From Promethearchaeota archaeon (lineage in GTDB: Archaea > Asgardarchaeota > Lokiarchaeia > Sigyniarchaeales > SOKP01): a DNA stretch of 64,000 nucleotides. This document shows, one piece after another, positions 1 to 64,000 of this stretch. The DNA is taken from positions 608,001 through 672,000 of the forward strand of contig JAHPZA010000010.1 in the NCBI GenBank assembly GCA_019058445.1, read 5' to 3'. The notes beneath the pieces were generated by a model. It saw only the letters and a program-made list of their open reading frames with translations, had not been told where the DNA came from and did not search any database. Made by a program: the position numbers and the translations under genes. Positions within the stretch are counted from its first letter, which is position 1; each line of letters opens with the position of its first letter.

Positions 1-150
1 ATAAGAATTCAATAATTATTTTACCCAATATCAATTTTTTTCCAATTTTTACCGTACTTAGAGATAATGGATAAAAAAATTTAGATTTAAAAATTAAATG
101 TTCACTCTATTTCTATATCCATTTTTTCGCATCACGCGGGAAACAATCGA

Positions 151-696
151 CTAAGCATGAGTCAGAAGTGAAGATTTTTCTAAAATTTCTACAGCCAATT
201 CATTAAAAGCTTTTTCTACATTAACACTTGTTTTAGCAGAAGTTATAATCAATTCCATATTATTTTTTTCTGCAAATTCTTTCGCTTCTTGTTCGTCTAT
301 TTTTATCTCGTTTTTTAAATCTACTTTATTTCCAACCAAATATAATGGTTCTTCTCCCCGAATTTCTTTGAAACTTTGTATCCATTCATCGAGTTTCTCA
401 AAAGACTCTCTGTTTGTGAGGTCAAAAACGACTAAAGCACCCCTACTTCCCTCAAGATATAATTTTCGAAGTGTTTTGAATTCTTCTTGACCTCCGAGAT
501 CCCAGATCTGCAGGCCTATTAACCCATGATTTTTCAATTCAAAATTCTTTGTTAAAATATTTACTCCCAAAGTTATCTTATAATCTCCACTGAATTTATC
601 CTCAATGAACCTATAAATTAATGAAGTTTTCCCTACCCTCGGTTCTCCAAGAATGCAAATTTTAAATTTAAAGCTTGTTTCGGTCATAATTATCAA
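151..696 (-). CDS. Rab-like small GTPase
   Basis: G1 GEPRVGKT, G3 WDLGGQE, G4 NKVD and G5 SAK motifs all present; 181 aa. Confidence 0.93.
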   Translation of the reverse strand: MIIMTETSFKFKICILGEPRVGKTSLIYRFIEDKFSGDYKITLGVNILTKNFELKNHGLIGLQIWDLGGQEEFKTLRKLYLEGSRGALVVFDLTNRESFEKLDEWIQSFKEIRGEEPLYLVGNKVDLKNEIKIDEQEAKEFAEKNNMELIITSAKTSVNVEKAFNELAVEILEKSSLLTHA

Positions 697-1001
697 ATTG
701 ATTTGTATTTTTAAAATTTGAATATCTCACTATTAATGGATTATTTCTATTAATAAATTTATTGTTTTTCTCAATACAAATAAAAATTCTTCAATACATT
801 TTACAATTTATAGGATGATTCAAATTTGTCATAATTGTCAAGAATAATATGTTCTAATATTGGTCTATAATTAACTATAATTTTTGTACATTTCTGTTAA
901 TTAGTTAGCCCAAATTTTCGCTTATGAAGAACTAATTAAGAATATTTAAAAAAGATCGAATATGAATAATAGTTATCGTTTTTACATTCACGGCGAATAA
1001 A

Positions 1002-3851
1002 ATGAAATCTAATTTAAAAATAAAAATTACGATCCTTTTAGGATTTTTACTCTTATTATCGAGCAATATTGTGAATTATAATGCACAATTAAATAACAGA
1101 AATGTTAGCGAAACCAATAATAATGATTATACAAAAACTCCAAATTCAGCAGGATATTGGGAACTTTCTTACATTCACGTCGATGATAATTGGACTGCTG
1201 CTGCCGGTGAGGAATGGTGTACCTTTGAAAATGGGGTTTATCTTATTGAAAATATTACTCTACAAGGATCAGGAATGGGGATAAGTGTTTTAATTGAGAA
1301 TACAGATGAGTCTTTTATAATTAGGAATTGTAGTATTAAACAATATTCAATCGGAATTCAACTTGAAAATGCAAGTAACGGTTTAATAACAAACTGTAAC
1401 ATTTCTAATATAGATAATGTTGCGATTTTATTGTCAGATTCCGATAATAACACTATTTCTTACAATTTAATTGATGATGTAAATGGTGTAGATGGTATTG
1501 ATGGTGGAGCAGGAGCTAATGGATCTGAAGGTACAGATATATTTGGATTGTTTATTACGAATTGTAGTAAAATAAAGATTGAAAAGAATAATTTTACAAA
1601 TATAATTGGCGGAAATGGAGGTATGGGTGGTTCAGGTATAAGTGGAAATCCCGGTCAAGCAGGTGGAAAAGGGGGTGATGGCGGAAATGCATACGGTATT
1701 TATATTAGAGAAGCAAATGGAATTAATTTAACTTCCAATAAAGTGTCATATATCCAAGGTGGAAGTGGAGGAATTGGTGGATTAGGAGGAAGTGGCCTAA
1801 CAGGGTCAGATGGAAGTGATGGTGGTCTTGGTGAAAATGGTGAAAATGGTGGAGATGGTGGCAATGGGGGTAATGGAGGAGATAGTGGAAATGGAGGTTG
1901 GGCAATAGGTATTTATTATGAAAATGGATCGAATTTGTTTAATGAAAAAAATCAGATCCATTACATTAAAAGTGGAGGAACTGGAGCAGGAGGAAATGGA
2001 GGCATAGGAGGAGATGGTGGTCTTGGTGGGGATGGTGGTGATAGTAATCCCCCAACATCATACAGCGGAATTGGAGGTAGTGGAGGTAACGGAGGAGACG
2101 GTGGAATTGGAGGAGCTGCTGGGGAAGGGGGAAAGTCAATCGGTATCTTCTACAATGATTCATTAATAATTTTGAATGTCGAAAATAATATTTCCAATAT
2201 CGAAGGGGGAAATGGAGGAAATGGAGGACTTGGTGGTAATGGAGGTGATGGAGGACTTGGTGGTAATGGAGGAAATGGTGCGGATTTAACTTTTATGGAA
2301 GGAGGAGATGGTGGAATTGGAGGTTCCGGTGGAGAAGGTGGTAAAGGAGGAAATGGAGGAATAGGAGGTGCAGCATTCGGGATGTATTATAGAAATGTTT
2401 CAGATATAACAAATCAAAAAAATAATATTTCAGCTATAATAAGTGGTCACGGAGGAACTGGAGGAAGTGGAGGAAGTGGAATGTATGGGGGTGATGGCGG
2501 ATTAGGGGGAAATGGAGGAGACAACATTATGACAAATGCGGGAGATGGTGGTGATGGAGGAAATGGAGGAATAGGAGGAAATAGTGGTTTTGGTGGAAAT
2601 GGTGCTGAAGGGGGTTTAGTATCAGGATTATTTTTTGAAAATGCTTCATTTATAGTTAATCAAGAAAATAAGATTACTGAAATATATTGTGGTAACGGTG
2701 GAGCGGGTGGCCAAGGTAGTTTGGCATTTGATGGTGGTGATGGAGGAAATGGAGGTGACGGAGGAACCTCAACCTATGCTATGGATGGTTATGATGGGAA
2801 TGGCGGAAATGGGGGAAATGGAGGAAATGGTGGGAATGGAGGAAATGGAGTTAATGGAAATAATGCTTATGGTATTTATCTTTTTAATATTTCAGATATT
2901 TCAAATATTCAAAATAATATTTCAATAATTCAAGGAGGCCAAGCTGGGAATGGCGGAAATGGGGGAAATGGAGGAGATGGCGGAAATGGGGGAAATGGAT
3001 TTACTCAAGGAGATGATGGGAACGGGGGAAATGGAGGAGATGGAGGAGATGGAGAAAACGGGGGAGAAGCCATTGGTATGTTTTTCAAAGAGATATTTTA
3101 TGGATCAAACCAGATAAATCAAATATCAAGGATTTTTGAAGGGAATTCTGGGAGTGGGGGATTGCAAGGTAACCCAGGATCAGGAGAGTCCCAAGGAACT
3201 GCGGGAACCAATGGCATAGCAGGTATAGATGGGATATCTTATGGATTCTTTTTTATCAATTCGCAGTCTATTATCTCCATAATAAATGAAGTATTTTGTG
3301 ATAGCAATTATGATGACGGAATGAAAAATCTATGGGATAATGGAACTATTGGAAACTATTGGAGCTCATATGTAGGAATTGATATGGCCCCGAAAGATGG
3401 AATTGGAGACTCAAATTACATACTATTAGGAGCCTTTGCAAATGATACAAAACCACTCCTGTTTACCTTATTCGATGATGAAGATGGGGATGGATTAGTT
3501 AATTATGAAGAATATATATTAGGTTTAGATGGTTATGCTACCAATGTAACCAATTCTGACTCAGATTACGATGAACTTTCAGATTATTGGGAGTGGCAGA
3601 ACTCCACAAATCCCTGGAACGAAGACACTGATGGAGATGGATACTCTGATAAATGGGAGCTCGATAATGGTCATGATCCATTAGACCCAAACGATCCTCC
3701 AAAGATTATTTCCTCAGGTGGAGGAGGTGGTGGAGGAGGGAGCAGCAGTAATGATAGTAGCGAAACTACAATCCCCGGATATGATATTTTCATTTTGCTT
3801 GGGATGATCAGCGTAATTATAGTTATAATCATTAAAAAGCGATTTAAATAA
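1002..3851 (+). CDS. Cell-surface glycine-rich protein with parallel beta-helix (NosD/CASH-like) repeats, Ca-binding DxDxDG repeats and a C-terminal IPGY-TM-basic sorting signal
   Basis: N-terminal signal peptide; GIxxxNxSNxxxxxNxI rungs alternating with GGxGGxGG tracts; DEDGDG, DSDYD and DTDGDG motifs; ends [27 protein letters not shown] (PGF-CTERM/Loki-CTERM-like). Confidence 0.8.
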
Positions 3852-4124
3852 CGATTATATATCTTTATCTATTTTTTTCTAAACTTTTTTTTACTAATCT
3901 AAATATATAGAAAAAAATTTTAAACAAATCTAAATGAATTAAATTAATTTTCCTTTAGATTTAGTTAAATCAATTGAATCAAAATGATCTCCAATGTCCT
4001 TAATTTTTTCTGAAAATTTATCGCGTAAATTATCATTTCTAATAAAAAAAATCCAAATATTTAAAAATCATTTAGACTAATTTGTAACATTCCAATTGAT
4101 CAATTAAGAAATTATTAATTAACC

Positions 4125-4770
4125 GTGGAGAAATCTATGGGAATTACTTATGGTTATACCATCCCATCAATTTTCGGTATAATATATATCACATTATCAA
4201 TTTTATTAGGTATACTTCTATTTCTAGCTGGAAGGAGACTAAGTGAAGAAGAAAAAGTATTTAATAATTCATATTTATTCAAGTTAGCTGGTATATTAAT
4301 TATTATAGATACAATTATATTTTTAGCGATTCCCGATATTATAGATTATTCTGAATCCGATTTCCAAGCTGTTTTGTTCTATTATACAACTTTAATGATT
4401 ATAAGTATAATTGTAGGAATAATTATTTTTGGAATCATCTTTATAAAGATTGGATTAGCTAATCCAGAACAGAATGGTAAAATATTATTTTATTCAGGTG
4501 TCTTCTGGCTTATTGGTTATGCAATTAATATTGTCTATTGGATACTCAATTGGACTTTATTTTCAGGTTCAAGAGAAACATATTTAAGATGGAGATATGT
4601 ATTTGTCCTACTTCAATTTAGTTTATTCTTTGTATATATCGTTGCATTTATCTTATTTTTTCCAATTTAGCTTTAAATCTAATGAATCTAACTTAAAAAT
4701 TGCGGCCCTTATCATATTAGCTCAAGAGATAGTTTTTATAATCGAGTCTATAACTTATTCTGTTGTTTAA
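4125..4770 (+). CDS. Multi-pass membrane protein, paralog of 4784..5428, with a +1 frameshift in the T-run at 4656-4661
   Basis: Shares AIPD(I/V)IDYS and IGLANPEQNGK with the next gene. The ORF stops at 4670, but removing one T gives FFQFSFKSNESNLKIA..., matching the paralog's FFQFSFASKELNLKTS, and ends at 4770. Confidence 0.7.
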
Positions 4771-4783
4771 ATAAACTTAAAAA

Positions 4784-5428
4784 TTGTGTATTAAATTTAT
4801 GACAATCACATTTGGATATCTCTTCCCATCAATTTTTAGTATTATTTATGCCATTTTAACATTTTTATTAGGTATTTTTCTATACTTAGCTGGAAAGAGC
4901 CTAAATGAGGAAGAAAAGTCATTTAATAATGCGAATTTATTTAAAGTGGCTGCTATGATATGTATTACGTGGGAAATCATCTATTTAGCGATTCCTGATG
5001 TCATAGATTATTCTAATTCGGATTATCTGGCAGTTGTTATATATCGTTATACTTTATTCATTATCGAGCTTCTCATACATATCATTACGATAGGATTGAT
5101 TTTCATTATAATTGGATTAGCTAATCCAGAACAAAATGGCAAAAAATTGTTTTATTCAGGTATATTTTGGATTATTAGTCATACGGCTTATATATTTTAC
5201 ACAATATTCTATTTGATTTTATATTCAACTCCAGAAAATTCATATTCAATGATATGGAGTATTACTATTTTATGTTCTCTTACATTTTTTTATACTTATA
5301 TTGTTGCATTTATTCTATTCTTTCAATTTAGCTTTGCATCAAAAGAATTAAATCTTAAGACCTCTACTCTTATTATTTTTGCTCAAATGATAAATTTTAT
5401 AATTAGGTTAACACAACATCTTATTTAA
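4784..5428 (+). CDS. Multi-pass membrane protein (tandem paralog)
   Basis: About 6 hydrophobic segments; clear tandem paralog of the upstream gene. The true start is probably the ATG at 4799. Confidence 0.75.
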   Translation: MCIKFMTITFGYLFPSIFSIIYAILTFLLGIFLYLAGKSLNEEEKSFNNANLFKVAAMICITWEIIYLAIPDVIDYSNSDYLAVVIYRYTLFIIELLIHIITIGLIFIIIGLANPEQNGKKLFYSGIFWIISHTAYIFYTIFYLILYSTPENSYSMIWSITILCSLTFFYTYIVAFILFFQFSFASKELNLKTSTLIIFAQMINFIIRLTQHLI

Positions 5429-5479
5429 GCTCTAAATTTTAATAAAAATAGTTAATCAAAAAAAAAAGAAAAAAAAGAT

Positions 5480-5737
5480 TTAGCCTATTTCTACATCCAT
5501 TTTCTTACGCTCTTCAAGGAGATCGTCAACTACAGATGGATCGGCTAAGGTTGTGACATTTCCAATATCAGTACCAGATGCGATAGCTTTTAAAATTCGA
5601 CGCATAATTTTACCACTTCTGGTTTTTGGAAGGGCATCTGCAAATTGAACGACATCTGGTTGAAAGACTGGTCCGATCTCTTGTCGAAAATGCATTTTAA
5701 TGTCGTGTTTCAAATCTACAAATTTTTCAATTCTCAT
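5480..5737 (-). pseudogene. acs: Orphan 3' fragment of acetyl-CoA synthetase (C-terminal part with [12 protein letters not shown])
   Basis: The last 66 aa are identical to the C-terminus of the acs gene ending at 13051; the rest of the gene is absent. Confidence 0.85.
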
Positions 5738-5831
5738 AAATATTATTATAACTCTGTTTATTTTGTTTTAATCCATAATTTTTTATAACCCTAACTCAAT
5801 ATATTTAAATTAAAGATTATTAAGCAAAACT

Positions 5832-6422
5832 ATGCCAAAATGGGAAAAAGATAATATTAGAGGGAAAGAAATCTATAGGAACAAGCCAGTTAAACCTGAA
5901 TATTGCTTAGTTTATTTATTACTGGTTATATCGTTAATATTTATCCCCTTTATGATTGTTGCCACATATGAGCATTACTTTTCTCTTGAATTGTTTACTA
6001 TTCTTGTTATTATCTCTATTATTCTCCTTTTATTTATTATTCGGATGTTTTTTTCCTATATAACATTCTATGATAAAGGTGTGCTTCTGAGATCAAGAAT
6101 CCCAATTCTTAACTTCTTTCCTAAATTTTATCCGTGGGAGGAAATTGTTGGATGCAAAATTATAAACTTTATTGTAAAAGGAGGTATGGGCGCGGGTAAA
6201 CATAAAATGCTTACAATATATTTTTCGAATCAACACACTTATGAAATGGATGTTACACAATGTCCTGATTTTGAGAAAATATATGAATTAATTCAAAATT
6301 ATAAAAAAGGAAAGGGTGAAATTCCCCAAGAAATCATATTCTGTCCGAGATGTGGGGCAGGAAATTACTATTTTAAGGATAATATCTGCATTATGTGTGG
6401 AACTAAAGTACTTGATTCTTAA
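5832..6422 (+). CDS. Membrane protein: 2 TM segments, PH-like soluble domain, C-terminal zinc ribbon
   Basis: Two TM segments; FYDKGVLLRS...YPWEEI pattern; CPRC...CIMC at the C-terminus; related to 11927..12409. Confidence 0.6.
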   Translation: MPKWEKDNIRGKEIYRNKPVKPEYCLVYLLLVISLIFIPFMIVATYEHYFSLELFTILVIISIILLLFIIRMFFSYITFYDKGVLLRSRIPILNFFPKFYPWEEIVGCKIINFIVKGGMGAGKHKMLTIYFSNQHTYEMDVTQCPDFEKIYELIQNYKKGKGEIPQEIIFCPRCGAGNYYFKDNICIMCGTKVLDS

Positions 6423-7366
6423 TTATTTTTATTTAAATTAGGAAAATACCATTTCTCACCTTTTAAATAGGAACCCACTTTTTTAGCCAAATTTTTATTT
6501 TCTAAAAATTTCAAGGTTCTTTCTATTCTATAATGATCCCATGACTTTTCAGATATAATATCATCATAGGTAATATAATCTTTTTTTGCAGCTATTTCTA
6601 AAATTGCTTTAATATCTGAGGAAAGTTCACTTGGTATAAATTCAACAATAATAATATTGCCCTCGTCAAGATTCTTAATACCCTCAATTAATTTATTTTT
6701 TTCTAATTTTTTTAAGGAGTCAACTATGTCAGTTGGTTTTCCGTCGAAAGATGGATAATTAGATTTAATATATGAATACAATTCTAAAATTGAAATAACT
6801 CCACCAGTATTAATAATTAATGTATTTCCAATTTCTAATAAAAAAGATTGTAAAACTTCATCATAATTAGCGTCATCTGTTTTTGGAACTTTAGGAATAT
6901 GCCTTTTTTTAATTTGAATTTCTTTTAATTCCTCTTCTTTTAATTTCTTAACTTTTTCTTCAAAAATTTCACTTGTGACATCAATCATTTCTGAATTTAA
7001 CATCTTATCATTCATTTTTTCTGCTTTCTCTAAAAATTTCTGAGCCTTTTTACTACCTAAGATACTGGCTCGATGAAAACTAAAATATGCTCTTCCATCA
7101 TCATTTAATTGGAAATAATTAGCTGCTAAATTCAACCAAGCTTTCTTATCATGCTGATTTATTTTTATCGCTTCTTTACAACATTCTATTGAATCTTGAT
7201 ATGATTTTAATTGAAAATATTCTGCAGCCAAATTGCTCCATGCTTTGTAATGATATGGATTTTTAGCGACACATTTCTCATAACAATTTATAGCATTTCT
7301 CGAATTATTTAGACTGGAATGATATTTGCCTAATTCGAACCAATCTTCAGCATTTTCTTCTGTCAA
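6419..7366 (-). CDS. TPR repeats fused to an EAP30/Vps22-Vps36 (ESCRT-II)-like winged-helix domain
   Basis: N-terminal TPRs (AWSNLAAEYFQL, AWLNLAANYFQL); C-terminal GGVISILEL...PSELSSDIKAILEIA...W...R...L...WYFP pattern typical of EAP30. Confidence 0.72.
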   Translation of the reverse strand: MTEENAEDWFELGKYHSSLNNSRNAINCYEKCVAKNPYHYKAWSNLAAEYFQLKSYQDSIECCKEAIKINQHDKKAWLNLAANYFQLNDDGRAYFSFHRASILGSKKAQKFLEKAEKMNDKMLNSEMIDVTSEIFEEKVKKLKEEELKEIQIKKRHIPKVPKTDDANYDEVLQSFLLEIGNTLIINTGGVISILELYSYIKSNYPSFDGKPTDIVDSLKKLEKNKLIEGIKNLDEGNIIIVEFIPSELSSDIKAILEIAAKKDYITYDDIISEKSWDHYRIERTLKFLENKNLAKKVGSYLKGEKWYFPNLNKNN

Positions 7367-7377
7367 GGATTAAGTAC

Positions 7378-9444
7378 TTACCTCTTAAGTTGTTCTCCAC
7401 AGTAGGGACAAATTTTATAATCTTCTGAAAATGATTTCTTGCATAAGGGACAAGTTGGTTTCTTTATTTCTATATACTTTCTTTTAGGAGTTATAACAAT
7501 CGGCTGATTAGGAATAATTTTTAATCCTATTTTATTCTTTTTAAAAATATTTATAAATTTACCTAAGAATTTAGGAGTTCGGTACATGATTTCTTCTTCG
7601 GTCTTTTTATTATAAATGATGATAAATTTGTCAGTATTTTTATTTATTACAAACACTCTAATTTGACGATTTTCACCCATTTTGATTTTCTGTTGATTTA
7701 AAGGAATTTTATATTTTTTTCTCTTAATAGATAACTCTATTATTTCAGTAGTTTTTGGTAGAATAAATTCTGGTAGTTCTAATTTAGCTTTATTATTTCT
7801 TATAAAATTATAGAATTTTTCTCTCGAGGCTAATGAACATGTACTACAAATCTTTTTCTTTATAGATATATGATTTCTACAATATATTTCATGACAAGAT
7901 CTACATTCAAAAGTATCCTCAGAACAATAAGTATTCTCACAATATGTACAAATAACTGAATGTTCAACGCAAGTGTAACGATTACAAATTTTACATTCAA
8001 TTCCACAATTATTATTATTTCTACAAATTTCCTTTCCACACGTTAGGCAATATGCTCCACATTCAGGACATAAATTTTTACCGCATTCTTCGCAAATTAA
8101 CAAGTGAATCTTGCAAATCCACTTATTTATTCTTCCAAGTTTTTTACAATTCTCACATTCATAAGAATGCTCAGCACACATAGGTAATCCACACGCAGAA
8201 CAGAAATTCATATTACAAGAATCACATATTTCATTATTACATTCATAGCATTGATAGGAGCATTTTAATCTTGAAAGATGAAGATTTTGACAAACTTTTC
8301 CTTGTAATATTGGTTTTCCACAAGAACACTTAATAGGGATAAGCCGATTATTGAATATATCATATTCGAATTTTTTTTCTAAAATCCCATAATCAGAAGT
8401 TATTTTACAATTAAAATAAAAAATAGCTGGAACATATATCATTGATGCTCCAATTAAATCATATATTGAATTGATTTGATAAATGTTTTTATACTCATTA
8501 ATTTTGAAATCTCTTTCCTTTTTAATCATTTCAAACTCTGTTTTCAATTCAATTAATGTTTCCTTTTTATTCCTTTCATTAGCAGATATAATTCTTGCTT
8601 GAATGTCCTCGATTCTTTGTTTGTAATAATTTTCAACGATATCGAGTTCCTTTCTTAATACTTCGTTCAATCTCCCCATTACTATAGTTTTTTGCTTTCT
8701 AGTAGATAATTCAATATCCGATATTGTTTTATGGATTAAATTAGCAAAGGTCTTTTCATTTACTTCCAATATTTCACCTTTAATTGGCATTTTGTTTGTT
8801 AAATCTGGATTAAGCTTATCAAAATATTTTATTAGTTGATTTTTATAATGATTAACATCAAAATTTATATTTTCTCTGTCAGGATCTATAAGAGGAATAA
8901 TAGGTTTTTCTATAAAAGCAATAGATTCTATGGATTTGATTTGAACTTTTAGTAAGAAAATTAAAAAAGGAATATATTTAATATAATAACCTAAAGATTC
9001 AATTTCTCCATTGATTACATATTTCTTACTTGAGATTTTAAAGAATTCAAAGAAATTATTAAACATTTCATCAAATGAGTGTATAGGATCAAATTCGAAA
9101 GGAATAAAAGCTTTAGCAATTCGTCCCTTTTTAGATATTTCATTTATGAAATATTCTAGTTTTTTATTATTATAAGTTATTAATTCTGCTTCAGGATATC
9201 TTAGAGATGATTTGTGATCAAAAACATATTTGAATTCAGGATATAATGAATTCGGTTTATAAATTTCTAACAATCCTTCCGTTTCTCTTACTATAAATCC
9301 TAAATAATTATAATATCTTTTGACTAGATCACTTAAATTATTTTTTTTATACCCCAACATTTCAGAAAATTGATCTAGGTTCTTTTCTATATTTAACTCC
9401 TTAGAGTTTTTATTATAGTTGATATAATCCTTATTTCTCTTCAT
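7378..9444 (-). CDS. YqhG-like partner of the SNF2 helicase, with coiled coil and a long multi-Cys/His zinc-finger array
   Basis: Directly downstream of the SNF2 gene; central coiled coil; repeated CxxCxxxxCxxH units; terminal CPLC...CPYC ribbon. Confidence 0.6.
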   Translation of the reverse strand: MKRNKDYINYNKNSKELNIEKNLDQFSEMLGYKKNNLSDLVKRYYNYLGFIVRETEGLLEIYKPNSLYPEFKYVFDHKSSLRYPEAELITYNNKKLEYFINEISKKGRIAKAFIPFEFDPIHSFDEMFNNFFEFFKISSKKYVINGEIESLGYYIKYIPFLIFLLKVQIKSIESIAFIEKPIIPLIDPDRENINFDVNHYKNQLIKYFDKLNPDLTNKMPIKGEILEVNEKTFANLIHKTISDIELSTRKQKTIVMGRLNEVLRKELDIVENYYKQRIEDIQARIISANERNKKETLIELKTEFEMIKKERDFKINEYKNIYQINSIYDLIGASMIYVPAIFYFNCKITSDYGILEKKFEYDIFNNRLIPIKCSCGKPILQGKVCQNLHLSRLKCSYQCYECNNEICDSCNMNFCSACGLPMCAEHSYECENCKKLGRINKWICKIHLLICEECGKNLCPECGAYCLTCGKEICRNNNNCGIECKICNRYTCVEHSVICTYCENTYCSEDTFECRSCHEIYCRNHISIKKKICSTCSLASREKFYNFIRNNKAKLELPEFILPKTTEIIELSIKRKKYKIPLNQQKIKMGENRQIRVFVINKNTDKFIIIYNKKTEEEIMYRTPKFLGKFINIFKKNKIGLKIIPNQPIVITPKRKYIEIKKPTCPLCKKSFSEDYKICPYCGEQLKR

Positions 9445-9458
9445 TATTAAAACTTTAT

Positions 9459-11291
9459 TTAATATTTTTCTATTAAAGATTCAACATCTAGTACTTTTTC
9501 TGATATTTCTCCTTGCAATTCAATTTTATCTACAACAGGGTTGATTAATTTTTCGAGTTCGTTCCTTAATTTCTCGGAATGTCCATATTTAACAAAATAT
9601 TTCATTATCTCTCCTTCCAACTTTGTACTTCTTCCATCAGCGTTAGATTTTATTAGACTTCCTAAAATATGATTTAAATCCCCAAGAATTGTACGAAACA
9701 CGCCAATTTTTTTATAAAGAAGATCTAATACGTATTGTTCTATAGTATTCTTTGTTGTTAGATTAAATATATAGACTTTCTTTGATTTTTGAGTTAATCG
9801 ATAAACCCTTCCAATACGTTGTTCTATTCTCATGGGATTCCATGGCAAATCAAAATTTATGATTGTATTTGCAACTTGTAAGTTGATTCCCTCTGATCCG
9901 GCATCAGTACTCAGCATGATATCTTTTTCATCCCAGAATTTCTTCATTACTTCTGCTCTTTTTGTAGATGAGAGTTCGCCGCTGAATTTAATGAACGAAT
10001 AATCCTCTGATTTTAAATGATCTGAAATATAATCTAATGAATCTCTAAATTCTGTGAAAATAACACATTTATGAGGAATTTGATCTAAAATCTTTTTAAG
10101 ATTTATTAATTTGGAACTTTCTCGTTTATTGAGAATAACAGCCAAGTTATGAAATGCTTCTAAGATTTGAATACTTGCGGTATCAAATTTATTTGTTTTT
10201 CTTGAACTAATCATTTTTAAGATTGTGTTATCAGCCGCCACGGTACTTGAACAAATTCTTCGCTGCAATAACATGAGTGTGAATTTATGCAACCATAATT
10301 TTCTATTGAAATATCGCTTTGAAGGTATACTATATTTGTTGATGAGCTTACTTTTAGCTTCTTTATATTCAATATTATTCTTATCAGTTCCTTTTTCCAA
10401 CTCATCATAGGAAGTACAAATATAATCACAAACAGTATTATAAAATTTCCATTCTGCCTCATCCATCTCAAATTGAATAGTATTTGCAACTCGTTCAGGA
10501 AAGAAAATCCCCTTAATTTCATCTCTTTTCCTTCTTATCATAATCTGATTTAATTCCCTACGTAATTGTAAAGGATTATTACATGCTCTTTTATCATTTG
10601 GAACAGCATATTCTTTTTTGAATTGTTTATAACTTCCAAAAATAGGTTTCATTAAAGTTACCAGACTAAAAATATCTTTTAGATAATTCTCCATTGGTGT
10701 TGCTGTTAATAGAAGCATATATTTCTTTCTTAATTGATTTAAAAATTTCCACCCTTTTGATTTCCGATTCTTTACTCTATGCGCCTCATCAATAATAACC
10801 ATATCCCAAGGTTTAGATAAGATCTTATCTGAATAACGGGTTGCTAAATTAATAGTTGTTATATATTGACTTTGATTAAAATTTCCTCTTCCGGTAGCAA
10901 TGACAGGTATTTCTAAATTAAATTTTTCAATAAGTTCATTATGCCACTGATTAATTAAAGAAGAGGGAGTTACAATAATGAATGAATTAACTAAATTCCT
11001 TATTTTCAGCTCAGATAAAATTGTTAGTGCTATTATTGTTTTACCTAACCCAACTTCATCTGCCAATAACGCACTTCCTTGCATGTTTTGAAGTACTTGT
11101 AAAACTGCTTTCTCCTGATGAGGAAAAAGGGAAAAATTAAAATCTTCTGTTGAAAGCAAAAATTGAAATCCACTAATAAGTGAAACCCTCTGAGCAAGTT
11201 CCAATAGAAAAAACCATTCAGAATTCCCAAATTTTGAATTTTGAACATTTTTAAAAAGTTCTAAAACTTGTTTTTCTAATTCTTCAGGCAT
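9459..11291 (-). CDS. SNF2-family helicase (YqhH-like)
   Basis: LLADEVGLGKT, DEAH, LTATP, STDAGSEGINLQ and DLPWNPMRIEQRIGR motifs. Confidence 0.92.
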   Translation of the reverse strand: MPEELEKQVLELFKNVQNSKFGNSEWFFLLELAQRVSLISGFQFLLSTEDFNFSLFPHQEKAVLQVLQNMQGSALLADEVGLGKTIIALTILSELKIRNLVNSFIIVTPSSLINQWHNELIEKFNLEIPVIATGRGNFNQSQYITTINLATRYSDKILSKPWDMVIIDEAHRVKNRKSKGWKFLNQLRKKYMLLLTATPMENYLKDIFSLVTLMKPIFGSYKQFKKEYAVPNDKRACNNPLQLRRELNQIMIRRKRDEIKGIFFPERVANTIQFEMDEAEWKFYNTVCDYICTSYDELEKGTDKNNIEYKEAKSKLINKYSIPSKRYFNRKLWLHKFTLMLLQRRICSSTVAADNTILKMISSRKTNKFDTASIQILEAFHNLAVILNKRESSKLINLKKILDQIPHKCVIFTEFRDSLDYISDHLKSEDYSFIKFSGELSSTKRAEVMKKFWDEKDIMLSTDAGSEGINLQVANTIINFDLPWNPMRIEQRIGRVYRLTQKSKKVYIFNLTTKNTIEQYVLDLLYKKIGVFRTILGDLNHILGSLIKSNADGRSTKLEGEIMKYFVKYGHSEKLRNELEKLINPVVDKIELQGEISEKVLDVESLIEKY

Positions 11292-11313
11292 CTATCTAAG
11301 ATCTCCGGTATTT

Positions 11314-11754
11314 TTATATATGATTTAATTGTTCATTCAGAAAAATAGCGTCAAATACCGAAATTACACTCACTAGTTGATCCCCATCACATACCGCAAG
11401 TGTAAGTAACCCATTATCTATGATCCGGTTTATAGCATCCCTAACCTCCTCATGAATACTACAACATATAGGAGGTTTCATAATATCTTTCGCTTTTAAA
11501 ACTTTCGCATCATTCCCCTTTATTATTACTTTATTTATTATATCCTCTTCATAAATGACTCCAATAGGCTTTCCATCTTCAATAACATAAGCTGCTAATA
11601 TTGGTATACAGATTAAATCCTCACTCTCGGTTTCACAAGATCTTTCTTTTCGAATATCTTTTAGGTTTTTTGCGATTTCAAATACTGAGTCATCTTTTTT
11701 CACTCTTATAAATTCATCTTCTATATCAATATTCTTTACATTTTTTATTAACAT
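11314..11754 (-). CDS. CBS-domain pair protein
   Basis: GKPIGVIYEEDII, KAKDIMKPP and LVSVISVFD are CBS patterns. Confidence 0.8.
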   Translation of the reverse strand: MLIKNVKNIDIEDEFIRVKKDDSVFEIAKNLKDIRKERSCETESEDLICIPILAAYVIEDGKPIGVIYEEDIINKVIIKGNDAKVLKAKDIMKPPICCSIHEEVRDAINRIIDNGLLTLAVCDGDQLVSVISVFDAIFLNEQLNHI

Positions 11755-11926
11755 AGTTCTCTAAATTTCGAATTTTTCTCCTTATAATTGATCATCACCT
11801 CAACAAATTATATATTTTTAGTTTTTCAAAATTACCCATGGCTTTCCTAAAATGTCATCTATAAAAATTTAAATTTTACAGAGAATATAAGTAAAATACC
11901 TTCATTTAAATAACAATTTTCTAAAT

Positions 11927-12409
11927 ATGAAGAAAAATAGAGGAAAGGAACTACTAAGAAGTAGAGTCAACAAAGCACTGTTTCTTAAATCTATTATCTA
12001 TTTTCCAATTTTTTGTGTGTTAATAATATTGGCTTTATTTGGAACTGTGTTTTTAATTTTACTTCTATTAGCTTTTTTATTGTACTTATTATGGGTAATT
12101 GATTCCTATATTCCTTATCTTATTATCTATGAAGAGGGAATTTTAATTAGATCGAAGAAAAGTGCTACGCTTTGGTTCTTGCGTAAGTTCATTCCGTTTG
12201 AACAAATTATAGATGCCAAAATAACAAACAAGATTGTAAAAGTAAAGAGGACTGCGAGAAGAGTCTATAATCCACCCATTGAAATTGAAATAAATGAACT
12301 GGTAATAGATGTAAAAGATCATAAATCTTATATAATAGATAAAAGATTTTTGGCACATATATCTAAAAAAGCACTTAGTTTGATTTTAAAATATAAAAAA
12401 GGTCAATAA
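11927..12409 (+). CDS. Membrane protein with PH-like domain, paralog of 5832..6422
   Basis: 2 TM segments followed by IYEEGILIRS...FIPFEQIIDAKI. Confidence 0.55.
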   Translation: MKKNRGKELLRSRVNKALFLKSIIYFPIFCVLIILALFGTVFLILLLLAFLLYLLWVIDSYIPYLIIYEEGILIRSKKSATLWFLRKFIPFEQIIDAKITNKIVKVKRTARRVYNPPIEIEINELVIDVKDHKSYIIDKRFLAHISKKALSLILKYKKGQ

Positions 12410-12484
12410 CTCTTTGAGTACATAGCTCTAAAAGATGTAATAAATAATATAATAATAAAATATAATTATTAAAGAAATGGAATT

Positions 12485-13021
12485 ATGCCAATAGTTAGTT
12501 CAATACCAATCGCGATTTTTTATTATATTTTACTGTTTTTAGGCACTATAGTCTGCATAATTGTGTTATTTATGGGAAATGGAGATATAACAAATATTTT
12601 TGGTTATTTTTTTATCTCAGGAACTGGATTAGTTTGTCATCTTATATTAGTAGGGGATCTTTTTGATAACCAGGATATAGATTATCCCTATAGAACTTAC
12701 ATTTGCATAATTTTAATTGGAGTTTTCTTTTATTTGGTCGCAATTTTTTATGGTTTGTTTATAATTCTACTTCTCTTTTATCAGGTTTCAAAAAGTACTT
12801 TTGCATTTTTCAATTTTATATCCTTTGCAATATTATGGATTCTTGTCATAAGTGTTTCTTTATATAGCATCTTTATATATTCAGTTAAAGAAGAAGAAAA
12901 ATTAAGAGACAGACTAATTGAGAAAAAAAGGAGAGCCAGACAAAAAAAGAAAGAACTACGAGATAAAATGGAAGAGTATCTACAATGGAAAGCTAGGGAA
13001 AAACCAGACCAACAAAGTTAA
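12485..13021 (+). CDS. Hypothetical 4-TM membrane protein with charged C-terminal tail
   Basis: Four hydrophobic segments, then a K/R/E-rich helix. Confidence 0.6.
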   Translation: MPIVSSIPIAIFYYILLFLGTIVCIIVLFMGNGDITNIFGYFFISGTGLVCHLILVGDLFDNQDIDYPYRTYICIILIGVFFYLVAIFYGLFIILLLFYQVSKSTFAFFNFISFAILWILVISVSLYSIFIYSVKEEEKLRDRLIEKKRRARQKKKELRDKMEEYLQWKAREKPDQQS

Positions 13022-13050
13022 TTAAAAAAAAAAGTAAAAATTGATTTAAT

Positions 13051-15185
13051 TTAGCCTATTTCAACATCCATCTTCTTACGCTCTTCAAGGAGATCGTCAA
13101 CTACAGATGGATCGGCTAAGGTTGTGACATTTCCAATATCAGTTCCAGATGCGATAGCTTTTAAAATTCGACGCATGATTTTACCGCTTCTGGTTTTTGG
13201 GAGAGCATCGGCAAATTGAACGACATCAGGTTGAAATACTGGTCCTATTTCTTTTCGAACATGATTTTTAATATCTCTCTTCAACTCAACTGATTTATCA
13301 ACGCCTTGCATTAAAGTAACAAAACTCCAAATGGCTTGACCCTTAATTTTGTGGGGAAAAGGAGCTACTGCAGCTTCAGCTACCTTCGGATGACTCACTA
13401 TTGCTGATTCGACTTCCATGGTTCCAATTCGGTGGCCTGAAACCTTAATCACATCATCTAATCTGCCTAAAATCCAATAATAACCATCTTCGTCTCGACG
13501 TGCTCCATCTCCAGTATAGTAACATCCCGGATACCTTTCGAGATAAGTCGATTTGAATCGTTCGGTGTCACCCCACACATCTCTTAACATACCAGGCCAT
13601 GGTTGAGCCATACAAAAATATCCTCCTTCATGGGCTTCAGTTACCTCGTCTCCTTCTAAATCAAAAATTATCGGTTTGATTCCTAAGAATGGTAAGCAAC
13701 ATGAACCTGGTTTTGTGGGTGTAGCGGTCGCTATCGGCGTCATTATAAAGCCCCCCGTTTCTGTTAGCTAATGAGTGCGAATTGCAATCATCTTTTGCCA
13801 GTATGTATCAACGATGGGGCATTTTTCCTTTCCTACAATTCTGTGATACCACGTCCATGCCTCAGGGTTTTTCCCAAACTACGCATAAGTTGCATAATTT
13901 ATTGGTTCCCCTACAGTACCTAAGACGCGGATAGAGCTGAGATCATGTTTATTCACAGGCTCATCACCATATCGCATTAACGCTCTTATTGCCGTCGGAG
14001 CTGTATAAAACTGTGTAACCTTGTGTCGCTCAACAATATCCCAAAAGCGGTCCACATTTCCCCCATATGAAGAAATTTCAATTTTTCCTAAAGAATTAGG
14101 ATTTTTAATTTGTATGACTGGGTATGTAGGCACGCTTTCAAACATAAGTGTTGTAGCGCCATTTGCTAATGGTCCATATACAATATAACTATGTCCGGTA
14201 ATCCAACCTATATTTCAGCTAAGCTAAGCGAGTTGCTTTAACTTTCTGCTGTACAATACCAGACATCGCCATCCTTATAATTAAACACCACTCTATGTGT
14301 AAATGAAGTGTAAAGGATATAACCTGCTGTGGTATGTTTCACCCCTTTAGGTTTACCAGTAGTTCCGCTTGTATATAGGATGAATAAGGTGTCTTCAGAA
14401 TCCATTTCTTCACAATCACAATCCTCATTCATACCATCAATGAAATCATGATACCAGATATCCTTGTTGGTGCTTGGAACTTCATTTCCCGTACGCTTTA
14501 CTATTATAACATGCTCTATGGTAGGTACGTCATCGATAATTTGAGCGACATCTGCCATTTTTGGATAGGTTTTTCCCGCTCTAAAGGTCTCATCGCTAGT
14601 AAACAACAATCTCGAATCAGAATCCTCAATCCTATCTTTTACTGCTTCTTTTGAAAATCCGCCAAATACAATAGAATGAATTATTCCAAGTCGAGCGCAG
14701 GCTAACATAATAATTGCCAATTCAGGCAACATAGGGAGCCAAATGGTGACCCTATCTCCTTTTTTGAGCCCAAATTTTTTCATGCCGTTGGCAACTTTAC
14801 ACACTTCTTTTTTTAGCTCGCTAAATGTGAATTTTCTCACTTCTCCGGGTTCATCAGCCTCCCAGATTAGAGCGGTATGGTCGCCTTTCCCTTTTTTGAT
14901 ATGGCGATCGATACAATTATAGCATACGTTTAATTTTCCGCCAACAAACCATTTTCCGGGAAATAAGTCCGTTTTTTCCCAAACTTTATCGTAAGGTTTG
15001 AACCAGTCTAAAGATTTAGCTTGCTCGCCCCAAAACCCCTCCATATCATCAATACTTTGCTGCCACAGTTTTTTATATTCTTCGAAAGACATCCCGGTCT
15101 TTGCATAATCAGGATTTAAATTAACCGGATTGAAAACACGTGTTTCTGTAAGAATCGATTCCATTTTTTTATCTTCTTCTGACAT
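13051..15185 (-). CDS. acs: Acetyl-CoA synthetase (AMP-forming), five exons and four putative BHB introns; 660 aa after splicing
   Basis: Exons 15185-14246, 14213-14118, 14057-13901, 13870-13794 and 13763-13051 total 1983 nt (661 codons with stop). The joined protein has [53 protein letters not shown] and PKTRSGK. Confidence 0.92.
13764..13793 (-). other. Putative BHB intron 4 of acs (30 nt; in-frame TAG)
   Basis: CU-GGCA-AA^A-GAUGAUUGC-AAUUC-GCACUCAUU-AGCU-AA^C-AG, with 8 of 9 inner-stem pairs. Removal restores DTYWQTETGG. Confidence 0.83.
13871..13900 (-). other. Putative BHB intron 3 of acs (30 nt; in-frame TAG)
   Basis: ACCA-AU^A-AAUUAUGCA-ACUUA-UGCGUAGUU-UGGG-AA^A, with a 9-bp inner stem. 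Removal restores GEPINPEAW. Confidence 0.85.
14058..14117 (-). other. Putative BHB intron 2 of acs (60 nt; in frame, no stop)
   Basis: CUACAU-ACCC-AG^U-CAUA...UCCUAA-UUCU-UUAGGA...UAUG-GGGG-AA^A-UGUGG. Removal converts [28 protein letters not shown] to YPDVDRFW. Confidence 0.75.
14214..14245 (-). other. Putative BHB intron 1 of acs (32 nt; frameshifting, with in-frame TAA)
   Basis: UGUA-CAGC-AG^A-AAGUUAAAGC-AACUC-GCUUAGCUUA-GCUG-AA^A-UAUA. Central helix CAGC/GCUG pairs 4/4. Removal restores the Asp codon of CTAD-IGW. Confidence 0.85.
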
Positions 15186-15190
15186 AAATT

Positions 15191-15196
15191 ATCACC
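15191..15196 (-). promoter_or_regulatory. Shine-Dalgarno site of acs
   Basis: GGTGAT on the minus strand, 5 nt upstream of the acs ATG; matches the archaeal SD consensus. Confidence 0.6.
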
Positions 15197-15341
15197 AAAT
15201 TTGATACTTGAATAGAATATTTTTTTATATAGAAATTTTCTTAATCACATGAATTCAATAACAGTTTTAAACATTTTATATAAATTTTATAAATAATTAT
15301 ATACTTAGAGAACGAAATTATTTTGTACTTGAGGGGTTAAA

Positions 15342-17249
15342 ATGGAAAGAATTGATTTATTAGATAAAGACTGGAGAGAGAAATGGAAAAATAAGGAAAT
15401 AACACCCAAAGAGGCAATAGGGAAGATTATTCCTGGAAATCGGGTATTTATTGATACTGGGTGTAGTGAACCGCAGGCATTAACAGATGAATTAATCAAA
15501 CAATCTGAAAAATTGATAGATACTGAGTTAATTCACTTTCTCACAATTTATCCTCAAAAATATTTCAAAGATAAGGCAGAAGATTTGTTTAGGCATAATG
15601 CGTTTTTTATAGGGAAAGCTCTCAGAGAGGAAATAAATAAAGGACAAGCAGATTATACACCTATAATAGCCAGTGAAATTCCTTCATTATTTCTTTCAGG
15701 TCGTAAATATTGTGATGTTGCCTTAATTCAAGTAACTCCCCCGGATCGATATGGTTTTTGCTCATTTGGAGTTAATGTTGATGTTGCTAAGCCAATTGCC
15801 CAATCAGCGTACATTACTATTGCCGAGATAAATCCCCAAATGCCCAGAACATTGGGAAATAGCTTCATCCACATGAAAGAAATTGATCATTTTGTGTATA
15901 ACGACACACCTCTCATAGAATTCCAGTTTAAGGAAAAGAATGAGATTATTGAGAGAATAGGAAAAAATGTAGCAGGTATCATTCAAAATAAATCAACAAT
16001 CCATATTGGTAATGGATATATTCCGAATGCTTGTTTAAATTACTTATTTGAAAAAAGAGATCTTGGAATGCACTCTCATTTTATAACTGATAATATCATA
16101 CATTTAATAGAAAACACTGTTTTAACATGTAGGAAAAAGAACTTCCATCCTGAAAAGATTATTACTAGCTACGCGTTAGGAACAAAAAAGCTATTTGATT
16201 TTATCAATAATAATCCTTACATTGAGTTTTATCCAACAGATTACATCTGCAATCCCCGATATATCGCAATGAATAAAAACATGGTTTCAATAAATCAAGC
16301 ATTACAAATCGATTTAACAGGCCAAGTAAATACTTCAACAAAAGGATACAAATTTCATACTGGAATTGGAGATACTGTGGATTTTATGAGAGGGGCAGCG
16401 CTTTCTAAGGGTGGAAAGCCAATAATTGTTTTACCTTCAACAAGAAAAGAGGGAACGGAATCAACCATAGTTCCCCATTTAGACGAGGGAGCGGGAATAA
16501 TTCTTTCTCGAGCAGATATTCACTATGTTGTAACCGAATGGGGAGTAGCATATCTTCATGGAAGGACAATTCGAGAAAGAGCCTTAGAATTAATATCTAT
16601 TGCCCATCCTGATTTTAGACAGTCTTTATTAGATCAAGCGAAAATATTGAACTACATTTACTCTGATCAATTATTACCCTGCGATGAGGAAGGAAATATT
16701 TGTATTTATCCAAAACACTATGAGACCTATTTTGTGACTAGAGCTGAAGAAAAAGTTATTGTACGCCCGGTAAGGACAACTGACGAACCTCTCTTGAAAA
16801 AATTGTATTATTCTTTAGATGAAAGAGATAGATATTTGAGGTTCTTTGAGGTGAAAAAGGAATTTACACATTCAAAAACACAACATGAGGTTAATATTGA
16901 TTATGAGAATATCTTTTCAATTGGAGCTTTTGTAGGAGATATTACAAATCAGGAAATGGTGGGAAACGCATCTTATTACTATAATCCCCGAAATAATATG
17001 GCAGAATACAGCTTTTTAGTTCGAGAAGATTATAGAGGTAAAGGAGTGGGCTCTTTTCTCTATCACCACTTAATCATCATAGCAAAAGAAAGGGGAATAA
17101 AAGGATTTTATGGAACTATTCACATCCAAAATAAACAGACGGTACAGATCATAAGGAAAGGAGGGTACACAAAAATTACACCTCCAGAAGCAGGAGAAAA
17201 AGAATTATTTTATGAAGTTTTTTTTGATAAAGACAATTCAAATGAATAA
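15342..17249 (+). CDS. Acetyl-CoA hydrolase/CoA-transferase fused to a C-terminal GNAT acetyltransferase
   Basis: DVALIQVTPPD, IDLTGQV, DFMRGAALSKGG and VVTEWGVAYLHG in the N-terminal part; C-terminal VREDYRGKGVG GNAT motif A. Divergent from acs. Confidence 0.88.
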   Translation: MERIDLLDKDWREKWKNKEITPKEAIGKIIPGNRVFIDTGCSEPQALTDELIKQSEKLIDTELIHFLTIYPQKYFKDKAEDLFRHNAFFIGKALREEINKGQADYTPIIASEIPSLFLSGRKYCDVALIQVTPPDRYGFCSFGVNVDVAKPIAQSAYITIAEINPQMPRTLGNSFIHMKEIDHFVYNDTPLIEFQFKEKNEIIERIGKNVAGIIQNKSTIHIGNGYIPNACLNYLFEKRDLGMHSHFITDNIIHLIENTVLTCRKKNFHPEKIITSYALGTKKLFDFINNNPYIEFYPTDYICNPRYIAMNKNMVSINQALQIDLTGQVNTSTKGYKFHTGIGDTVDFMRGAALSKGGKPIIVLPSTRKEGTESTIVPHLDEGAGIILSRADIHYVVTEWGVAYLHGRTIRERALELISIAHPDFRQSLLDQAKILNYIYSDQLLPCDEEGNICIYPKHYETYFVTRAEEKVIVRPVRTTDEPLLKKLYYSLDERDRYLRFFEVKKEFTHSKTQHEVNIDYENIFSIGAFVGDITNQEMVGNASYYYNPRNNMAEYSFLVREDYRGKGVGSFLYHHLIIIAKERGIKGFYGTIHIQNKQTVQIIRKGGYTKITPPEAGEKELFYEVFFDKDNSNE

Positions 17250-17414
17250 ATTAATAAAGAATTCTTCCAAAAAATCATTAAAGCTTTTTAAAAAGAATAT
17301 TAAACAATAAAATAAAAATTTAGGTGTTAAAAAATAATTCAAATTGTATTTTTAATAGTATTTTTTATTGTAACAGTCGCAAATTTATTCTCATGTATAA
17401 AAGGGAATAAGAAA

Positions 17415-18008
17415 TTGGAGCATATCTCAAAACCTTTGTTAATGCCCGTTTTAGCCTTGTACTTTATATTTGCTACATTCACTGATGGAACTAACTGGCT
17501 TATAGTTTTAGCACTGTTATTTGGATGTATCGGGGATATTTTTTTAATGTTAGAAAACGAAGAAAAATGGTTCATATTTGGAATGGTAGGATTTCTAATA
17601 GGACATATATTTTATATAATTGCGTTCTTGCTCTCGATTGGAGGTCAACTCACGTCTTTCCCATTTTGGGGGATTCTTATGATTGTTCCAGTTATAATAA
17701 TTCTATTGTTAACGTTCCCAAGATTCAAGGATCATATGGGCGAGTTAAAAATACCTGTATATGTCTACATGGCAACAATTTTATTAATGCATTTATCCGC
17801 AATTTTAAGATTAGCTGTACTTGATGTTTTTTGTCCATGTTTTTTACTCGTTTGGATAGGCTCAATTTTATTTATATTATCTGACTCTTTAATAGCTGTT
17901 GATACATTCAATGAGAATATAGAAATTCCTAATTTCTATATCATGTTGACTTACATTTTCGGTCAGTTTTTCATCGCTCAAGGAATAATAATGACAATTT
18001 TAATGTAG
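17415..18008 (+). CDS. Lysoplasmalogenase-like (YhhN/TMEM86) membrane protein
   Basis: SKPLLMP, GDIFL, FLIGHIFY, FILSDSLIA and IMLTYIFGQ motifs. The frame is open upstream to 17331, so the real N-terminus is probably longer. Confidence 0.85.
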   Translation: MEHISKPLLMPVLALYFIFATFTDGTNWLIVLALLFGCIGDIFLMLENEEKWFIFGMVGFLIGHIFYIIAFLLSIGGQLTSFPFWGILMIVPVIIILLLTFPRFKDHMGELKIPVYVYMATILLMHLSAILRLAVLDVFCPCFLLVWIGSILFILSDSLIAVDTFNENIEIPNFYIMLTYIFGQFFIAQGIIMTILM

Positions 18009-18086
18009 AGGATTTATTAGAGATTATAAAATCATTAATAATCACTAGTTTTATTTCTTTTTTTTAATTTTTAAATTTATAGAAAT

Positions 18087-18881
18087 ATGAAATTTAAATA
18101 CACTGATTACCACGTTCATACTAAATGGAGCCATGATATAAAGGAATTTGGTCCATCATTTGAAGATTATTTGGATATTGCAGAAAGAAATAATATTAAT
18201 CTCTGTTTTTTGGATCATTATGAGTTATACTACATTGAAAATGATGAGACATATCCCTTTTATGATGGTAAAATAGAGCAATATTTAGAAGAAATTGATA
18301 ATGTAAAAGCGACATATGATTTTGTGCTAAGTGGTCTTGAAGTAGACTATTATCTGGATTATGAAATAAAGCTTCGAGAATTTATGGATGACTATGGAAA
18401 GGACTTCAATTTTATAGCAGGTACTCTCCATGAACCACATATTGGTTTACCTGTAACTAGTAGGGATTTATTAATCGAGCTTCTAGGAAAAAAAGATGTG
18501 AAACAAGTTGTTGATGACTTCTTTAGACAATCAGAAATGATGATTAAATCTCAAATTTTCCAGAATATTTGTCACTTGGATACAATCTTTCGATATATCA
18601 ATATAAGAGATTTAAAACCAACTTCCGATACAGATGTTTCAGATGACCGAGTGTTAAATTTAGGAAGACTTTGTATAAAAAATAATATAAATATAGAATA
18701 TAATCTTTCAGGATTAAAATTTCCCATCAATAGACCATTTCCGTCTACGGCTGTAATTACTCAATTAAAAAGAGAGGGAGCTAAAATTTTTGTAGGATCT
18801 GATAGCCACTCTATTAATTACTTTCAAACGAGTATTTCCAAAGTAAAGAAAGCCTATAAGTTTTTAAAAAAGATTGGCTAA
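18087..18881 (+). CDS. PHP-domain phosphatase (histidinol-phosphatase HisK/HisJ family)
   Basis: DYHVHT, LDH, GLEVDY, HLD and GSDSH metal-binding motifs. Confidence 0.85.
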   Translation: MKFKYTDYHVHTKWSHDIKEFGPSFEDYLDIAERNNINLCFLDHYELYYIENDETYPFYDGKIEQYLEEIDNVKATYDFVLSGLEVDYYLDYEIKLREFMDDYGKDFNFIAGTLHEPHIGLPVTSRDLLIELLGKKDVKQVVDDFFRQSEMMIKSQIFQNICHLDTIFRYINIRDLKPTSDTDVSDDRVLNLGRLCIKNNINIEYNLSGLKFPINRPFPSTAVITQLKREGAKIFVGSDSHSINYFQTSISKVKKAYKFLKKIG

Positions 18882-18907
18882 CAAGACTTATTAAAGAATA
18901 TTAAAGA

Positions 18908-20176
18908 TTATAGGTCTAAACTTCTTTTTTTTGCAAATAAATTTTTTAATTCATCGAGGACTTGGGATCTAGCACCTGCTCCTCCTCTATTTACTTCTAT
19001 AACTTCAGGACTTTTAATTTCTATTGGTACTCCAGATTGAACAGATTTTAATTGAAAAGCTTCGTAAGCTCCACTTTCTATTGCTGCTAATCTATTTTCA
19101 ATATTATTAATTTGAGTAGAAATACTTTCTGACAAACGTATAACGGCATTCATTGTCTCCTCTAATATTTTTCCTAATCCTTCCACTTTATTAATTGTAG
19201 GATCTGTAAGATCATAATGTGTCTTCATTACCTCTTTCAGAAACTTAGCAAATTTGGGTTCCCTGGATAAAAGAGAAAATATTGACGTTAAATATATCTC
19301 ATAATCAAAAGCAGAATCTTTTCTTTCTTGAAAGATTTCTTTTAATGAGGTTTTTAAAGATTCGACATTTAATAAAATAGCTGGATCATTTCTTAAATCT
19401 GGATCATACTTGTGAATAAAAATTAAAAAGTAAGGTTTTTCCTCTAATGCTATTAAAATATCAAGGATATCCTTAAAATATCTAATTGAGCTTTCAAATC
19501 TATCTGAATCTTGAACATCAATAACATAAATTAATAGGTCAATTTGCATAAAATATTTCTCTGGATCTTCAAAATATCTTTTTCTAAATAATTCTTGACC
19601 TCCAAAATCCCATATAAATAAATCTAATGTGTCAGTTTTTATATGCTTGCGTTCGATTCCTTTAGTAGGTTTCAAAGATGCTAAATCATTTATTCCTAAA
19701 TGTCCGCCGAACTTAGAGAGAATTGCAGTTTTACCAGCATTATCTAATCCAACAACAGTAATTTTTTGCTCTCGTTTTTTCTCTACAATTGATTCTTCTT
19801 TAATGCTTTTAATTATAGAACTTATTCTAACTGTTTTTTTTAATTTTTCTTCAAAATTAGGATATTTTTCTCTGATATTTTGGATTTTAGATTGTAGATT
19901 TTCTTCTTCTTCTTTAGCTTTTTTAGATTCATCCACTCTATCAAGTTCCATTAAGATATTGAGGTGAGTAAAAGGATCTTCTTTATTTAATTCTGCGGCT
20001 TCGTTGATTTTAGTTACTTTAAAAAGATCAGCTATCTCTGCAATTTCTTCTTCGTTTAAAAACTTAAAAGCAGAAATAGGTAAATTTAGAATGTCCTTTA
20101 TACTTTTTACTTTTTTACTTATTTCTGGGTTCAAAAATTTTGAGAATAATTTAATTACTGAGACTTCAGGTGTCAT
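18908..20176 (-). CDS. Arf-like small GTPase with N-terminal extension and C-terminal coiled coil (paralog 1 of 3)
   Basis: GLDNAGKT, KPTKG, WDFGGQ and HKYD motifs. Confidence 0.85.
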   Translation of the reverse strand: MTPEVSVIKLFSKFLNPEISKKVKSIKDILNLPISAFKFLNEEEIAEIADLFKVTKINEAAELNKEDPFTHLNILMELDRVDESKKAKEEEENLQSKIQNIREKYPNFEEKLKKTVRISSIIKSIKEESIVEKKREQKITVVGLDNAGKTAILSKFGGHLGINDLASLKPTKGIERKHIKTDTLDLFIWDFGGQELFRKRYFEDPEKYFMQIDLLIYVIDVQDSDRFESSIRYFKDILDILIALEEKPYFLIFIHKYDPDLRNDPAILLNVESLKTSLKEIFQERKDSAFDYEIYLTSIFSLLSREPKFAKFLKEVMKTHYDLTDPTINKVEGLGKILEETMNAVIRLSESISTQINNIENRLAAIESGAYEAFQLKSVQSGVPIEIKSPEVIEVNRGGAGARSQVLDELKNLFAKKRSLDL

Positions 20177-20367
20177 CGTATTTATTTTTTTCTTTTAATA
20201 CTATATAAAAAAACTTATTATTATTCTTTGTTATCTTATTAAAAGTACTATTACACAATTAAGAAAAGAATGACTCTTAAAAGTAGCATTAATTCGATAT
20301 TATTTAATGAATTAGGTATATTTCTATCATTATACTGTTTGAAATTTATAAAAAAAAGTTATCTCAA

Positions 20368-21609
20368 TTAATCGATATTAAGATTTTTTCTCTTATCTAA
20401 TAATTCTTTTAATTCTGAAATTATAGTCTCTTTTAATTCAGGTTTTCCTGATAGATGTGATGGATTAACAGAACTTGAGGGTTGTGCAAATAATGGCGGC
20501 AAACCACTAGAGGTATATTCAGGTGAGGGTAAAAAACCTTTGGGTTGACTAGAAAGCTTTATTCCATTTTCATATTCTCTAAACCGCCTTTCTAGATTCA
20601 TTACACTTTCAGATAATTGAATTACTGCATTTAAAGTATTTTCGATTATACTACTTAAACCTTCTATTTTACGCATTGTCGGATTCTCTAAAGTTGCTTC
20701 CTCTTGCATAATTTTTTTTATGAATTTGGAAAACTTTGGCTCGTTAGCTATCATAGAATATATTGAACTTAAATAAATATCATATTCAAGATTTTTATCT
20801 ATAAAAACGGACTTTATGAGATCCTTAATTAATTCAATATTTAGTAGGATTTCAGTATCATCCCTTAAATCAGGATCATACTTGTGTATGAAAATTAGAA
20901 CATAGGGATTTTCTTCTAACCTTACAACAGTGTCTATAATTTTTTCGAAATAATTGATACTTTCATCAAATTTATCATGAGCTTGGATATCAATAACATA
21001 TATAATTAAATCGACATCTAAAAAATATCTTTCTGGTTTTCTGAGATAGTTATCTCTGAAATCTTTCTGACCTCCAAAATCCCAAATAGATAAAGCCATA
21101 TTACGTGTGCTTATCTCTTTTCGATCGATTCCTTTAGTGGGTTTCAGTCTAGAAAGTTCTTTTATTCCTATACGACCTCCAAACTTAGATAAAATTGTTG
21201 TTTTTCCAGCATTATTTAAACCAACAACAATAATTTTTTGCTCTTTTTTTGTAAGAGGAAGAATTTCTTCTTTAATTCTCTGTATTATTAAACTTAAAGT
21301 GATGGCTTTTCTTAATTTTTCTTCAATATCAGGGTCAATTTGTAAAACTTGTTCTATTTCTCGGCTTTTTTTTTCGGATTTCTTAATTAAAAAATCAAAA
21401 GGATGTTCTTGATCCAATAAAGAAAATTGCCCAATTTTTGTAATTTTAAACAATTTTTTTATCAATAAAACATCTGATTCTTCTAGAAATTTAAATGCTG
21501 ATGTGGGTAATTTAATAATATCATTGATGTCTTCTATAGCTTCAAGATTTACGTTTGGATCTAAGAATCTGGCGATTATTTCAATTTTATCATAAGTCTT
21601 TTTTGGCAA
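20368..21609 (-). CDS. Arf-like small GTPase with extensions (paralog 2 of 3)
   Basis: GLNNAGKT, KPTKG, WDFGGQ and HKYD motifs; Pro/Ser-rich linker before the terminal helix. Confidence 0.85.
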   Translation of the reverse strand: MPKKTYDKIEIIARFLDPNVNLEAIEDINDIIKLPTSAFKFLEESDVLLIKKLFKITKIGQFSLLDQEHPFDFLIKKSEKKSREIEQVLQIDPDIEEKLRKAITLSLIIQRIKEEILPLTKKEQKIIVVGLNNAGKTTILSKFGGRIGIKELSRLKPTKGIDRKEISTRNMALSIWDFGGQKDFRDNYLRKPERYFLDVDLIIYVIDIQAHDKFDESINYFEKIIDTVVRLEENPYVLIFIHKYDPDLRDDTEILLNIELIKDLIKSVFIDKNLEYDIYLSSIYSMIANEPKFSKFIKKIMQEEATLENPTMRKIEGLSSIIENTLNAVIQLSESVMNLERRFREYENGIKLSSQPKGFLPSPEYTSSGLPPLFAQPSSSVNPSHLSGKPELKETIISELKELLDKRKNLNID

Positions 21610-21763
21610 TTTGAATCATACTAATCTTTTTATTCTTTTTAATTTTTACATTTTTAACAAAATTAGAGAAATTAAACATTTTTATATTTAAACTCTTTTT
21701 TGTTTCAATGATTATTAAATGAGAATTTAAGTGTAGAGAATTATATAAAAAAAGAAAAGATAA

Positions 21764-23020
21764 TTATAAATCTAAACTCTTTTTTTTAGCAAATAAATCT
21801 TTTAATTCATTAAGAACTTGAGATCTAGCATTTTCCTCTCCTCTTTTTACTTCTACCGCTTCAGGACTTTGAATTTCTATTGGTACTCCTGATTGAATAG
21901 ATTTTATTTGAAAAGCTTGAAAAGCTCCACTTTCAATAGCCCCAAGTCGATTTTCTATATTATTAATTTGATTAGATATACTTTCTGACAAACGAACAAT
22001 CACATTCATGGTTTCCTCTAATATCTTTCCCAAACCTTCCACCTTTGATATTGTAGGATCTGTTAGAGCATAATTTGTTTTCATTACCTCTTTTATATAT
22101 TTAGCGAATTTGGGTTCATTTGATATTAGAGAAAATATTGACGTTAAATATATTTCGCAATCAAATTCATTTCTTTCTTGAAAAATTTCTTTTAGATTCT
22201 CTTTTAAAAATTCTATATTTAATAGAATTTCAGGTTTATTTTTAATATCTGGATCATATTTATGAATATAAATCATTATATAAGGAAATTCTTCCAACAA
22301 AATTAATAACTCAATGATGTCCTTAAAATAACCTAATGATTCTTCAAATCTTTCTGGATCTTGAACATCAACTACATATATTAATAAATCTATTTGAAGA
22401 AAATACCTTTCAGGATTTTGGAAATATTTTTTTCGGAGTTCTTCTTGTCCACCAAAATCCCAAATATAAAGATCCAATGTTTCGGTTATAATATGATCTC
22501 TTTTAATACCCTTGGTTGGTTTTAGTGAAGCTAAATCGCTAATTCCTAAACGACCTCCAAACTTAGTTACAATTGCAGTTTTTCCAGCATTATCTAATCC
22601 AACTACAATAACTTTTTGGTCTTTCTTCTCATCTAAATTTTCTTTTTTAACTTTTTTTATGAGGGAACTAATGGTAGCAGTTTTCATTAATTTTTTTTCA
22701 AGGTCAGGAAATTTTAGTCTAATATCTTCAATTTTCAATTCTTCTTGACTTGTCTCATAAGATGCAATAAAATCATTAATGTTCTCCAGATCAATTGGTA
22801 GTTTAAGGGGCAAGTTTTTACCTAATTTAGTAGCATCTTTAATATTATTAATCCCAAAAATTTCTCCTAAAATAGTAGCCTCTTCATTATCTAAGAAGTT
22901 ATAGGCATGAATAGGGAGGTTTAATATATCATCAATCTTTTTTATATTGTTGATATCATTAAATTCAGGATCCAAAAATTTTGAAAATATATTAACTACA
23001 CTAGATAGTTCCGACGGCAT
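21764..23020 (-). CDS. Arf-like small GTPase with extensions (paralog 3 of 3)
   Basis: GLDNAGKT, KPTKG, WDFGGQ and HKYD motifs; very similar to 18908..20176. Confidence 0.85.
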   Translation of the reverse strand: MPSELSSVVNIFSKFLDPEFNDINNIKKIDDILNLPIHAYNFLDNEEATILGEIFGINNIKDATKLGKNLPLKLPIDLENINDFIASYETSQEELKIEDIRLKFPDLEKKLMKTATISSLIKKVKKENLDEKKDQKVIVVGLDNAGKTAIVTKFGGRLGISDLASLKPTKGIKRDHIITETLDLYIWDFGGQEELRKKYFQNPERYFLQIDLLIYVVDVQDPERFEESLGYFKDIIELLILLEEFPYIMIYIHKYDPDIKNKPEILLNIEFLKENLKEIFQERNEFDCEIYLTSIFSLISNEPKFAKYIKEVMKTNYALTDPTISKVEGLGKILEETMNVIVRLSESISNQINNIENRLGAIESGAFQAFQIKSIQSGVPIEIQSPEAVEVKRGEENARSQVLNELKDLFAKKKSLDL

Positions 23021-23307
23021 TGTAATTTCTTATATTCTTTTTTATTAATAATATAATATTAATATAAGGTATATAATTTTTTATTAGGTTTCTTAAAAAA
23101 ATGCTATAATAGAACATTTTATTTGATGTTATTTTACTAAATTTTCTTTAGTTGTATTTCATTGGACTTTTCTGTTAAAAACAAGAAGACATTTAGTTAA
23201 CTGAGATATGAATATTACGTGCTTCTTGTAATCGTCTTATTTCTTTTTGGGATAGTTTTATATAGGTTATTAATCATAATAATATAAATAAAATCCAAAA
23301 GTCCATT

Positions 23308-24234
23308 ATGTCCCCCGATAAACAGCCCTTTAAAAATAGCGATGGATTTTTTGAAGAAGAAACGGAAGAGTGTTGTGATTCACCCAAAATATCGGAGGAA
23401 GATGGATTTTATGTTTGTTTAAATTGTGGCTATGTTCACAGCAGAATATTAGATACATCTCCTAGAAGGGCCTTCACGGCAGAGGAAATCCAGAAAAGAA
23501 AAACAAATGAAAGGGTTTATAGCCCAATTGGACCGCGTACGATTATCCGAGGTAGCCGTGATGCACGAGGGACACTTTTAAGCCCAAAATATAAATCAAA
23601 ATTTAATCGTCTTGCGAAAATTCATAGGAGTTTAACAACTAGCTATGAGCGAAATTTATGGATCGCGTTACCAAACTTACAACGATTACAAAAGAGATTA
23701 GGAATTCCGGATACTGTTGCAGAGGATGCACTGCGAATATACACACAAACAGTAAAAAAGAAATTAACAATGGGAAGAAGTATTGATACTTTGCTTTCAG
23801 CTTCCATTTTTGCCGCACTACGAATACATGGAATTCCTCGAACAGTTGAAGAAATAACAAAAGTCGCCCAAATTCCTAAAAAAAAAGTAATTAAAAGTTT
23901 CAGGTTAATCTTAATGGAAATTTTGCCTAATCTTAACCTAAAAGTGCAGCATTTTCAGGCAGATCGCTACGTAGATAAATTTAATGATGAGTTAGGATTA
24001 TCAATGCAATGTAGAAATATTGCTGTCAAATTAATTGAGAGTGCAAAAGAAAATGGGTTTAATACGGCAGGAAAAGACCCAAAAGGGATAGCAGCTGCCG
24101 CAATATATCTTGGATCCAAGATTTGTAATGAAAATAGGACACAGAAGGAAATTTCTAAGCTGGCAAAGGTCACAGAGGTCACACTCAGGATGCGTGTCAA
24201 AGACTTGCAGAAATTTGCGAAGATAATTAAGTAA
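23308..24234 (+). CDS. tfb: Transcription initiation factor IIB (TFB)
   Basis: N-terminal Zn ribbon (CC...CLNCG); two cyclin repeats (GRSIDTLLSASIF; GKDPKGIAAAAIY; RTQKEISKLAKVTEVTLR). Confidence 0.93.
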   Translation: MSPDKQPFKNSDGFFEEETEECCDSPKISEEDGFYVCLNCGYVHSRILDTSPRRAFTAEEIQKRKTNERVYSPIGPRTIIRGSRDARGTLLSPKYKSKFNRLAKIHRSLTTSYERNLWIALPNLQRLQKRLGIPDTVAEDALRIYTQTVKKKLTMGRSIDTLLSASIFAALRIHGIPRTVEEITKVAQIPKKKVIKSFRLILMEILPNLNLKVQHFQADRYVDKFNDELGLSMQCRNIAVKLIESAKENGFNTAGKDPKGIAAAAIYLGSKICNENRTQKEISKLAKVTEVTLRMRVKDLQKFAKIIK

Positions 24235-24246
24235 TTTTTAAGGAAA

Positions 24247-27200
24247 TTAGAGTTTAGTTAAAACTTTCTCTTCCTCAAATAGAGGTAATACTTTTAAAAA
24301 AGAGTTAATCTTTGTCTTATGTGTTTCTAAGTTTTCAGTTAACACATCCAATATTAATAGCAATAGCGAAACATAAAAAGTCTCTACGATTAATGCTTTC
24401 CCCATTCCAAGATTATTTAAGTAAGAATCAACGTTTGTTTTAATTTCTTTCGGGGGTTTTTGCGTTTTTAATAATGAAAGTCCATACAATAAAATAAGAA
24501 GAGCGCTTGTCTGATAATCTTTCCTTTTAATAAAATTACCAGCTAAATCCAAATAATTTTTAGAGGCGTCTTCAAACGCTTCTCCATTTAAAAGCTCTAA
24601 AATTTCCTTATAATATCGTCTTTTCATAGCTGTTCTTTTTTTTATCACATCAACACTTTCAGTTTTAACATCTCCCATTCTTTGTTGCAGGACTGCAATA
24701 GTTTGATCTAATTTTACTTTAAACTTAGACATTTCACCGCGTTCCTTTCTTGTAATATCTTCCTTCTTTTTATCTTCTTTAATCTCTTCACCCGCCAAAG
24801 CAATTAAGAATTCTGTTTCTGGTTCGAAGAGCATTAGTTTTTCTGAAAGATGGGTTAAAGTCAATTTAATTAATTCTTGAATATAATTTTCAAACGATAA
24901 AAATACATAATTCATAAATTGTATTTCTGGTAATGATTCTAGTTCCTCCTTTAAGGTTCTTAATTTTTTCAAGCTATTTTCAAAAATTGTTTGAGCGTTA
25001 AAGAAATCCTTTGCTTTAATTAAAATCAACGATCCGAGGATTAATCCAATAGCAGCATGTTTATAGAATTTCTTATCTACTAGTTTATCAAATGATTCGA
25101 GATAAATTGAAGATGCTTCTAACAAATTATTTTTTGATAATTCTTCAATAGCTTTGTTCCAATAATCTCTCCTCATCATTTTTCTTTTGGCTAATTCTTG
25201 TTTATCGATTTTAAGTTTTTTTGCGAGTTTATTGATCTCACTTCTAACTTTAGCAATCTCACCAATACCAATCTCGAATTCTAAAATTTCCTCCTCTTCC
25301 TTATATTCTTTACCTAATACGTCATAGAGAACGCGGATTTCTTCTTCGAATAATGGGAGATTTTCTAGATAAGACAGTGCTTCCTTAAGTTTTGGTTCAT
25401 CTTGTAATTTTTCCATTTCTAAGATATATTCAATTAAAGTAACTGGAAAGGTTTCAGAAAATAATTTTCCTGAGCTAGAGAAGTCTTTTTTAATTTTATT
25501 AAAGAAGTTTGTCATTTCTGTGATTTTATTATTTTTAAAAAATAATAAGCAAACCACTGCTAAAGATACACCTGATAAATTGTATTTCTTTATTCTTTCC
25601 AACCTAATGATACTCTCATTATAGGCTTCAATTGCTTTTTCAAATTCTTGGTTTTTAACATAATTCAATGCATCTACTAAATAAGCTCTTTTCAGTCCTT
25701 TTCTCTGTTTTAATTCATTTTTTCTATCATGAAGTGCATCTTGAGATTTCTTTTTGATAATGGAAAGTTTTTCTTTTAAAATTTCTCCTCTAACCGTTTC
25801 CTCGGCCATTCTCGATTCAAGCGCACTTTTATATGCCTCCAATTTCTCAAGTTGCTTATTTAATTTTGATTTGTATTCAGGATTTTCAATTTTATCGATA
25901 ATAGTTTGAGCAGAAGGGTAATCTTCATGGGTAATATAAATTTCAGCTATTTTTTTATATAATTTATTGAATGTAATCTTTTCTTTTTCTTTATCTAAAT
26001 AAGCTGTAAAGATGGTATCTACTTTTTTTATAAGCTGAGTTGCTTTATTAATTCCAGTTTCATTTTCTTCACTTTCAACAATTCTTAAAGCTTCATTTTT
26101 AATAACTTTAATAAATAATCTACTAATTTTTCTGGATTCCTCATAAAGCATTAAATTCCTAAATATTTTATTGGACATTTCAAAGAATTTTTCATTATTC
26201 TCAAAGTTTTCTTCTTCTTTTGATTCCTTTAGTTTTTCGAAATACTTAGGAAAAATCCGAATTAAATATTCTTTTCCCATATCTTCTGATAAATCTGAGA
26301 AATTTTTGAAAAAACTATCAAATTGTTTCGCATCAATTAAAATATCTAATGACTTGGTTAAAATCTGATTTGCGATCTCTTCCTTTCCAATACTAGTAAG
26401 GAAAACAGACTGATTTCTTAAGATCTTTGCAGCGTTCAGGTATTCTTTTTTCTCCTTAAAGCTATCGGCTTCCTTTAATATTTGAGAATTTAATTCAGCA
26501 ATGATATTAATTTCGGCATTAATAAATTCTTTTAGTATATCAACACCTTTTTGAACATTTTGTTCATATTCTTTTTTTCTAGATGCTTTTTCCCCCTCTT
26601 CTACTTTGATACTTAGATCAGTTAACTTTTGTTTTAATTTAAAGGAATCTAATTTATTAATTAAAGTCGAAGCCATTCCAAAATTTAATTCATCAAGTAG
26701 AAGTTTAATCATTTCTTCTAAATATTTATCCATATTACCTTTCTTTAATTTATAACTTTCCCATAGATTTTCTATCTCATCATACGCGTTTTTCGCTAAA
26801 TAAACCTCTTTTTCTTGTATTTTTTTATCAAGTATTTTTATTAAAACCTCAATCTGCTTATTGGTAAATTTTTTTAAATTATCAAAAAGACCTTCTTGTT
26901 GATAAACATGAATACTATAATATAACTGATCTTTAGCAGCATCTAATTCTCCTTTTGAAACTAAGAAATTGGCGGCGTTAATAATTTTCTCGGTAATTTC
27001 TTCTAAAATTGGTAAAACCTGTTCATGAGGTAATCTTTCCAAAACTTTAAATGCTTTATCACATTTACAAGCCGAAATCCAAGAAGTTATCGCTAGTTCA
27101 AAACTCTTTTGAACTAACTCTTGATTATCTAATTCTATAGAAGCCCATTGACCCGCATTTTCATATAGAAGTGCAGCATCTTCATAATTTGTATTATTAA

Positions 27201-27993
27201 ATAGCTTATTACCCTCTAATATCATCGCATCGTGATAAGAATGCCTAAATTCTTTATATTTTCTTTGATCAACATTTTCTAAAATTTTTGATGCTACAAG
27301 ATAAAGCTCTCTCTGTGAAAAAGCGATCTGAGAAAAAAGATAGGCTGCCTGTTCGCTATGAATATAATACTCATCACTGTTATATATTTCTGAGATTGTG
27401 GCGGCCTTTCTCATTGCTTGAGCAGCATAAAAGTATTGTTCTTGCTTAAAATATATATTAGCTAATTGTATAAATATAGGAAATCGCATCCATGCATTTT
27501 CTATATTCAATGGAGTCTCACCCGAAATCATCGCAAGACAGAGACATTGAAGTGGTTGATGAAACAAATTCGGGGAAAGATTTACGAAAACTTCAAGTTC
27601 GGGATAATTTACCCAGATATTTTCTAATAATTCATTGATTGATATTGGGATAATCCCTGAAGGATCATAATATACGATTAAAGTGGGAATATTACGTTTA
27701 ACAAATTTAATAATTGAATAATACATTTCAAAGAGTTCCATTTCTTCTTGTTCTAAGGGATTTAAAAAAAAGATGATCCCATCAACCATCGGAATCAATT
27801 CGTCGAAATCTGTAGAAATAATGTCTGTGATCACATCAACCTCTAAATCACAAACATTATCTAATGCGTTGATTTCTGCATACCACTCATTATAAGTTTC
27901 TTTAAATTCACCTGAATCTATAAATGCTCTCGCCACATATTCAAGCGTAGATGAAGGTTCTCCCAAAATCAAGATTTTAAACACGTAACGCAT
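24247..27993 (-). CDS. Large alpha-solenoid (TPR/SNAP-like) protein with a degenerate N-terminal GTPase-like domain and three C-terminal ~175-aa repeats
   Basis: Starts FKILILG...DGIIFF; helical repeats follow; KRxxMxRxY...LPLFEEE-type unit occurs three times. Confidence 0.6.
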   Translation of the reverse strand: MRYVFKILILGEPSSTLEYVARAFIDSGEFKETYNEWYAEINALDNVCDLEVDVITDIISTDFDELIPMVDGIIFFLNPLEQEEMELFEMYYSIIKFVKRNIPTLIVYYDPSGIIPISINELLENIWVNYPELEVFVNLSPNLFHQPLQCLCLAMISGETPLNIENAWMRFPIFIQLANIYFKQEQYFYAAQAMRKAATISEIYNSDEYYIHSEQAAYLFSQIAFSQRELYLVASKILENVDQRKYKEFRHSYHDAMILEGNKLFNNTNYEDAALLYENAGQWASIELDNQELVQKSFELAITSWISACKCDKAFKVLERLPHEQVLPILEEITEKIINAANFLVSKGELDAAKDQLYYSIHVYQQEGLFDNLKKFTNKQIEVLIKILDKKIQEKEVYLAKNAYDEIENLWESYKLKKGNMDKYLEEMIKLLLDELNFGMASTLINKLDSFKLKQKLTDLSIKVEEGEKASRKKEYEQNVQKGVDILKEFINAEINIIAELNSQILKEADSFKEKKEYLNAAKILRNQSVFLTSIGKEEIANQILTKSLDILIDAKQFDSFFKNFSDLSEDMGKEYLIRIFPKYFEKLKESKEEENFENNEKFFEMSNKIFRNLMLYEESRKISRLFIKVIKNEALRIVESEENETGINKATQLIKKVDTIFTAYLDKEKEKITFNKLYKKIAEIYITHEDYPSAQTIIDKIENPEYKSKLNKQLEKLEAYKSALESRMAEETVRGEILKEKLSIIKKKSQDALHDRKNELKQRKGLKRAYLVDALNYVKNQEFEKAIEAYNESIIRLERIKKYNLSGVSLAVVCLLFFKNNKITEMTNFFNKIKKDFSSSGKLFSETFPVTLIEYILEMEKLQDEPKLKEALSYLENLPLFEEEIRVLYDVLGKEYKEEEEILEFEIGIGEIAKVRSEINKLAKKLKIDKQELAKRKMMRRDYWNKAIEELSKNNLLEASSIYLESFDKLVDKKFYKHAAIGLILGSLILIKAKDFFNAQTIFENSLKKLRTLKEELESLPEIQFMNYVFLSFENYIQELIKLTLTHLSEKLMLFEPETEFLIALAGEEIKEDKKKEDITRKERGEMSKFKVKLDQTIAVLQQRMGDVKTESVDVIKKRTAMKRRYYKEILELLNGEAFEDASKNYLDLAGNFIKRKDYQTSALLILLYGLSLLKTQKPPKEIKTNVDSYLNNLGMGKALIVETFYVSLLLLILDVLTENLETHKTKINSFLKVLPLFEEEKVLTKL

Positions 27994-28004
27994 TAAAATT
28001 CACA

Positions 28005-28075
28005 AAAAATCATAGGATTATTGTTATCAAAATTTTTAAATTAAATCTAAAAATCATAAGATTATTATTATCAAA
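28005..28075. repeat. Intergenic 27-bp direct repeat (2 copies, 2 mismatches, 44-bp period)
   Basis: AAAAATCATAGGATTATTGTTATCAAA at 28005 and AAAAATCATAAGATTATTATTATCAAA at 28049, lying between divergent genes. Confidence 0.7.
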
Positions 28076-28144
28076 TAATTTAGGGAATTTTTATATTTTT
28101 TTAAATGTTCTATAAATTATCACATCGTGAGCTGAGACACTGAG

Positions 28145-28810
28145 TTGGAACATGAATACATAGAAAGGAATTACAATATCTTACAAAATAAAATGATTGA
28201 AGAGATGGATTTAGCTCTTGATTTCGGAAAAAAATTAGTAGACTCAGAATTAGATGCGGGAATTTTTAACTTTGTGGTAAAGCCGATTATAAAATCATTT
28301 TATAGTTATTGGAGTGTCCATGATGCCAGAACTGGTACTTTAAAACAAATTGAAATTGCTTTAGATTGTGGAAAACAGCTATATAAAAATGGAGCTAGCC
28401 AAGAAGATTTTAATCGTGTGATTAACGAGAATTTTCCAAACTACTTCCAAAATGATCAAATCTATAGACAATGCAGGAAAACCCATAAAGAATTCAAAAG
28501 ATTAAAAGAAGTTACAAAAGAGACCTTTATTACTCAAGTCAAGGAAGTAATAACCTTTCTGGGAATCAAAGAAAATGTAAGCGATTATAATGCATTAGTC
28601 AGAGCTGCTTTTAATTCAAAAGAAGAAGCATATAAATCGTTAATTATTCAATTAGATTTCAATGATAAATGTATAAAGATTGTAGAAAAACATCCCTCAA
28701 TCCTGAAAATCCCGACAGGAAAAAATATTATAATTAATGTTCTAAGAAAAGGATTTATTAAAACAAAAGAATATTTAATAAATGGATTGGACGAGATTTA
28801 TGGGATTTAA
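28145..28810 (+). CDS. Hypothetical helical protein
   Basis: 221-aa ORF; no motif recognised. Confidence 0.65.
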   Translation: MEHEYIERNYNILQNKMIEEMDLALDFGKKLVDSELDAGIFNFVVKPIIKSFYSYWSVHDARTGTLKQIEIALDCGKQLYKNGASQEDFNRVINENFPNYFQNDQIYRQCRKTHKEFKRLKEVTKETFITQVKEVITFLGIKENVSDYNALVRAAFNSKEEAYKSLIIQLDFNDKCIKIVEKHPSILKIPTGKNIIINVLRKGFIKTKEYLINGLDEIYGI

Positions 28811-28849
28811 TAGTTTCTTCCTTGTTTTAAGCTATTTTTAGAAATATGA

Positions 28850-30004
28850 ATGGAGTTTAATTTGAATAGTTCTTCCGCACAGCAAAAAACGCATCTTTTA
28901 CGGAAAGTTTTCTTAAATCTATTTATAAGTGCATTTATTATTATATGCTATTTCTATGTATCAGAGGTTTTCGGTTCAATTTCAGCCCCCTATCAAAAAA
29001 ACTCCAAGTTTTTAGTTCAATTTGGATTCACTTTATTGCTTTTTACATTTTTTTCAGTATTAGCAGGTCCTTATCATGGTTTTATAGCCGGATTTATAGG
29101 AGAATATCTTTATCAATTAGCTTATTACAAATCGATTTATCTTGATTGGTGTTTATTAATCGCATTCTGGGGATTTTTATGTGGAATCTATAAATATAAA
29201 CCACTAAAATATCAAGAAATAAAGAATGTGATTTATACTATTCTTCTTTTTGTTTTCAATTCACTAATTTTAATGTTATTACTTATATACATTCAAAAAC
29301 AGTACTATTTAATTAATGAAAAGATACAATTCATCTTTTTAAATTATGGACTCACATTTTTCTTTCAATCTTTAATTACAATTATATTTTTAGTCCCAAT
29401 TCTTTTAATTTTATATGATAAGGCCTTAGCTACACAGGAACGATATTGGTATTTTATGATATTAACACATCATCCCGTTTCGGCAAGTGATCATACTTTT
29501 TATTTAAAGTTTGGGAAGACTTATGTTTATTTCTGTTCTAGGTGTTCAGGTGTAATTATAGGAGGTATGATTGCAGCATTTTTTACACATTTAATAGAAA
29601 GGATTTATAACACAGAATTTAATCCCGAACTGGCTGTATTATTATGCATTATTTTACCAATACCCGGTTTGATCGATTGGGGCACTCAAAGAATGTTATT
29701 GCGAAAAAGTACAACTGAAACAAGACTTCTTACGGGATCAATAATTGGAAGCGCACTCCATCTTATGTCTTTTACAACGCCATATTATAACTTTATGTTA
29801 TTCTTGTTGGTTTTATACTTTTCCATTCTATTCTTACTTATGTTTTTTGGACATCGTAAAGAAATGAAATTACAAAAAAAAGAATCTGAAGACCATTTTC
29901 CATCTAATAAGGAATATCAAATCAATAAAAAATTTTTTATTTACGATAAAAATGTCAAATATTATTTTCATTCATGGTTTGGAAAGTTCTGGCCAAGGTT
30001 TTAA
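28850..30004 (+). CDS. Membrane protein: ECF S-component-like N-half plus DUF2085-like (CxRC) C-half
   Basis: LAGPYHGFIAGFIG pattern; FCSRCSG...LIDWGTQ...RLLTG pattern. Confidence 0.6.
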   Translation: MEFNLNSSSAQQKTHLLRKVFLNLFISAFIIICYFYVSEVFGSISAPYQKNSKFLVQFGFTLLLFTFFSVLAGPYHGFIAGFIGEYLYQLAYYKSIYLDWCLLIAFWGFLCGIYKYKPLKYQEIKNVIYTILLFVFNSLILMLLLIYIQKQYYLINEKIQFIFLNYGLTFFFQSLITIIFLVPILLILYDKALATQERYWYFMILTHHPVSASDHTFYLKFGKTYVYFCSRCSGVIIGGMIAAFFTHLIERIYNTEFNPELAVLLCIILPIPGLIDWGTQRMLLRKSTTETRLLTGSIIGSALHLMSFTTPYYNFMLFLLVLYFSILFLLMFFGHRKEMKLQKKESEDHFPSNKEYQINKKFFIYDKNVKYYFHSWFGKFWPRF

Positions 30005-30467
30005 AGGTCAATTATTTAAAAAAGTTCTGCCAGGAATTTTAACGCCTGATTTTAGAGCATATACCCCCAATATTTCTTATAAAGATTTATTAAGAGAAAG
30101 AATGGCACAACTATATAAAATCTTGAAGAAAAATAAGAAATGGATTTTGATCGGCTCGAGTCTTGGGGGTTTAATGGGAGCCTTATATACTTGTCAATTT
30201 CCAAACAAAGTATCTCTGTTAATTTTACTCGCTCCTGTTTTATCAACTCCATATCTAAATCCTATTAAATTTCAGCCTATTGATATTCCAGTCATAGTAT
30301 TTCATGGTAGGAATGACCAAGTTGTTCCATTAAAATCATCCCGGTCTCGAGCAGAAAAGTTGTTTACTAATCTAACCTATAACGTAGTTGATGATGATCA
30401 CATGCTACACTCCACCGTGTTAAAAATAAACTGGCCCCATTTGACAAGAATTTCAAACTCAATTTAA
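29952..30467 (+). CDS. Alpha/beta hydrolase (YqiA-like esterase)
   Basis: HGLES, nucleophile elbow GSSLGG, HGRNDQVVP and DDDH. Confidence 0.85.
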   Translation: MSNIIFIHGLESSGQGFKGQLFKKVLPGILTPDFRAYTPNISYKDLLRERMAQLYKILKKNKKWILIGSSLGGLMGALYTCQFPNKVSLLILLAPVLSTPYLNPIKFQPIDIPVIVFHGRNDQVVPLKSSRSRAEKLFTNLTYNVVDDDHMLHSTVLKINWPHLTRISNSI

Positions 30468-30624
30468 AGTTAAACTATATAGTATAAGATGTCCTTAAAA
30501 ACTGGACTCCAACTAATTTTTAATTGAGTATTAGTAGATTTTAATTGAGAGAATGTGATCATATATTTCTCTAAAATCATAAAAAATAAAAAAAATAAAA
30601 AAAATCACTAATATAAGGGAAAAA

Positions 30625-32118
30625 ATGTCAAAAAAAATTTATGTTTGCAGAAATTGTGGAAATACTTTCCCAGATGAGTTATCTCACCTTATTGAGAGTA
30701 AAACTCGGGTTTTCTGTGAACGGTGCGGAAGTCCATTTACCTTAGAGGGTATTAAATTTAAAGAACCCGAAATACAACGTAAAGAAAAAGAAAAAAAACC
30801 CCGGAAAACGTCTGAAGAAGAAACATCCCCCTTAGAGAGTATTATAAATGTATTAAATATTATCTCATGGATTCCAATACTTATTGTATCGATTGTACTG
30901 TTATTTATACCATTCCGTTTCCCTATGGGGATAGCGGGGATAATGATATCGCTTTATGATAAAAAATTCATTGCTAAAAGAGTAAAAGAGAAAAGATATG
31001 ATCGGATTTTTGTGGATTCTATTGGCCTTGGAATTTTGGGTTGTATTATTTTTGGTACTGGCGCCATACTGGTACTTAAAGGAGTTTTTATTTTTATTTA
31101 TGAAATAAGTAATTCACAAGATCAAACATTTTACGAATTTGGACTTAAAATCAAGACCTCGTTAAATAATTTTTCCGCTTTAGGTGCTATCATAATATTT
31201 CTCTTTGTAATCAATGCTTTCATTAACTTCAATATTTTTCCCGAATTTCCAACTGGAGTGTTTGTTGTATCCACTATATTTTTGATAAGTGCAATAATTG
31301 TAGATTTAAGATTAAGAAGTAAAATTAAAGAAAAAATTAAATTTTCTTTTGAATACGCTCTAATCTTGATTTTTTTTGGCATCATCGGATTATTTATGGG
31401 TGCGGCAGGTATTTTTATCTTGTTAAAAGGGGTAGTAATTCTTATTTTAGTATTTGGAAAGCCACCAGAAAGTAAAGAAATTGAGGTTGGCGAAGAATCA
31501 CCAATTGAAGATAAAAGAGAATTTAAAGAGATTGAACAACCTGCATATAAAGAACGGGATAAAGAGCTATCTATTCCAACTAAAAAGATAGATAAAGAAG
31601 AGCTGGAAATTCCAACTTCAGAAGAAGTTCCTGCAAGCAAAATTCCTAAAGAAAAACCAATAGAAAAAGCAGAAGATATTGCATTTAAGGAACAAATTAG
31701 CAAAGAGAAAGAAAAACCTAGAATTGATGAAGAAATAGAGATGGAAACCAGACTTCATGAATCTCTTTTGCCAATCAAGGATGATAAAGATAAAAAACTT
31801 GTTAAACAATATTTTTCAAAAATATTTACGGTCCTGTCAAAGGATATAAGGAAACAAATCAAAGATTTAGACATTCCGAATAAAGAAAAAAAAGATTTAT
31901 TACAAGAACTAGCATATCTCACAAAGGAAGAACAGATCAAATATATCGAGGCGATCGTCAATTTGTACTTAGAAAGATTACCAATTAAATTAATAGAACG
32001 TATTCGTTCTCTCCCAAATGTGAAACCTGAGCATTTAGTTATAATTGCTGAGCAGTTAAAGTTCATGGATTTTGATGAACAGGAAAGATATATCCAATTT
32101 TTAGAAAATAATGCTTAA
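30625..32118 (+). CDS. Zinc-ribbon membrane protein with charged C-terminal domain
   Basis: CRNC...CERC; duplicated TM unit (GILGCIIFGTGAILVLKG / GIIGLFMGAAGIFILLKG). Confidence 0.65.
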   Translation: MSKKIYVCRNCGNTFPDELSHLIESKTRVFCERCGSPFTLEGIKFKEPEIQRKEKEKKPRKTSEEETSPLESIINVLNIISWIPILIVSIVLLFIPFRFPMGIAGIMISLYDKKFIAKRVKEKRYDRIFVDSIGLGILGCIIFGTGAILVLKGVFIFIYEISNSQDQTFYEFGLKIKTSLNNFSALGAIIIFLFVINAFINFNIFPEFPTGVFVVSTIFLISAIIVDLRLRSKIKEKIKFSFEYALILIFFGIIGLFMGAAGIFILLKGVVILILVFGKPPESKEIEVGEESPIEDKREFKEIEQPAYKERDKELSIPTKKIDKEELEIPTSEEVPASKIPKEKPIEKAEDIAFKEQISKEKEKPRIDEEIEMETRLHESLLPIKDDKDKKLVKQYFSKIFTVLSKDIRKQIKDLDIPNKEKKDLLQELAYLTKEEQIKYIEAIVNLYLERLPIKLIERIRSLPNVKPEHLVIIAEQLKFMDFDEQERYIQFLENNA

Positions 32119-32147
32119 ATGTAAACGTATAGATACTAGCTGATAAA

Positions 32148-33062
32148 ATGTCACTTGAAAGAAGAAGGGAAACTAAAAAGCCAGAGAAGGAAAAAATGCT
32201 AGAGGAAAGTACATTTAGGCAAGAAGATTTCACTCCTTTACCAGAGAAAGTAAAGAAAGATAAAAAAGAAGAGATAATTAAAGATTCAAAAAAACTAGTG
32301 ATAGATGATGAATTAAGTGTAATTGAAAAAGATGTATTAGAAATCGCAAAAGATATTCTAAAGCTCAAACGTTATGATGCCGAATTTGTGGTCGAATCTG
32401 AAGCAGAAATACAAAAATATCCTATCATTGAAAAATTATATGCAAAATGTATAGCCAAACTCTCATATAATAAAGGTTATTCAAAAGATGATATTTTTCT
32501 TGCTATTAGAAGTCTGGAGGAAAAAAATTGGATTGTAACCAATGAGAGAAGAACTAAACTTGAAGTATTAAATAATAAAAAATTAACTAAAATTTTAGAT
32601 TTTATTAAAGATAATCCTGGTATTCATGCCAGAGACGAAAAAGTTGAAAAAGTATTAAACATTACACGCACTCCATTTTTAAAACATGTTATGACATTAG
32701 AGAGATTTAAGTTGATAAGATCAAAAAAAATTGGGAAATCTCTTCACTATTTTCCCATTGAAATTGAAGAAGATGATGAATTAGATCAATTTAAAGTCAT
32801 ATTTTTAAATCCCTTAATCCCAAGAATATTAGAAGAATTTTTTAAGGATGATTTAGTTTCTATTTCTCAAATTGGCCAAAACCTCGATATCTATTCAGGT
32901 ACAATTCAATACCATGTAAAGAAGTTAATTGATCTTAATTTAATAAAATCAGCAAAAAATCAATCTGGGAAAAAAATTCATTTGGTAAATATAGAATTAA
33001 TTCAGCAATATAATAACATTTTTAAAGAACCTGATTTTTCTGAATTATTAAAAGGTCTATAA
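32148..33062 (+). CDS. Winged helix-turn-helix protein (probable transcriptional regulator)
   Basis: ILDFIKDNPGIH...HVMTLERFKLI and SISQIGQNLDIYSGTIQYHVKKL form a double wHTH. Confidence 0.75.
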   Translation: MSLERRRETKKPEKEKMLEESTFRQEDFTPLPEKVKKDKKEEIIKDSKKLVIDDELSVIEKDVLEIAKDILKLKRYDAEFVVESEAEIQKYPIIEKLYAKCIAKLSYNKGYSKDDIFLAIRSLEEKNWIVTNERRTKLEVLNNKKLTKILDFIKDNPGIHARDEKVEKVLNITRTPFLKHVMTLERFKLIRSKKIGKSLHYFPIEIEEDDELDQFKVIFLNPLIPRILEEFFKDDLVSISQIGQNLDIYSGTIQYHVKKLIDLNLIKSAKNQSGKKIHLVNIELIQQYNNIFKEPDFSELLKGL

Positions 33063-33249
33063 TCCTATTTTAATGGTGCTCTTTATCTAATCATATAATT
33101 TAAGAAGAATTATGTCTGAAAATAATATATAAGAGAATTTATAACAATTTTACTTACAAATAAAAATCTTAATATTTTAATAATTAACTTCTTATCACAA
33201 TATTGAATGATAATAGTAATTTAGTTTTAAAATTAATAATAAAATAAAT

Positions 33250-34056
33250 TTGCCATCATCATATAAATCTAAAGTAATAGCTGTTGGATCTGATAGTTCT
33301 GTCAAAGAACTATTTTTTAAAAGTTGTGAGCATAAATTTAGTTCTTGTTGTGACACTTCGTACTGGACTATTGGGCTTTCTATTAAAATAATAGAATATT
33401 CAAATGAAGATGAAGATTCGATTGCTATAGCTTTATGGGATATAAATTCTGGTGAGAGATTTCAGTTTCTTTTTCCTAATTTTCTCAGAGGAGCTTCTGG
33501 TTGTTTATTATTTTTAGATTACTCAAAGGATCAATTAATCGAAGATCTGAATGATTGGTTAGATATCATAAGAGAAAATACAGATTATAATATTCCAATA
33601 TTTGTAATTGGAAGTAGTAATGATTTGAAAAACAGAGTAAATTATAAAGAAATTCTTGACTTTATAGAAAACCATAATTTAGATGGATTTTATTTAATAT
33701 CAACAGAAACCCGATCACGAGATACAATTATTTTAAATCAAATTTCAAGAAAAGTGCTTGAAAATCTTAAACTAAGACCTAATAGTTTTAGTATAGAAGA
33801 TAATCTTAAAGCAGAAAGGCGATCCCAATTTCAAGAGTTTATTAGATACTTTTCATTTTGCCCTATCTGTGGAAAAGAGAATCATAAAAGCTACTTAAGT
33901 AAATTTTACTTTAACCAAAACACATATCCAAGATCGTTTAAAGAAAATTTGTTGCTATTAATGGAGAAATCGAAAAGATTTGATAAGATCTACGAAAATG
34001 AGATTAAAGTGGGAATTCCTTGTTGTTCCTGTTTTGAAAAGTTTTTTTCTAATTAA
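33250..34056 (+). CDS. Rab-like GTPase with degenerate P-loop and C-terminal zinc finger
   Basis: WDINSGERFQFLFPNFLRGASG switch II; G1 degenerate (GSDSSVKE); CPIC...PCCSC at the C-terminus. Confidence 0.7.
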   Translation: MPSSYKSKVIAVGSDSSVKELFFKSCEHKFSSCCDTSYWTIGLSIKIIEYSNEDEDSIAIALWDINSGERFQFLFPNFLRGASGCLLFLDYSKDQLIEDLNDWLDIIRENTDYNIPIFVIGSSNDLKNRVNYKEILDFIENHNLDGFYLISTETRSRDTIILNQISRKVLENLKLRPNSFSIEDNLKAERRSQFQEFIRYFSFCPICGKENHKSYLSKFYFNQNTYPRSFKENLLLLMEKSKRFDKIYENEIKVGIPCCSCFEKFFSN

Positions 34057-34144
34057 TAGAAATATTTTTTAATTTTGGAAAATACCCCTTTTTCTTCAAT
34101 AAGAAGCTGATATAGTACATTAAGTAATTATATGTAATAGTTTT

Positions 34145-35554
34145 TTATCGAGAGTTTTTGTTCTCTAGTAATTCTTTCAATTTATCCTTTTCTCGGCTGA
34201 ATTTTTGAATGGTTTTAAGCCCTCCTTCAATTACACGTCTAGATTTTACGTCTAATGGATTTCCATCAAGCTTTAAAAAATATTGTTTTATTCCTTTTAG
34301 TTTCCATAATGAACCGGGAATTGTTCTAAATTTATTATGTCTTAAATCTAATTCTTGAAGATCTTGCAAATTAAAAAGAGAACTTGGAAGTGTATGTAAT
34401 TTATTATTTCTTAAATCCAAAGTTTTAAGAGATTTCAGATTGCCAATAGACTCTGGTAGGGTCTCTATTTTGTTATTCACTATATATAGCCGTTGAAGTG
34501 ATTTAAGATTTCCAAAAGACTCTGGTAGGGATTTTAATTGATTTTCCTCAAGAAATAGTTTTTCAAGCGATTTAAGATTATCAAATGATTCTGGAATTGC
34601 ATATAACTCATTCCCCTCAAAAAATAATCTTTTTAATCGAGTGAGTTTAAGTAATGCGTCTGGGAATTTTTTGAACCGATTTTTACTTAAATCCAATGAT
34701 CTTAATGATTTTAAATTTCCAAATGATTTTGGAAGTGTATCTAATAAATTTTCTCTTAATCGAAATACTTCTAGATTTTCAAAATTTCCAATGGAATTAG
34801 GAAGCTTTTTCAATTGATTATGACTAAAATCTAAAGTATGAAGTGATTTTAAGGAAAGAAGAGGATTAATTAGCGAATCTGCTATGTTTCTTAATCCATT
34901 ACTGGCCAAAGAGAGAGTATGGAGAGCATTTAAATTTTTAAGAGAATCTGGAAGAGATTTTATGTTATTATTTTCAAGATTTAATAGATTTAATGATTTT
35001 AAATTAGTTATTGATTCAGGTAAATGGTCTAATATGTTTTTGTTTAAAAATAATTTTCTAAGTGAATTTAGTCTTTCAAAAGATTCAGGTAAATCATTTA
35101 TCTGGTTATCACTCAACTCTAATAGTTCAATTGAATGAAAATTTCCAAAAAATTCTGGAAGTAAAGATATTTTGTTTGAATCCAATTTTAATTCTTGGAG
35201 AGAGTCAAGATTACCTATTGTTTTTGGTAATGTAGTTAAAGAATTCCATGATAAATTCAAATTTCGGAGAAGATGTAAATTTTCAATTGAGCCTGGAATT
35301 GATTTTAATGAATTGTATGATAAATATAATTCTTTTAGTTCTTTAAATTCAAATATTACTGTAGGGAATTTTTTCAATCTACAATTATACAACCATAATC
35401 CAGTAACATGACTATCTTTATTGATTTTGAATCCAAAGGCAGGTAAACCCCGTTCATCCAGAAACGGAATTTTTTTTCCAATAATTTTATTTAATTGCTT
35501 TAAAGCTTTAGCTTGCTCTGGTTCAATATCATAACTTTCATAAGTTTGGCTCAA
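34145..35554 (-). CDS. Leucine-rich repeat protein
   Basis: About 16 repeats of LxxLxLxxNxLxxLPxSxxNL (23 aa). Confidence 0.95.
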   Translation of the reverse strand: MSQTYESYDIEPEQAKALKQLNKIIGKKIPFLDERGLPAFGFKINKDSHVTGLWLYNCRLKKFPTVIFEFKELKELYLSYNSLKSIPGSIENLHLLRNLNLSWNSLTTLPKTIGNLDSLQELKLDSNKISLLPEFFGNFHSIELLELSDNQINDLPESFERLNSLRKLFLNKNILDHLPESITNLKSLNLLNLENNNIKSLPDSLKNLNALHTLSLASNGLRNIADSLINPLLSLKSLHTLDFSHNQLKKLPNSIGNFENLEVFRLRENLLDTLPKSFGNLKSLRSLDLSKNRFKKFPDALLKLTRLKRLFFEGNELYAIPESFDNLKSLEKLFLEENQLKSLPESFGNLKSLQRLYIVNNKIETLPESIGNLKSLKTLDLRNNKLHTLPSSLFNLQDLQELDLRHNKFRTIPGSLWKLKGIKQYFLKLDGNPLDVKSRRVIEGGLKTIQKFSREKDKLKELLENKNSR

Positions 35555-35713
35555 TGTGTTTTACTCTTTAGTATTTTCTTGGAATTCACAATTTGGATAT
35601 TACAATAAATATGTTGATAATCAATTTTAATAGTTGTGATTATATGTCACTCTTATTCAATCTAAATTTTTATTTCTTAGGTTTTTAATTTTACCAATAT
35701 TTTGATAATTTAT

Positions 35714-36598
35714 TTAATCTAATAGAGATTTAACTTTTGGAAGGGATTTGATCATTACTTTAATAGCGGTATCAATTCCAGACTCCACATCAAGATGAAT
35801 CTCATTAGTTTTAAGAAAATCATATTTAGAATTACCGGGTAAATCTGATACTGAGAGGAGTGATATGGTTTTTAAATTGTAAATCTTTCCTAATAGGAAT
35901 AAAATAGATGTTTCCATATCGATTGCCCCAACATTAATGGATCTTAGGGAATTTATGAGATCATGTGTCTCACAAAATAGAGCATCGGTTGTCCATAAAT
36001 CAGCCTCTTTGACTTTATTAGGAATTGAAGAACTAGCTTCGCTTACTAATAAATTTTTCAATTCTTCATGTGGTTTCGTTACAAACACTGTTTCATTTCC
36101 AGTTATTATTTGTTGAAATCTGGATAATGGATTTTGAATGGATTCTAATTGACTTAATAATTCACTATGCTTCAATATATATTGTGCTGAAGTACCATCT
36201 CCGCAATAGGCAAGTTTGGGAATAATTATATCTCCAATTTGTATACTACTTGAAGAATTTTCAATACCGCCACAAAAATCAGTTCTTATAACGATTTTAG
36301 TTTTACATCGTTTTAAACTCTCCATGGCAATAGCACAATTTGGACACCCCACTAAAGATCGAATTATACTTACTTTCACTTCATTTAATAGTCCATTATA
36401 AACCCTGCCATATACTCGTTTATTTTGCAATTTATTAACAATTTTTCTCATCACCATTTTAACTGCTGGCATAATTACGATTTCATTTACATTTGATGGA
36501 CTCGTCTCTAAGAATATTCTAACTATTTTCTCATCTACACTAATGAATTTTAAACCCAAATTCAATAACTCATTTTTTAGTTTATCAATCATTTCCAA
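35714..36598 (-). CDS. Purine/uridine nucleoside phosphorylase family protein
   Basis: FCGGI, IGDIIIP, GDGTS, WTTDA, AIDMET and LSVSD motifs. Confidence 0.8.
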   Translation of the reverse strand: MEMIDKLKNELLNLGLKFISVDEKIVRIFLETSPSNVNEIVIMPAVKMVMRKIVNKLQNKRVYGRVYNGLLNEVKVSIIRSLVGCPNCAIAMESLKRCKTKIVIRTDFCGGIENSSSSIQIGDIIIPKLAYCGDGTSAQYILKHSELLSQLESIQNPLSRFQQIITGNETVFVTKPHEELKNLLVSEASSSIPNKVKEADLWTTDALFCETHDLINSLRSINVGAIDMETSILFLLGKIYNLKTISLLSVSDLPGNSKYDFLKTNEIHLDVESGIDTAIKVMIKSLPKVKSLLD

Positions 36599-36859
36599 TC
36601 AAAAAATTATAGTTTTTACAACTTAAATTAATTTTCTAAAAGAATAGTTAATTTATTCCAGTTTAATTTACTTCTTTTGCTTAAATTAGTCATTATCCTA
36701 TTTAAAATTTTAAGGAAATATTATTATAATTTATAAGTCGTGCAGTAATTAAATAGAAACTTATATTTTTTAATGAATATATTAATTTACGTTTGATTAA
36801 TAAAATAATTTGTACTTATAAAATACAGAGATTATTAGCGTTTATATTGGTAAACTGTA

Positions 36860-38149
36860 ATGAACAATCGATTCATTGTGGATAAAAAAATTACAAATGA
36901 GTTTGTCGAAACTTATACAAAAACAACCTATAGGATAATAGGCAAAGAAAGACATTCCGCAATTAAACCTTGCCACTGGTTAGAACAAAAATTGATGACG
37001 GGGAGGAACAATCGCAATTGTTATAAAGGTGTGTTTGGAATACAGAGCCATCGTTGCTTACAAAATTCACCATCTCTTCCTTTTTGCACTCATCAATGTG
37101 TTTTTTGTTGGAGAGATATAGAGAAAGAGGGGATTGGAAATGAATTTTTGGTTGAACCAGATGAACCTGCATATTTAGTAGAAGAAATGATTCGTCATCA
37201 ACAAGATATTATAAAGAATCACTTACCTCTAAGAAGATATCTTGATAATTATGAGATTATGAACGACGTACTTTATTTTATGTTAACTAATAAAGGAAAC
37301 AACAGTATAAATTCTATTTCTAATAATGTTCATGTGAGTAAAAATAAAATAGAACGAGCTATGACATTATTGAAGAATCAAAAATTTATAATTCCAATTG
37401 ATAGTTCATTAAACATTTTTAGGATTGATGAAGATATAAGCTGTTGCATTGATTCAAGAGAAGAAATAGAGGATTTGATTAATCGAGAGCTAACTACACC
37501 AGATGAGATCATGCAAGCCCATGGTGAAGCTTTACATCCTAACCATGCAGCAATATCTTTGGATGGTGAACCAATGTTATATCCTAACATGTCAGATTTT
37601 GTGAATGAGTTCAAGAAAAGGAATATGACAACCTTTATCGTAACTAATGGTACTTTACCAGAAGCAATAAATAAGTTAGTATCTTTACCAAATCAATTGT
37701 ATCTGACTTTACCTGCTCCAAATGAAAAAATATATAAAAAGACATGTCATCCAACTATTAAAAATGGTTGGAAAAAAATAATGGAATCATTAGAGATGAT
37801 TAGTTCATTAGATTGCAGAACCTTAGTAAGATTAACAGCAGTTAAAAACCTAAATGTAAGCGAGAAAATAATTAAAGAGTATATAAAAATTATAGAACAG
37901 GTTAATCCTAATTTTTTTGAAATTAAAGGATTTACATTACAGGCTAAAGCACTTTCAATCAAAGAACGATTAAAGAGCGATAAGCCCCTCCAATACTTTT
38001 TTCCAGAATATGAGTATTTGAAAAAAATTGCCCTTATATTTGAAGAGTTAAGTAATTTTCCTTTAATTTATATAAATGAACCGAGTAGAGATTTTTTATT
38101 TGCAGTAAATTGGGAGAAAGAAAAGGATCCAAAAATTGTAGCACCCTAG
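36860..38149 (+). CDS. taw1: 4-demethylwyosine synthase (radical SAM, TYW1/Taw1) with an internal insertion
   Basis: HSAIKPCHW, CYK, SHRC, CxxxCxxC (CTHQCVFCWR), HAAISLDGEP and TFIVTNGT motifs. Confidence 0.9.
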   Translation: MNNRFIVDKKITNEFVETYTKTTYRIIGKERHSAIKPCHWLEQKLMTGRNNRNCYKGVFGIQSHRCLQNSPSLPFCTHQCVFCWRDIEKEGIGNEFLVEPDEPAYLVEEMIRHQQDIIKNHLPLRRYLDNYEIMNDVLYFMLTNKGNNSINSISNNVHVSKNKIERAMTLLKNQKFIIPIDSSLNIFRIDEDISCCIDSREEIEDLINRELTTPDEIMQAHGEALHPNHAAISLDGEPMLYPNMSDFVNEFKKRNMTTFIVTNGTLPEAINKLVSLPNQLYLTLPAPNEKIYKKTCHPTIKNGWKKIMESLEMISSLDCRTLVRLTAVKNLNVSEKIIKEYIKIIEQVNPNFFEIKGFTLQAKALSIKERLKSDKPLQYFFPEYEYLKKIALIFEELSNFPLIYINEPSRDFLFAVNWEKEKDPKIVAP

Positions 38150-38254
38150 AAAATAAATTTCCATCTTGACTACTAAATTTTAAAGATAATATCGAGAGCT
38201 ATTTAGGATAAATTCATAAGATTAAGATATGATTAAATACTTTATAGGTCAATC

Positions 38255-38863
38255 ATGTTTGTAGTCTGCTTCGATCTTGAAGGAGTTTTTACCCCAGAAA
38301 TATGGATTACTGTAGCAGAAGCAACGGGAATAGATGAACTAAAAATCACGACTAGAGAAGAACCTAATTACGATAAACTTATGAAGAAAAGGATAGAATT
38401 ACTTAGATTAAATAAGATTAATCTTAAAGACATTCAGACTATCATATCAAAAATGGAATTATTACCTGGTGCTGAAGAATTTATGGGTTGGATTCGCTCA
38501 GTGGCTCAAGTTGCAGTAATTACAGACAATTATAAGGAATTTTTAATGCCATTGTTAAAGAAACTGGGATTTCCCCTTTGTTTTCATCATCAACTTGAAG
38601 TGGATGAAAATGGCATGATATCAAATTATCACTTAACAACGAAAGATATGAAAAAAAAGGCTGTACAGTTTTTTAGAGACATGAATTATAAAGTTATTGC
38701 CGTAGGTGATTCTTACAACGATATTGATATGTTAAAGGAAGCTGAACATGGGATATTATTTAAACCGCCACAAAATGTCATAGATGAATTTCCAGAGTTT
38801 CCTGTTGTAAATAATTATTCTGATTTTAAAGTGATCTTATCAAATCATCTAAGAATTTCTTAG
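38255..38863 (+). CDS. thrH: Phosphoserine phosphatase / homoserine phosphotransferase (HAD)
   Basis: DLEGVFTPEIW, TTREEPNYDKLM and GDSYND motifs. Confidence 0.88.
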   Translation: MFVVCFDLEGVFTPEIWITVAEATGIDELKITTREEPNYDKLMKKRIELLRLNKINLKDIQTIISKMELLPGAEEFMGWIRSVAQVAVITDNYKEFLMPLLKKLGFPLCFHHQLEVDENGMISNYHLTTKDMKKKAVQFFRDMNYKVIAVGDSYNDIDMLKEAEHGILFKPPQNVIDEFPEFPVVNNYSDFKVILSNHLRIS

Positions 38864-38869
38864 AAATTT

Positions 38870-40099
38870 TTATGAATTTAATAAGAGATGAATAAATTCT
38901 TCGCCATTTTGAATTAATCCATATTCACCTTCTTTTCCAGTCTGTTCAGAATATTTACGAGTTGCTTTTGCACTTGCCTCACTCTGCGGATTATAAATTG
39001 CAAATGGTACTGGATCGCTTGAGTGAGTACGAATTTTACAGGGAGTAGGATGGTCTGGTAAAACGGCAATTACAAGTTCATTATTAAATTTTTTTTCTGC
39101 TTGAATAAATGATTTTACAATATATCGATCGAAATCATTTAAAGCTGCCAATTTCTTATTGGGATCCCCAGTATGGCTCATTTCATCGACAGCTTCTATA
39201 TGCAAATAAATAAAATCCTTGTTTTTTAAAGATTTTAACGCAGCTTTTACTTTACCCCGATAATTTGTATCAGGTAGACCTGTAGCACCTTTAACATGAA
39301 TGGGTTCCAATCCAGCAGCAATACCAATTCCGAATATTAAATCGACAGCAGAAATTACTGATCCATTTAAACCATATTTCTCATAAAATGGTACAATACT
39401 AGGTCTCTTACCACATCCCCATGGCCAAATGTGGGTAGCCATTCGTTTCCCAGCTTTAGCACGTTTTTTGTTTATGTTATGCTTAATTAATAATTTATGG
39501 CTTTTTTCAATAAGATCATTAATATAATCTGCTGTTATTTTAGCCTTTTCCTCACTTCGTTCCTTAGGTTTTGCTAGGAAATCTTTGTATGGTTTATCAA
39601 GTTGATCGTGTGGTGGAGTCAGATTAAGATTTTCTGAATATCTATTCCCATCAAGACGTAAAATATGCCGATATTGTACTCCTGGAAAAAAATCCACGCC
39701 ATCATCTCTCAATTGGGATTGGAGATATAAAATTAAAGGTGTAGATTCTTTGGTGGTGATATGACCTGAGGAGTAATCTTTAATTAATCCCTCCTCAATA
39801 TTAATTATATTACACCTAAATGCAATATCAGTTTTACTTAAGGGCACTCCAGCGCTCAATGCTTCCAAAGGACCACGCCCAGTTAGATCTTTTTCAGGTC
39901 GATATCCCATTACACTCATATTAGCAACTTCACTCCCCGGATGCATCCCCTCAGGAATAGTTTTTAGCATTCCCATCTGTCCATGACTGGCAATCCAATC
40001 CATGGCTGGAGTTTCAGCCAATTCGAAAATTGTTTTATTTCCTAAATGTTCAATTGGCCAATCTGCTGCTCCATCGCATATTAAAATGACATATTTCAT
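38870..40099 (-). CDS. apgM: Cofactor-independent phosphoglycerate mutase (archaeal ApgM family)
   Basis: DGAAD, PGSEVAN, GRGPLEA, HIEAVDEMSH and PDHPTP motifs. Confidence 0.9.
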   Translation of the reverse strand: MKYVILICDGAADWPIEHLGNKTIFELAETPAMDWIASHGQMGMLKTIPEGMHPGSEVANMSVMGYRPEKDLTGRGPLEALSAGVPLSKTDIAFRCNIINIEEGLIKDYSSGHITTKESTPLILYLQSQLRDDGVDFFPGVQYRHILRLDGNRYSENLNLTPPHDQLDKPYKDFLAKPKERSEEKAKITADYINDLIEKSHKLLIKHNINKKRAKAGKRMATHIWPWGCGKRPSIVPFYEKYGLNGSVISAVDLIFGIGIAAGLEPIHVKGATGLPDTNYRGKVKAALKSLKNKDFIYLHIEAVDEMSHTGDPNKKLAALNDFDRYIVKSFIQAEKKFNNELVIAVLPDHPTPCKIRTHSSDPVPFAIYNPQSEASAKATRKYSEQTGKEGEYGLIQNGEEFIHLLLNS

Positions 40100-40204
40100 T
40101 TGCTCAATATGTTGAAATTATAGTTCTTATTATAAACTATCTTTTTCTAACTTTTAAAATTTAAAATTATGTTGCAATTAAGAGGTCGATTCAAGTAATG
40201 AAAT

Positions 40205-40879
40205 TTAAATCAAACTAGCTGATATAATTTGCTTTAATTTTCCTAAATTCGTCTTTTTTAAAGCTGAAAACTCTAAATAAGGGACTTCAATTCCATAATC
40301 TTCCTGAAATTTTTCTATGTGAATCAAATTCAAACCATATTCTCTTGCGCACTCTACAAACAGATTAACTATACGCTTTTTATCAAAATTTGAAACTTTA
40401 TCGATTTTATTAATAATAACTAAAATTGGGATTTCAAACTCCTTTAAGAATTTGATTAATTCAAAACTTAATGGAATAGTTTCAGTATTCTGAATGAAAT
40501 ATTTACTAATTTCATCTTCTATTCTTAAAATGTTAATAATTACTAGGCCAAAGAAATATTGTGTATAGTTTTTCTCGATATGGATCACTATCTGTTTCTT
40601 AATATGTTCTTCCCTTCTACGACTCGAATGACGCATATAACCGAATCCTGGGAGATCTACAATCTTATATGGCAATCCTTTTTGTATAATTGGATTAATT
40701 AGTAAAGTACTCCCTGGGGTTTTTCCCGTTTTACCTTTAAATTGTTTAGTACTAGGTAATAATAATCTTGTAATAGAGCTTTTACCTACATTTGAATTTC
40801 CAATAATTAAAAGGGAAGGTTTTTCTGTCATTTTATTTAAAGTGTATTTTTTAATATAAAGAGGGGTGGAACAGAACAA
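40205..40879 (-). CDS. engB: EngB/YihA-family GTP-binding protein
   Basis: GNSNVGKSS, PGST, DLPGFGY and NKID motifs; probable start at MTEKP. Confidence 0.8.
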   Translation of the reverse strand: MFCSTPLYIKKYTLNKMTEKPSLLIIGNSNVGKSSITRLLLPSTKQFKGKTGKTPGSTLLINPIIQKGLPYKIVDLPGFGYMRHSSRRREEHIKKQIVIHIEKNYTQYFFGLVIINILRIEDEISKYFIQNTETIPLSFELIKFLKEFEIPILVIINKIDKVSNFDKKRIVNLFVECAREYGLNLIHIEKFQEDYGIEVPYLEFSALKKTNLGKLKQIISASLI

Positions 40880-40889
40880 TCAAACAATA

Positions 40890-41801
40890 TTAGATATCCG
40901 AAAAATCATCTTTCAGAAAATCAGAAAACATTTTCTTCTTTTCTTCTTCTTTGATTATTGGTCTGGTACTTATAGGTTCTCCCGTTTGTTCTAAAAGTTC
41001 TCTTAGTGTTTCGACATTTATGTTTATTTTAAATTTACCTCCACTCATATAGCGGATAATTTTTTTATCATTTAGAGTTAATCGAAGTATATATCCTAAA
41101 CCAAAGTAAAATTGATGTTCTGGAATTGGATCGATGGGACTCTTACTAGTGACTTCTTTTAACACATCATATAATAATGCTTTAGTAGCAATGTGATCTT
41201 CTACATTAAACACTAAATAATATAGAGCATGATACCATATCTTATCCCGTTTAGATTTTACATATTCTAAGAATTTCTCAGGAGTAATAATTTCTTTTTC
41301 TTCTTTCTCCTTTTTTTTTAGTAATTCTTGTTTAATTCTTTCCTCTAATTCATGGGAAATACCAGGGGTTTTAATAGTCTTATCAGATATATCAGATGTG
41401 TCGGAAGGTGTTAATATTTCTTCTTGTTTTACCGTCTCAATCGCATCTTTCATATCTTTTAATTCATCAAAATCAATTTGTTCTATATCTGAAAAATCAG
41501 TAATCATTGCTTCTTTCTGTTCGATATATTCCGTTTCTTCTGAATGTTTGGTTTCAATTTCAATACTTTCAAGGTCGGTTGTAGGAATTTCTTCGATACG
41601 CTCTTTTTCTGGGGTTATGGATTCCTGTTCTCTAACTTGCGCGATAGCTTCTTGCATGTCTTTAAGTTCTTCCATATCTAAATCATCCAAGTCTGAAAAG
41701 TCTGATTCCAAATATTCCATATCTTTCAAATATTCTTGTAAATCGTCTCCAAATTCCTCTTCTTTTTCTTCTTCTTTTTCCTCATCTTGATTTTGATTCA
41801 T
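40890..41801 (-). CDS. Hypothetical protein: acidic repetitive N-terminus plus a globular (wHTH-like) C-terminal domain
   Basis: Repeated DFSD...ELKDMxxAI unit; globular C-terminal part. Confidence 0.65.
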   Translation of the reverse strand: MNQNQDEEKEEEKEEEFGDDLQEYLKDMEYLESDFSDLDDLDMEELKDMQEAIAQVREQESITPEKERIEEIPTTDLESIEIETKHSEETEYIEQKEAMITDFSDIEQIDFDELKDMKDAIETVKQEEILTPSDTSDISDKTIKTPGISHELEERIKQELLKKKEKEEKEIITPEKFLEYVKSKRDKIWYHALYYLVFNVEDHIATKALLYDVLKEVTSKSPIDPIPEHQFYFGLGYILRLTLNDKKIIRYMSGGKFKININVETLRELLEQTGEPISTRPIIKEEEKKKMFSDFLKDDFSDI

Positions 41802-41974
41802 CTACTCTTCTCAAAAATAAATCTTTGTAAGTTTTTTTAATTCTATTAATAATAATAAAGTTATTTTAGTTCTATAAATATTAAGATTCAAACTAATAAA
41901 ATTAATTTGGGTATAAATCCATTTTAGTATGGAGAAAAATGATATATAATTGCAATAAGAAATGAAACAAAAAA

Positions 41975-42499
41975 ATGAGTATTTTTAAGCTAAAAATTGT
42001 CGTTCTGGGTATGGTTGGAGTAGGTAAAACAGATATAATTCGAAGATTTCTTAGACAAGACCTTATAACAGATTATAAATTAACAGTTGGAATTGATATT
42101 TTTACTAAATATCTCGCATATGAGGAAGGAAAAATTGCGTTAATTTCTATTTGGGATATCGCGGGCCAATCACGATTTGAGGATATCCGAAAGACTTTTT
42201 ATAACAACGCAGATGGTGCAATGATCATTTTTAATCTTTATAATATGCCTAGTTTTGCCAAGGCTAAACAGTTAGTTGATGAAATTAGAGATTTTATTTG
42301 AGATGAAATTCTTTTTGTTCTAATGGGTAATAGGATTCATTCAGTTAATCAAAATGCTGATATAATTGATAGATCTACAATCCTTGATTTTACTTACAAT
42401 GAAGATGGTTTGTATATAGAAGTATCTCCAAATTCAGATAATAATATAGACTTAGCATTTAAAGAATTAACTAGAAAAATTATAAATTCTTCAAGATAA
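41975..42499 (+). pseudogene. Rab-like GTPase interrupted by an in-frame TGA (42299-42301)
   Basis: GMVGVGKT and WDIAGQ before the stop; the same frame continues DEILFVLMGNR...NIDLAFKELTRKII to TAA at 42499. Confidence 0.8.
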
Positions 42500-42672
42500 T
42501 AACTTGGCAAGGTTTTTTGATTTATAAAATAAATTTCTGAATGAAGTTTTAAAATCTCAAACTATAAATCCTAAATGAATAGTAGGGACATAAGATTTTT
42601 AGATAAAAGAGATTATTTACATCTGTTTTAAAATAGATATTTAACTAATATTTTTAATATACATACGATTAT

Positions 42673-43737
42673 TCAGATATATTTTTTTAAAACTTCGATT
42701 ACAACTTTCATAGGAGTTATATTTTCAGATTCCATTCTTCTTAACGCTTCTTCTTTTGTTATCATCTTCTCTCTTATCATATTACTTAATATTTCATCTT
42801 TTTCCGTAAATCCAATACTTTTCTTATAGAGATAATTTTTTAATACGCTTATAAGACAATCAAAACGCCAAGGAGATGTGCTGAAATCTGAAACTTTCCA
42901 ATTTAATTTTTTTTTTATTGTAGATAATACTTTTTGTTCATTCCATTCAATATAACGATAAAGTCTCAAAGTTATTTGATTGGGATAAAAGAAATCTCGA
43001 ATTTTGTTGGAATGAAAACAATAGAAGTATTCTTTCAAATATATTAAAGAAATGGTTGCATTTAAGAAGTAAAGAGGATTTTTTAAAAGCTCGTACACAT
43101 AACCAAATAGGAATGAAAATATCTTACTCTTTCTAATGATTTTTATACTACCAAAGGGATTACTAAAAAATAATTTTTTTTTGAAGCGGGAGGATTCTAC
43201 TGGATTTCCAGCACCTATCACAATGAGTGGAATCTTCTCTTTTTTTGCTAATTTTAGTAACCCTCGAAAAATGCCAAGTCTACATCCACAGCATATCATA
43301 GGAATCATTGCAGCTGAGGGGTTACGCATCCACGATTTAATATTATGCCTAATACAATTCCTCAAAAAATTATGCTTTTCAATAATCAATTTAACATTTA
43401 AAATATCAGTCATTTTCTTCATATTGCTTTTTGCTTCTTTAGGAATAAAGCCATTATCAGCAGAATATGCAAGTATTTTCATATTAAACTTTTTTACAAG
43501 ATAATATAACGCATATGAACTGTCTCTCCCTCCACTTATCCCAACTAAACAATCATATTTATTATTTTCATTTCGAATAGAATCAAATATTTTCTCCAAT
43601 TTTTTTTTTCCCTTATATTTTGCCTTCCTATAACTTAAGCAGTAATTGCAAACTCCATCTTGATCATACTCTATTCCAGGATAATTTGCTGGTAATAGAC
43701 ATTTAGTACATTTTTTTAAGGATATCTGGTTTATCAT
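42673..43737 (-). CDS. PP-loop N-acetyl-sugar amidotransferase (WbpG-like)
   Basis: CTKC...CNYC; YDCLVGISGGRDS PP-loop. Confidence 0.8.
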   Translation of the reverse strand: MINQISLKKCTKCLLPANYPGIEYDQDGVCNYCLSYRKAKYKGKKKLEKIFDSIRNENNKYDCLVGISGGRDSSYALYYLVKKFNMKILAYSADNGFIPKEAKSNMKKMTDILNVKLIIEKHNFLRNCIRHNIKSWMRNPSAAMIPMICCGCRLGIFRGLLKLAKKEKIPLIVIGAGNPVESSRFKKKLFFSNPFGSIKIIRKSKIFSFLFGYVYELLKNPLYFLNATISLIYLKEYFYCFHSNKIRDFFYPNQITLRLYRYIEWNEQKVLSTIKKKLNWKVSDFSTSPWRFDCLISVLKNYLYKKSIGFTEKDEILSNMIREKMITKEEALRRMESENITPMKVVIEVLKKYI

Positions 43738-44103
43738 TTTTTTAAAAATTTTAATTGTTGGGAATTATAATATAATGCTACTATATTAAAACAGAAATAA
43801 CTAATAAAGAAGATTATTATTACCATACTTTAAAGAAAGCTAATTATAGTTAATTATAATGAATATATATATTAAAATTCAACAATTAGATTATGTTTGC
43901 CAATTTTATGATATTTTATTAATTTCATAAATATTCTTTTACTAAGCCTGATGAATAATTAGAGATGCATTATGCTATATGCACCAACTAAAACACAATT
44001 ATTTAAAGGAAAAGAGAAATAAAAAATGATATAGAATTATCGATATATCCTTAAAATCAAAATAAGAATTTAGATATACTAATATATAATAAAAAAATAA
44101 GAA

Positions 44104-44775
44104 CTATGTTCTTTTATAGATAAATCGCTCCCATGATTTGGTTGAGGCCATTTCTTCGGGCATTCCTTTGCGTTTTCTTATATCTAAAATTACTTTTTCT
44201 TCTAATGAGGGAGGCACTTTCTCAAAACCTTTAAATTCATATCCGAAAAAGGCTCTTCCCTGTGTAGAACTTCGAATTTCATCGGCAATTCCAATTATTT
44301 CAGCAGCGGGAATCTGACCTTGAACTCTCACGTACTCTCCTTCGGGTATAACGTTATTAATTCGTCCACGATGTTTATTAATTATTGCATTCACCCCTCC
44401 TTCTGTTCCCTCAGGTGTTTTCACATCTATTTTTTGAATTGGCTCAAATATATGAGGCTCAGCATTAAGCATCGCTAAGGAGAGCGCTGAATAACTCATG
44501 GATGCTGTCTGAGCGAATTGGGTATGGCGAGGGTCTTCGTGAATTACGAGATCTGTGAAAACTGCCTTAATTCCAAGCGCGGGCTCTTTAGCTAATATAC
44601 ATTCTTCAATCCAATTCCTAAATGAACTGATAAGGTCATTTCTTATTCTATCAAAGCGCTGTAGTCCTGAGGCTCCATTAACTAAAAGATTTCCTTTATA
44701 TACGTCTACAATTCGTCTTGCCTCCTTAGTTTCCCATCCAGCTTCTTCTCTTAGAATTTGTGCTCGCTCTTTTTT
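44104..44775 (-). pseudogene. fusA: Elongation factor 2, C-terminal ~224 aa only (5' part missing)
   Basis: The frame is open upstream of the annotated Met: KKERAQILREEAGW...LAKEP...HEDPRHTQFAQ...EPIQK...RSSTQGRA...IRKRKG. It breaks at ~44775. Confidence 0.85.
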
Positions 44776-45354
44776 TCTTGGTCGGCTAAAGTTCTAAGAG
44801 TATATTCAAATATTGATTATATAATTTATACAGATATAATTGACCCGAATACTCCAATCTCTTGGATATTATTAAGGATATCCTATTATAGAATCACTTA
44901 CACATTTATTACTGCTGCTATATTTTTGTCTTATCTACTTAAAGCAGAAATCTTTGAAAATAAAAATAGTAAAGTCAATCTATTTATAATTTTGGGATTT
45001 ACAATATTTAATTTGATTTTTTCTATTCTTGTTTTTAAGAAAGGAAATATGTTATTTGATGTATTAATTTTCTTATTTGTATTCATTTTTATGAACATTG
45101 TTTATATCCCTTTTCTAAAAAACGCATTAAAAGCTTATAAAGCTACATATCATCCCGGTTTTAGAAAATCTTTTTTATTTTTGTCACTAATGTCCGTTTC
45201 TTATATTTTGGTATTACTTTGCTTGTTATTAGATCGTATTTATATTTTTTTTAGACACTACGGATTTACTATTTTTTATTTTTTTACATGGATATTTGTA
45301 ATAATAGGCATCTTTAGTACATATTTTGGCTATCTCAAATTAGATACAAAATAG
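44765..45354 (+). pseudogene. 5'-truncated multi-pass membrane protein, paralog of 47691..48434
   Basis: Aligns with 47691 from FSW onward (TPISWILLRI, CLLxDRIYIF); the first ~53 aa are missing. Confidence 0.7.
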
Positions 45355-45506
45355 AAATGAATTTTTCCATGAAAAAATAAGAATTATGGTAATCCTTCCA
45401 GATTTGTATAATTTCAAGAAGAAATACTTAATGAATTTTTGGAGTGTAAACTATAGGATTTAATAATTTGGATATTATTTAAGGATTACATTTATTCTCC
45501 AAATTA

Positions 45507-46592
45507 TTACCTTCTAATTGCAAGTTCCTCAAAAGAAGGCAAGGCACCTACTAATGATCCACCAACCCAAGTAATTATCTTTCTCTTTTTAGGAGCAATC
45601 ACTCTTATATTAGTTGTGTCTGGTACTAGCTTTTTAAGGTCTCTCGATAATCTTTCTTTTAATCCTTGAAAGAGTGTATTCCCTCCAGATAAAACAATAT
45701 TATTGAAAAGTTCCTTACGATAATGAATATCACTCTGATATATTGCTTCATATAATGCTTCATGTAAAGGGGGCAATTCCTTTCCCATTATAGAAGGATT
45801 GAATAAACATTCAGGGGCAGTAAATCTTTCAGTGCCAATAATTATTTTATTACCATCCGGTGTAATATGTTCTTTTTGAATTTTTAAAATGTCTTCAGTA
45901 AGTTTCATTTCCTCTTCAAAATCTTGCGAGATATAACAATACCCTTCTTTTATTTCGATTAATATCTTTCTCTCCTTTGGTGTTATAAGTGGATATCCTG
46001 CTTGTCGCATAAGTTTTTGTAAAAATTTCGTTATATCCTGACCAGCAAGCTCAAGTGTTTGAATCGCTTGATTATTAACATAGTTCTCAGAAATAGGTAC
46101 AATATTAGTAATACCTTCTCCGCTATTTATGACACATCCCGTGGTTCTCCCTGTAGCATATAATGATAATACAGCTTGGGTTGCGATATAGACTGATGGT
46201 ACGTTGAATTTTTCAAACATTATCTCCATCATTTTATTCTTATTTTCTTTAGTGTTTAGTGCTGTATTAGTTAGGATCACGGAGTATTTTGAAGGATTAA
46301 TTTTAAGTACTTTGTAAAAGCAATATTCCCAAAACCTTTCTATTGCATCCCAATCTTTAATAATGCCTCTTTCTATTGGTGAAATTCCTTCTAAAAGTCC
46401 TTTTTCATATATGGGTTTTGAGGGAGATTTACTCTTTATCAAAGTTTCCTGTGAGTGACTTGGCTTAATTTTAATTGGACTGCGTGGTAATGTTTGAATT
46501 ATCGCACGTGGTTGATCTTCTCCTGCAAATCCAATTTTAGAAAAAAGCGTTCCATTATCTATTACGATTGTAGTTTTTGGATTTGAACTCAA
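45507..46592 (-). CDS. Actin-family protein (divergent Asgard actin/ARP-like)
   Basis: IVIDNGT, GFAGEDQPR, QAVLSLYATGRTTG, ERFTAPECLFNPS, NIVLSGGNT and WVGGS motifs. Confidence 0.93.
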   Translation of the reverse strand: MSSNPKTTIVIDNGTLFSKIGFAGEDQPRAIIQTLPRSPIKIKPSHSQETLIKSKSPSKPIYEKGLLEGISPIERGIIKDWDAIERFWEYCFYKVLKINPSKYSVILTNTALNTKENKNKMMEIMFEKFNVPSVYIATQAVLSLYATGRTTGCVINSGEGITNIVPISENYVNNQAIQTLELAGQDITKFLQKLMRQAGYPLITPKERKILIEIKEGYCYISQDFEEEMKLTEDILKIQKEHITPDGNKIIIGTERFTAPECLFNPSIMGKELPPLHEALYEAIYQSDIHYRKELFNNIVLSGGNTLFQGLKERLSRDLKKLVPDTTNIRVIAPKKRKIITWVGGSLVGALPSFEELAIRR

Positions 46593-46799
46593 TTTTATTG
46601 CCTCTTTTTCAAATAATAAAAGTACTGATAATTTAGTAAAATAATTTATATATAAAGATAATTGTAAAAACCTTATTTAACTAAAATGTTTAGAAATAAT
46701 AGCTATAATTAATTATCTCTTATTGTTGGTTTAAATTAGAAAATAGGTAAAGAGATTCAAGGAATTTATTAATTTTACTCTCTCTATCATCGATTTCTT

Positions 46800-47588
46800 T
46801 ATTTAAACATGACTTTAAAAAAGGAGGAACATTTAGTCAATTGAAAAACTTGAGAATTTTCTGGATATTCGATAACTCCTAATTGTTCTAATCTTTTAAG
46901 ATATAAATCAGCATCATTTATAGATAAATTAAAATCATGAAATAAATCGATTTTTCTAAATTTTCTTGAATCATTGTATCGTAGAAGTATATCTAAATCA
47001 TTTCTGAAATTCTGAAAATTAGATTTATCAATAACAAAAATACTTTGCCTTAATAACTTTAGAAATGTCTCGACAAAAATGTCGTAGGTTTTTAAAAAAA
47101 ATCTGTGGTAATTGATGTAGTATAAATCATTGAATTGAATTTAGTTAGATACTAACTCTCTAAGAATTCCTTAATTGCCCCTAACTTATGTTGTAAATAT
47201 TAGGAATCAATTAAATCAATTTTATGAAGGAAAGTTGCCACACAACAATCACTCAAATTTAAAGTATTTAAGATCTTTATGAAATCTTCGAAAAACATGA
47301 ATATATCCTTCAAATAACTATTAAAATCCACGACAGAGATAATCAATTAAGCATCACTGAAGATTTCTTTATCTTTATTGAACCAATCTTGGTTTTCATG
47401 TCCCGCTAAATCAAAAACACCAAATTTTAAATCAATTAGGGAATACAATCTCGAATTTATACCTCTTGTAGGTTTGGGGGAGTTTCTAATAACTGTAAAG
47501 AATTTGCTATATCAAAAAACACATTTTTCAGTATAGTTTTCTCTGAATCAGATGGCCCTGCAAAAATTAATTTATTACCCACACCCAT
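46800..47588 (-). pseudogene. Decayed Rag-like small GTPase
   Basis: KLIFAGPSDSEKT, then a frameshift, then PTRG...GVFDLAGHENQDWF...FLHKIDL with at least three in-frame stops. The 3' boundary is approximate. Confidence 0.75.
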
Positions 47589-47690
47589 TATTTCTCTTTT
47601 TCTCCTATTTCTTTTCAATAATTTATGAAATTTATTATTCAAAAGTGTTTTGACATAATAATAAATATAAAAACTTTTTCTTATTAATAG

Positions 47691-48434
47691 ATGGATTATT
47701 CATTATACTATGTTGGGATAATCTATGAAGGGATTATTATTATTATCGCCTTTCCGATTCTTATAAAAAGTCTAATTAACTATATAAAATTTCGTAATAA
47801 ACTCTCATTATTGTTATTTTTAATCCTCTTAAATTTTGGTATATCAATAATTTTTTCCTGGCTTTCTAAAATAATTAGTTTTTATTGGAGGATTGATTAT
47901 ATTGAACAAGCAAATACACCAGCTCCTAAAACACCAATATCTTGGATACTGTTACGAATAGCTTATTTTAGATTTACTTATATTTTTATCACAATTGCCA
48001 TATATTTATCTTATATTTTTAGAATCAAATTCTTTGATATTGAATATAAACAAATTCAAAAAGTTGCACTTACAATATTTGCATTATTTAATATTCTCTT
48101 TTCCCTATTTTTTTTTGACAAGACAAATAAAATCTTAGATGTATTATTATTTCTATTTGTGTTTGTCTTAATGAGTATAGTGTTTGTACCCTTCATGAGA
48201 CAATCCATAAGAGCTTATAAATCCACAAAAATTTATCAATTTAGAAAATCGTTCCTATCTTTAACAATAATGTCTATATCTTACATTTTTGTTCTATTAT
48301 GTTTATTAATAGATCGGATTTATATTTTTTTAGGGTATCAAGGATTCACAGTTTTTTATTTTATGAGTTGGATATTCGTTCTAATTGGAATTTTCGGTAA
48401 TTACTTCGGTTATTTAACATTTAAGAATGAATAA
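47691..48434 (+). CDS. Multi-pass (about 7 TM) membrane protein
   Basis: Seven hydrophobic segments; lies upstream of a histidine kinase. Confidence 0.7.
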   Translation: MDYSLYYVGIIYEGIIIIIAFPILIKSLINYIKFRNKLSLLLFLILLNFGISIIFSWLSKIISFYWRIDYIEQANTPAPKTPISWILLRIAYFRFTYIFITIAIYLSYIFRIKFFDIEYKQIQKVALTIFALFNILFSLFFFDKTNKILDVLLFLFVFVLMSIVFVPFMRQSIRAYKSTKIYQFRKSFLSLTIMSISYIFVLLCLLIDRIYIFLGYQGFTVFYFMSWIFVLIGIFGNYFGYLTFKNE

Positions 48435-48634
48435 TCAGAAGTATTTAAACATAAAGATTAAAAGTTTTAAAAAACCAAAAGTAAATTTAAATATAAGTTC
48501 TTTAATTAATGGTATAAAAGAATTTTAATTAGCAGTTAGCTGCTCATTTCATTTTGTAATAAATTTTTGGACAAAAATAAGAGATTTTCACTCTAACTAT
48601 TCTTTAAATGAAATAAGTAGGCATAGAATCGCAG

Positions 48635-50290
48635 ATGAGTATTGATGAAGATTTAAGGATATTTTTTGATAATGCAATTGATTATATTATAATATACGAT
48701 TTAAATGGTAATATAGTAGATATTAATAAATCCTTGTTGAAAGCTTTAGGATATAAAAATAAAGAAAAGTTTACTAAGCGAAACATAAATCAAATTATAT
48801 CACTCCCTCCTTACTATCAAAACAATCACAATTCTTCTGATTTTCTAAAATCTTTAAATAACTCTTCGGAAAGGAGAGAATATTACTTAAATGGAAAAAA
48901 AAATAGAAAAATTCCGGTTAGGGGATACAATATTTATTTCAGTAATAAAAATTTAGAAATCTTTCTGAATGTTTCTAATGATATCACTGAAATAAAAAAT
49001 CTTCATGATGAATTAAAAGAATCCAAGCAAAAAATCGAAATATTATCAAGCAAGGTTCCAGAAATACACCTTTGGTCATTATCTCAAAAGAAAAATCATT
49101 TAGAAATGATTCAAAAGAGTGGAAAAATATTAAGAGATACAGAAAAAAAGTATATAGAGATTTTGGAAAATATTAAAGAAGGGTATTTCGAATTAGATCA
49201 TGAGGGTAAATTAATTTTTTTTAATAATTCTTTATCTGATATCTTAGGTTTCCCATCTGAAGAATTATTAGGAAGTAATGTAAAAAATTTACTTAATACA
49301 CCTAATTTAGAATCTTTTAAATCATTAGTCCAGGATAATGTTGATAAGGAATTAATCGAATTTCAATTTCAAAAAAAAAATGGTCAGAACATTTATATCG
49401 AAACGTCTCTTTCTTCCAAACTTAACTCTAAGGGTGAAACTATAGGATATTTTGGAATTCTTCGAGAAGTAACAGAGAGAAAGTTTGCAGAACTCCTTAA
49501 AGAAAAGTTTAGAGAACAACTAGAGAGAGAAGTAGAGCTGAGGACTCAAGACTTAAAAGAATCTTTAGACCAACAAAAATTATATATGAATGAAATTTTA
49601 AAAGCCTCACAATTTAAATCAGAATTTATGTCAACAATGTCTCATGAATTAAGAACTCCATTGAATTCTATAATAGGATTTATAGATTTACTTTTAGAAG
49701 AAAATTATGGTAAAATTAATAATGATCAGCTCACTTTTCTAACAGATATAAAAGCATCTTCAATACATCTATTAGAGTTGATCAATCATTTATTAGATAT
49801 TTCAAAGATAGAAGCAGGTGAAATTAAACTTAATTTGAAGAAAGTACCATTAAAGTTATTGTTAGATCAATTAAACTCGATAATAAAACCATTAATTGCT
49901 GAAAAAAAGTTATATTTTAAAATGAACGATTTTAATTCTAATTTAGAGATCAATGTAGATCCGTTAAGATTTAAAGAAATTCTGTATAACTTGATTAGCA
50001 ATGCTATTAAATTCACTAAAAAAGGGGGTATTAGATTAAACATCATGGAAACTGAGGATAATTACAGATTTGAAATAATGGACACAGGTATTGGGATAGC
50101 TAGGAAAGATTTTGATTTAGTGTTTAAAGAATTTAAAAGAATTGATGATCCTTATGTAAAAATAATACCAGGAACAGGTTTAGGTTTGCCACTTACAAAA
50201 AAATTAGTAAATCTTCATGGGGGAAATTTAAAATTCACAAGTAAGTATGGAAAAGGATCAAATTTCATAGTGACACTCCCTAAAATATGA
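48635..50290 (+). CDS. PAS-domain sensor histidine kinase
   Basis: 2 PAS domains; MSHELRTPLN H-box; NAIKFT, DTGIGI and GTGLGL. Confidence 0.93.
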   Translation: MSIDEDLRIFFDNAIDYIIIYDLNGNIVDINKSLLKALGYKNKEKFTKRNINQIISLPPYYQNNHNSSDFLKSLNNSSERREYYLNGKKNRKIPVRGYNIYFSNKNLEIFLNVSNDITEIKNLHDELKESKQKIEILSSKVPEIHLWSLSQKKNHLEMIQKSGKILRDTEKKYIEILENIKEGYFELDHEGKLIFFNNSLSDILGFPSEELLGSNVKNLLNTPNLESFKSLVQDNVDKELIEFQFQKKNGQNIYIETSLSSKLNSKGETIGYFGILREVTERKFAELLKEKFREQLEREVELRTQDLKESLDQQKLYMNEILKASQFKSEFMSTMSHELRTPLNSIIGFIDLLLEENYGKINNDQLTFLTDIKASSIHLLELINHLLDISKIEAGEIKLNLKKVPLKLLLDQLNSIIKPLIAEKKLYFKMNDFNSNLEINVDPLRFKEILYNLISNAIKFTKKGGIRLNIMETEDNYRFEIMDTGIGIARKDFDLVFKEFKRIDDPYVKIIPGTGLGLPLTKKLVNLHGGNLKFTSKYGKGSNFIVTLPKI

Positions 50291-50782
50291 CATTTTAAAA
50301 AATATTGTTTCTAACTCTTATTGTTATTTTCTAATAATATTTAATTTTGGTATTTTTTGCCCTTTTCCCATCTAGCAGAACAATTCTATTTTCTAAATTA
50401 TAAACTTCAATATCTAATATTACATTATTAATTTCGGAGCAATCTGTTAATTTCAAAGGTGTTTTTTTAAAATTCTTTGTAATAAGTTCAAAGGAATTAT
50501 AGGTTATTATTGCACAAAAGAGGTCATGAAATTGCCATGCTAGTGGAATTATCATTGAATACATGAAAAATTAAATCTATATAAATTTCAAGATATTTTT
50601 GAAAAATTACATTGATTTTATAGAATTTGCCCGGAAAATCTGTCATAAGAGTTTTAATTTATAAATTTTATACAGAAAATAGAATAGATTTTTTCCTTAT
50701 TAAAATTATTATATAAAAAATTAACTTCTTTGATAATATTTAATAAAATAACTAAAAGATATTATAAGAAAAATAAAGACTT

Positions 50783-51148
50783 TCAAAAAGCTTTCCACTT
50801 TTCATATTTTTCCTTCAGTTGATAGATTTCCTTCACTAATTTTTCATTTTCTAATCGGAGATTTTCAATTTCCATCATCAAGGTATTGATTATAATTGCT
50901 GCTTGATCTTTTGAAAACAGATCCTCATCAGTTAAAATATGAACATCAACACCTCTAACCTCAAGATTTTTATCTAAATACAAAGTAGTTAAAATATTCT
51001 TCAGTTGCCCGTGAAGAAAAATATGAGAAAAAGGAAACCGAGAATGTTTTTTTAAGACTTCTTTATCTAATTTTATTTCATGGAAAATATCGCAGATACT
51101 ACAATAATACTGTCTTCTTACAAAACTACCAATTTCATGTTTATTCAT
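50783..51148 (-). CDS. Hypothetical protein with CxxC-H motif and C-terminal coiled coil
   Basis: CSICDIFH; FPFSHIFLHG; co-oriented with the upstream Rab gene. Confidence 0.6.
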   Translation of the reverse strand: MNKHEIGSFVRRQYYCSICDIFHEIKLDKEVLKKHSRFPFSHIFLHGQLKNILTTLYLDKNLEVRGVDVHILTDEDLFSKDQAAIIINTLMMEIENLRLENEKLVKEIYQLKEKYEKWKAF

Positions 51149-51174
51149 ATTCTATAAAAAACTAATCGAAATGA

Positions 51175-51714
51175 TTATAATATTCCAGATATTTTCATCA
51201 TTATATCAGCAATGGTATAAAAAATCTTTTCCACATTCTCTCCAGTTTTAGAAGAACATTCGATAAAGTTATTCAATCCACGCTCTTTACCGTATTCTGC
51301 TGCATATTCTGCATCAATTACTCTTTTTCCTTCTAATTCCAGATCGCTCTTACCACCAACTAATATAATCGGAAAATTATAATCTTCTTCATCTGGTGCG
51401 GTTTTTAAAATGTTTAACCATTCATCTAAATTTTTTAAAGTAGTGAAACGTGAGATATCATACATAAATATTCCTCCTGAAGCGCCTATTACATAATTAG
51501 GTAACAGAGATTTAAATTGGTGTTCTCCCGCGAAATCCCAAATCTGTAAATTAACAGAAATTCCTTCAATTTCTACATTTTTAGTATAAAAATCAACTCC
51601 AATTGTCATGGAATAGTTTTCGCTATATTGGCCTGTGACATAACGGTTGACTAATGTTGTTTTTCCAACACCCCCATCCCCAAAAATACACATTTTATAC
51701 CGTGCAAAACTCAT
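51175..51714 (-). CDS. Rab-like small GTPase
   Basis: GDGGVGKT, TIGVDF, WDFAGE, GKSD and CSSK motifs. Confidence 0.93.
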   Translation of the reverse strand: MSFARYKMCIFGDGGVGKTTLVNRYVTGQYSENYSMTIGVDFYTKNVEIEGISVNLQIWDFAGEHQFKSLLPNYVIGASGGIFMYDISRFTTLKNLDEWLNILKTAPDEEDYNFPIILVGGKSDLELEGKRVIDAEYAAEYGKERGLNNFIECSSKTGENVEKIFYTIADIMMKISGIL

Positions 51715-51949
51715 TTTACTAGTCCTTTCATATTTTAATTGTGATTATTAAATGCATCCTTGAAATATATATTATGCAATTATAATAGTATAGATAAATA
51801 AAAATAATTGGTATTTGCAATATAAATTAAGGATAAATACTTTTTATCCCTTATTTTTTATTTCATATTTTTATAGGATTTATGTTTCTTTCTGGATCTA
51901 TTGATTTGTTATGAAACAATGATTTAAATTAAAAAATGGGAATTCTTTT

Positions 51950-52270
51950 CTTAAATATCATAATTTATCAAGATTTCCCTTAGCTTTAATGATTTATCAT
52001 AAAATTCCATTGCAAAAGCATCATCTCCCATAGATATGCAAAGATCTGCAATTCATCTTCATTTTCCAAGATAAAGAGTAATTCCTGACCAGAAGTGTCA
52101 AACACGCCTAATTCTAAATCCATCCATTTATACACTGAAGATAAGATCCCTCTTGTTGGAACAAGAGGAAACAAAATCAAATTTTTAGGATCCTTTCCCT
52201 CGAAAATCACCTGCATGATGCTTGTTTTACCCACACCTGCTCTTCCAATAAATAATATCTTCTTTACCAT
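51950..52270 (-). pseudogene. Truncated Rag-like GTPase
   Basis: GRAGVGKT, PTRG and FDTSGQE as in 54811..56115; homology is lost after ~80 aa and there is no G4 motif. Confidence 0.7.
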
Positions 52271-52503
52271 AATATATCCACAAAATAAGATCCTTATCTG
52301 TAAATGTAAAACCTAATTCGATATCTTCATTTGATAATAATTGACTTCAAAAATATAAAATATTCATGTATATAAATTTCTGCTAAATCATATAATTATA
52401 AAATTTAAAAGAAAAAGGAATAGAAATAGTATAAAACCATCAATAATAGAGGTTAACTCTTGATTATTTAATTTTATATCTTTTTAGATAAAGTTTAAAA
52501 AAC

Positions 52504-52881
52504 CTAATTTGAAATATTTAAAATATTCTTTACTATTTCTCTAAATTCAGCAACTTTAATTGGTTTTGATATATAATCATTAAAACCCGCTGCTAAAATT
52601 CTTTCTTTATCTCCCTTCATTGCAAATGAAGTAACAGCAATGATCGGAATTTCTTTAAATTTATTAATTTTTCGAAGTTCTGTACAGATATCAATACCAC
52701 TAATTTCTGGTAATTGAATATCTAAGATTACTAGATCGGGTTTTCCAGATTTAATTAATTCTAAGCCAGTATCACCTCGAGTTTCAGAAAAAATTTCTAC
52801 TTCTGGGATTAATTTCAAAATGGCTAAAAAGAGTTTCATATTTTTCTCATTATCTTCGATAACATATACTTTTTTTTTCAT
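52504..52881 (-). CDS. Single-domain response regulator (CheY/DivK-like)
   Basis: IEDN, ILDIQLP, AVTSFAMKGD and YISKP motifs. Confidence 0.92.
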   Translation of the reverse strand: MKKKVYVIEDNEKNMKLFLAILKLIPEVEIFSETRGDTGLELIKSGKPDLVILDIQLPEISGIDICTELRKINKFKEIPIIAVTSFAMKGDKERILAAGFNDYISKPIKVAEFREIVKNILNISN

Positions 52882-53156
52882 AATAAACTTCTCATTTGAA
52901 TAAAATTCAAAATTTATGTTAAAATTAAACCAAGGATAATTTAAAGATATAGTGTTTATTTTTAAATTTTTTTTAAGATATGTTTATATATATTTTCTTT
53001 TTCTTTTTTAGTATTATAATATTTGATGTATAAAATCAGTATATAATAAGGGCTACGGATATTAAAGTCAAAAAGCGTTAAATTTTATTTCGATCTCGTG
53101 AGAATTATAAAACATAAGGTACTTTATTGAAAAATAAATTTTAAAAAGATTGATTT

Positions 53157-54680
53157 TTGATGAGCAGAAAAGTAATTCTTATTGGACCACCTGAAGGAGG
53201 TAAAACAACCTTGAGAAAGATCTTTTTTGAAGGAGAGAACTCAACAAGAATTTTAGAATATGGTTTAGAACCTACTCGAGGACATGAAACTATATTATTA
53301 GATTTAAGGAAAAAGATAGGTCTATTCGATTTAGGTGGTCAAGAAAATCAGCGATGGTTTGAAACTGAAGAAATATCAATATTTTATGAAGCGAAAATTA
53401 TTATTGTTGTATTTGATATAAGTTGGTCATTAAATTATATCGTAGATTTCATTAATAAGATTTTAAGAATTCGTGAAGAAATAACTTCTTTATCAACCAT
53501 TATTATTTTATTACACAAGATCGATTTAGTCGATCAGGAAATTATAAGAAGTATGAGTAAAACTATTTATCACACCATCGAAAAAAATAAACTAGTAAAA
53601 GTATATTTTACGAGCGTTAAAAGAGAGTATATTGCTCAAACTTTTTCATATTTTGTTGAAATTATAAAAGCTTGCATCATTGACGAGATTGAACTAGAAG
53701 ATTCAAATTTTTATTTATTAGATGAAGTATTAAAAGTCGTTTATCTTACATATAAAAATGAGTTTATCTCTAAAACAGATTTTATTACAAAATTAAATCG
53801 CTCAGAAAGAATAATAGATAGAATTATAAACCATTTAATAAAGAAGGAACATTTACAATTCTCGGGGATATATGAAAAAGATAAACTTTTTTTCTTAACA
53901 GCAATAGGAAAAAAGTATTTTACCGATATCTTAGAAAAATTCACTCTTGAAAGATATTTAGAAAGATCGAAGATTAAACCATTTCATATAATAATCCCCG
54001 AAACAAAAGCCCCCTTTATTTTTGGAGTGTTTTTAATAAATAGTAAGGGAAAAGTTACGGTAATCTCAGAAACTTATGAAAATGATTTATACAATATCTT
54101 AAAGGAGAATTTTCAACGGGATAATTTAGAAGCTTATTCCTATGATAACCTTATTCAAAACTTTAAAGCTGCCTTAGAATTATTTATTAAAGAAAGTGAG
54201 ATTCAAGATCTTTCAGGGATAAGGCTAATAGGGGGAACTCTCTATTTCTTTGAATCTCATGGAATCACATTAAGTATAATCGGTCATCCACATGTTGATT
54301 TTAAGAAGTATGAAAACACAATTCTCAAGAGCTTTGAAAAAACTTACATGGATAACAAACTTGAATTTGATATTCTCAAAACAAGCTCAGCAATTTATAA
54401 TACTCAATTAACTCGGATCATGAAAGATTGGTTGATACAAATTAATAATTTTTACATATCTATGTTGGAAAATTTAGATACAATTGATATTTCGTCAGCT
54501 AGAAATCTTTATATGGAATTAGAAGATCTGTCTACTAAGATTGATGTGAATAATGTTGAAGTTCAAGAAAGAATAAAAAAATTGAAAATAGGGTTAATGA
54601 ATAACATACTAGAAGAAAATTTCAATAAATTCAAAGATATTGCTAATGAAATACTCAAAATTAGCTTAGAGTATAAATAA
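53157..54680 (+). CDS. Rag-like GTPase plus wHTH plus longin/roadblock-like domain
   Basis: GPPEGGKT, PTRG, FDLGGQ and HKID; LTAIGK wing motif; GVFLINSKG strand. Confidence 0.75.
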   Translation: MMSRKVILIGPPEGGKTTLRKIFFEGENSTRILEYGLEPTRGHETILLDLRKKIGLFDLGGQENQRWFETEEISIFYEAKIIIVVFDISWSLNYIVDFINKILRIREEITSLSTIIILLHKIDLVDQEIIRSMSKTIYHTIEKNKLVKVYFTSVKREYIAQTFSYFVEIIKACIIDEIELEDSNFYLLDEVLKVVYLTYKNEFISKTDFITKLNRSERIIDRIINHLIKKEHLQFSGIYEKDKLFFLTAIGKKYFTDILEKFTLERYLERSKIKPFHIIIPETKAPFIFGVFLINSKGKVTVISETYENDLYNILKENFQRDNLEAYSYDNLIQNFKAALELFIKESEIQDLSGIRLIGGTLYFFESHGITLSIIGHPHVDFKKYENTILKSFEKTYMDNKLEFDILKTSSAIYNTQLTRIMKDWLIQINNFYISMLENLDTIDISSARNLYMELEDLSTKIDVNNVEVQERIKKLKIGLMNNILEENFNKFKDIANEILKISLEYK

Positions 54681-54810
54681 ATTGAAATTATATGGCTATA
54701 AATTTTCGAATTTGAAAGTTATTAAATTAGATATATTAATAAATACATTCTTTTTTGTATAATGTGCATAAAATGGATATCTATATTTTATTGCTAAAAG
54801 GCAAATTAAA

Positions 54811-56115
54811 ATGGTAATCGGTTTAACATTATATAAATGGGATCAGAGGGTAGGCGCCGTATTAGAAGTAAAATATCCGGAATCTTTTGAAATACATGAT
54901 TCCTTGATGAATAAAATCTACACGACTCATTATTATTCTCAAGATTATGAAAAGGAGGAATTAATAGAAATAAATTATGAAGATCAGGTAATTTTTAGCT
55001 ATTGCGATAAAACCAGAGTTCCTGAAGTAGGTTATGAGATATTAATTCTTATTATACATGAAAAGGATAGAATTAATTCATACAATTTAAAAAAAAAACT
55101 GTTAGATTTCTCAAGAAATGTTATCAAAGAACCTAAGGAAAATAGGGCTTCAATTTTCTTGGAGAATGTAAAAACATTTTTCAAGAAACCCTCGGCAAAG
55201 AAACTATTACTTCTTGGAAGAGCAGGCACAGGAAAAACCACGATAAAAAAAATAATATTTGAAGGAATTAGTCCGAAAGATTTGTTATACAATCCTCTAG
55301 CACCGACTCGTGGAATAACTCCTTCAATGTATTCATGGTTGGATATAAGTTTAGGTCTATTTGATTCTTCCGGTCAAGAGTTACCATTTTTATTGCGCGA
55401 TGAAGATGAGCAAAAAATTGCTTTTGAAAATACAGAAGCTATAATATACTTATTTGACTTCCAAAATTGGATGGTAAATCCCCAGGATTTAATAGAAGAA
55501 GTCCGCAAAATAAAACAAATTTTCATAAATTATAACACTACTGCAAAAATTTTTTTGTTCCTTCATAAAGTCGATTTAATGAAAGAAGATACAAAAGCAC
55601 GAGATCTTACTGAAATTAAGAGTATAATTCAAAAAAAGCTTGAGATGCCTCTGTTTACAACAAGTATCTATCCGGATTTAATTTATAGTCTCTATAATGC
55701 TTTCTGTGATATTTTGAGTGGTTTTTCAAAAGACACTACGATCATAAGAAATATTTTAGATGATAACATCACTGACTTATCGAAAATGATGTGTTTTATT
55801 ACAAATCAAAATAATAGTATTGTTGTACAAACGATGACTCCAGATTTTAATACAAATTATATTAATCATTCTCATAAACTTATTGCGCAATTAAATCAAA
55901 GTTTTGAAGATATGTCCGAAAATCAAATCAATCATGTAATTATATCAAGTACTAATGATTTAAATTTGATTATGATGAATTTAGCTTTAAAAAAATTCAA
56001 CCTAAAAAATTTAATATGTATTTCAGAATCGCTTCGTGCTAATAAGTTGATTTTATTAGGAGGATATATCAGAACAGCATTAAACCGGTATCTTTATTAT
56101 AATAAAAAAGACTAA
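54811..56115 (+). CDS. Longin/uDENN-like domain plus Rag-like GTPase plus roadblock-like domain
   Basis: N-terminal GLTLYKWDQRVGAVLEVKYP; GRAGTGKT, FDSSGQE and HKVD; C-terminal CFITNQNNSIVVQ. Confidence 0.72.
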   Translation: MVIGLTLYKWDQRVGAVLEVKYPESFEIHDSLMNKIYTTHYYSQDYEKEELIEINYEDQVIFSYCDKTRVPEVGYEILILIIHEKDRINSYNLKKKLLDFSRNVIKEPKENRASIFLENVKTFFKKPSAKKLLLLGRAGTGKTTIKKIIFEGISPKDLLYNPLAPTRGITPSMYSWLDISLGLFDSSGQELPFLLRDEDEQKIAFENTEAIIYLFDFQNWMVNPQDLIEEVRKIKQIFINYNTTAKIFLFLHKVDLMKEDTKARDLTEIKSIIQKKLEMPLFTTSIYPDLIYSLYNAFCDILSGFSKDTTIIRNILDDNITDLSKMMCFITNQNNSIVVQTMTPDFNTNYINHSHKLIAQLNQSFEDMSENQINHVIISSTNDLNLIMMNLALKKFNLKNLICISESLRANKLILLGGYIRTALNRYLYYNKKD

Positions 56116-56127
56116 ATCAATGATTAA

Positions 56128-57660
56128 ATGAGTAAGAAAATCGTTATAGTAGGACCGCCAGGAGCTGGTAAAACTACTCTTCGCAAAATTTTTTTTGAAG
56201 GTGAAAACTCATCTCAACTCTTAGAATATGCACTTGAACCGACTCACGGGCAAGAATCTCTCATCTTAAAATTGAGGCCTGAAGTAGGAATTTTTGATTT
56301 AGCAGGTCAAGAAAATAAGAGATGGTTTGAAACAGGTGAGAGCTCTATTTTTTATAGTGCAAAAATAATCCTTGTGGTAATAGATATAATCTCTTCAATT
56401 GAAACAATACTCGATTTTATAAGAAAGGTTATTGAGATTAGGAATTCTCTTACTCCAAATTCAATGATTTATGTCCTATTACATAAAATTGACTTAATTA
56501 CAGAGAATCAACTTAAGAAAATAAGGATAAAAATAAATAGATCTCTATTAGAAGTGAATTTAATAAAAGTTTTATTCTCTAGCGTTAAAAAAGAATATTT
56601 TTCCACTACTTTATCATTTTTTCTTGAAATCTTAATGATTTGTTTAAATGAAGAAATCTCATTCGAAAATTTTGATTTTTATTTATTAAATGAAACAATT
56701 AGACTACTTAAGTTAATAGATAACGAATTGATCAGTTCCAAAACAGATTTGCATGAAAGATTAAATATAACTGAAGAAGATCTTAATCGAATAATAAATC
56801 ATTTAGTTGAAACTGGACAAATTCAATTTTCTGATATAAAAACCGAGAGAATACTAAGCCTTACAGAAAAAGGTAAGAATAACTTTAATAAAATTGTAAA
56901 CAATTTTTCTATGAATAATATTTTGAGTTTTAAAAAAGAAGCTACTGTTATTAATATCCCAAGTAAAGAAAATATTCCCCCATTTTTGGGTTATTTTATT
57001 GCTAACGAAGATGGTCTAGCATTACAAAAAGTAGAATTGTATGAAGGAATTCTTTTAAACTATCTAAAAATCAAATACGGAGAAAAAGAAATAATAGAAA
57101 ATGAAAAGTTTGATCTTGATTTAATCCCGATGTTTGTTAGTGCCTTAGAGAAATTTTCAAATGAAATTAATATTAAAAACTTATCTGGTTTCACTTTAAT
57201 GGGAACTAATTTAAAGATGCAAATCTTGGGATATGATCAATATACGGTAACTCTCTTTTCTAATCCAAATGTTAACATAAAAAATATCAAATATAAAATT
57301 GATAATTTTTTCATTAATTTTTTTGAAATCCATAAAAATGAGTTTGAGAAAGCTGTTAAAACGGGCTCCTTTAGTAATATTCAGTATTTAGCGGAAGAAG
57401 GAGCAAATTGGTTAAATCGACTGAATATTTTATATAAAAACATAATTATAAGTACCGATTTCTATGATTTAGAAAGTGCAAAAAACATTTATGATGATCT
57501 AGACAATTTCCAAAGAGATGTAAATATTGAATATTCAATTATTCTTGAAAAAATTAAAAAATTAAAAATTAATTTGATGAATGCAATTTTAATAGAAGAC
57601 TTCGAGGAGATTAAAAAATTGGCCATGACTGCTCACCATCTAAAATCCAAATTTTACTAA
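56128..57660 (+). CDS. Rag-like GTPase plus wHTH plus longin/roadblock-like domain (paralog of 53157)
   Basis: GPPGAGKT, FDLAGQ and HKID; LTEKG; GYFIANEDGL...MFVSALEKFSNEI. Confidence 0.78.
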   Translation: MSKKIVIVGPPGAGKTTLRKIFFEGENSSQLLEYALEPTHGQESLILKLRPEVGIFDLAGQENKRWFETGESSIFYSAKIILVVIDIISSIETILDFIRKVIEIRNSLTPNSMIYVLLHKIDLITENQLKKIRIKINRSLLEVNLIKVLFSSVKKEYFSTTLSFFLEILMICLNEEISFENFDFYLLNETIRLLKLIDNELISSKTDLHERLNITEEDLNRIINHLVETGQIQFSDIKTERILSLTEKGKNNFNKIVNNFSMNNILSFKKEATVINIPSKENIPPFLGYFIANEDGLALQKVELYEGILLNYLKIKYGEKEIIENEKFDLDLIPMFVSALEKFSNEINIKNLSGFTLMGTNLKMQILGYDQYTVTLFSNPNVNIKNIKYKIDNFFINFFEIHKNEFEKAVKTGSFSNIQYLAEEGANWLNRLNILYKNIIISTDFYDLESAKNIYDDLDNFQRDVNIEYSIILEKIKKLKINLMNAILIEDFEEIKKLAMTAHHLKSKFY

Positions 57661-57735
57661 TATTGATTTTTAGTATATAAAACTCAGACTTAATTCTTAA
57701 AGAAATAATCTATATTTATAAACATGAGTAATAAA

Positions 57736-60483
57736 TCAAATCAAATTCAGAAATTCATCTACTGAAAATTCTTCAATTTTTATATTCTTTGGAATAGTAA
57801 ATGTAAAAGTTGTCCCGACACCTAATTTACTTGTAAAAAAAATATTTCCACCATGAAGATTCACTAATCTCTTGGTTAGCGATAACCCTAAACCAGTACC
57901 AGGCAATGAATTTGTGTAAGGATTATTAACTCTTTTGAAGTCTTTGAAGATTATATCAAAATATTTTTCTGGAATACCAATACCTGTATCTTTAACCTTA
58001 AATATCCAATTCTCTTTATCTTCTTCGACAATAATTGTAATTTTTCCTTCTAATGTGAACTTTATTGCATTATCAAGTAAATTATAAAGAATTTCCTTAA
58101 ACCTCAAAGGATCAGCTGTAATTTCTTTTTTACTTTTTAATCCTTTCAACTTAATCTTAATATTCTTCTTTGAATATTCTGGTTTGAAAGTTGATAAAAC
58201 TTGTTCTATTATTGAATTTAAAGAAAAAATCTTAGTGTTTAATGTCGTCTCTCCTGCCTCGATTTTTGAAATATCTAAAATGTCTTTTACCATGTCAAAT
58301 TGATGCTGAGCTGAAGATTTGATATCATTTACAAATTGAAGTTGTTCTTGGTTTAAAGGGCCATATACTTCTTCTAAGAGCAAGTCAGTAAATCCTATAA
58401 TTGCGTTTAAGGGAGTTCTTAGTTCATGAGACATAGTCGCTAAAAATTCATTTTTTATTTGTGAAGCTCTAAGTATTTCATCTAAATATTTTTTTTGCTG
58501 GTCTAAAGCTCGTTTAAGCTCTTTAGTTCTGATTACTACTTCTTCCTCTAATTGTTCCTTAAATCTTTCTTCTAAGAGTTCAGCTCTTTTTCGTTGAGTT
58601 ATATCTTTAGCTATCCCAAAAAATCCTATTTTTGTTCCTTCTGAATCATACATTAAGGAGATTGAAATTTCGATAAATTTTTTTTTTTTATTCTTAGTTT
58701 TAATTTTATATTCAAAATTCTTGACTGATTTTTCGGTTTTATAAACTTCATTAAACTGAGTGAAAACCTTCTCTTTAGTAGAATAATCTAAATATTCTCT
58801 ATAATTCATATTCCTTAATTCTTCTTTGGGGTATTCAAAAATATTACATAATGACTCGTTAAAGAATATGAAATCTCCTCTTAAATCAACTTCATAATAT
58901 CCTTCTTTAATATTATTCAAAATTTTTCGATATTTCTCTTCAGATTCTTTTAATTGTACCTCAGCATTTTTTTGGTCAGTTATATCAATAATATTAATTA
59001 AATCCGCATAATGTCCTTGAAATTGGATTGATTTAGAATAATTATCAATCCATTTCACTATTCCTTTTTTCGTTAAAATTTTAGACTCATAATGAATTAT
59101 AGCATCTGAAGTACCTTGTTGCTTTATTGCAGCTTGTTTCGACACAAAATCTCGAAATTCTGGATGGATAATTTTAATCCATTCATCTGAGCCCCAACCC
59201 ATTATCTCCTGAACGCTATATCCGCATATAGAGGCAAAATAATGATTTATATATATAAAGTTATTATTTTGTAGTATTGCTATTCCCATCAGAGATTGTT
59301 CAGTTATAATTCTAAATTTTTCTTCAGAATCTCTAAGATCATTCTCTGCTTTCTTTTGCTCATAAATCCTGCCTAAAAATTCAGCAATAGCATTAATAAG
59401 GTCTAATTCTTCTCTTAAAAAAGGTCTTTGTTCAGATTCTTGTATATCTTTTAGATAATATACTTCCACAGTACCAATTTTTTCTCCCTTTACTTTGATT
59501 TCAGCGATATGTTTCCATTCTGTTTCCACAAAATTGTCGTTTTTAAATTCCCCTCCTTTAATTATGATTTTACAACATATTTCATTGGGAAATTGGAAAG
59601 CAGGCAGAATTAAATCGAGAGTTCTTTGAAATATTTCTTCTATTGGAAGATCATTATTTTCAATTAGTTTTGATAATCCATATAAACAAGTAAGTTCTTT
59701 TACACTTTCTTTTAATTTACTTTCCAGCTCAAGTTGTTTAGTAATATCTTTTATCGTCCCTTCCACTTCCAATGGATTTCCCTTTAAATCGCGTATTAGA
59801 TGCGCGTTTATTTCAACGGTTATTGTTTTTCTATTTGGTGTTTTAATTTTAGCGATAAAATTTTTTATGTATCCATTTCGCTCTAATTCTTCATAATATT
59901 GTTCTTGTGTTTTAGAACCAACTAAAAACTCAGATGCTTTTGCTCCCACTAAACTTACTGATGGATCCAGACCTAAAATACTATTTAATTGTTGATTATG
60001 AATGAGCAGCTTTCCCTTGAACTCACCTTTATAAAATCCCACGTCTAAATTTTTAATTATATTTTTGAGGTTTTCTTCGGATTTTTGTAATAATTCTTCC
60101 AAATTCTTCTTTTTAGTAATATCCTCTGCCATTTCAAAACGAACCTTCCGTCCGTCATCCCAAATTATTGCTTGATCAATAATATGAAACCATTTACCGA
60201 CTTTTTCGTTATAAAAATCAAAAATAAATGGAGATTTTGGTCTTTTACTGAATAAAAGTCTATTGGTACAAAAAGAACAAGGTTCATTAAATTCATGAAA
60301 TACTTCATAGCATTTTTTACCTATAATATCTCCTGGAACATATTCGTTCGTTTTATTATTCACATAAAGAATCTCATAAGAATTCGGATCTGAGATATAG
60401 ACTAGTTGTTCAAAATTATCAAAAATCGCTTTAAATTTCTGATCTCCTTGAATTTCAAAATTTTTTGTTTTATTCTCTTTCAA
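57736..60483 (-). CDS. Multi-PAS sensor histidine kinase
   Basis: 4 PAS domains; MSHELRTPLN, NAIKFT, DTGIGI and GTGLGL. Confidence 0.93.
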   Translation of the reverse strand: MKENKTKNFEIQGDQKFKAIFDNFEQLVYISDPNSYEILYVNNKTNEYVPGDIIGKKCYEVFHEFNEPCSFCTNRLLFSKRPKSPFIFDFYNEKVGKWFHIIDQAIIWDDGRKVRFEMAEDITKKKNLEELLQKSEENLKNIIKNLDVGFYKGEFKGKLLIHNQQLNSILGLDPSVSLVGAKASEFLVGSKTQEQYYEELERNGYIKNFIAKIKTPNRKTITVEINAHLIRDLKGNPLEVEGTIKDITKQLELESKLKESVKELTCLYGLSKLIENNDLPIEEIFQRTLDLILPAFQFPNEICCKIIIKGGEFKNDNFVETEWKHIAEIKVKGEKIGTVEVYYLKDIQESEQRPFLREELDLINAIAEFLGRIYEQKKAENDLRDSEEKFRIITEQSLMGIAILQNNNFIYINHYFASICGYSVQEIMGWGSDEWIKIIHPEFRDFVSKQAAIKQQGTSDAIIHYESKILTKKGIVKWIDNYSKSIQFQGHYADLINIIDITDQKNAEVQLKESEEKYRKILNNIKEGYYEVDLRGDFIFFNESLCNIFEYPKEELRNMNYREYLDYSTKEKVFTQFNEVYKTEKSVKNFEYKIKTKNKKKKFIEISISLMYDSEGTKIGFFGIAKDITQRKRAELLEERFKEQLEEEVVIRTKELKRALDQQKKYLDEILRASQIKNEFLATMSHELRTPLNAIIGFTDLLLEEVYGPLNQEQLQFVNDIKSSAQHQFDMVKDILDISKIEAGETTLNTKIFSLNSIIEQVLSTFKPEYSKKNIKIKLKGLKSKKEITADPLRFKEILYNLLDNAIKFTLEGKITIIVEEDKENWIFKVKDTGIGIPEKYFDIIFKDFKRVNNPYTNSLPGTGLGLSLTKRLVNLHGGNIFFTSKLGVGTTFTFTIPKNIKIEEFSVDEFLNLI

Positions 60484-60571
60484 GATTAAATACGCTATAG
60501 TATAATTCTATTTGATTATCTATCTTATTATGCTAAATTAAATTATTCTGGAATTGTAATGAAAAATGTAA

Positions 60572-63100
60572 TTAAATATTATCTTTAGTTTTTTCAATTT
60601 TGGGTATTGTGAAGTGGAATGTAGTTCCTACACCAAATTTACTTTTATACCATATTTCTCCTCCATGTAAATTAATGATTCGTTTAGTTACTGCTAATCC
60701 TAATCCTGAACCAGCTACGTTTTTCAATTTGTCATTCTCTATTCGACCAAATTCTCTAAAAACAACATCATTATCCTCATCTTCAATTCCAACACCCGTA
60801 TCTTCTACTTGAAATTCCCAATGATCCCTCCTTTCAAAAGCTTTTAAATTAATATAACCTTCATTAGTAAATTTTATAGAATTATCGATGAGATTATATA
60901 AAACTTGTTTAAATCTTAAAGGATCCGCGCTGATAACAGTATTTTGGTTAATTCCTTCAACATTAAATTCTAGATTTTTTCGAATATATAGAGGTTCTGT
61001 TATAGATTTAATTTCTTGGATAATGGGCCATAGTTCAAAATCAGTTATATTTAATTCAAATTTACCTGCATCGATTCTCGACAAATCCAATATACTGTTT
61101 ATTATATTTAAAAGGTGTTCTCCCGCTTGATATATATCCTTTAAAAAGGTTTTTTGCTGTTTATTAGTATTTCCATATCCATCTTCTAAGAGTAATGAAG
61201 AAAATCCTAAGATTGCATTTAAAGGAGTTCTTAATTCATGAGAAACTGTAGCTAGAAACATAGACTTAAATTCTAATGATGAAATTAACTCATCAAGTAA
61301 CAATTCTCTACGTCTTTCGTAATTTTTACGTTCAGAAATATTAGAAAAAAAAGATTGTATAATAAGATTTTCTGCAATTTTAATGATTGTGGAAGAAATT
61401 TCAACATCAATTAACTTCCCTGTTTTTGTTTTAATTGATGCCTCAAATGAATTTTTTGTGGTTAAATCATAGATATCTTCGTTAAAATGTTTATGTGCTA
61501 TTTCAAGGTATTTTGGATCAAAGATATTAAGAATTTTATAATTTAATAGTTCATCATCATATTCTAATAAGTCCTTTGCAGCTTCATTTGCTCTGAGTAT
61601 CTTTCCACTATTATCTATTAAAAAGATTGCTAAAGGAGCATGCTCAATTAATGCATTCATCTCATGAAGTGTTTGCTCAAGTCTTCGTACTATTCTTTCT
61701 GATTCTTTGAGCTCAGTTATATCTAAGGCAGTGATTTGAATTGCATATATGGTTCCTGACAAATCTTTAAGTGGTTGTTCATCAACTAAAAAGCATTTAT
61801 TTCCTGTAAAATATTCATAAGTTTCTTCATATGAGTTCCCTATTCCTGTTTCAAAGATCTTAAGATAAGAATTAAAGCGCTTTTCTGCAACTTGGGTTGG
61901 AAATACATCAAATAAAGATTTTCCAATGAAGCCATCTGGTACTCCACCTAAATCTTTAGCTGCTTTTTTATTAACAACTAAAAATATACCATTTCTATCT
62001 ATACTCATAATACTGGATTCAGAATGCTCAATTAAATTTTTATATTTCATTTCGGATTCTTTTAAGGCCAATTCAGCTATTTTTCGTTCTGTAATATCCA
62101 TAGCATAAACATTTACATAATGTACCTCGGGAACTGGTGTAATCGTTAGCGAATAAAATTGTGTATTAAATTGGAGTTCCATTTGTTTATTTGTCCGAGT
62201 CATTATCGCTTCATTAATAGGAGTTCTTAGGAGTTTAGGAACAGCACTTCCTTTTTCTATATTGAACCATCTCTTTGCTGCAGGATTAGCATAGATAATA
62301 ATACCATCAGTTGCTCTCAAAACAGGATTAGGATCTTCAGAAGGAAATTTAGCGATGCTTTTTATTTTTTCTTCTGCTTCTTTGCGAATTGAGATATCTC
62401 TGATAGTAACTAAATTTGCTTCAGAATTTTCCCATAAAATTCTTGCTGAGTTCATCTCAGCATGAATAATCCGTCCATCTTTCTTAGGAATTTTAATCTC
62501 AGTTTTATTTTCAAGGCTAATTGGATAACCAAAAGATTGATCTATAAAGTTATTTCGTTCTCTATCAAATAATTTTTCTGCTGCATTATTTACAAATTGC
62601 ACAATCCCTTGATCATTGATTATTGCAATCCCGTCCGCATTTCCATCTATAATATTTCTTAGTTGCTCTTGACTCTTCTGAAGGGTCGTTGCTAATAATT
62701 CTATGGTTTGCTTCATTTTTTGCCTATCTATTGCATGAATGATAGCTCTTGCTAAAATATTTCCCGTTATCGTCCCTTTTATTAAGTATTCCTGAGCACC
62801 TACCTGAACCGCCTTTTTAGCAATATTTTCATCTTTAACTCCCGTTAAAACAACAATAGGTAAATTTTTAACTTTATCACGAGTTTTAATTATAGTATCG
62901 ATTCCCCTACAATCAGGAAGAATTAAATCTAAAAGAATAACATCCGACTTATACTTCTCGATTTTTTTAAAACCAGTAGTAAGATTTTTAGCTATGATTA
63001 ACTTATAATAAAAATTGCTATTATCTTTAAGAAGTTCTTCAATTAAACGAATATCTCCCGGATTATCTTCAATTAATAAAATATTTATTGTTTCGTTCAT
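60572..63100 (-). CDS. Hybrid receiver-PAS histidine kinase
   Basis: N-terminal REC domain (IEDN, LLDLILPD), several PAS domains, VSHELRTPLN, DTGVGI and GSGLGL. Confidence 0.93.
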   Translation of the reverse strand: MNETINILLIEDNPGDIRLIEELLKDNSNFYYKLIIAKNLTTGFKKIEKYKSDVILLDLILPDCRGIDTIIKTRDKVKNLPIVVLTGVKDENIAKKAVQVGAQEYLIKGTITGNILARAIIHAIDRQKMKQTIELLATTLQKSQEQLRNIIDGNADGIAIINDQGIVQFVNNAAEKLFDRERNNFIDQSFGYPISLENKTEIKIPKKDGRIIHAEMNSARILWENSEANLVTIRDISIRKEAEEKIKSIAKFPSEDPNPVLRATDGIIIYANPAAKRWFNIEKGSAVPKLLRTPINEAIMTRTNKQMELQFNTQFYSLTITPVPEVHYVNVYAMDITERKIAELALKESEMKYKNLIEHSESSIMSIDRNGIFLVVNKKAAKDLGGVPDGFIGKSLFDVFPTQVAEKRFNSYLKIFETGIGNSYEETYEYFTGNKCFLVDEQPLKDLSGTIYAIQITALDITELKESERIVRRLEQTLHEMNALIEHAPLAIFLIDNSGKILRANEAAKDLLEYDDELLNYKILNIFDPKYLEIAHKHFNEDIYDLTTKNSFEASIKTKTGKLIDVEISSTIIKIAENLIIQSFFSNISERKNYERRRELLLDELISSLEFKSMFLATVSHELRTPLNAILGFSSLLLEDGYGNTNKQQKTFLKDIYQAGEHLLNIINSILDLSRIDAGKFELNITDFELWPIIQEIKSITEPLYIRKNLEFNVEGINQNTVISADPLRFKQVLYNLIDNSIKFTNEGYINLKAFERRDHWEFQVEDTGVGIEDEDNDVVFREFGRIENDKLKNVAGSGLGLAVTKRIINLHGGEIWYKSKFGVGTTFHFTIPKIEKTKDNI

Positions 63101-63244
63101 AGGAGCAATAGGTATCGATTTTATAAACTACTATTTATTAGAAATAAACATTAGTAAGACTTTGGGACCATTATAGTGTTTTAAATTTTATTACAAAAAC
63201 GCATTTAACATTTTTATAAATTACTTTTATTTATGCTTTTAGTT

Positions 63245-63496
63245 TTACAGAGTAGATTGAGAATTCATTTTTAATGCATTATGAATAGTTACAATGAGTT
63301 TTTCACAGAGGAATGGTTTTTCAATAAAATCTATTACACATAAAGAGAATATTTCCTCCTTTATACTATTATATGCTGTCGTAAAGATTATCTTTGAATC
63401 TTGATCTATATTTAAAATCATTTTTGCTGTTTTAATACTATTTTGCATTGGCATTCGATGTTCTATTAAAAATGATAGATTCATTGTGATTAACAT
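63245..63496 (-). pseudogene. Degenerate receiver-domain fragment
   Basis: IIFTTAY...DFIEKPF retained; N-terminal strand and phospho-Asp missing. Confidence 0.6.
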
Positions 63497-63559
63497 AGTT
63501 TATTTCAAAAAAGCTCTTAATTTTCTCATCTTTATGTTTAAAATAGGATAATCCAATAA

Positions 63560-63945
63560 AATCGATTTTGAAAAGGAAATACTATTATTTTACATTGGTT
63601 CATCCTAAGATCCTTTTGAAGAATGAATACTTTTATAAAATATTTATAAATGTACTCTAACGAATTCCTAACATCAAATATGCAAATTGCTATGGAAATA
63701 TTGTTAAATAATTTTATTTCTGAAGAAAACCATATATCGTTTTCTTCCCCGACTAAACAAAATATCTCAAAATGATTATTGCAATATAAATATAAATTCG
63801 AATTTTTCTCTTTTGTAGGCTCATGTGAAGAATTTATTAATTTGAGAGGATTTGCTATCTCAAAAATTACCTTCTTGATTGTTGTCTTTCCTGCTAAAGG
63901 TGGTTTTGTTAATACAATTTTAACACTTTTTCTTTTATTAAGGTT
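63560..63945 (-). pseudogene. Decayed Rag-like small GTPase (not in the ORF track)
   Basis: Minus strand reads KIVLTKPPLAGKTTIKKVIFEIANPLKL...EPTK...IFCLVGEENDIWF...ICIFDV, then shifts frame and stops. Confidence 0.65.
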
Positions 63946-64000
63946 TAAGAGACTAATCTTTTTGTTTATTTTTCTATTAATTATTTATTTTTAAAATTAT

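Follow-up and report, generated by a model that had tools for sequence, protein, structure and literature searches.

An interrupted acetyl-CoA synthetase gene

The window that we analysed (the whole 64,000-nt stretch of DNA) comes from a Lokiarchaeial Asgard genome, referred to here as G000, and carries on its minus strand acs, the gene for the AMP-forming acetyl-CoA synthetase AcsA. The coding sequence is interrupted by four short inserts, which we label introns 1 to 4. A sequence-only reading of the window had attributed it to an Asgard archaeon, and its nearest named relatives are indeed MAGs of the Promethearchaeota/Promethearchaeia (Promethearchaeota is the current name of Lokiarchaeota). 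The features of the locus are listed below, with the predicted cut within a bulge marked by ↓.

13051-15185, minus strand: acs, AcsA, five exons and four introns (from profile and splicing)
14246-15185, minus strand: exon 1, amino acids 1-313 and the first base of codon 314
14214-14245, minus strand: intron 1, 32 nt, phase 1, in-frame TAA, frame-shifting
14209-14255, minus strand: intron 1 motif, outer helix UGUA/UAUA, central helix CAGC/GCUG (4/4 paired), bulges AG↓A and AA↓A, inner hairpin
14118-14213, minus strand: exon 2, 96 nt
14058-14117, minus strand: intron 2, 60 nt, phase 1, stop-free and in frame
14052-14129, minus strand: intron 2 relaxed motif, outer exon-exon helix CUAC(AU)/(AU)GUGG, central helix ACCC/GGGG (3/4 paired), bulges AG↓U and AA↓A
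13901-14057, minus strand: exon 3, 157 nt
13871-13900, minus strand: intron 3, 30 nt, phase 2, in-frame TAG
13864-13911, minus strand: intron 3 motif, outer helix GGGG/CCCU past a small internal loop, central helix ACCA/UGGG (3/4 paired), 9-bp hairpin with a 5-nt loop
13794-13870, minus strand: exon 4, 77 nt
13764-13793, minus strand: intron 4, 30 nt, phase 1, in-frame TGA and TAG
13761-13801, minus strand: intron 4 motif, 2-bp outer helix CU/AG, central helix GGCA/AGCU (3/4 paired), bulges AA↓A and AA↓C
13051-13763, minus strand: exon 5, 2 final bases of the split Thr codon followed by 236 codons and a stop

Exons 1 and 5 match TIGR02188/NF001208 at model positions 3-288 and 400-628, and an uninterrupted AcsA orthologue scores 952 bits with this model against a cut-off of 725. 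No other close acetyl-CoA synthetase gene was found in G000, where the sole further match at E<=1e-40 is a 95-aa fragment. The four inserts lie exactly where the sequence-only reading had placed them; as it had stated, three contain stops (introns 1, 3 and 4) and one of these, intron 1, shifts the frame. Deleting all four reproduces the product that it had predicted, a stop-free frame of 1983 nt encoding a 660-aa AcsA, with no other lesion and with the junctions CTAD-IGW, YPD-VDRFW, GEPI-NPEAW and WQ-TETGG restored at introns 1 to 4, respectively. The boundary of intron 4 can be slid by up to 2 nt with the product unchanged.

Each insert displays the parts of the EndA-type bulge-helix-bulge (BHB) motif, namely a 4-bp central helix with two 3-nt bulges on opposite strands, an outer helix formed by the exons and an inner helix formed by the intron. 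The central helices, flanking bulges and hairpins described in the sequence-only reading were thus all seen again. Introns 2-4 pair at only 3/4 positions of the central helix and are therefore relaxed rather than strict BHB motifs, and a caveat to this effect in the earlier reading was fair, as intron 1 is the only one in G000 whose three helices are all fully paired. The inner hairpin of intron 1 consists of 7+2 bp around a one-base bulge (an extra unpaired A), whereas the interior of intron 2 is a composite of a 4-bp closing helix and two hairpins; the hairpin of intron 4 has nine positions, eight of them paired, and a 5-nt loop. In intron 2, as in intron 3, a small internal loop sets off the outer helix, and the 3' bulge can be drawn with either 2 or 3 bases. 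A cut after the second base of each bulge, the rule that had been proposed for these inserts, gives the homology-defined junction at all four sites and, at the level of the reading frame, a functional mature RNA. The rule also holds at unambiguous boundaries (site 1084, in 7 loci, and most copies at sites 1431 and 1515), for intron 2, and for intron-4 copies ending AT or AG.

Recurrence and covariation among relatives

We find that inserts in acs are shared by many relatives of G000. Intron-bearing loci number 26, comprising G000, its sister genomes G003, G005 and G006, and 22 of 80 metagenomic acs contigs, and together they carry 70 inserts at eight fixed sites (the four of G000 and four further ones), with up to seven in a single gene. 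The 25 loci besides G000 come from different species and samples. Removal of the inserts gives an unbroken frame in every one of the 26, and the spliced product measures 646-667 aa in those whose contig contains acs completely or almost so. Inserts in acs also occur in 9 of 80 species-representative genomes. The site and length of intron 1 are shared by 12 other loci, while the intron 3 site is occupied in 9 others (including G005) and the intron 4 site in 20 (including G003, G005 and G006); intron 2 has a 60-nt homologue in L049 and homologues of 42 nt in five further metagenomic loci (L053, L055, L056, L080 and L108). Alignment to uninterrupted orthologues had been suggested as a check, and these run straight through all four sites, for example in G002, which belongs to the same genus and has 95% amino acid identity. 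The introns appear to be old at their sites, and their loss, or gain, is precise and frequent. By eye, the insert sequences look grouped according to the clade of the host gene.

The insert sequences themselves are almost wholly diverged, but the BHB fold is kept through compensatory changes. In gapless alignments anchored at the homology-defined junctions (A1 for intron 4, A2 for intron 3 and A3 for intron 1), 88-91% of cells are paired, compared with 21-48% in slid controls. For intron 4, 88.6% of cells are paired against 30-48% when slid, and 8 of 9 hairpin pairs have changed on both sides, with a score of 0.50 that was reached by none of 500 shuffles. Changes on both sides affect 7 of 9 hairpin pairs in intron 3 (90.6% paired), where one pair of the exon-intron central helix is moreover G-C in 8 sequences and A-U in 2, and 9 of 10 inner-hairpin pairs in intron 1 (90% paired). 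Overall, pairing amounts to 84-97% in the inner hairpins, which span 9-10 positions and have 7-9 covarying pairs each, and to 95-97% in the outer helices of 2-4 bp. In intron 1 the central helix does not vary and is 100% paired across 10 distinct sequences; it is 72.5% paired in intron 3 and 79.4% in intron 4, each of which has one position that rarely or never pairs: the outermost A.G of intron 3 is unpaired in 10/10 sequences, and the innermost pair of intron 4 is formed in only 3 of 17.

Within the motifs, synonymous sites of the exons are frozen only in alleles that bear the intron. At intron 1, four third positions with an entropy of 0.7-1.9 bits in 66 intron-less alleles have an entropy of 0 in the intron-bearing ones, whereas the next third position beyond the motif has 1.8 bits in both sets. 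It is the comparative data, not the G000 sequence by itself, by which a chance origin of the insert pattern is excluded.

Proposed splicing by EndA and RtcB, and the alternatives

Since inserts at shared sites are found in many relatives under strong selection, they are almost certainly spliced introns, a great rarity in ordinary protein genes of archaea. We consider it highly probable that they are BHB introns excised from the pre-mRNA by EndA, with the exons joined by RtcB; that both steps take place at the RNA level, and by these enzymes, is what we infer from the sequences. The sequencing runs listed as containing acs, or its 601-base intron region, include none of RNA. In the pre-mRNA, a central helix of 3-4 bp would arise by pairing between the 3' part of the intron and the end of the upstream exon. 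Two 3-nt bulges, one on each strand, would lie next to it, bounded by the intron hairpin on the inside and a short exon-exon helix on the outside, a layout that would equal that of the tRNA 37/38 intron. EndA would then cut after the second base of each bulge, whereupon exon joining and circularisation of the intron would fall to RtcB together with archease. This would yield the 1983-nt reading frame and the 660-aa enzyme. A point against this is that ribosomes could start on the unspliced acs mRNA in a cell that has no nucleus.

A mixed situation, in which introns 1, 3 and 4 are spliced while intron 2 is translated and adds 20 aa in frame (14 aa in relatives), is in our opinion unlikely. All seven variants of intron 2 keep the frame and lack stops, and by sequence alone read-through as an insertion of 14-20 aa is therefore possible; ORF 13879-14145 indeed reads straight through it, and its motif is the most relaxed of the four. 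However, such an insertion would break the conserved YPDVDRFW motif that intron 2 interrupts, and by hand comparison 4 of its 20 residues differ between G000 and L049, the exons of which are 95% identical. What the 60-nt and 42-nt forms have in common is RNA hairpins and not peptide sequence. Moreover, the central helix is ACCC/GGGU, and paired 4/4, in two relatives, the outer exon-exon helix covaries (one pair is UA, UG or CG, at synonymous sites of both exons), and the flanking synonymous sites are frozen in carriers only, with a mean entropy of 0.12 bits compared with 0.61.

Alternatively, the inserts could be real but skipped or removed by another route, either translational bypassing, as in T4 gene 60 and yeast mitochondrial byps, or an unknown hairpin nuclease acting with a ligase. 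We regard this as quite improbable. It would fit the compact hairpin that each insert forms; bypassing, however, needs neither of the exon-intron (central) and exon-exon (outer) pairings that are conserved here at the exact offsets of the tRNA 37/38 intron. By inspection, the take-off and landing codons are mismatched, and the split codons (G↓AT) at introns 1 and 2 leave no matching pair.

The other support for such a route lies in the enzymes, as the link to EndA is drawn from sequence and the catalytic EndA gene is absent from the G000 assembly. The 3'-phosphate RNA ligase RtcB is present in the host (E 2.6e-172, in an uninterrupted open frame of 492 aa) and adjoins archease. The EndA homologue of G000 lacks the catalytic Tyr and His, which is why we call it beta-like. 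A catalytic alpha subunit was not found in the assembly, which is 92.6% complete, and neither did the 3.2-kb neighbourhood of the EndA alpha gene of G002 have a match there, which points to an assembly gap. A weak match at C3:126738 was considered as a second EndA gene and rejected, the ORF being methyltransferase-like. Against another route, both alpha and beta are encoded in related genomes: 28 of 30 relatives have two EndA paralogues (G003 and G005 have both, and a single one was found in G002), an alpha ORF of a sister genome lies at L042:1171-1770, and in G002 the alpha subunit, for which the Aeropyrum pernix alpha subunit is the best match of solved structure (E 2.7e-38), carries both the Tyr/His/Lys triad and an extra loop with its Lys. 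In G000 the tRNA genes, too, are interrupted to a large extent: no more than 23 are found by ARAGORN, and 19 of these contain introns. Relaxed motifs are substrates of endonucleases of the (alpha-beta)2 or epsilon2 type that carry the extra loop. Published work assigns Asgard archaea the (alpha-beta)2 type of EndA with an L1 loop.

That acs is a decaying pseudogene with disabling insertions is very improbable. The stops and the frame shift of the inserts would agree with decay, as would the outcome of standard gene calling, which gives fragments only. On the other hand, the remaining 1983 nt have no lesion, the inserts persist at shared sites in 25 other loci with all frames unbroken after removal, the RNA fold is preserved by covariation, and no second close acs turned up in the G000 assembly. 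The sequence-only reading had named relaxed selection on the exons as a point to be checked, and none is seen: dN/dS is 0.017 at a dS of 1.67 against the intron-less sister G002, and 0.017-0.09 in all pairs, in which dS is mostly saturated. A functional gene of five exons, as had been proposed, is strongly supported by these comparisons. An artefact of assembly or binning, conceivable for a metagenome-assembled genome, has a negligible probability, given that the same sites are occupied in unrelated assemblies, that all four inserts lie without a difference in one 28-kb contig (run X1, depth 26), and that intron 1 (X3, X4) and intron 4 (X2) are each spanned by short contigs that come from other samples within the same study. 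The genomic nature of the inserts, likewise singled out for checking, was thus borne out, and an intron-less acs joint was not seen in the DNA contigs of the examined runs.

Related systems and candidate introns in other genes

In eukaryotes, the HAC1/XBP1 transcripts undergo unconventional mRNA splicing, with cleavage by Ire1 and, in animals, ligation by RtcB. The proposed splicing of acs resembles this in being non-spliceosomal and in combining a short mRNA intron, a protein endonuclease acting on paired stem-loops and an RtcB-type ligation. It differs in that Ire1 is a kinase-RNase that operates a regulated stress switch on one transcript.

The closest archaeal precedent is the intron of the cbf5 pre-mRNA in Thermoproteota (Desulfurococcales and Sulfolobales) (Watanabe 2002, Yoshinari 2006, Yokobori 2009, PMC2738675). 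Here too a short BHB intron lies in a coding sequence and has been gained or lost among relatives, and it is cut by a hetero-oligomeric (alpha-beta)2 EndA with an extra loop. The difference is one of phylum, gene and number: cbf5 is a single RNA-modification gene with one intron, while acs encodes a central metabolic enzyme of Lokiarchaeia and has four (up to seven in relatives), and in G000 further genes are affected as well. We do not place the acs introns in the cbf5 family, the host gene being AcsA and the introns probably working alike but not being homologous.

Asgard tRNA genes contain non-canonical and multiple BHB introns (PMC11291895; bioRxiv 10.64898/2026.10.13.758758), including a tRNA-Sec intron of 31 nt (PMC4989117). 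These share with the acs introns a length of about 30 nt, the motif, the presumed enzymes and repeated gain and loss. In acs, however, the host RNA is an mRNA, and therefore the motif's exon half is made up of codons, which freezes synonymous sites. BHB sites are also known from the precursors of archaeal rRNA and from a Haloferax mRNA leader (PMC7714728), so that EndA acts on motifs outside tRNA, but these are processing sites or lie outside coding sequence and are not frame-restoring introns within codons. The sequence-only reading knew of no description of BHB introns in Asgard protein genes; likewise, we found none in the literature searched (mostly without subscription journals), which describes tRNA introns only.

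The archaeal record of protein-coding introns removed by EndA thus consists in essence of cbf5, a gene with one such intron. In acs we have an ordinary metabolic gene with four such introns (seven in relatives) in the lineage closest to eukaryotes, and the evidence speaks for introns that have long been retained, are under selection for structure and are often gained or lost precisely. Should splicing be confirmed, an Asgard archaeon with no spliceosome would have mosaic protein genes and a requirement for mRNA splicing, and the question would arise how unspliced messages are kept off the ribosomes. The spread of introns in protein genes could then also be studied in a tractable system of short introns and two known enzymes.

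Each of the four acs introns is single-copy in G000, where elsewhere only chance A/T-rich matches of up to 24 nt occur, and we therefore rejected a repeated or mobile hairpin element of the MITE/REP type; nor did the introns match Rfam. Reverse transcriptase (PF00078) was not found in the 92.6% complete assembly, and loss of introns mediated by it consequently has no support in G000.

A log-odds scan of G000 for BHB motifs gave 25 matches of at least 20 bits compared with 7 in mirrored sequence, a real but modest excess, and for this reason we give no total intron count. The matches include frame-restoring 30-nt inserts in EF-2 and other genes. Genome-wide scans that combined a pairing rule with restoration of ORFs showed little or no enrichment over chance or frame-offset controls, with junctions of adjacent genes swamping the signal; under a 60-codon flank rule these scans drop the acs introns themselves, and under a 20-codon rule they drop introns near gene starts, so we count them neither for nor against further introns. 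A tblastn census based on paralogues returned mostly junctions of tandem genes and only a handful of clean 30-nt introns. Within the window, an intron candidate at 42946-42976 (minus strand) was discarded, its upstream 'exon' not being protein-like.

We raise as a serious but tentative possibility that Lokiarchaeia harbor a genome-wide population of fast-turnover EndA-type introns in ordinary protein genes, up to seven per gene, long kept at defined sites, with precise losses or gains between strains whose exon DNA is 93-95% identical. If true, these would be the first prokaryotes with truly mosaic, multi-intron protein genes, and mRNA maturation would be obligatory before productive translation in the closest archaeal relatives of eukaryotes. 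Gene calling turns such intron-bearing genes into fragments or pseudogenes, and metabolic reconstructions consequently under-count the functional genes of these genomes.

The interrupted acs gene

The gene for AMP-forming acetyl-CoA synthetase (AcsA), which appears as pieces under standard ORF calling, very probably contains four spliced bulge-helix-bulge (BHB) introns, as judged from the comparisons described here. Exon 1 matches positions 3-288 and exon 5 positions 400-628 of TIGR02188 AcsA, and the insert-free orthologue from a sister genome reaches 952 bits (cut-off 725). Deletion of the four inserts restores the frame as the sequence-only reading had claimed, to exactly 1983 nt (660 aa) without stops, and a search of the assembly under study (G000) with the exon-5 protein revealed no further close acs.

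acs and its inserts (window positions)
15185..13051, minus strand: acs, AMP-forming acetyl-CoA synthetase, TIGR02188 match
14214-14245, minus strand: intron 1, 32 nt, in-frame stop and frameshift
14058-14117, minus strand: intron 2, 60 nt, in frame and stop-free
13871-13900, minus strand: intron 3, 30 nt, in-frame stop
13764-13793, minus strand: intron 4, 30 nt, in-frame stop

All four introns share the layout of the tRNA 37/38 intron. Read from the 5' end, an outer helix of exon is followed by the central helix's 5' strand (four bases of exon) and by a 5' bulge of two bases, the cut and one further base. After the intron hairpin come the central helix's 3' strand (four bases of intron), a second bulge that is cut after its second base and completed by one exon base, and the remaining outer-helix strand. 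Intron 1 (outer UGUA/UAUA, central CAGC/GCUG, bulges AG|A and AA|A) is fully paired in its three helices, with one surplus unpaired A in the hairpin. The earlier claim of a BHB motif at each insert stands for the geometry in all four; as to pairing, introns 2-4 are relaxed, with three of four central pairs each and weaker or offset outer helices.

That the inserts are genomic is confirmed by DNA sequencing runs of one study. All four are spanned with zero differences by a 28-kb contig of run X1 (depth 26), from which the G000 assembly probably derives. In three other samples, short contigs cross intron 1 (X3, X4) and intron 4 (X2) and extend into introns 2, 3 and 4; no intron-less acs joint was found among the contigs of these runs.

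Fixed sites, conserved structure and selection

The nearest named relatives of the host are Promethearchaeota/Promethearchaeia MAGs, i.e. Lokiarchaeia, in agreement with the proposed Asgard lineage. When 60 related genomes were searched with the exon-5 protein, most, including the same-genus G002 (95% identical), had an acs open frame of ~660 aa, which supplies the comparison with uninterrupted genes envisaged earlier. In three others of the genus (G003, G005, G006) the frame ends at the intron-4 site, as in G000, and DNA alignment places a 30-nt insert exactly there in each; G005 has one at the intron-3 site as well. Neither intron 1 nor intron 2 was carried by any of the 60 genomes in this search. 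Among 80 species-representative genomes that have a close acs gene, 9 carry inserts at the acs intron sites, as do 22 of 80 metagenomic acs loci (exon 1 77-95% identical), and since the metagenomic loci carry introns 1 and 2 too, all four window introns have orthologues elsewhere. In the 26 loci that have introns (G000 among them), the inserts occupy eight fixed sites, at all of which A is the first base of both bulges.

Insert sites in acs (CDS nt) and number of the 26 loci carrying each
940: intron 1, 32 nt, 13 loci
1036: intron 2, 60 or 42 nt, 7 loci
1042 (aligned at 1034 in one): not in window gene, 33 nt, 3 loci
1084: not in window gene, 30 nt, 7 loci
1193: intron 3, 30 nt, 10 loci
1270: intron 4, 30 nt, 21 loci
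1431: not in window gene, 30 nt, 4 loci
1515: not in window gene, 29 or 32 nt, 5 loci

Two metagenomic contigs, L055 (Ga0315536_1000131) and L117 (Ga0180438_10030581), have seven acs introns each. Removal of the inserts gives an unbroken frame in 26/26 loci, with a product of 646-667 aa where the contig covers the gene completely or almost so, and a shorter one only on truncated contigs.

What is conserved in the acs introns is structure. Each intron was aligned without gaps together with 12 nt of exon on each side, and scored with a fixed BHB template whose anchor points were the junctions set by homology.

Pairing and covariation (since part of the template came from the window's own fold, the paired percentage, though not the double-change count, is somewhat favoured by construction)
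Intron 4: 88.6% of cells paired (slid controls 30-48%); 8/9 hairpin pairs changed on both sides; covariation 0.50, reached by 0/500 shuffles
Intron 3: 90.6% (21-45%); 7/9; 0.52, 0/500
Intron 1: 90.0% (24-39%); 9/10; 0.39, 0/500

One exon-intron central-helix pair of intron 3 varies between G-C (8 sequences) and A-U (2), its exon side being a synonymous Pro third position. Across relatives the central helix of intron 1 is invariant and its outer helix nearly so. The 60-nt and 42-nt forms of intron 2 have the 3' hairpin and closing helix in common, and one pair of the outer exon-exon helix is UA, UG or CG, synonymous in both exons.

Synonymous sites within the motif are frozen only in intron-carrying alleles. 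Around intron 1, the entropy of four third positions is 1.9, 1.7, 0.7 and 1.4 bits among 66 distinct contexts that lack the intron and zero where it is present, whereas the adjacent third position just beyond the motif shows 1.8 bits with and without the intron; the contrast is alike at other sites and weaker at introns 3 and 4. Although hitch-hiking by recombination could contribute, we favour constraint because the edge is sharp, 8 nt from the junction.

The alternative that acs is a pseudogene fits poorly with selection on the spliced coding sequences (Nei-Gojobori). G000 and G002 differ with dN 0.029 and dS 1.67 (dN/dS 0.017), and dN/dS is 0.02-0.09 over all pairs, dS being mostly saturated; values this low would not be expected of a gene that was inactive over a substantial share of the divergence. 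Together with the unbroken frames, this range of 0.017-0.09 upholds the earlier reading of a functional gene.

Probable splicing machinery and further candidate introns

The RNA ligase gene rtcB is an uninterrupted open frame in G000, and there is a single homologue of the tRNA-splicing endonuclease EndA.

Splicing genes of G000
C1:114713-116452: rtcB and archease gene, convergent immediate neighbours
C9:770313-770918 (L001:1219-1827): sole EndA homologue, 202 aa

Aligned to the Methanocaldococcus jannaschii enzyme, this homologue has Phe and Ser at catalytic Tyr115 and His125, and because of these replacements it looks like a structural beta subunit. Two EndA paralogues occur in 28 of 30 relatives. 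In G002 the higher-scoring one carries the Tyr/His/Lys triad as well as an extra loop with its Lys; among solved structures it matches the Aeropyrum pernix alpha subunit best. The G000 assembly contains no match to this gene or to the 3.2 kb around it, which suggests a gap in an assembly that is 92.6% complete. In published work the EndA of Asgard archaea is classed as the (alpha-beta)2 type with an L1 loop, and Yoshinari (2006) is cited there as having tied hetero-oligomeric EndA to archaeal pre-mRNA splicing.

ARAGORN finds only 23 tRNAs in the 4.6 Mb of G000, 19 of them with predicted introns. The low count fits heavily interrupted tRNA genes, most of which are probably too interrupted for recognition. 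A gapless log-odds BHB model gave 25 matches of at least 20 bits, against 7 in mirrored sequence; the top matches comprise tRNA-like contexts and inserts of 30 nt that restore the frame of a protein gene when deleted. Part of these inserts were also recovered via paralogues with no structure criterion. Their removal fuses open frames in the genes concerned, EF-2 among them, and a case in a GH38 enzyme gene was likewise recovered by the scans.

Other 30-nt inserts of BHB geometry in G000
C10:684116, minus strand (EF-2)
C10:5858, plus strand
C9:775863, minus strand
C6:1128412, minus strand
C2:158336, minus strand
C1:204546, minus strand
C9:6926, plus strand
C6:862879, minus strand
C6:563114, plus strand

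Several further high-scoring motifs lie at most 25 codons from a gene start. Each of the four acs introns is single-copy in G000, and none matches an Rfam family.

Turnover and surroundings of acs

Intron presence requires at least 12-15 changes on a FastTree of 91 Acs proteins, and loci with 93-95% identical exon DNA differ in content, such as the metagenomic pairs L108 and L115 (three introns and none) and L055 and L056 (seven and six). In each such difference the intron is either wholly there or missing without a scar. Judged by eye, the intron sequences of a given site cluster by host-gene clade, a pattern that would fit old introns that were precisely lost many times. A search of the G000 assembly for a reverse transcriptase found none. 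The cbf5 intron of Thermoproteota (PMC2738675) is of the same kind, but several introns per gene, a metabolic host gene, an Asgard host and turnover at population level are new; in the literature searched, only tRNA introns are reported for Asgard archaea and BHB introns in their protein genes are absent.

A short ORF 7.3 kb downstream of acs (window 5483-5749, minus strand) duplicates the acs 3' end, its last ~65 residues being identical to the Acs C-terminus (Pfam AMP-binding_C match); similar fragments of 94-99 aa occur in G003 and the related genome G019, and a contig joint in run X1 reflects this repeat. At 17916-17947 (plus strand) a perfect hairpin of 28-32 nt in a weak BHB-like context (11-12.5 bits) separates open frames of 195 and 39 codons and could be an intron or a terminator. 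Divergent from acs, 15342-17249 (plus strand) encodes a 635-aa fusion of acetyl-CoA hydrolase/transferase domains and a C-terminal GNAT acetyltransferase domain; the product could be a Pat-like regulator of Acs via lysine acetylation.

Follow-up and report, generated by a model that had tools for sequence, protein, structure and literature searches.

The acetyl-CoA synthetase gene and its four inserts

The window, that is, the whole 64,000-nt stretch of DNA analysed here, carries on its minus strand (13051-15185) a gene for AMP-forming acetyl-CoA synthetase (ACS), which is broken by four inserts of 32, 60, 30, and 30 nt. The five exons occupy positions 15185-14246, 14213-14118, 14057-13901, 13870-13794, and 13763-13051, and in profile searches the pieces of the gene match the Pfam families ACAS_N plus AMP-binding (profile 6-212), AMP-binding (246-301), and AMP-binding_C. 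Insert boundaries were set by the uninterrupted ortholog in a genome of the same genus (G002, locus L009), an open frame of 662 aa. When the inserts are excised, a clean ORF of 660 aa is obtained (spliced CDS of 1983 nt with a single terminal stop), which shares 625 of its 660 residues (95% identical) with that ortholog, and the exon dN/dS of 0.017 between the two indicates strong purifying selection. The inserts are not assembly artefacts, since they are seen in independently assembled genomes. The interval of interest in the earlier note, 13764-14245, has the 3′ end of insert 4 and the 5′ end of insert 1 as its exact limits. ARAGORN and Rfam gave no match in the window.

All four inserts follow one rule, in which a single nucleotide is followed by a hairpin, by four nucleotides that pair with exon nucleotides -6 to -3, and by two final nucleotides; the archaeal bulge-helix-bulge (BHB) motif is cut with this geometry, and the common architecture that had been proposed for the inserts is confirmed. 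Insert 1 (14214-14245, 32 nt) shifts the reading frame. Its BHB is composed of an outer helix UUGUA/UAUAG, a 3′ bulge AA^A, a central helix CAGC/GCUG (4/4 pairs), and a 5′ bulge AG^A, and its hairpin has 7 bp, a 1-nt bulge, and 2 bp, with one unpaired A ahead of the 4-nt segment. Insert 2 (14058-14117, 60 nt) is in frame and has no stop codon; it forms a relaxed BHB (ACCC/GGGG, 3/4 pairs; bulges AG^U and AA^A), whose closing stem of merely 4-5 bp encloses two small hairpins. A division of this insert into two nested 30-nt introns was rejected, because the sub-structure gives no support for it.

The two remaining inserts each bring an in-frame TAG. In insert 3 (13871-13900, 30 nt), a 9-bp hairpin with a 5-nt loop is accompanied by the central helix (A)CCA/UGG(G) (3/4 pairs), bulges AU^A and AA^A, and a displaced outer helix, which corresponds to the relaxed HBh′ form. 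Insert 4 (13764-13793, 30 nt) has a hairpin of nine positions with one U.C mismatch, a 5-nt loop, a central helix GGCA/AGCU (3/4 pairs), bulges AA^A and AA^C, and an outer helix of 2 bp. The identical geometry reported earlier for inserts 3 and 4 (1 + 9 + 5 + 9 + 4 + 2 = 30 nt) is found in both, as are the terminal AA of all four inserts and, in the register used, the GAA^A of three. For insert 1, described as 1 + 10 + 5 + 10 + 4 + 2, the length of 32 nt holds and the clean arms of 10 + 10 do not.

Bulge-helix-bulge structure and the proposed splicing

In the BHB shuffle test, the exons and the spliced product were held fixed and each insert was shuffled 20000 times. Shuffled sequences attained the BHB score of inserts 1-4 in 2, 128, 2, and 10 of the 20000 trials, respectively, which gives register-specific P values of 1.5e-4, 6e-3, 1.5e-4, and 5.5e-4 (Fisher combined P = 4e-10). 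Folding energy lies within the shuffle range for inserts 1 (z = -0.83) and 2 (z = -1.12) and is clearer for inserts 4 (z = -1.86) and 3 (z = -3.55). The intron-intron helix h′ is found in all four inserts (9, 9, 9, and 4-5 bp), while the exon-exon helix h has 5 bp in insert 1 and 2 bp in insert 4 and is displaced or absent in inserts 2 and 3. Complete pairing of the central helix occurs in insert 1 only, and the other three show the relaxed form. Relaxed HBh′ forms are known substrates of (αβ)2 EndA (PMC5829648). The suggestion that the 3′ ends fit the local exon was borne out, as the 4-nt segment near the 3′ end pairs with the local exon at 3-4 of four positions in 12 of the 12 introns tabulated.

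The four inserts are probably BHB mini-introns of the ACS pre-mRNA. Their anatomy, its conservation, and their distribution among relatives are shown; cleavage, ligation, and the mode of gain are inferred, and the first two would proceed as follows. Each insert would fold together with its exon flanks, such that a helix forms between exon nucleotides -6 to -3 and the intron's four nucleotides ahead of its last two. This pairing would place an A-rich bulge of about 3 nt at each boundary, beside the hairpin of the intron itself. The archaeal splicing endonuclease EndA would then cut on both sides after the second bulge nucleotide, and RtcB would ligate the exons to yield the mRNA for the 660-aa enzyme. 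Excision at these canonical BHB cut positions recovers the junctions TAD|IGW, TYPD|VDRF, EPI|NPE, and YWQ|TETGG, all four of which are identical to the sequence of the intron-less ortholog. An EndA catalytic subunit and RtcB are both encoded in the genome: the former is represented by a PF01974 match at G000:C9:770595-770843 (68 bits), the sole EndA-domain match found, and RtcB by a PF01139 match at C1:114713-116020 (574 bits). Asgard EndA has been reported to be of the broad-specificity (αβ)2 type with an L1 loop (PMC5829648).

Occurrence in relatives and in other genes

As the earlier note had recommended, presence and absence were compared across relatives, and they vary: close relatives carry 0, 1, 2, or 4 ACS inserts, and inserts 4, 3, and 1 occupy identical sites where they recur. 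Insert 4 is kept in five genomes in all, with orthologs in G003, G005, G006, and the metagenome contig L071, and it persists in these five lineages with saturated synonymous sites. Among its orthologs, 89% of cells are paired (versus 24-51% when the partner is slid), and three pairs have changed on both sides. The site of insert 3 is also occupied in G005, where the exon change CCA to CCG is matched by UGG to CGG in the intron, so that the exon-intron helix covaries; here, too, three pairs have changed on both sides, including an exon-intron pair. Metagenome contigs scanned at the insert-4 site with a gap of 0-30 nt yielded a single contig, which is unspliced DNA from a relative; a spliced form was not found.

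Insert 1 is shared with contig L071 (identical flanks and BHB core) and is absent in the other 11 orthologs. The exons of the two carriers differ at pN 0.036 and pS 0.62, and although pS is this high, the 26 exon nucleotides around the insert are identical in both; a comparison of these two carriers gave no compensatory change, and one carrier has two pairs disrupted. Insert 2 occurs in this genome only, among 13 orthologs, and a search for its relatives in 40 genomes of the family gave none, merely AT-rich chance matches inside unrelated coding sequence. Inserts 3 and 4 are the older ones and have undergone several precise losses; insert 1 is shared with one close relative, and insert 2 is specific to this lineage. 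The turnover of the inserts, with lineage-restricted gains and precise losses, is real, and both processes can thereby be compared directly for introns of protein-coding genes in an Asgard-type lineage, which belongs to the group nearest to eukaryotes.

Elsewhere in the genome, nine genes or more contain inserts of the same architecture. At the junctions of these genes, the Prismane profile continues at 457|458, the GTP_EFTU, GH38N, and SIR2 matches span the interruption, and the BKACE and MMR_HSR1 matches are contiguous. One of these genes is that for aIF2-γ, of which one candidate was found in the genome; it is split at GHVDHG|KTT by 29 nt, and three other genomes are occupied at that site. 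EF-2, considered as an essential single-copy example, was dropped because a second EF-2-like gene (45% identity) was detected. A genome-wide census based on BHB structure and ORF restoration gave 5235 observed versus 4736 expected cases, about 10% above expectation, with matched position-shifted controls nearly as high, looser ORF rules performing worse, and a mirror-repeat decoy passing more often than the real pairing rule. The signal is swamped by same-strand gene boundaries, and candidates were therefore confirmed singly with Pfam. A paralog-based search for split HSPs gave just 8 places, mostly uninformative.

Several consequences follow for intron-bearing genes of this kind. Gene callers split or miss them, the exon codons beside the introns are constrained by RNA structure, and their expression would depend on the tRNA-splicing enzymes. 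In eukaryotes, the XBP1 and HAC1 mRNAs undergo a regulatory, unconventional splicing of one intron per transcript, with cleavage by IRE1 and ligation of the RtcB or Trl1 type. The ACS inserts would resemble these cases as small mRNA introns flanked by stem-loops, with a protein endonuclease for the cuts and a tRNA ligase for the joining, but they differ in the endonuclease, the recognition motif, the number of introns per transcript, and the eukaryotic regulatory setting.

In Crenarchaeota, the tRNA splicing endonuclease removes a BHB-type intron from the pre-mRNA of a protein-coding gene, cbf5 (Watanabe 2002; Yoshinari 2006; Yokobori 2009, PMC2738675). This intron shows gain and loss among related species, as do the ACS inserts, which also lie in a coding gene and are probably of the same type. 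However, cbf5 offers one intron in one gene of a crenarchaeon, whereas in the present Asgard-type archaeon four occur in a single metabolic gene and others in the further genes described above, at a stereotyped 29-32 nt that is, for the latter, partly a matter of ascertainment because the intron scans covered 20-45 nt with a directly closing hairpin. In the literature searched, cbf5 is essentially the one documented case of protein-spliced introns in archaeal coding sequences, and no paper was found that describes mRNA mini-introns of this kind in Asgard genomes.

Shared shape and the question of origin

The earlier note regarded the inserts as copies of related elements and named further genome-wide hits and shuffled controls as the tests of this view, neither of which sustained it. 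With blastn of each insert against the 4.6-Mb genome, no second copy of any was found. A covariance model built from the insert-4 orthologs matched insert 4 alone in the genome (E = 1.7e-18; next match E = 0.13), and when it was run with filters off on 31 kb, three verified introns scored 6.7-8.5 bits, which is noise. Introns of different genes were not alignable with MAFFT. Pairwise similarity is marginal (uncorrected P = 0.01 for inserts 1 and 3, 0.03 for 1 and 4, and 0.9 for 3 and 4) and, with structure-preserving shuffles, P rises to 0.11 for inserts 1 and 4; similarity between the insert sequences is thus not clearly above chance, and intron pairs from unrelated genes reach equally high scores. 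The related hairpin tips of inserts 1 (GCAACTCGC) and 4 (GCAATTCGC) do match at 8 of 9 positions, but the tip motif GCAAYTCGC occurs 18 times in the genome against about 17 expected. The TTAGCT that inserts 1 and 4 have in common stands one position apart when the two are aligned by structure.

The likeness of the 3′ ends within the pairs 1/4 and 2/3 arises because the exon contexts are similar (..GC.. and ACC., respectively). The shared geometry is general for the mRNA mini-introns of this genome and hence comes from the processing enzyme, not from shared ancestry. As the architecture is imposed by the enzyme, the four inserts form a class by shape and not a demonstrable sequence family, and shape alone is no evidence that the introns are copies. 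In short, the inserts share their shape without a demonstrable common sequence origin.

It is nevertheless conceivable, though unlikely, that the inserts form one mobile intron family, in which another insert of this transcript (3 or 4) gave rise to insert 1: spread by reverse splicing or translocation would have preceded reverse transcription and recombination. The best scores of insert 1 are indeed those with inserts 3 and 4, the ACS triple holds rank 7 among 220 triples, no other of the 66 pairs has tips as alike as those of inserts 1 and 4, the distribution of inserts 1 and 2 is lineage-restricted, and G002 lacks inserts 1 and 4, as would be expected from gene replacement by a spliced cDNA. 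Against this stand the uncorrected nature of the low P values, the P of 0.11 for inserts 1 and 4 under structure-preserving shuffles, the P of 0.9 for inserts 3 and 4, the equal scores of unrelated pairs, the 1-nt offset of the shared motifs, the chance frequency of the tip motif, the lack of further copies by blastn and the covariance model, and the lack of any relative of insert 2. Families of transposed tRNA introns in Thermoproteales have been proposed to consist of mobile BHB introns, inserting at places where the motif can form, and they are recognized by very similar sequences at different sites (Fujishima 2010, as summarized in PMC4090602); no such similarity is seen among the ACS inserts. 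Asgard tRNA genes are heavily interrupted by multiple non-canonical BHB introns, for which a preprint found no general route of arrival (10.64898/2026.10.13.758758), and these introns resemble the ACS inserts in motif, in presumed enzymes, and in repeated gains where the exon completes the motif. The broader proposal that BHB mini-introns multiply within and between Asgard mRNAs, that insert 1 is a translocated older intron of the same transcript whose new site was chosen by 4-nt exon pairing, and that the whole-gene intron loss in G002 proceeded via spliced cDNA, is unlikely; if it were true, the prokaryotes most closely related to eukaryotes would possess a mobile intron system in their protein-coding genes.

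Two other explanations dispense with splicing. The stops and frame shifts brought by the inserts, together with a further, truncated copy of the ACS C-terminus 8 kb away, could point to a pseudogene in which small DNA elements able to form hairpins (MITE- or REP-like) simply stay in place. Such a pseudogene is very improbable given the dN/dS of 0.017 with a clean spliced frame, the persistence of insert 4 in five lineages, the same kind of insert in the aIF2-γ gene, and a search of the genome with the C-terminal exon, which found no other close ACS paralog. MITE- or IS-type elements would come in multiple copies with terminal inverted repeats and target-site duplications, whereas each insert is unique in the genome, and its boundaries are defined by exon pairing, not by duplications. 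Translational bypassing, with ribosomes skipping each insert in the manner known from phage T4 gene 60 and from byp elements in Magnusiomyces mitochondria, would suit the small size, the hairpins, and the early stops of the inserts, and the take-off AAU and landing AAC of insert 3 could share one tRNA. Yet inserts 1 and 4, as read from the sequence, have no matching take-off and landing codons, a covarying exon-intron helix is not needed for hopping, and the fixed rule followed by 12 introns is not predicted by it, so that bypassing has hardly any likelihood. Splicing of BHB mini-introns is the reading preferred here.

Few tRNA genes are recognizable in this genome; ARAGORN detected 23, of which 19 have an intron.

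Structure of the inserts in the ACS gene

Within the window, the gene for acetyl-CoA synthetase (ACS) occupies 15185-13051 (minus strand). There it reads as three separate ORFs (315, 88, and 230 aa), which match, in order, the Pfam domains ACAS_N plus AMP-binding, AMP-binding, and AMP-binding_C. Orthologues were sought in 30 related genomes; the one at locus L009 of G002, a genome of the same genus, has a single 662-aa frame without interruption. In a DNA alignment of 12 orthologues, four blocks are present in the genome under study (G000; 4.6 Mb in 10 contigs, G+C about 31%; the window is C10:608001-672000) and absent from G002. Along the minus strand, these are insert 1 (14245-14214, 32 nt), insert 2 (14117-14058, 60 nt), insert 3 (13900-13871, 30 nt), and insert 4 (13793-13764, 30 nt). 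Joined, the five exons make a 1983-nt frame whose only stop is the terminal one; its product is identical to that of G002 at 625 of 660 residues, and the junctions (/) fall within TAD/IGW, TYPD/VDRF, EPI/NPE, and YWQ/TETGG. Given insert boundaries defined by alignment and this clean spliced ORF, the coordinates and most descriptive details of the earlier note are correct.

All four inserts have a common layout: 1 nt precedes a hairpin, which is followed by a 4-nt segment pairing with exon positions -6 to -3 and by 2 final nt. Insert 1 forms a near-canonical bulge-helix-bulge (BHB) motif: UUGUA/UAUAG make the outer helix and CAGC/GCUG the central one, the bulges are AG^A and AA^A, and a single extra A next to the hairpin is unpaired. 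Inserts 3 and 4 have stems of 9 positions, loops of 5 nt, and 3 of 4 central pairs, while the closing stem of insert 2 (4-5 bp, also 3 of 4 central pairs) encloses two small hairpins. When the insert nucleotides were permuted under the constraint that exon sequence and spliced product stay unchanged, the observed BHB score was reached by 2, 128, 2, and 10 of 20000 shuffles for inserts 1-4, respectively (combined P = 4e-10). Folding energy is unexceptional for inserts 1 (z = -0.83) and 2 (z = -1.12) and better for inserts 4 (z = -1.86) and 3 (z = -3.55). Therefore, the signal is the exact register of the structure with independently defined boundaries and not stability.

Conservation and turnover among relatives

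The site of insert 4 is also occupied, by 30 nt every time, in the related genomes G003, G005, and G006 and in the metagenome contig Ga0209976_10007828 (L071), unspliced DNA of a relative. Over the five copies, pairing holds in 89% of cells, versus 24-51% with the partner slid, and three stem pairs carry changes on both sides. In L071 (215-244, minus strand), the central helix of insert 4 is weaker (GGUU), and TGG replaces the TAG of the other copies. This insert is thus open in frame, and without splicing the mRNA would add 10 residues to the protein. Insert 3 recurs in G005, where the exon change CCA to CCG is matched by UGG to CGG in the intron, so that the two compensate each other within the exon-intron helix. 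The second carrier of insert 1 is L071, with outer helix, central helix, and bulges identical to those of G000; the differences, none of them compensatory, are limited to the upper hairpin, and 26 nt of exon flank are identical despite a synonymous divergence of 0.62 for the gene. The ACS exons are under strong purifying selection (dN/dS = 0.017 against G002; synonymous sites are saturated against most other relatives).

The ACS tree comprises (G003,(G000,(G002,L071))) and (G005,(G009,G006)), both outer clades with 100% support and the inner nodes with 81/74 and 93/95. G000 carries all four inserts, L071 inserts 1 and 4, G005 inserts 3 and 4, and G003 and G006 insert 4, while none occurs in G002, G009, or six other genera. 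On the simplest reading, insert 4 is an old feature of the genus that was precisely lost in G002 and G009; insert 1 was gained before the split of G000, G002, and L071 and then lost in G002; insert 2 was gained on the G000 branch; and insert 3 is either old with at least three losses or the result of two gains at one site. We infer that the lack in G002 of either intron expected from its ancestor would fit replacement by spliced cDNA.

Probable splicing and its alternatives

Judging from sequence, the inserts are probably BHB mini-introns that the splicing endonuclease EndA and the RNA ligase RtcB would remove from the ACS pre-mRNA, and their common shape would be imposed by the enzyme. The genome encodes an EndA catalytic subunit and RtcB, and Asgard EndA is described (PMC5829648) as an (alpha-beta)2 enzyme that has the L1 loop and broad specificity. 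ARAGORN finds just 23 tRNA genes in the 4.6 Mb genome, several of doubtful identity and 19 with an intron; multiple introns probably mask most of the tRNA genes. This picture agrees with published accounts of Asgard archaea, which report abundant tRNA introns and heavily interrupted tRNA genes (10.64898/2026.10.13.758758). BHB introns in mRNA have been described for cbf5 of Crenarchaeota (PMC2738675; references in PMC5829648), and a literature search found no published report of them in Asgard protein-coding genes.

The earlier note took the inserts for sequence-related copies, and a truly mobile, related family is an unlikely but not negligible alternative. Such kinship was not borne out. Blastn found no second copy of any insert in the genome, and in 40 genomes of the family insert 2 had no matches beyond AT-rich ones due to chance. 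With the insert-4 orthologues and the BHB structure as input, a covariance model recovered insert 4 alone from this genome (E = 1.7e-18; next match, E = 0.13); with filters off, three verified introns scored 6.7-8.5 bits, among noise. Pairwise alignment gave P = 0.01 for inserts 1 and 3, 0.9 for inserts 3 and 4, and 0.03 for inserts 1 and 4 (0.11 with stems shuffled as pairs); several intron pairs from unrelated genes score equally high, and the ACS triple ranks 7th of 220. Strings common to the inserts are out of step with the structure by one position, and the 3′ ends (GCUG/AGCU; GGGG/UGGG) are alike because their exon partners are (CAGC/GGCA; ACCC/ACCA). There is a weak hint that insert 1 resembles its neighbours, 30 nt being too short to decide. 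For the tip motif GCAAYTCGC, the genome has 18 occurrences versus about 17 expected. Apart from those in inserts 1 and 4, one falls within a hairpin on the 5′ edge of a tRNA-Lys gene (C1:131053-131128), apparently inside the tRNA itself. The tip of this extra hairpin (C1:131046, plus strand), GCAATTCGC, equals a 9-mer of insert 4, and ARAGORN calls that tRNA-Lys without an intron.

An assembly artefact is excluded by the inserts at the same sites in relatives and by the compensatory changes. That ACS is a pseudogene is very unlikely on the same comparative evidence, as neither the exon dN/dS nor the long-lasting presence of insert 4 fits it. Translational bypassing of the inserts is hardly to be expected: inserts 1 and 4 lack matching codons, and bypassing does not predict a covarying exon-intron helix.

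Other genes of the genome and the ACS neighbourhood

Inserts of the same class were found in other genes, with candidates including those from structure scans and confirmation by Pfam. In a Prismane/CO dehydrogenase family gene (C6:396802-396833, minus strand, 32 nt), the first exon stops at profile position 457 and the second begins at 458; profile positions are likewise contiguous in BKACE (C3:396671-396701, plus, 31 nt) and an Obg-like GTPase (C6:1272337-1272367, plus, 31 nt). The domain runs across 30-nt inserts in an EF-2 paralogue (GTP_EFTU; C10:684116-684145, minus), GH38 (C9:6926-6955, plus), and SIR2 (C9:775863-775892, minus), as does an MCM-type profile in a Mg-chelatase-like AAA+ gene (C9:269043-269072, minus, 30 nt); support is weaker for a flavin reductase (C10:5858-5887, plus, 30 nt). 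All 12 tabulated introns follow the same layout rule, with A-rich bulges, AA^A being the commonest. In aIF2-gamma (C4, about 384838-384866, minus), a 29-nt BHB-type insert with central helix AUGG/CCAU interrupts the P-loop (GHVDHG/KTT); this site holds inserts of 29, 29, and 32 nt in G008, G012, and G013, respectively, none in 21 other relatives, and unresolved sequence in G018. Two EF-2-like genes (C10:683336-684115 and C9:663790-664566) are 45% identical, and only the C10 copy has a mini-intron.

Divergent from ACS lies a gene (15342-17246, plus strand) for a 635-aa protein that fuses the N- and C-terminal domains of acetyl-CoA hydrolase/transferase to a GNAT acetyltransferase domain; having an acetyltransferase next door to ACS is reminiscent of Pat-type control, in which lysine acetylation regulates ACS. 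About 8 kb from ACS, a free-standing 89-aa AMP-binding_C fragment (5483-5749, minus strand) is 84% identical to the last 89 ACS residues, and similar fragments occur in G003.

Follow-up and report, generated by a model that had tools for sequence, protein, structure and literature searches.

Is the acetate--CoA ligase gene (acs) of this Loki-type Asgard archaeon a broken gene, or a working gene that is mended in its RNA? The locus lies on the minus strand (15185..13051) of the 64,000-nucleotide stretch of DNA analysed here, referred to below as the window, and under translation table 11 it appears as four open pieces. An original prediction, made from the letters of the window alone, had proposed that the gene is interrupted by four introns of the BHB type.

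In archaeal protein genes, BHB splicing has been described for the cbf5 pre-mRNA of Crenarchaeota, where the intron is present in some lineages and lost from others (Watanabe 2002; Yoshinari 2006; Yokobori 2009, PMC2738675). Our literature search found archaeal mRNA BHB splicing for this crenarchaeal gene only and no paper on BHB introns in Asgard protein genes, the absence of other papers being no proof in either case. The tRNA genes of Asgard archaea are heavily interrupted, with multiple introns per gene and repeated apparent gains (preprint 10.64898/2026.10.13.758758). On the evidence set out below, we consider it probable that acs is the sole, working acetate--CoA ligase gene of its genome, that it is split by four ORF-less BHB mini-introns which would be spliced by EndA and RtcB, and that these introns are selfish or near-neutral.

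Gene structure and predicted product

The acs gene of the window genome (G000) was aligned at the DNA level with its closest ortholog, that of genome G002, which is an uninterrupted 662-aa frame without introns. Four extra stretches and no other insert of at least 9 nt were found in G000; their removal leaves a CDS of 1983 nt that encodes 660 aa, and the predicted spliced product is 94.7% identical to that of G002 over 660 aa with zero gaps. The coordinates, exon sizes and split codons listed in Table 1 had all been given exactly by the original prediction, as judged by alignment with intronless orthologs.

Table 1. Exons and introns of acs in the window, and the eight intron sites found in acs genes of the class (site positions refer to the mature CDS; a slash marks the insertion point within a codon or motif)
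Feature	Position	Strand	Length	Remarks
acs exon 1	14246..15185	(-)	940 nt	Met1 to first base of Asp314; open frame; 93% identical to G002
Intron 1	14214..14245	(-)	32 nt	after nt 940 of mature CDS; Asp314 G/AU, phase 1; TAD/IGW
acs exon 2	14118..14213	(-)	96 nt	
Intron 2	14058..14117	(-)	60 nt	after nt 1036; Asp346 G/AU, phase 1; TYP/D; boundaries unique
acs exon 3	13901..14057	(-)	157 nt	
Intron 3	13871..13900	(-)	30 nt	after nt 1193; Ile398 AU/A, phase 2; GEPI/NP
acs exon 4	13794..13870	(-)	77 nt	
Intron 4	13764..13793	(-)	30 nt	after nt 1270; Thr424 A/CA, phase 1; WQ/TETGG
acs exon 5	13051..13763	(-)	713 nt	includes stop; open frame
Site A	nt 940		32 nt	G000, G152, G074, G157
Site B	nt 1036		60 and 42 nt	G000, G157
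Site b	nt 1042		33 nt	G153, G074
Site C	nt ~1083		30 nt	G074, G157
Site D	nt 1193		30 nt	five genomes
Site E	nt 1270		30 nt	eleven genomes
Site F	nt 1431		30 nt	G157
Site G	nt 1513		32 nt	G153, G152

The intronless G002 ortholog scored 952 and 980 bits against TIGR02188 and NF001208 (cut-offs 725 and 657). Scanned singly, exon 1 of the window gene matched the N-terminal half of the acetate--CoA ligase models at 370-394 bits and exon 5 the C-terminal part of the acetate--CoA ligase NCBIfam models at 322-332 bits. The nearest database proteins to the product are acetate--CoA ligases of Lokiarchaeota or Promethearchaeota MAGs, and the top PDB match is the Salmonella Acs (E 3e-233), in whose numbering the insertion sites include D306, I390 and T416; the last lies two residues past W414, which we take to line the acetate pocket. 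The predicted exons are under strong purifying selection, with a dN/dS of 0.019 against G002 (dS saturated).

The genome holds 32 ANL-family matches, and a search for an intact paralogue found no second true acs in it, only other ANL-family ligases and a 3'-end fragment. This truncated copy of the acs 3' end (95 aa) lies at window 5480-5767, 7.3 kb from acs. A CoA-transferase/GNAT (Pat-like) gene adjoins acs. Introns 1 and 4 recur letter for letter in contigs of three further samples of the same study, and no intronless acs joint was seen in DNA in four metagenome runs of one study; hence the inserts are not an assembly artefact.

Intron anatomy

The structure of each intron was read from the sequence with the aid of folding (a caret marks the predicted cut). 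In intron 1 the outer exon helix is UUGUA/UAUAG and the central helix CAGC/GCUG; the bulges are AG^A (5') and AA^A (3'), the inner hairpin has ~9 bp, and one extra A opposite the 5' bulge is left unpaired. The orthologous introns of G152, G074 and G157 form BHB structures that are canonical throughout. The central helix of intron 2 is ACCC/GGGG, an A.G opposition next to three G-C pairs; its bulges are AG^U and AA^A, and its inner stem CAUA/UAUG is accompanied by an internal hairpin. In intron 3 the central helix ACCA/UGGG forms three of four pairs, the 5' bulge is AU^A, the inner stem of 9 bp closes a 5-nt loop and the 3' cut falls in an A-rich loop (AA^A), while intron 4 has a central helix GGCA/AGCU (G.U, G-C, C-G, A.A), bulges AA^A and AA^C, and an inner stem of 5+3 bp with the loop AAUUC. 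On these predicted folds intron 1 alone is near the canonical BHB form, and introns 2-4 are relaxed, with three of four central pairs, a clear 5' bulge and a clear inner helix, and with a weak or poorly defined 3' bulge and outer helix. Such a mismatched 4-bp helix, together with the poor 3' bulge and outer helix, would need an endonuclease of broad specificity. Genes unrelated to acs show the same common mini-intron layout of 1 nt, 9-bp stem, 5-nt loop, 4 nt and 2 nt.

With a single cut rule, after the second base of the bulge, the reading frame and the conserved residue are recovered at each of the four acs sites, and the same rule works for the introns of EF-2 and aIF2-gamma described below. 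If retained, intron 1 would bring a frameshift and a UAA that truncate Acs at aa 316, and introns 3 and 4, each of which carries an in-frame UAG, would truncate it at aa 405 and 432, respectively; intron 2 is in frame and stop-free and would add 20 aa. That full-length Acs depends on splicing, as had been proposed from the sequence, is borne out by these truncations, and the assignment of the inserts to the BHB type is sustained by their predicted structure, by the cut rule and by covariation in relatives. Spliceosomal introns and IES-like elements were considered and rejected, the inserts having neither GU..AG nor TA..TA ends. Rfam and tRNA scans of the window gave no match.

Distribution across relatives

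Of the 161 genomes of the class that were searched, 137 have an acs gene, and the interrupted copies were fetched. The introns of these genes fall at eight recurrent sites (Table 1), all within 573 of the 1983 nt, in the central region of the gene; in the first 940 nt no interruption was found in 47 genomes. The number of introns per acs among the relatives is 0, 1, 2, 4, 5 or 6, and the subsets differ between closest relatives, sister genomes with 93-95% identical acs carrying none at all. When mapped on a gene tree built from exons only, intron presence is highly homoplastic, requiring a minimum of 9 changes at site E, 5 at site D and 4 at site A, and the multi-intron alleles of G000, G152 and G074 each stand beside intronless sisters.

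Covariation among orthologous introns

At each site the intron boundaries and the ends that pair with the exons are kept, and the hairpin sequence varies almost freely yet remains paired. For the ten distinct orthologous introns of site E (intron 4), 88.7% of cells are paired against 31-47% in slid controls, with 6 double-change pairs; for the five of site D (intron 3) the values are 92.5% against 22-54%, with 8 double-change pairs; and for site A (intron 1) they are 89.5% against 26-37%, again with 8, all of these counts overstating independence because the aligned introns are kin, a relatedness that the slid controls keep and under which they still score far lower. At none of the three sites was the covariation score reached by any of 500 shuffles. 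Site D further shows a compensatory exon/intron change within the central helix (A-U, G-C, G.U). The predicted BHB helices at sites A, D and E are thus maintained by compensatory change. The hairpins use G.U pairs and the sense strand is the more stable in 17 of 20 cases; the pairing would accordingly act at the RNA level, on the sense strand. The 42-nt intron at site B of G157 has a perfect ACCC/GGGU helix and, like its counterpart in the window, is in frame and stop-free.

Clustering and conservation of the insertion sites

The chance that four random sites would fall within 330 of 1983 nt is ~0.017, and for the 7-8 sites of the family within 573 of 1983 nt it is ~0.003, so that the clustering remarked upon in the original prediction holds at a P of about 0.003-0.02. 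Conservation was scored on a 92-sequence Acs alignment whose representatives are mutually more than 50% different, and the sites take the following percentiles: A 0.88, B 0.44, b 0.26, C 0.67, D 0.80, E 0.97, F 0.72 and G 0.51. The joint P for the four sites of G000 (A, B, D and E) is 0.024, and for all eight sites the bias has a P of 0.03-0.06, or of 0.11 within the central region alone. There is, then, a real but modest bias toward conserved sites. The earlier claim that the introns sit at highly conserved motifs stands for TAD/IGW, GEPI/NP and WQ/TETGG and fails for the site of intron 2 (TYP/D), which is average at 0.44 and lies in an ordinary loop.

Splicing machinery and other interrupted genes

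The genome encodes an EndA (G000:C9:770310-770918) that scores 89 bits on TIGR00324 (cut-off 59.6) and an RtcB that scores 574 bits. A second EndA subunit was not found by tblastn or by its Pfam N-terminal domain in this genome, which is 92.6% complete. In the 4.6 Mb ARAGORN reported no more than 23 tRNA genes, of which 19 contain introns, and so few and mostly interrupted tRNA genes fit the tRNA interruption described for Asgard archaea in preprint 10.64898/2026.10.13.758758.

Introns of the same kind occur in other protein genes of the genome. The EF-2 gene has a fully canonical BHB intron of 30 nt (ACAG/CUGU, AU^A, AG^U, 9-bp stem) that lies in switch I and contains an in-frame UAG, and the aIF2-gamma gene has a BHB intron of 29 nt directly after GHVDHG. 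A scan for structure combined with frame yielded, besides EF-2, a handful of convincing hosts: thioredoxin (before WCGPC), ChlD (MNPEEGELRPQ), an alpha/beta hydrolase, and one gene each of Sir2-like and CODH-like type. The census at 29-33 nt is noisy, with 201 in-frame loci against 174 expected from an out-of-frame control, and gives no count of such introns; in two looser genome-wide scans real data and shifted controls scored alike.

Mosaic divergence around the introns

The acs of G074 differs from that of its sister G019 by 3.9% in nt 0-900 and by 20% from nt 900 on (P 7e-21), while G019 and G099 keep their usual distance from nt 900 on. Between G152 and G035 divergence peaks at 880-1300 and around site G, and between G006 and G009 there is a local peak around site E; in G000, compared with G002, a mosaic was looked for and not seen. 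The intron-rich acs genes of the relatives lie at contig ends or on short contigs, a serious caveat here, as chimeric assembly of co-existing strains could mimic a mosaic. With this caveat, the intron-rich block of acs in two relatives has, by its exon sequence, a history unlike that of the rest of the gene, and the divergence around the intron-rich segments suggests some mobility at the DNA level.

Transfer or replacement of segments by homologous recombination fits these mosaics and would also explain the clustering. We tentatively attribute the clustering and the recurrence of sites to two processes, homologous recombination that adds or removes intron-bearing segments and the survival of introns where precise deletion alone is tolerated, an account that may well prove wrong. 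A bolder version, which we regard as possible and on balance doubtful, is that the mini-introns are mobile as DNA without any enzyme of their own: homologous recombination would exchange intron-bearing segments of acs among Loki-type lineages and co-convert the flanking exons, and such exchange would build multi-intron genes, recurrent sites and presence/absence polymorphism.

Proposed mechanism and alternative explanations

Covariation, purifying selection and exact repair of the frame, taken together, make it very likely that the acs introns are spliced. We propose that after transcription each intron pairs with its own exon flanks, that the tRNA-splicing endonuclease EndA would then cut past the second base of each 3-nt bulge, and that the RtcB ligase would join the exons and so restore the codons of Asp314, Asp346, Ile398 and Thr424. 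The acs introns belong to a genome-wide and family-wide population of ~30-nt hairpin introns, and these mini-introns are probably selfish or near-neutral elements that provide no dedicated acs switch.

A dedicated switch is what the first alternative supposes, namely that conditional splicing gates Acs, for example by carbon source, in the manner of HAC1/XBP1. Retention of intron 1, 3 or 4 would indeed truncate the enzyme, a retained isoform is conceivable at site B, where both known introns (60 nt in G000 and 42 nt in G157) can be read through, and the gene adjoining acs is Pat-like. Against it, the enzyme is the same in sister genomes whose gene has no intron or another subset of introns, and introns of this kind also interrupt the housekeeping genes for EF-2 and aIF2-gamma, an argument for constitutive removal. 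We therefore regard conditional gating as improbable.

The original prediction had also suggested that the inserts are what deletion has left of larger BHB introns, which would once have coded for a LAGLIDADG homing endonuclease. In archaeal rRNA genes, introns with homing endonucleases do give rise by deletion to derivatives that have no ORF, a homing-remnant origin has also been proposed for the cbf5 introns (PMC2738675), and the recurrence of sites and mosaicism of flanking exons in relatives resemble homing with co-conversion. When longer or ORF-bearing inserts were sought in the 137 acs-bearing genomes of the class, every insert proved to be 30-60 nt long, none exceeding 60 nt at any acs site. 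Random decay of an ORF would leave varied lengths, whereas the layout seen is uniformly minimal at ~30 nt, in EF-2, aIF2-gamma, thioredoxin and ChlD as in acs. A homing-remnant origin is consequently very improbable, and this part of the prediction was not upheld.

That small palindromic DNA elements have made acs a pseudogene, or that the inserts are removed from the DNA, seems highly implausible. Three of the inserts bring stops or a frameshift, and a truncated duplicate of the 3' end lies nearby, as would suit a decaying gene; yet selection on the exons is strong, the 1983 nt contain no other lesion and the gene is the only acs of the genome. The same kind of insert is also present in EF-2 and aIF2-gamma, the metagenome runs offer no intronless DNA joint, and the G.U pairs favour sense RNA. 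Least credible of all is programmed translational bypassing as in T4 gene 60 or the yeast mitochondrial byps, where the inserts would stay in the mRNA and ribosomes would hop over them: short hairpin inserts with a stop just past the break point are superficially alike, but all four sites split a codon, so that the conserved residue exists only once the RNA has been joined, matching take-off and landing codons are absent, and the covariation extends to the central helix formed between exon and intron and agrees with the cut rule for EndA.

Comparison with known systems

Spliced by EndA and RtcB, as we propose, the acs introns would resemble archaeal tRNA introns, with which they share the motif, the presumed enzymes and the occurrence of multiple introns per gene. 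Unlike tRNA introns, they are hosted by an mRNA, exact repair of the frame is required, and the exon half of the motif is under coding constraint. The BHB introns of archaeal rRNA genes that encode LAGLIDADG enzymes occupy conserved sites, and co-conversion can extend into the exon tracts beside them; the acs introns differ from these in their length of 30-60 nt, in having no ORF and in having no ORF-bearing relative among the 137 acs-bearing genomes. In HAC1/XBP1 splicing (IRE1 with RtcB or Trl1), hairpin-guided cuts are made independently of the spliceosome, a tRNA ligase joins the ends and the frame changes; in contrast to acs, another nuclease, another motif and a single regulated intron are involved.

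The cbf5 case comprises one intron in one gene of another phylum, whereas acs, a metabolic gene, has four introns (and up to six in a relative) at eight recurrent sites, its introns turn over fast between sister genomes, and the same class of element is present in other genes of the genome. The acs locus contributes a multi-intron protein gene, recurrent sites with rapid turnover between sister genomes, a quantified clustering and site bias, and possible recombination of cassettes.

Biological significance

Gene callers split or miss genes of this kind, and the sole acs of this genome would be called as fragments; Asgard proteomes and the metabolic reconstructions built on them are affected. 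In its predicted form, acs is a protein gene with multiple, polymorphic introns, and its host, a Loki-type Asgard archaeon, belongs to the archaea most closely related to eukaryotes; the sister genomes, with 0-6 introns at the same eight sites, offer a natural experiment on intron gain and loss in Asgard protein genes. If the exchange of acs segments between lineages is borne out, it would provide a working model of how protein genes acquire and lose introns in the archaeal lineage closest to eukaryotes.

BHB introns elsewhere in the genome

Outside acs, a fully canonical BHB intron interrupts the EF-2 gene, 12 kb past the window end, in which the strands ACAG/CUGU are paired, the bulges are AU^A and AG^U (^, cut point) and the stem has 9 bp; it lies within the switch I region and carries an in-frame TAG. 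A second translation-factor gene, aIF2-gamma, has a BHB intron (AUGG/CCAU, UA^U, AA^A) directly after GHVDHG that shifts the frame. Five further BHB-like inserts of 30-32 nt were recovered by a scan combining structure and reading frame.

Features in the window and on contigs (C2-C10) of the source genome G000; hyphens in restored motifs mark the insert
Feature	Coordinates	Strand	Remarks
Truncated acs-like frame, 95 aa	window 5480-5767	(-)	C-terminal acs-like residues (tblastn)
Site-B intron of acs	window 14058-14117		60 nt
CoA-transferase-like/GNAT fusion gene	window 15342-17246	(+)	adjoins acs, opposite transcription
EF-2 intron	C10:684116-684145	(-)	30 nt
aIF2-gamma intron	C4:384841-384869	(-)	29 nt
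Thioredoxin insert	C6:1128412-1128441	(-)	removal restores ..TV-WCGPC
ChlD insert	C9:269043-269072	(-)	removal restores MNPEE-GELRPQ
Sir2-like gene insert	C9:775863-775892	(-)	removal restores conserved motif
CODH-like gene insert	C6:396802-396833	(-)	removal restores conserved motif
Alpha/beta hydrolase insert	C2:158336-158365	(-)	removal restores HPHPQ-FGG

Over the 4.6 Mb of the genome, ARAGORN called no more than 23 tRNA genes, of which 19 have introns and none lies within the 64-kb window; most tRNA genes of this genome are probably too interrupted for calling.

Genomic setting of acs

The 95-aa frame matches acs at 81% over 91 aa (tblastn), its final ~70 residues being nearly identical to the acs C-terminus, and is a truncated copy of the acs 3' end, ~7.3 kb from acs and joined to it on one metagenome contig. 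In the divergent neighbour, a domain resembling butyryl-CoA:acetate CoA-transferase is combined in one protein with a GNAT domain weakly matching the acetyltransferase Pat; given this make-up, the product may be an acetate/acyl-CoA partner or a regulator that acetylates Acs.

In metagenome-assembled genomes, intron-rich acs tends toward contig ends or very short contigs (L057 of G074, L058 of G157, L056 of G152 and contigs C67 and C162 of G120, all related genomes), as if assemblies were being broken by populations in which some members carry an intron and others lack it.

Loops and site-B introns of acs

At sites A, D and E, the apical loops in several genomes are often 5 nt long, of the form A-A/C-U/C-U-C (AACUC, AAUUC, ACUUC, CAUUC, AUUUC); such recurrence may reflect common ancestry or a protein-binding loop. 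Unlike the 30-32-nt introns, the site-B introns of the source genome and of G157 (42 nt, L058) are in frame and stop-free; their retention would add no more than 14-20 residues in a variable loop.
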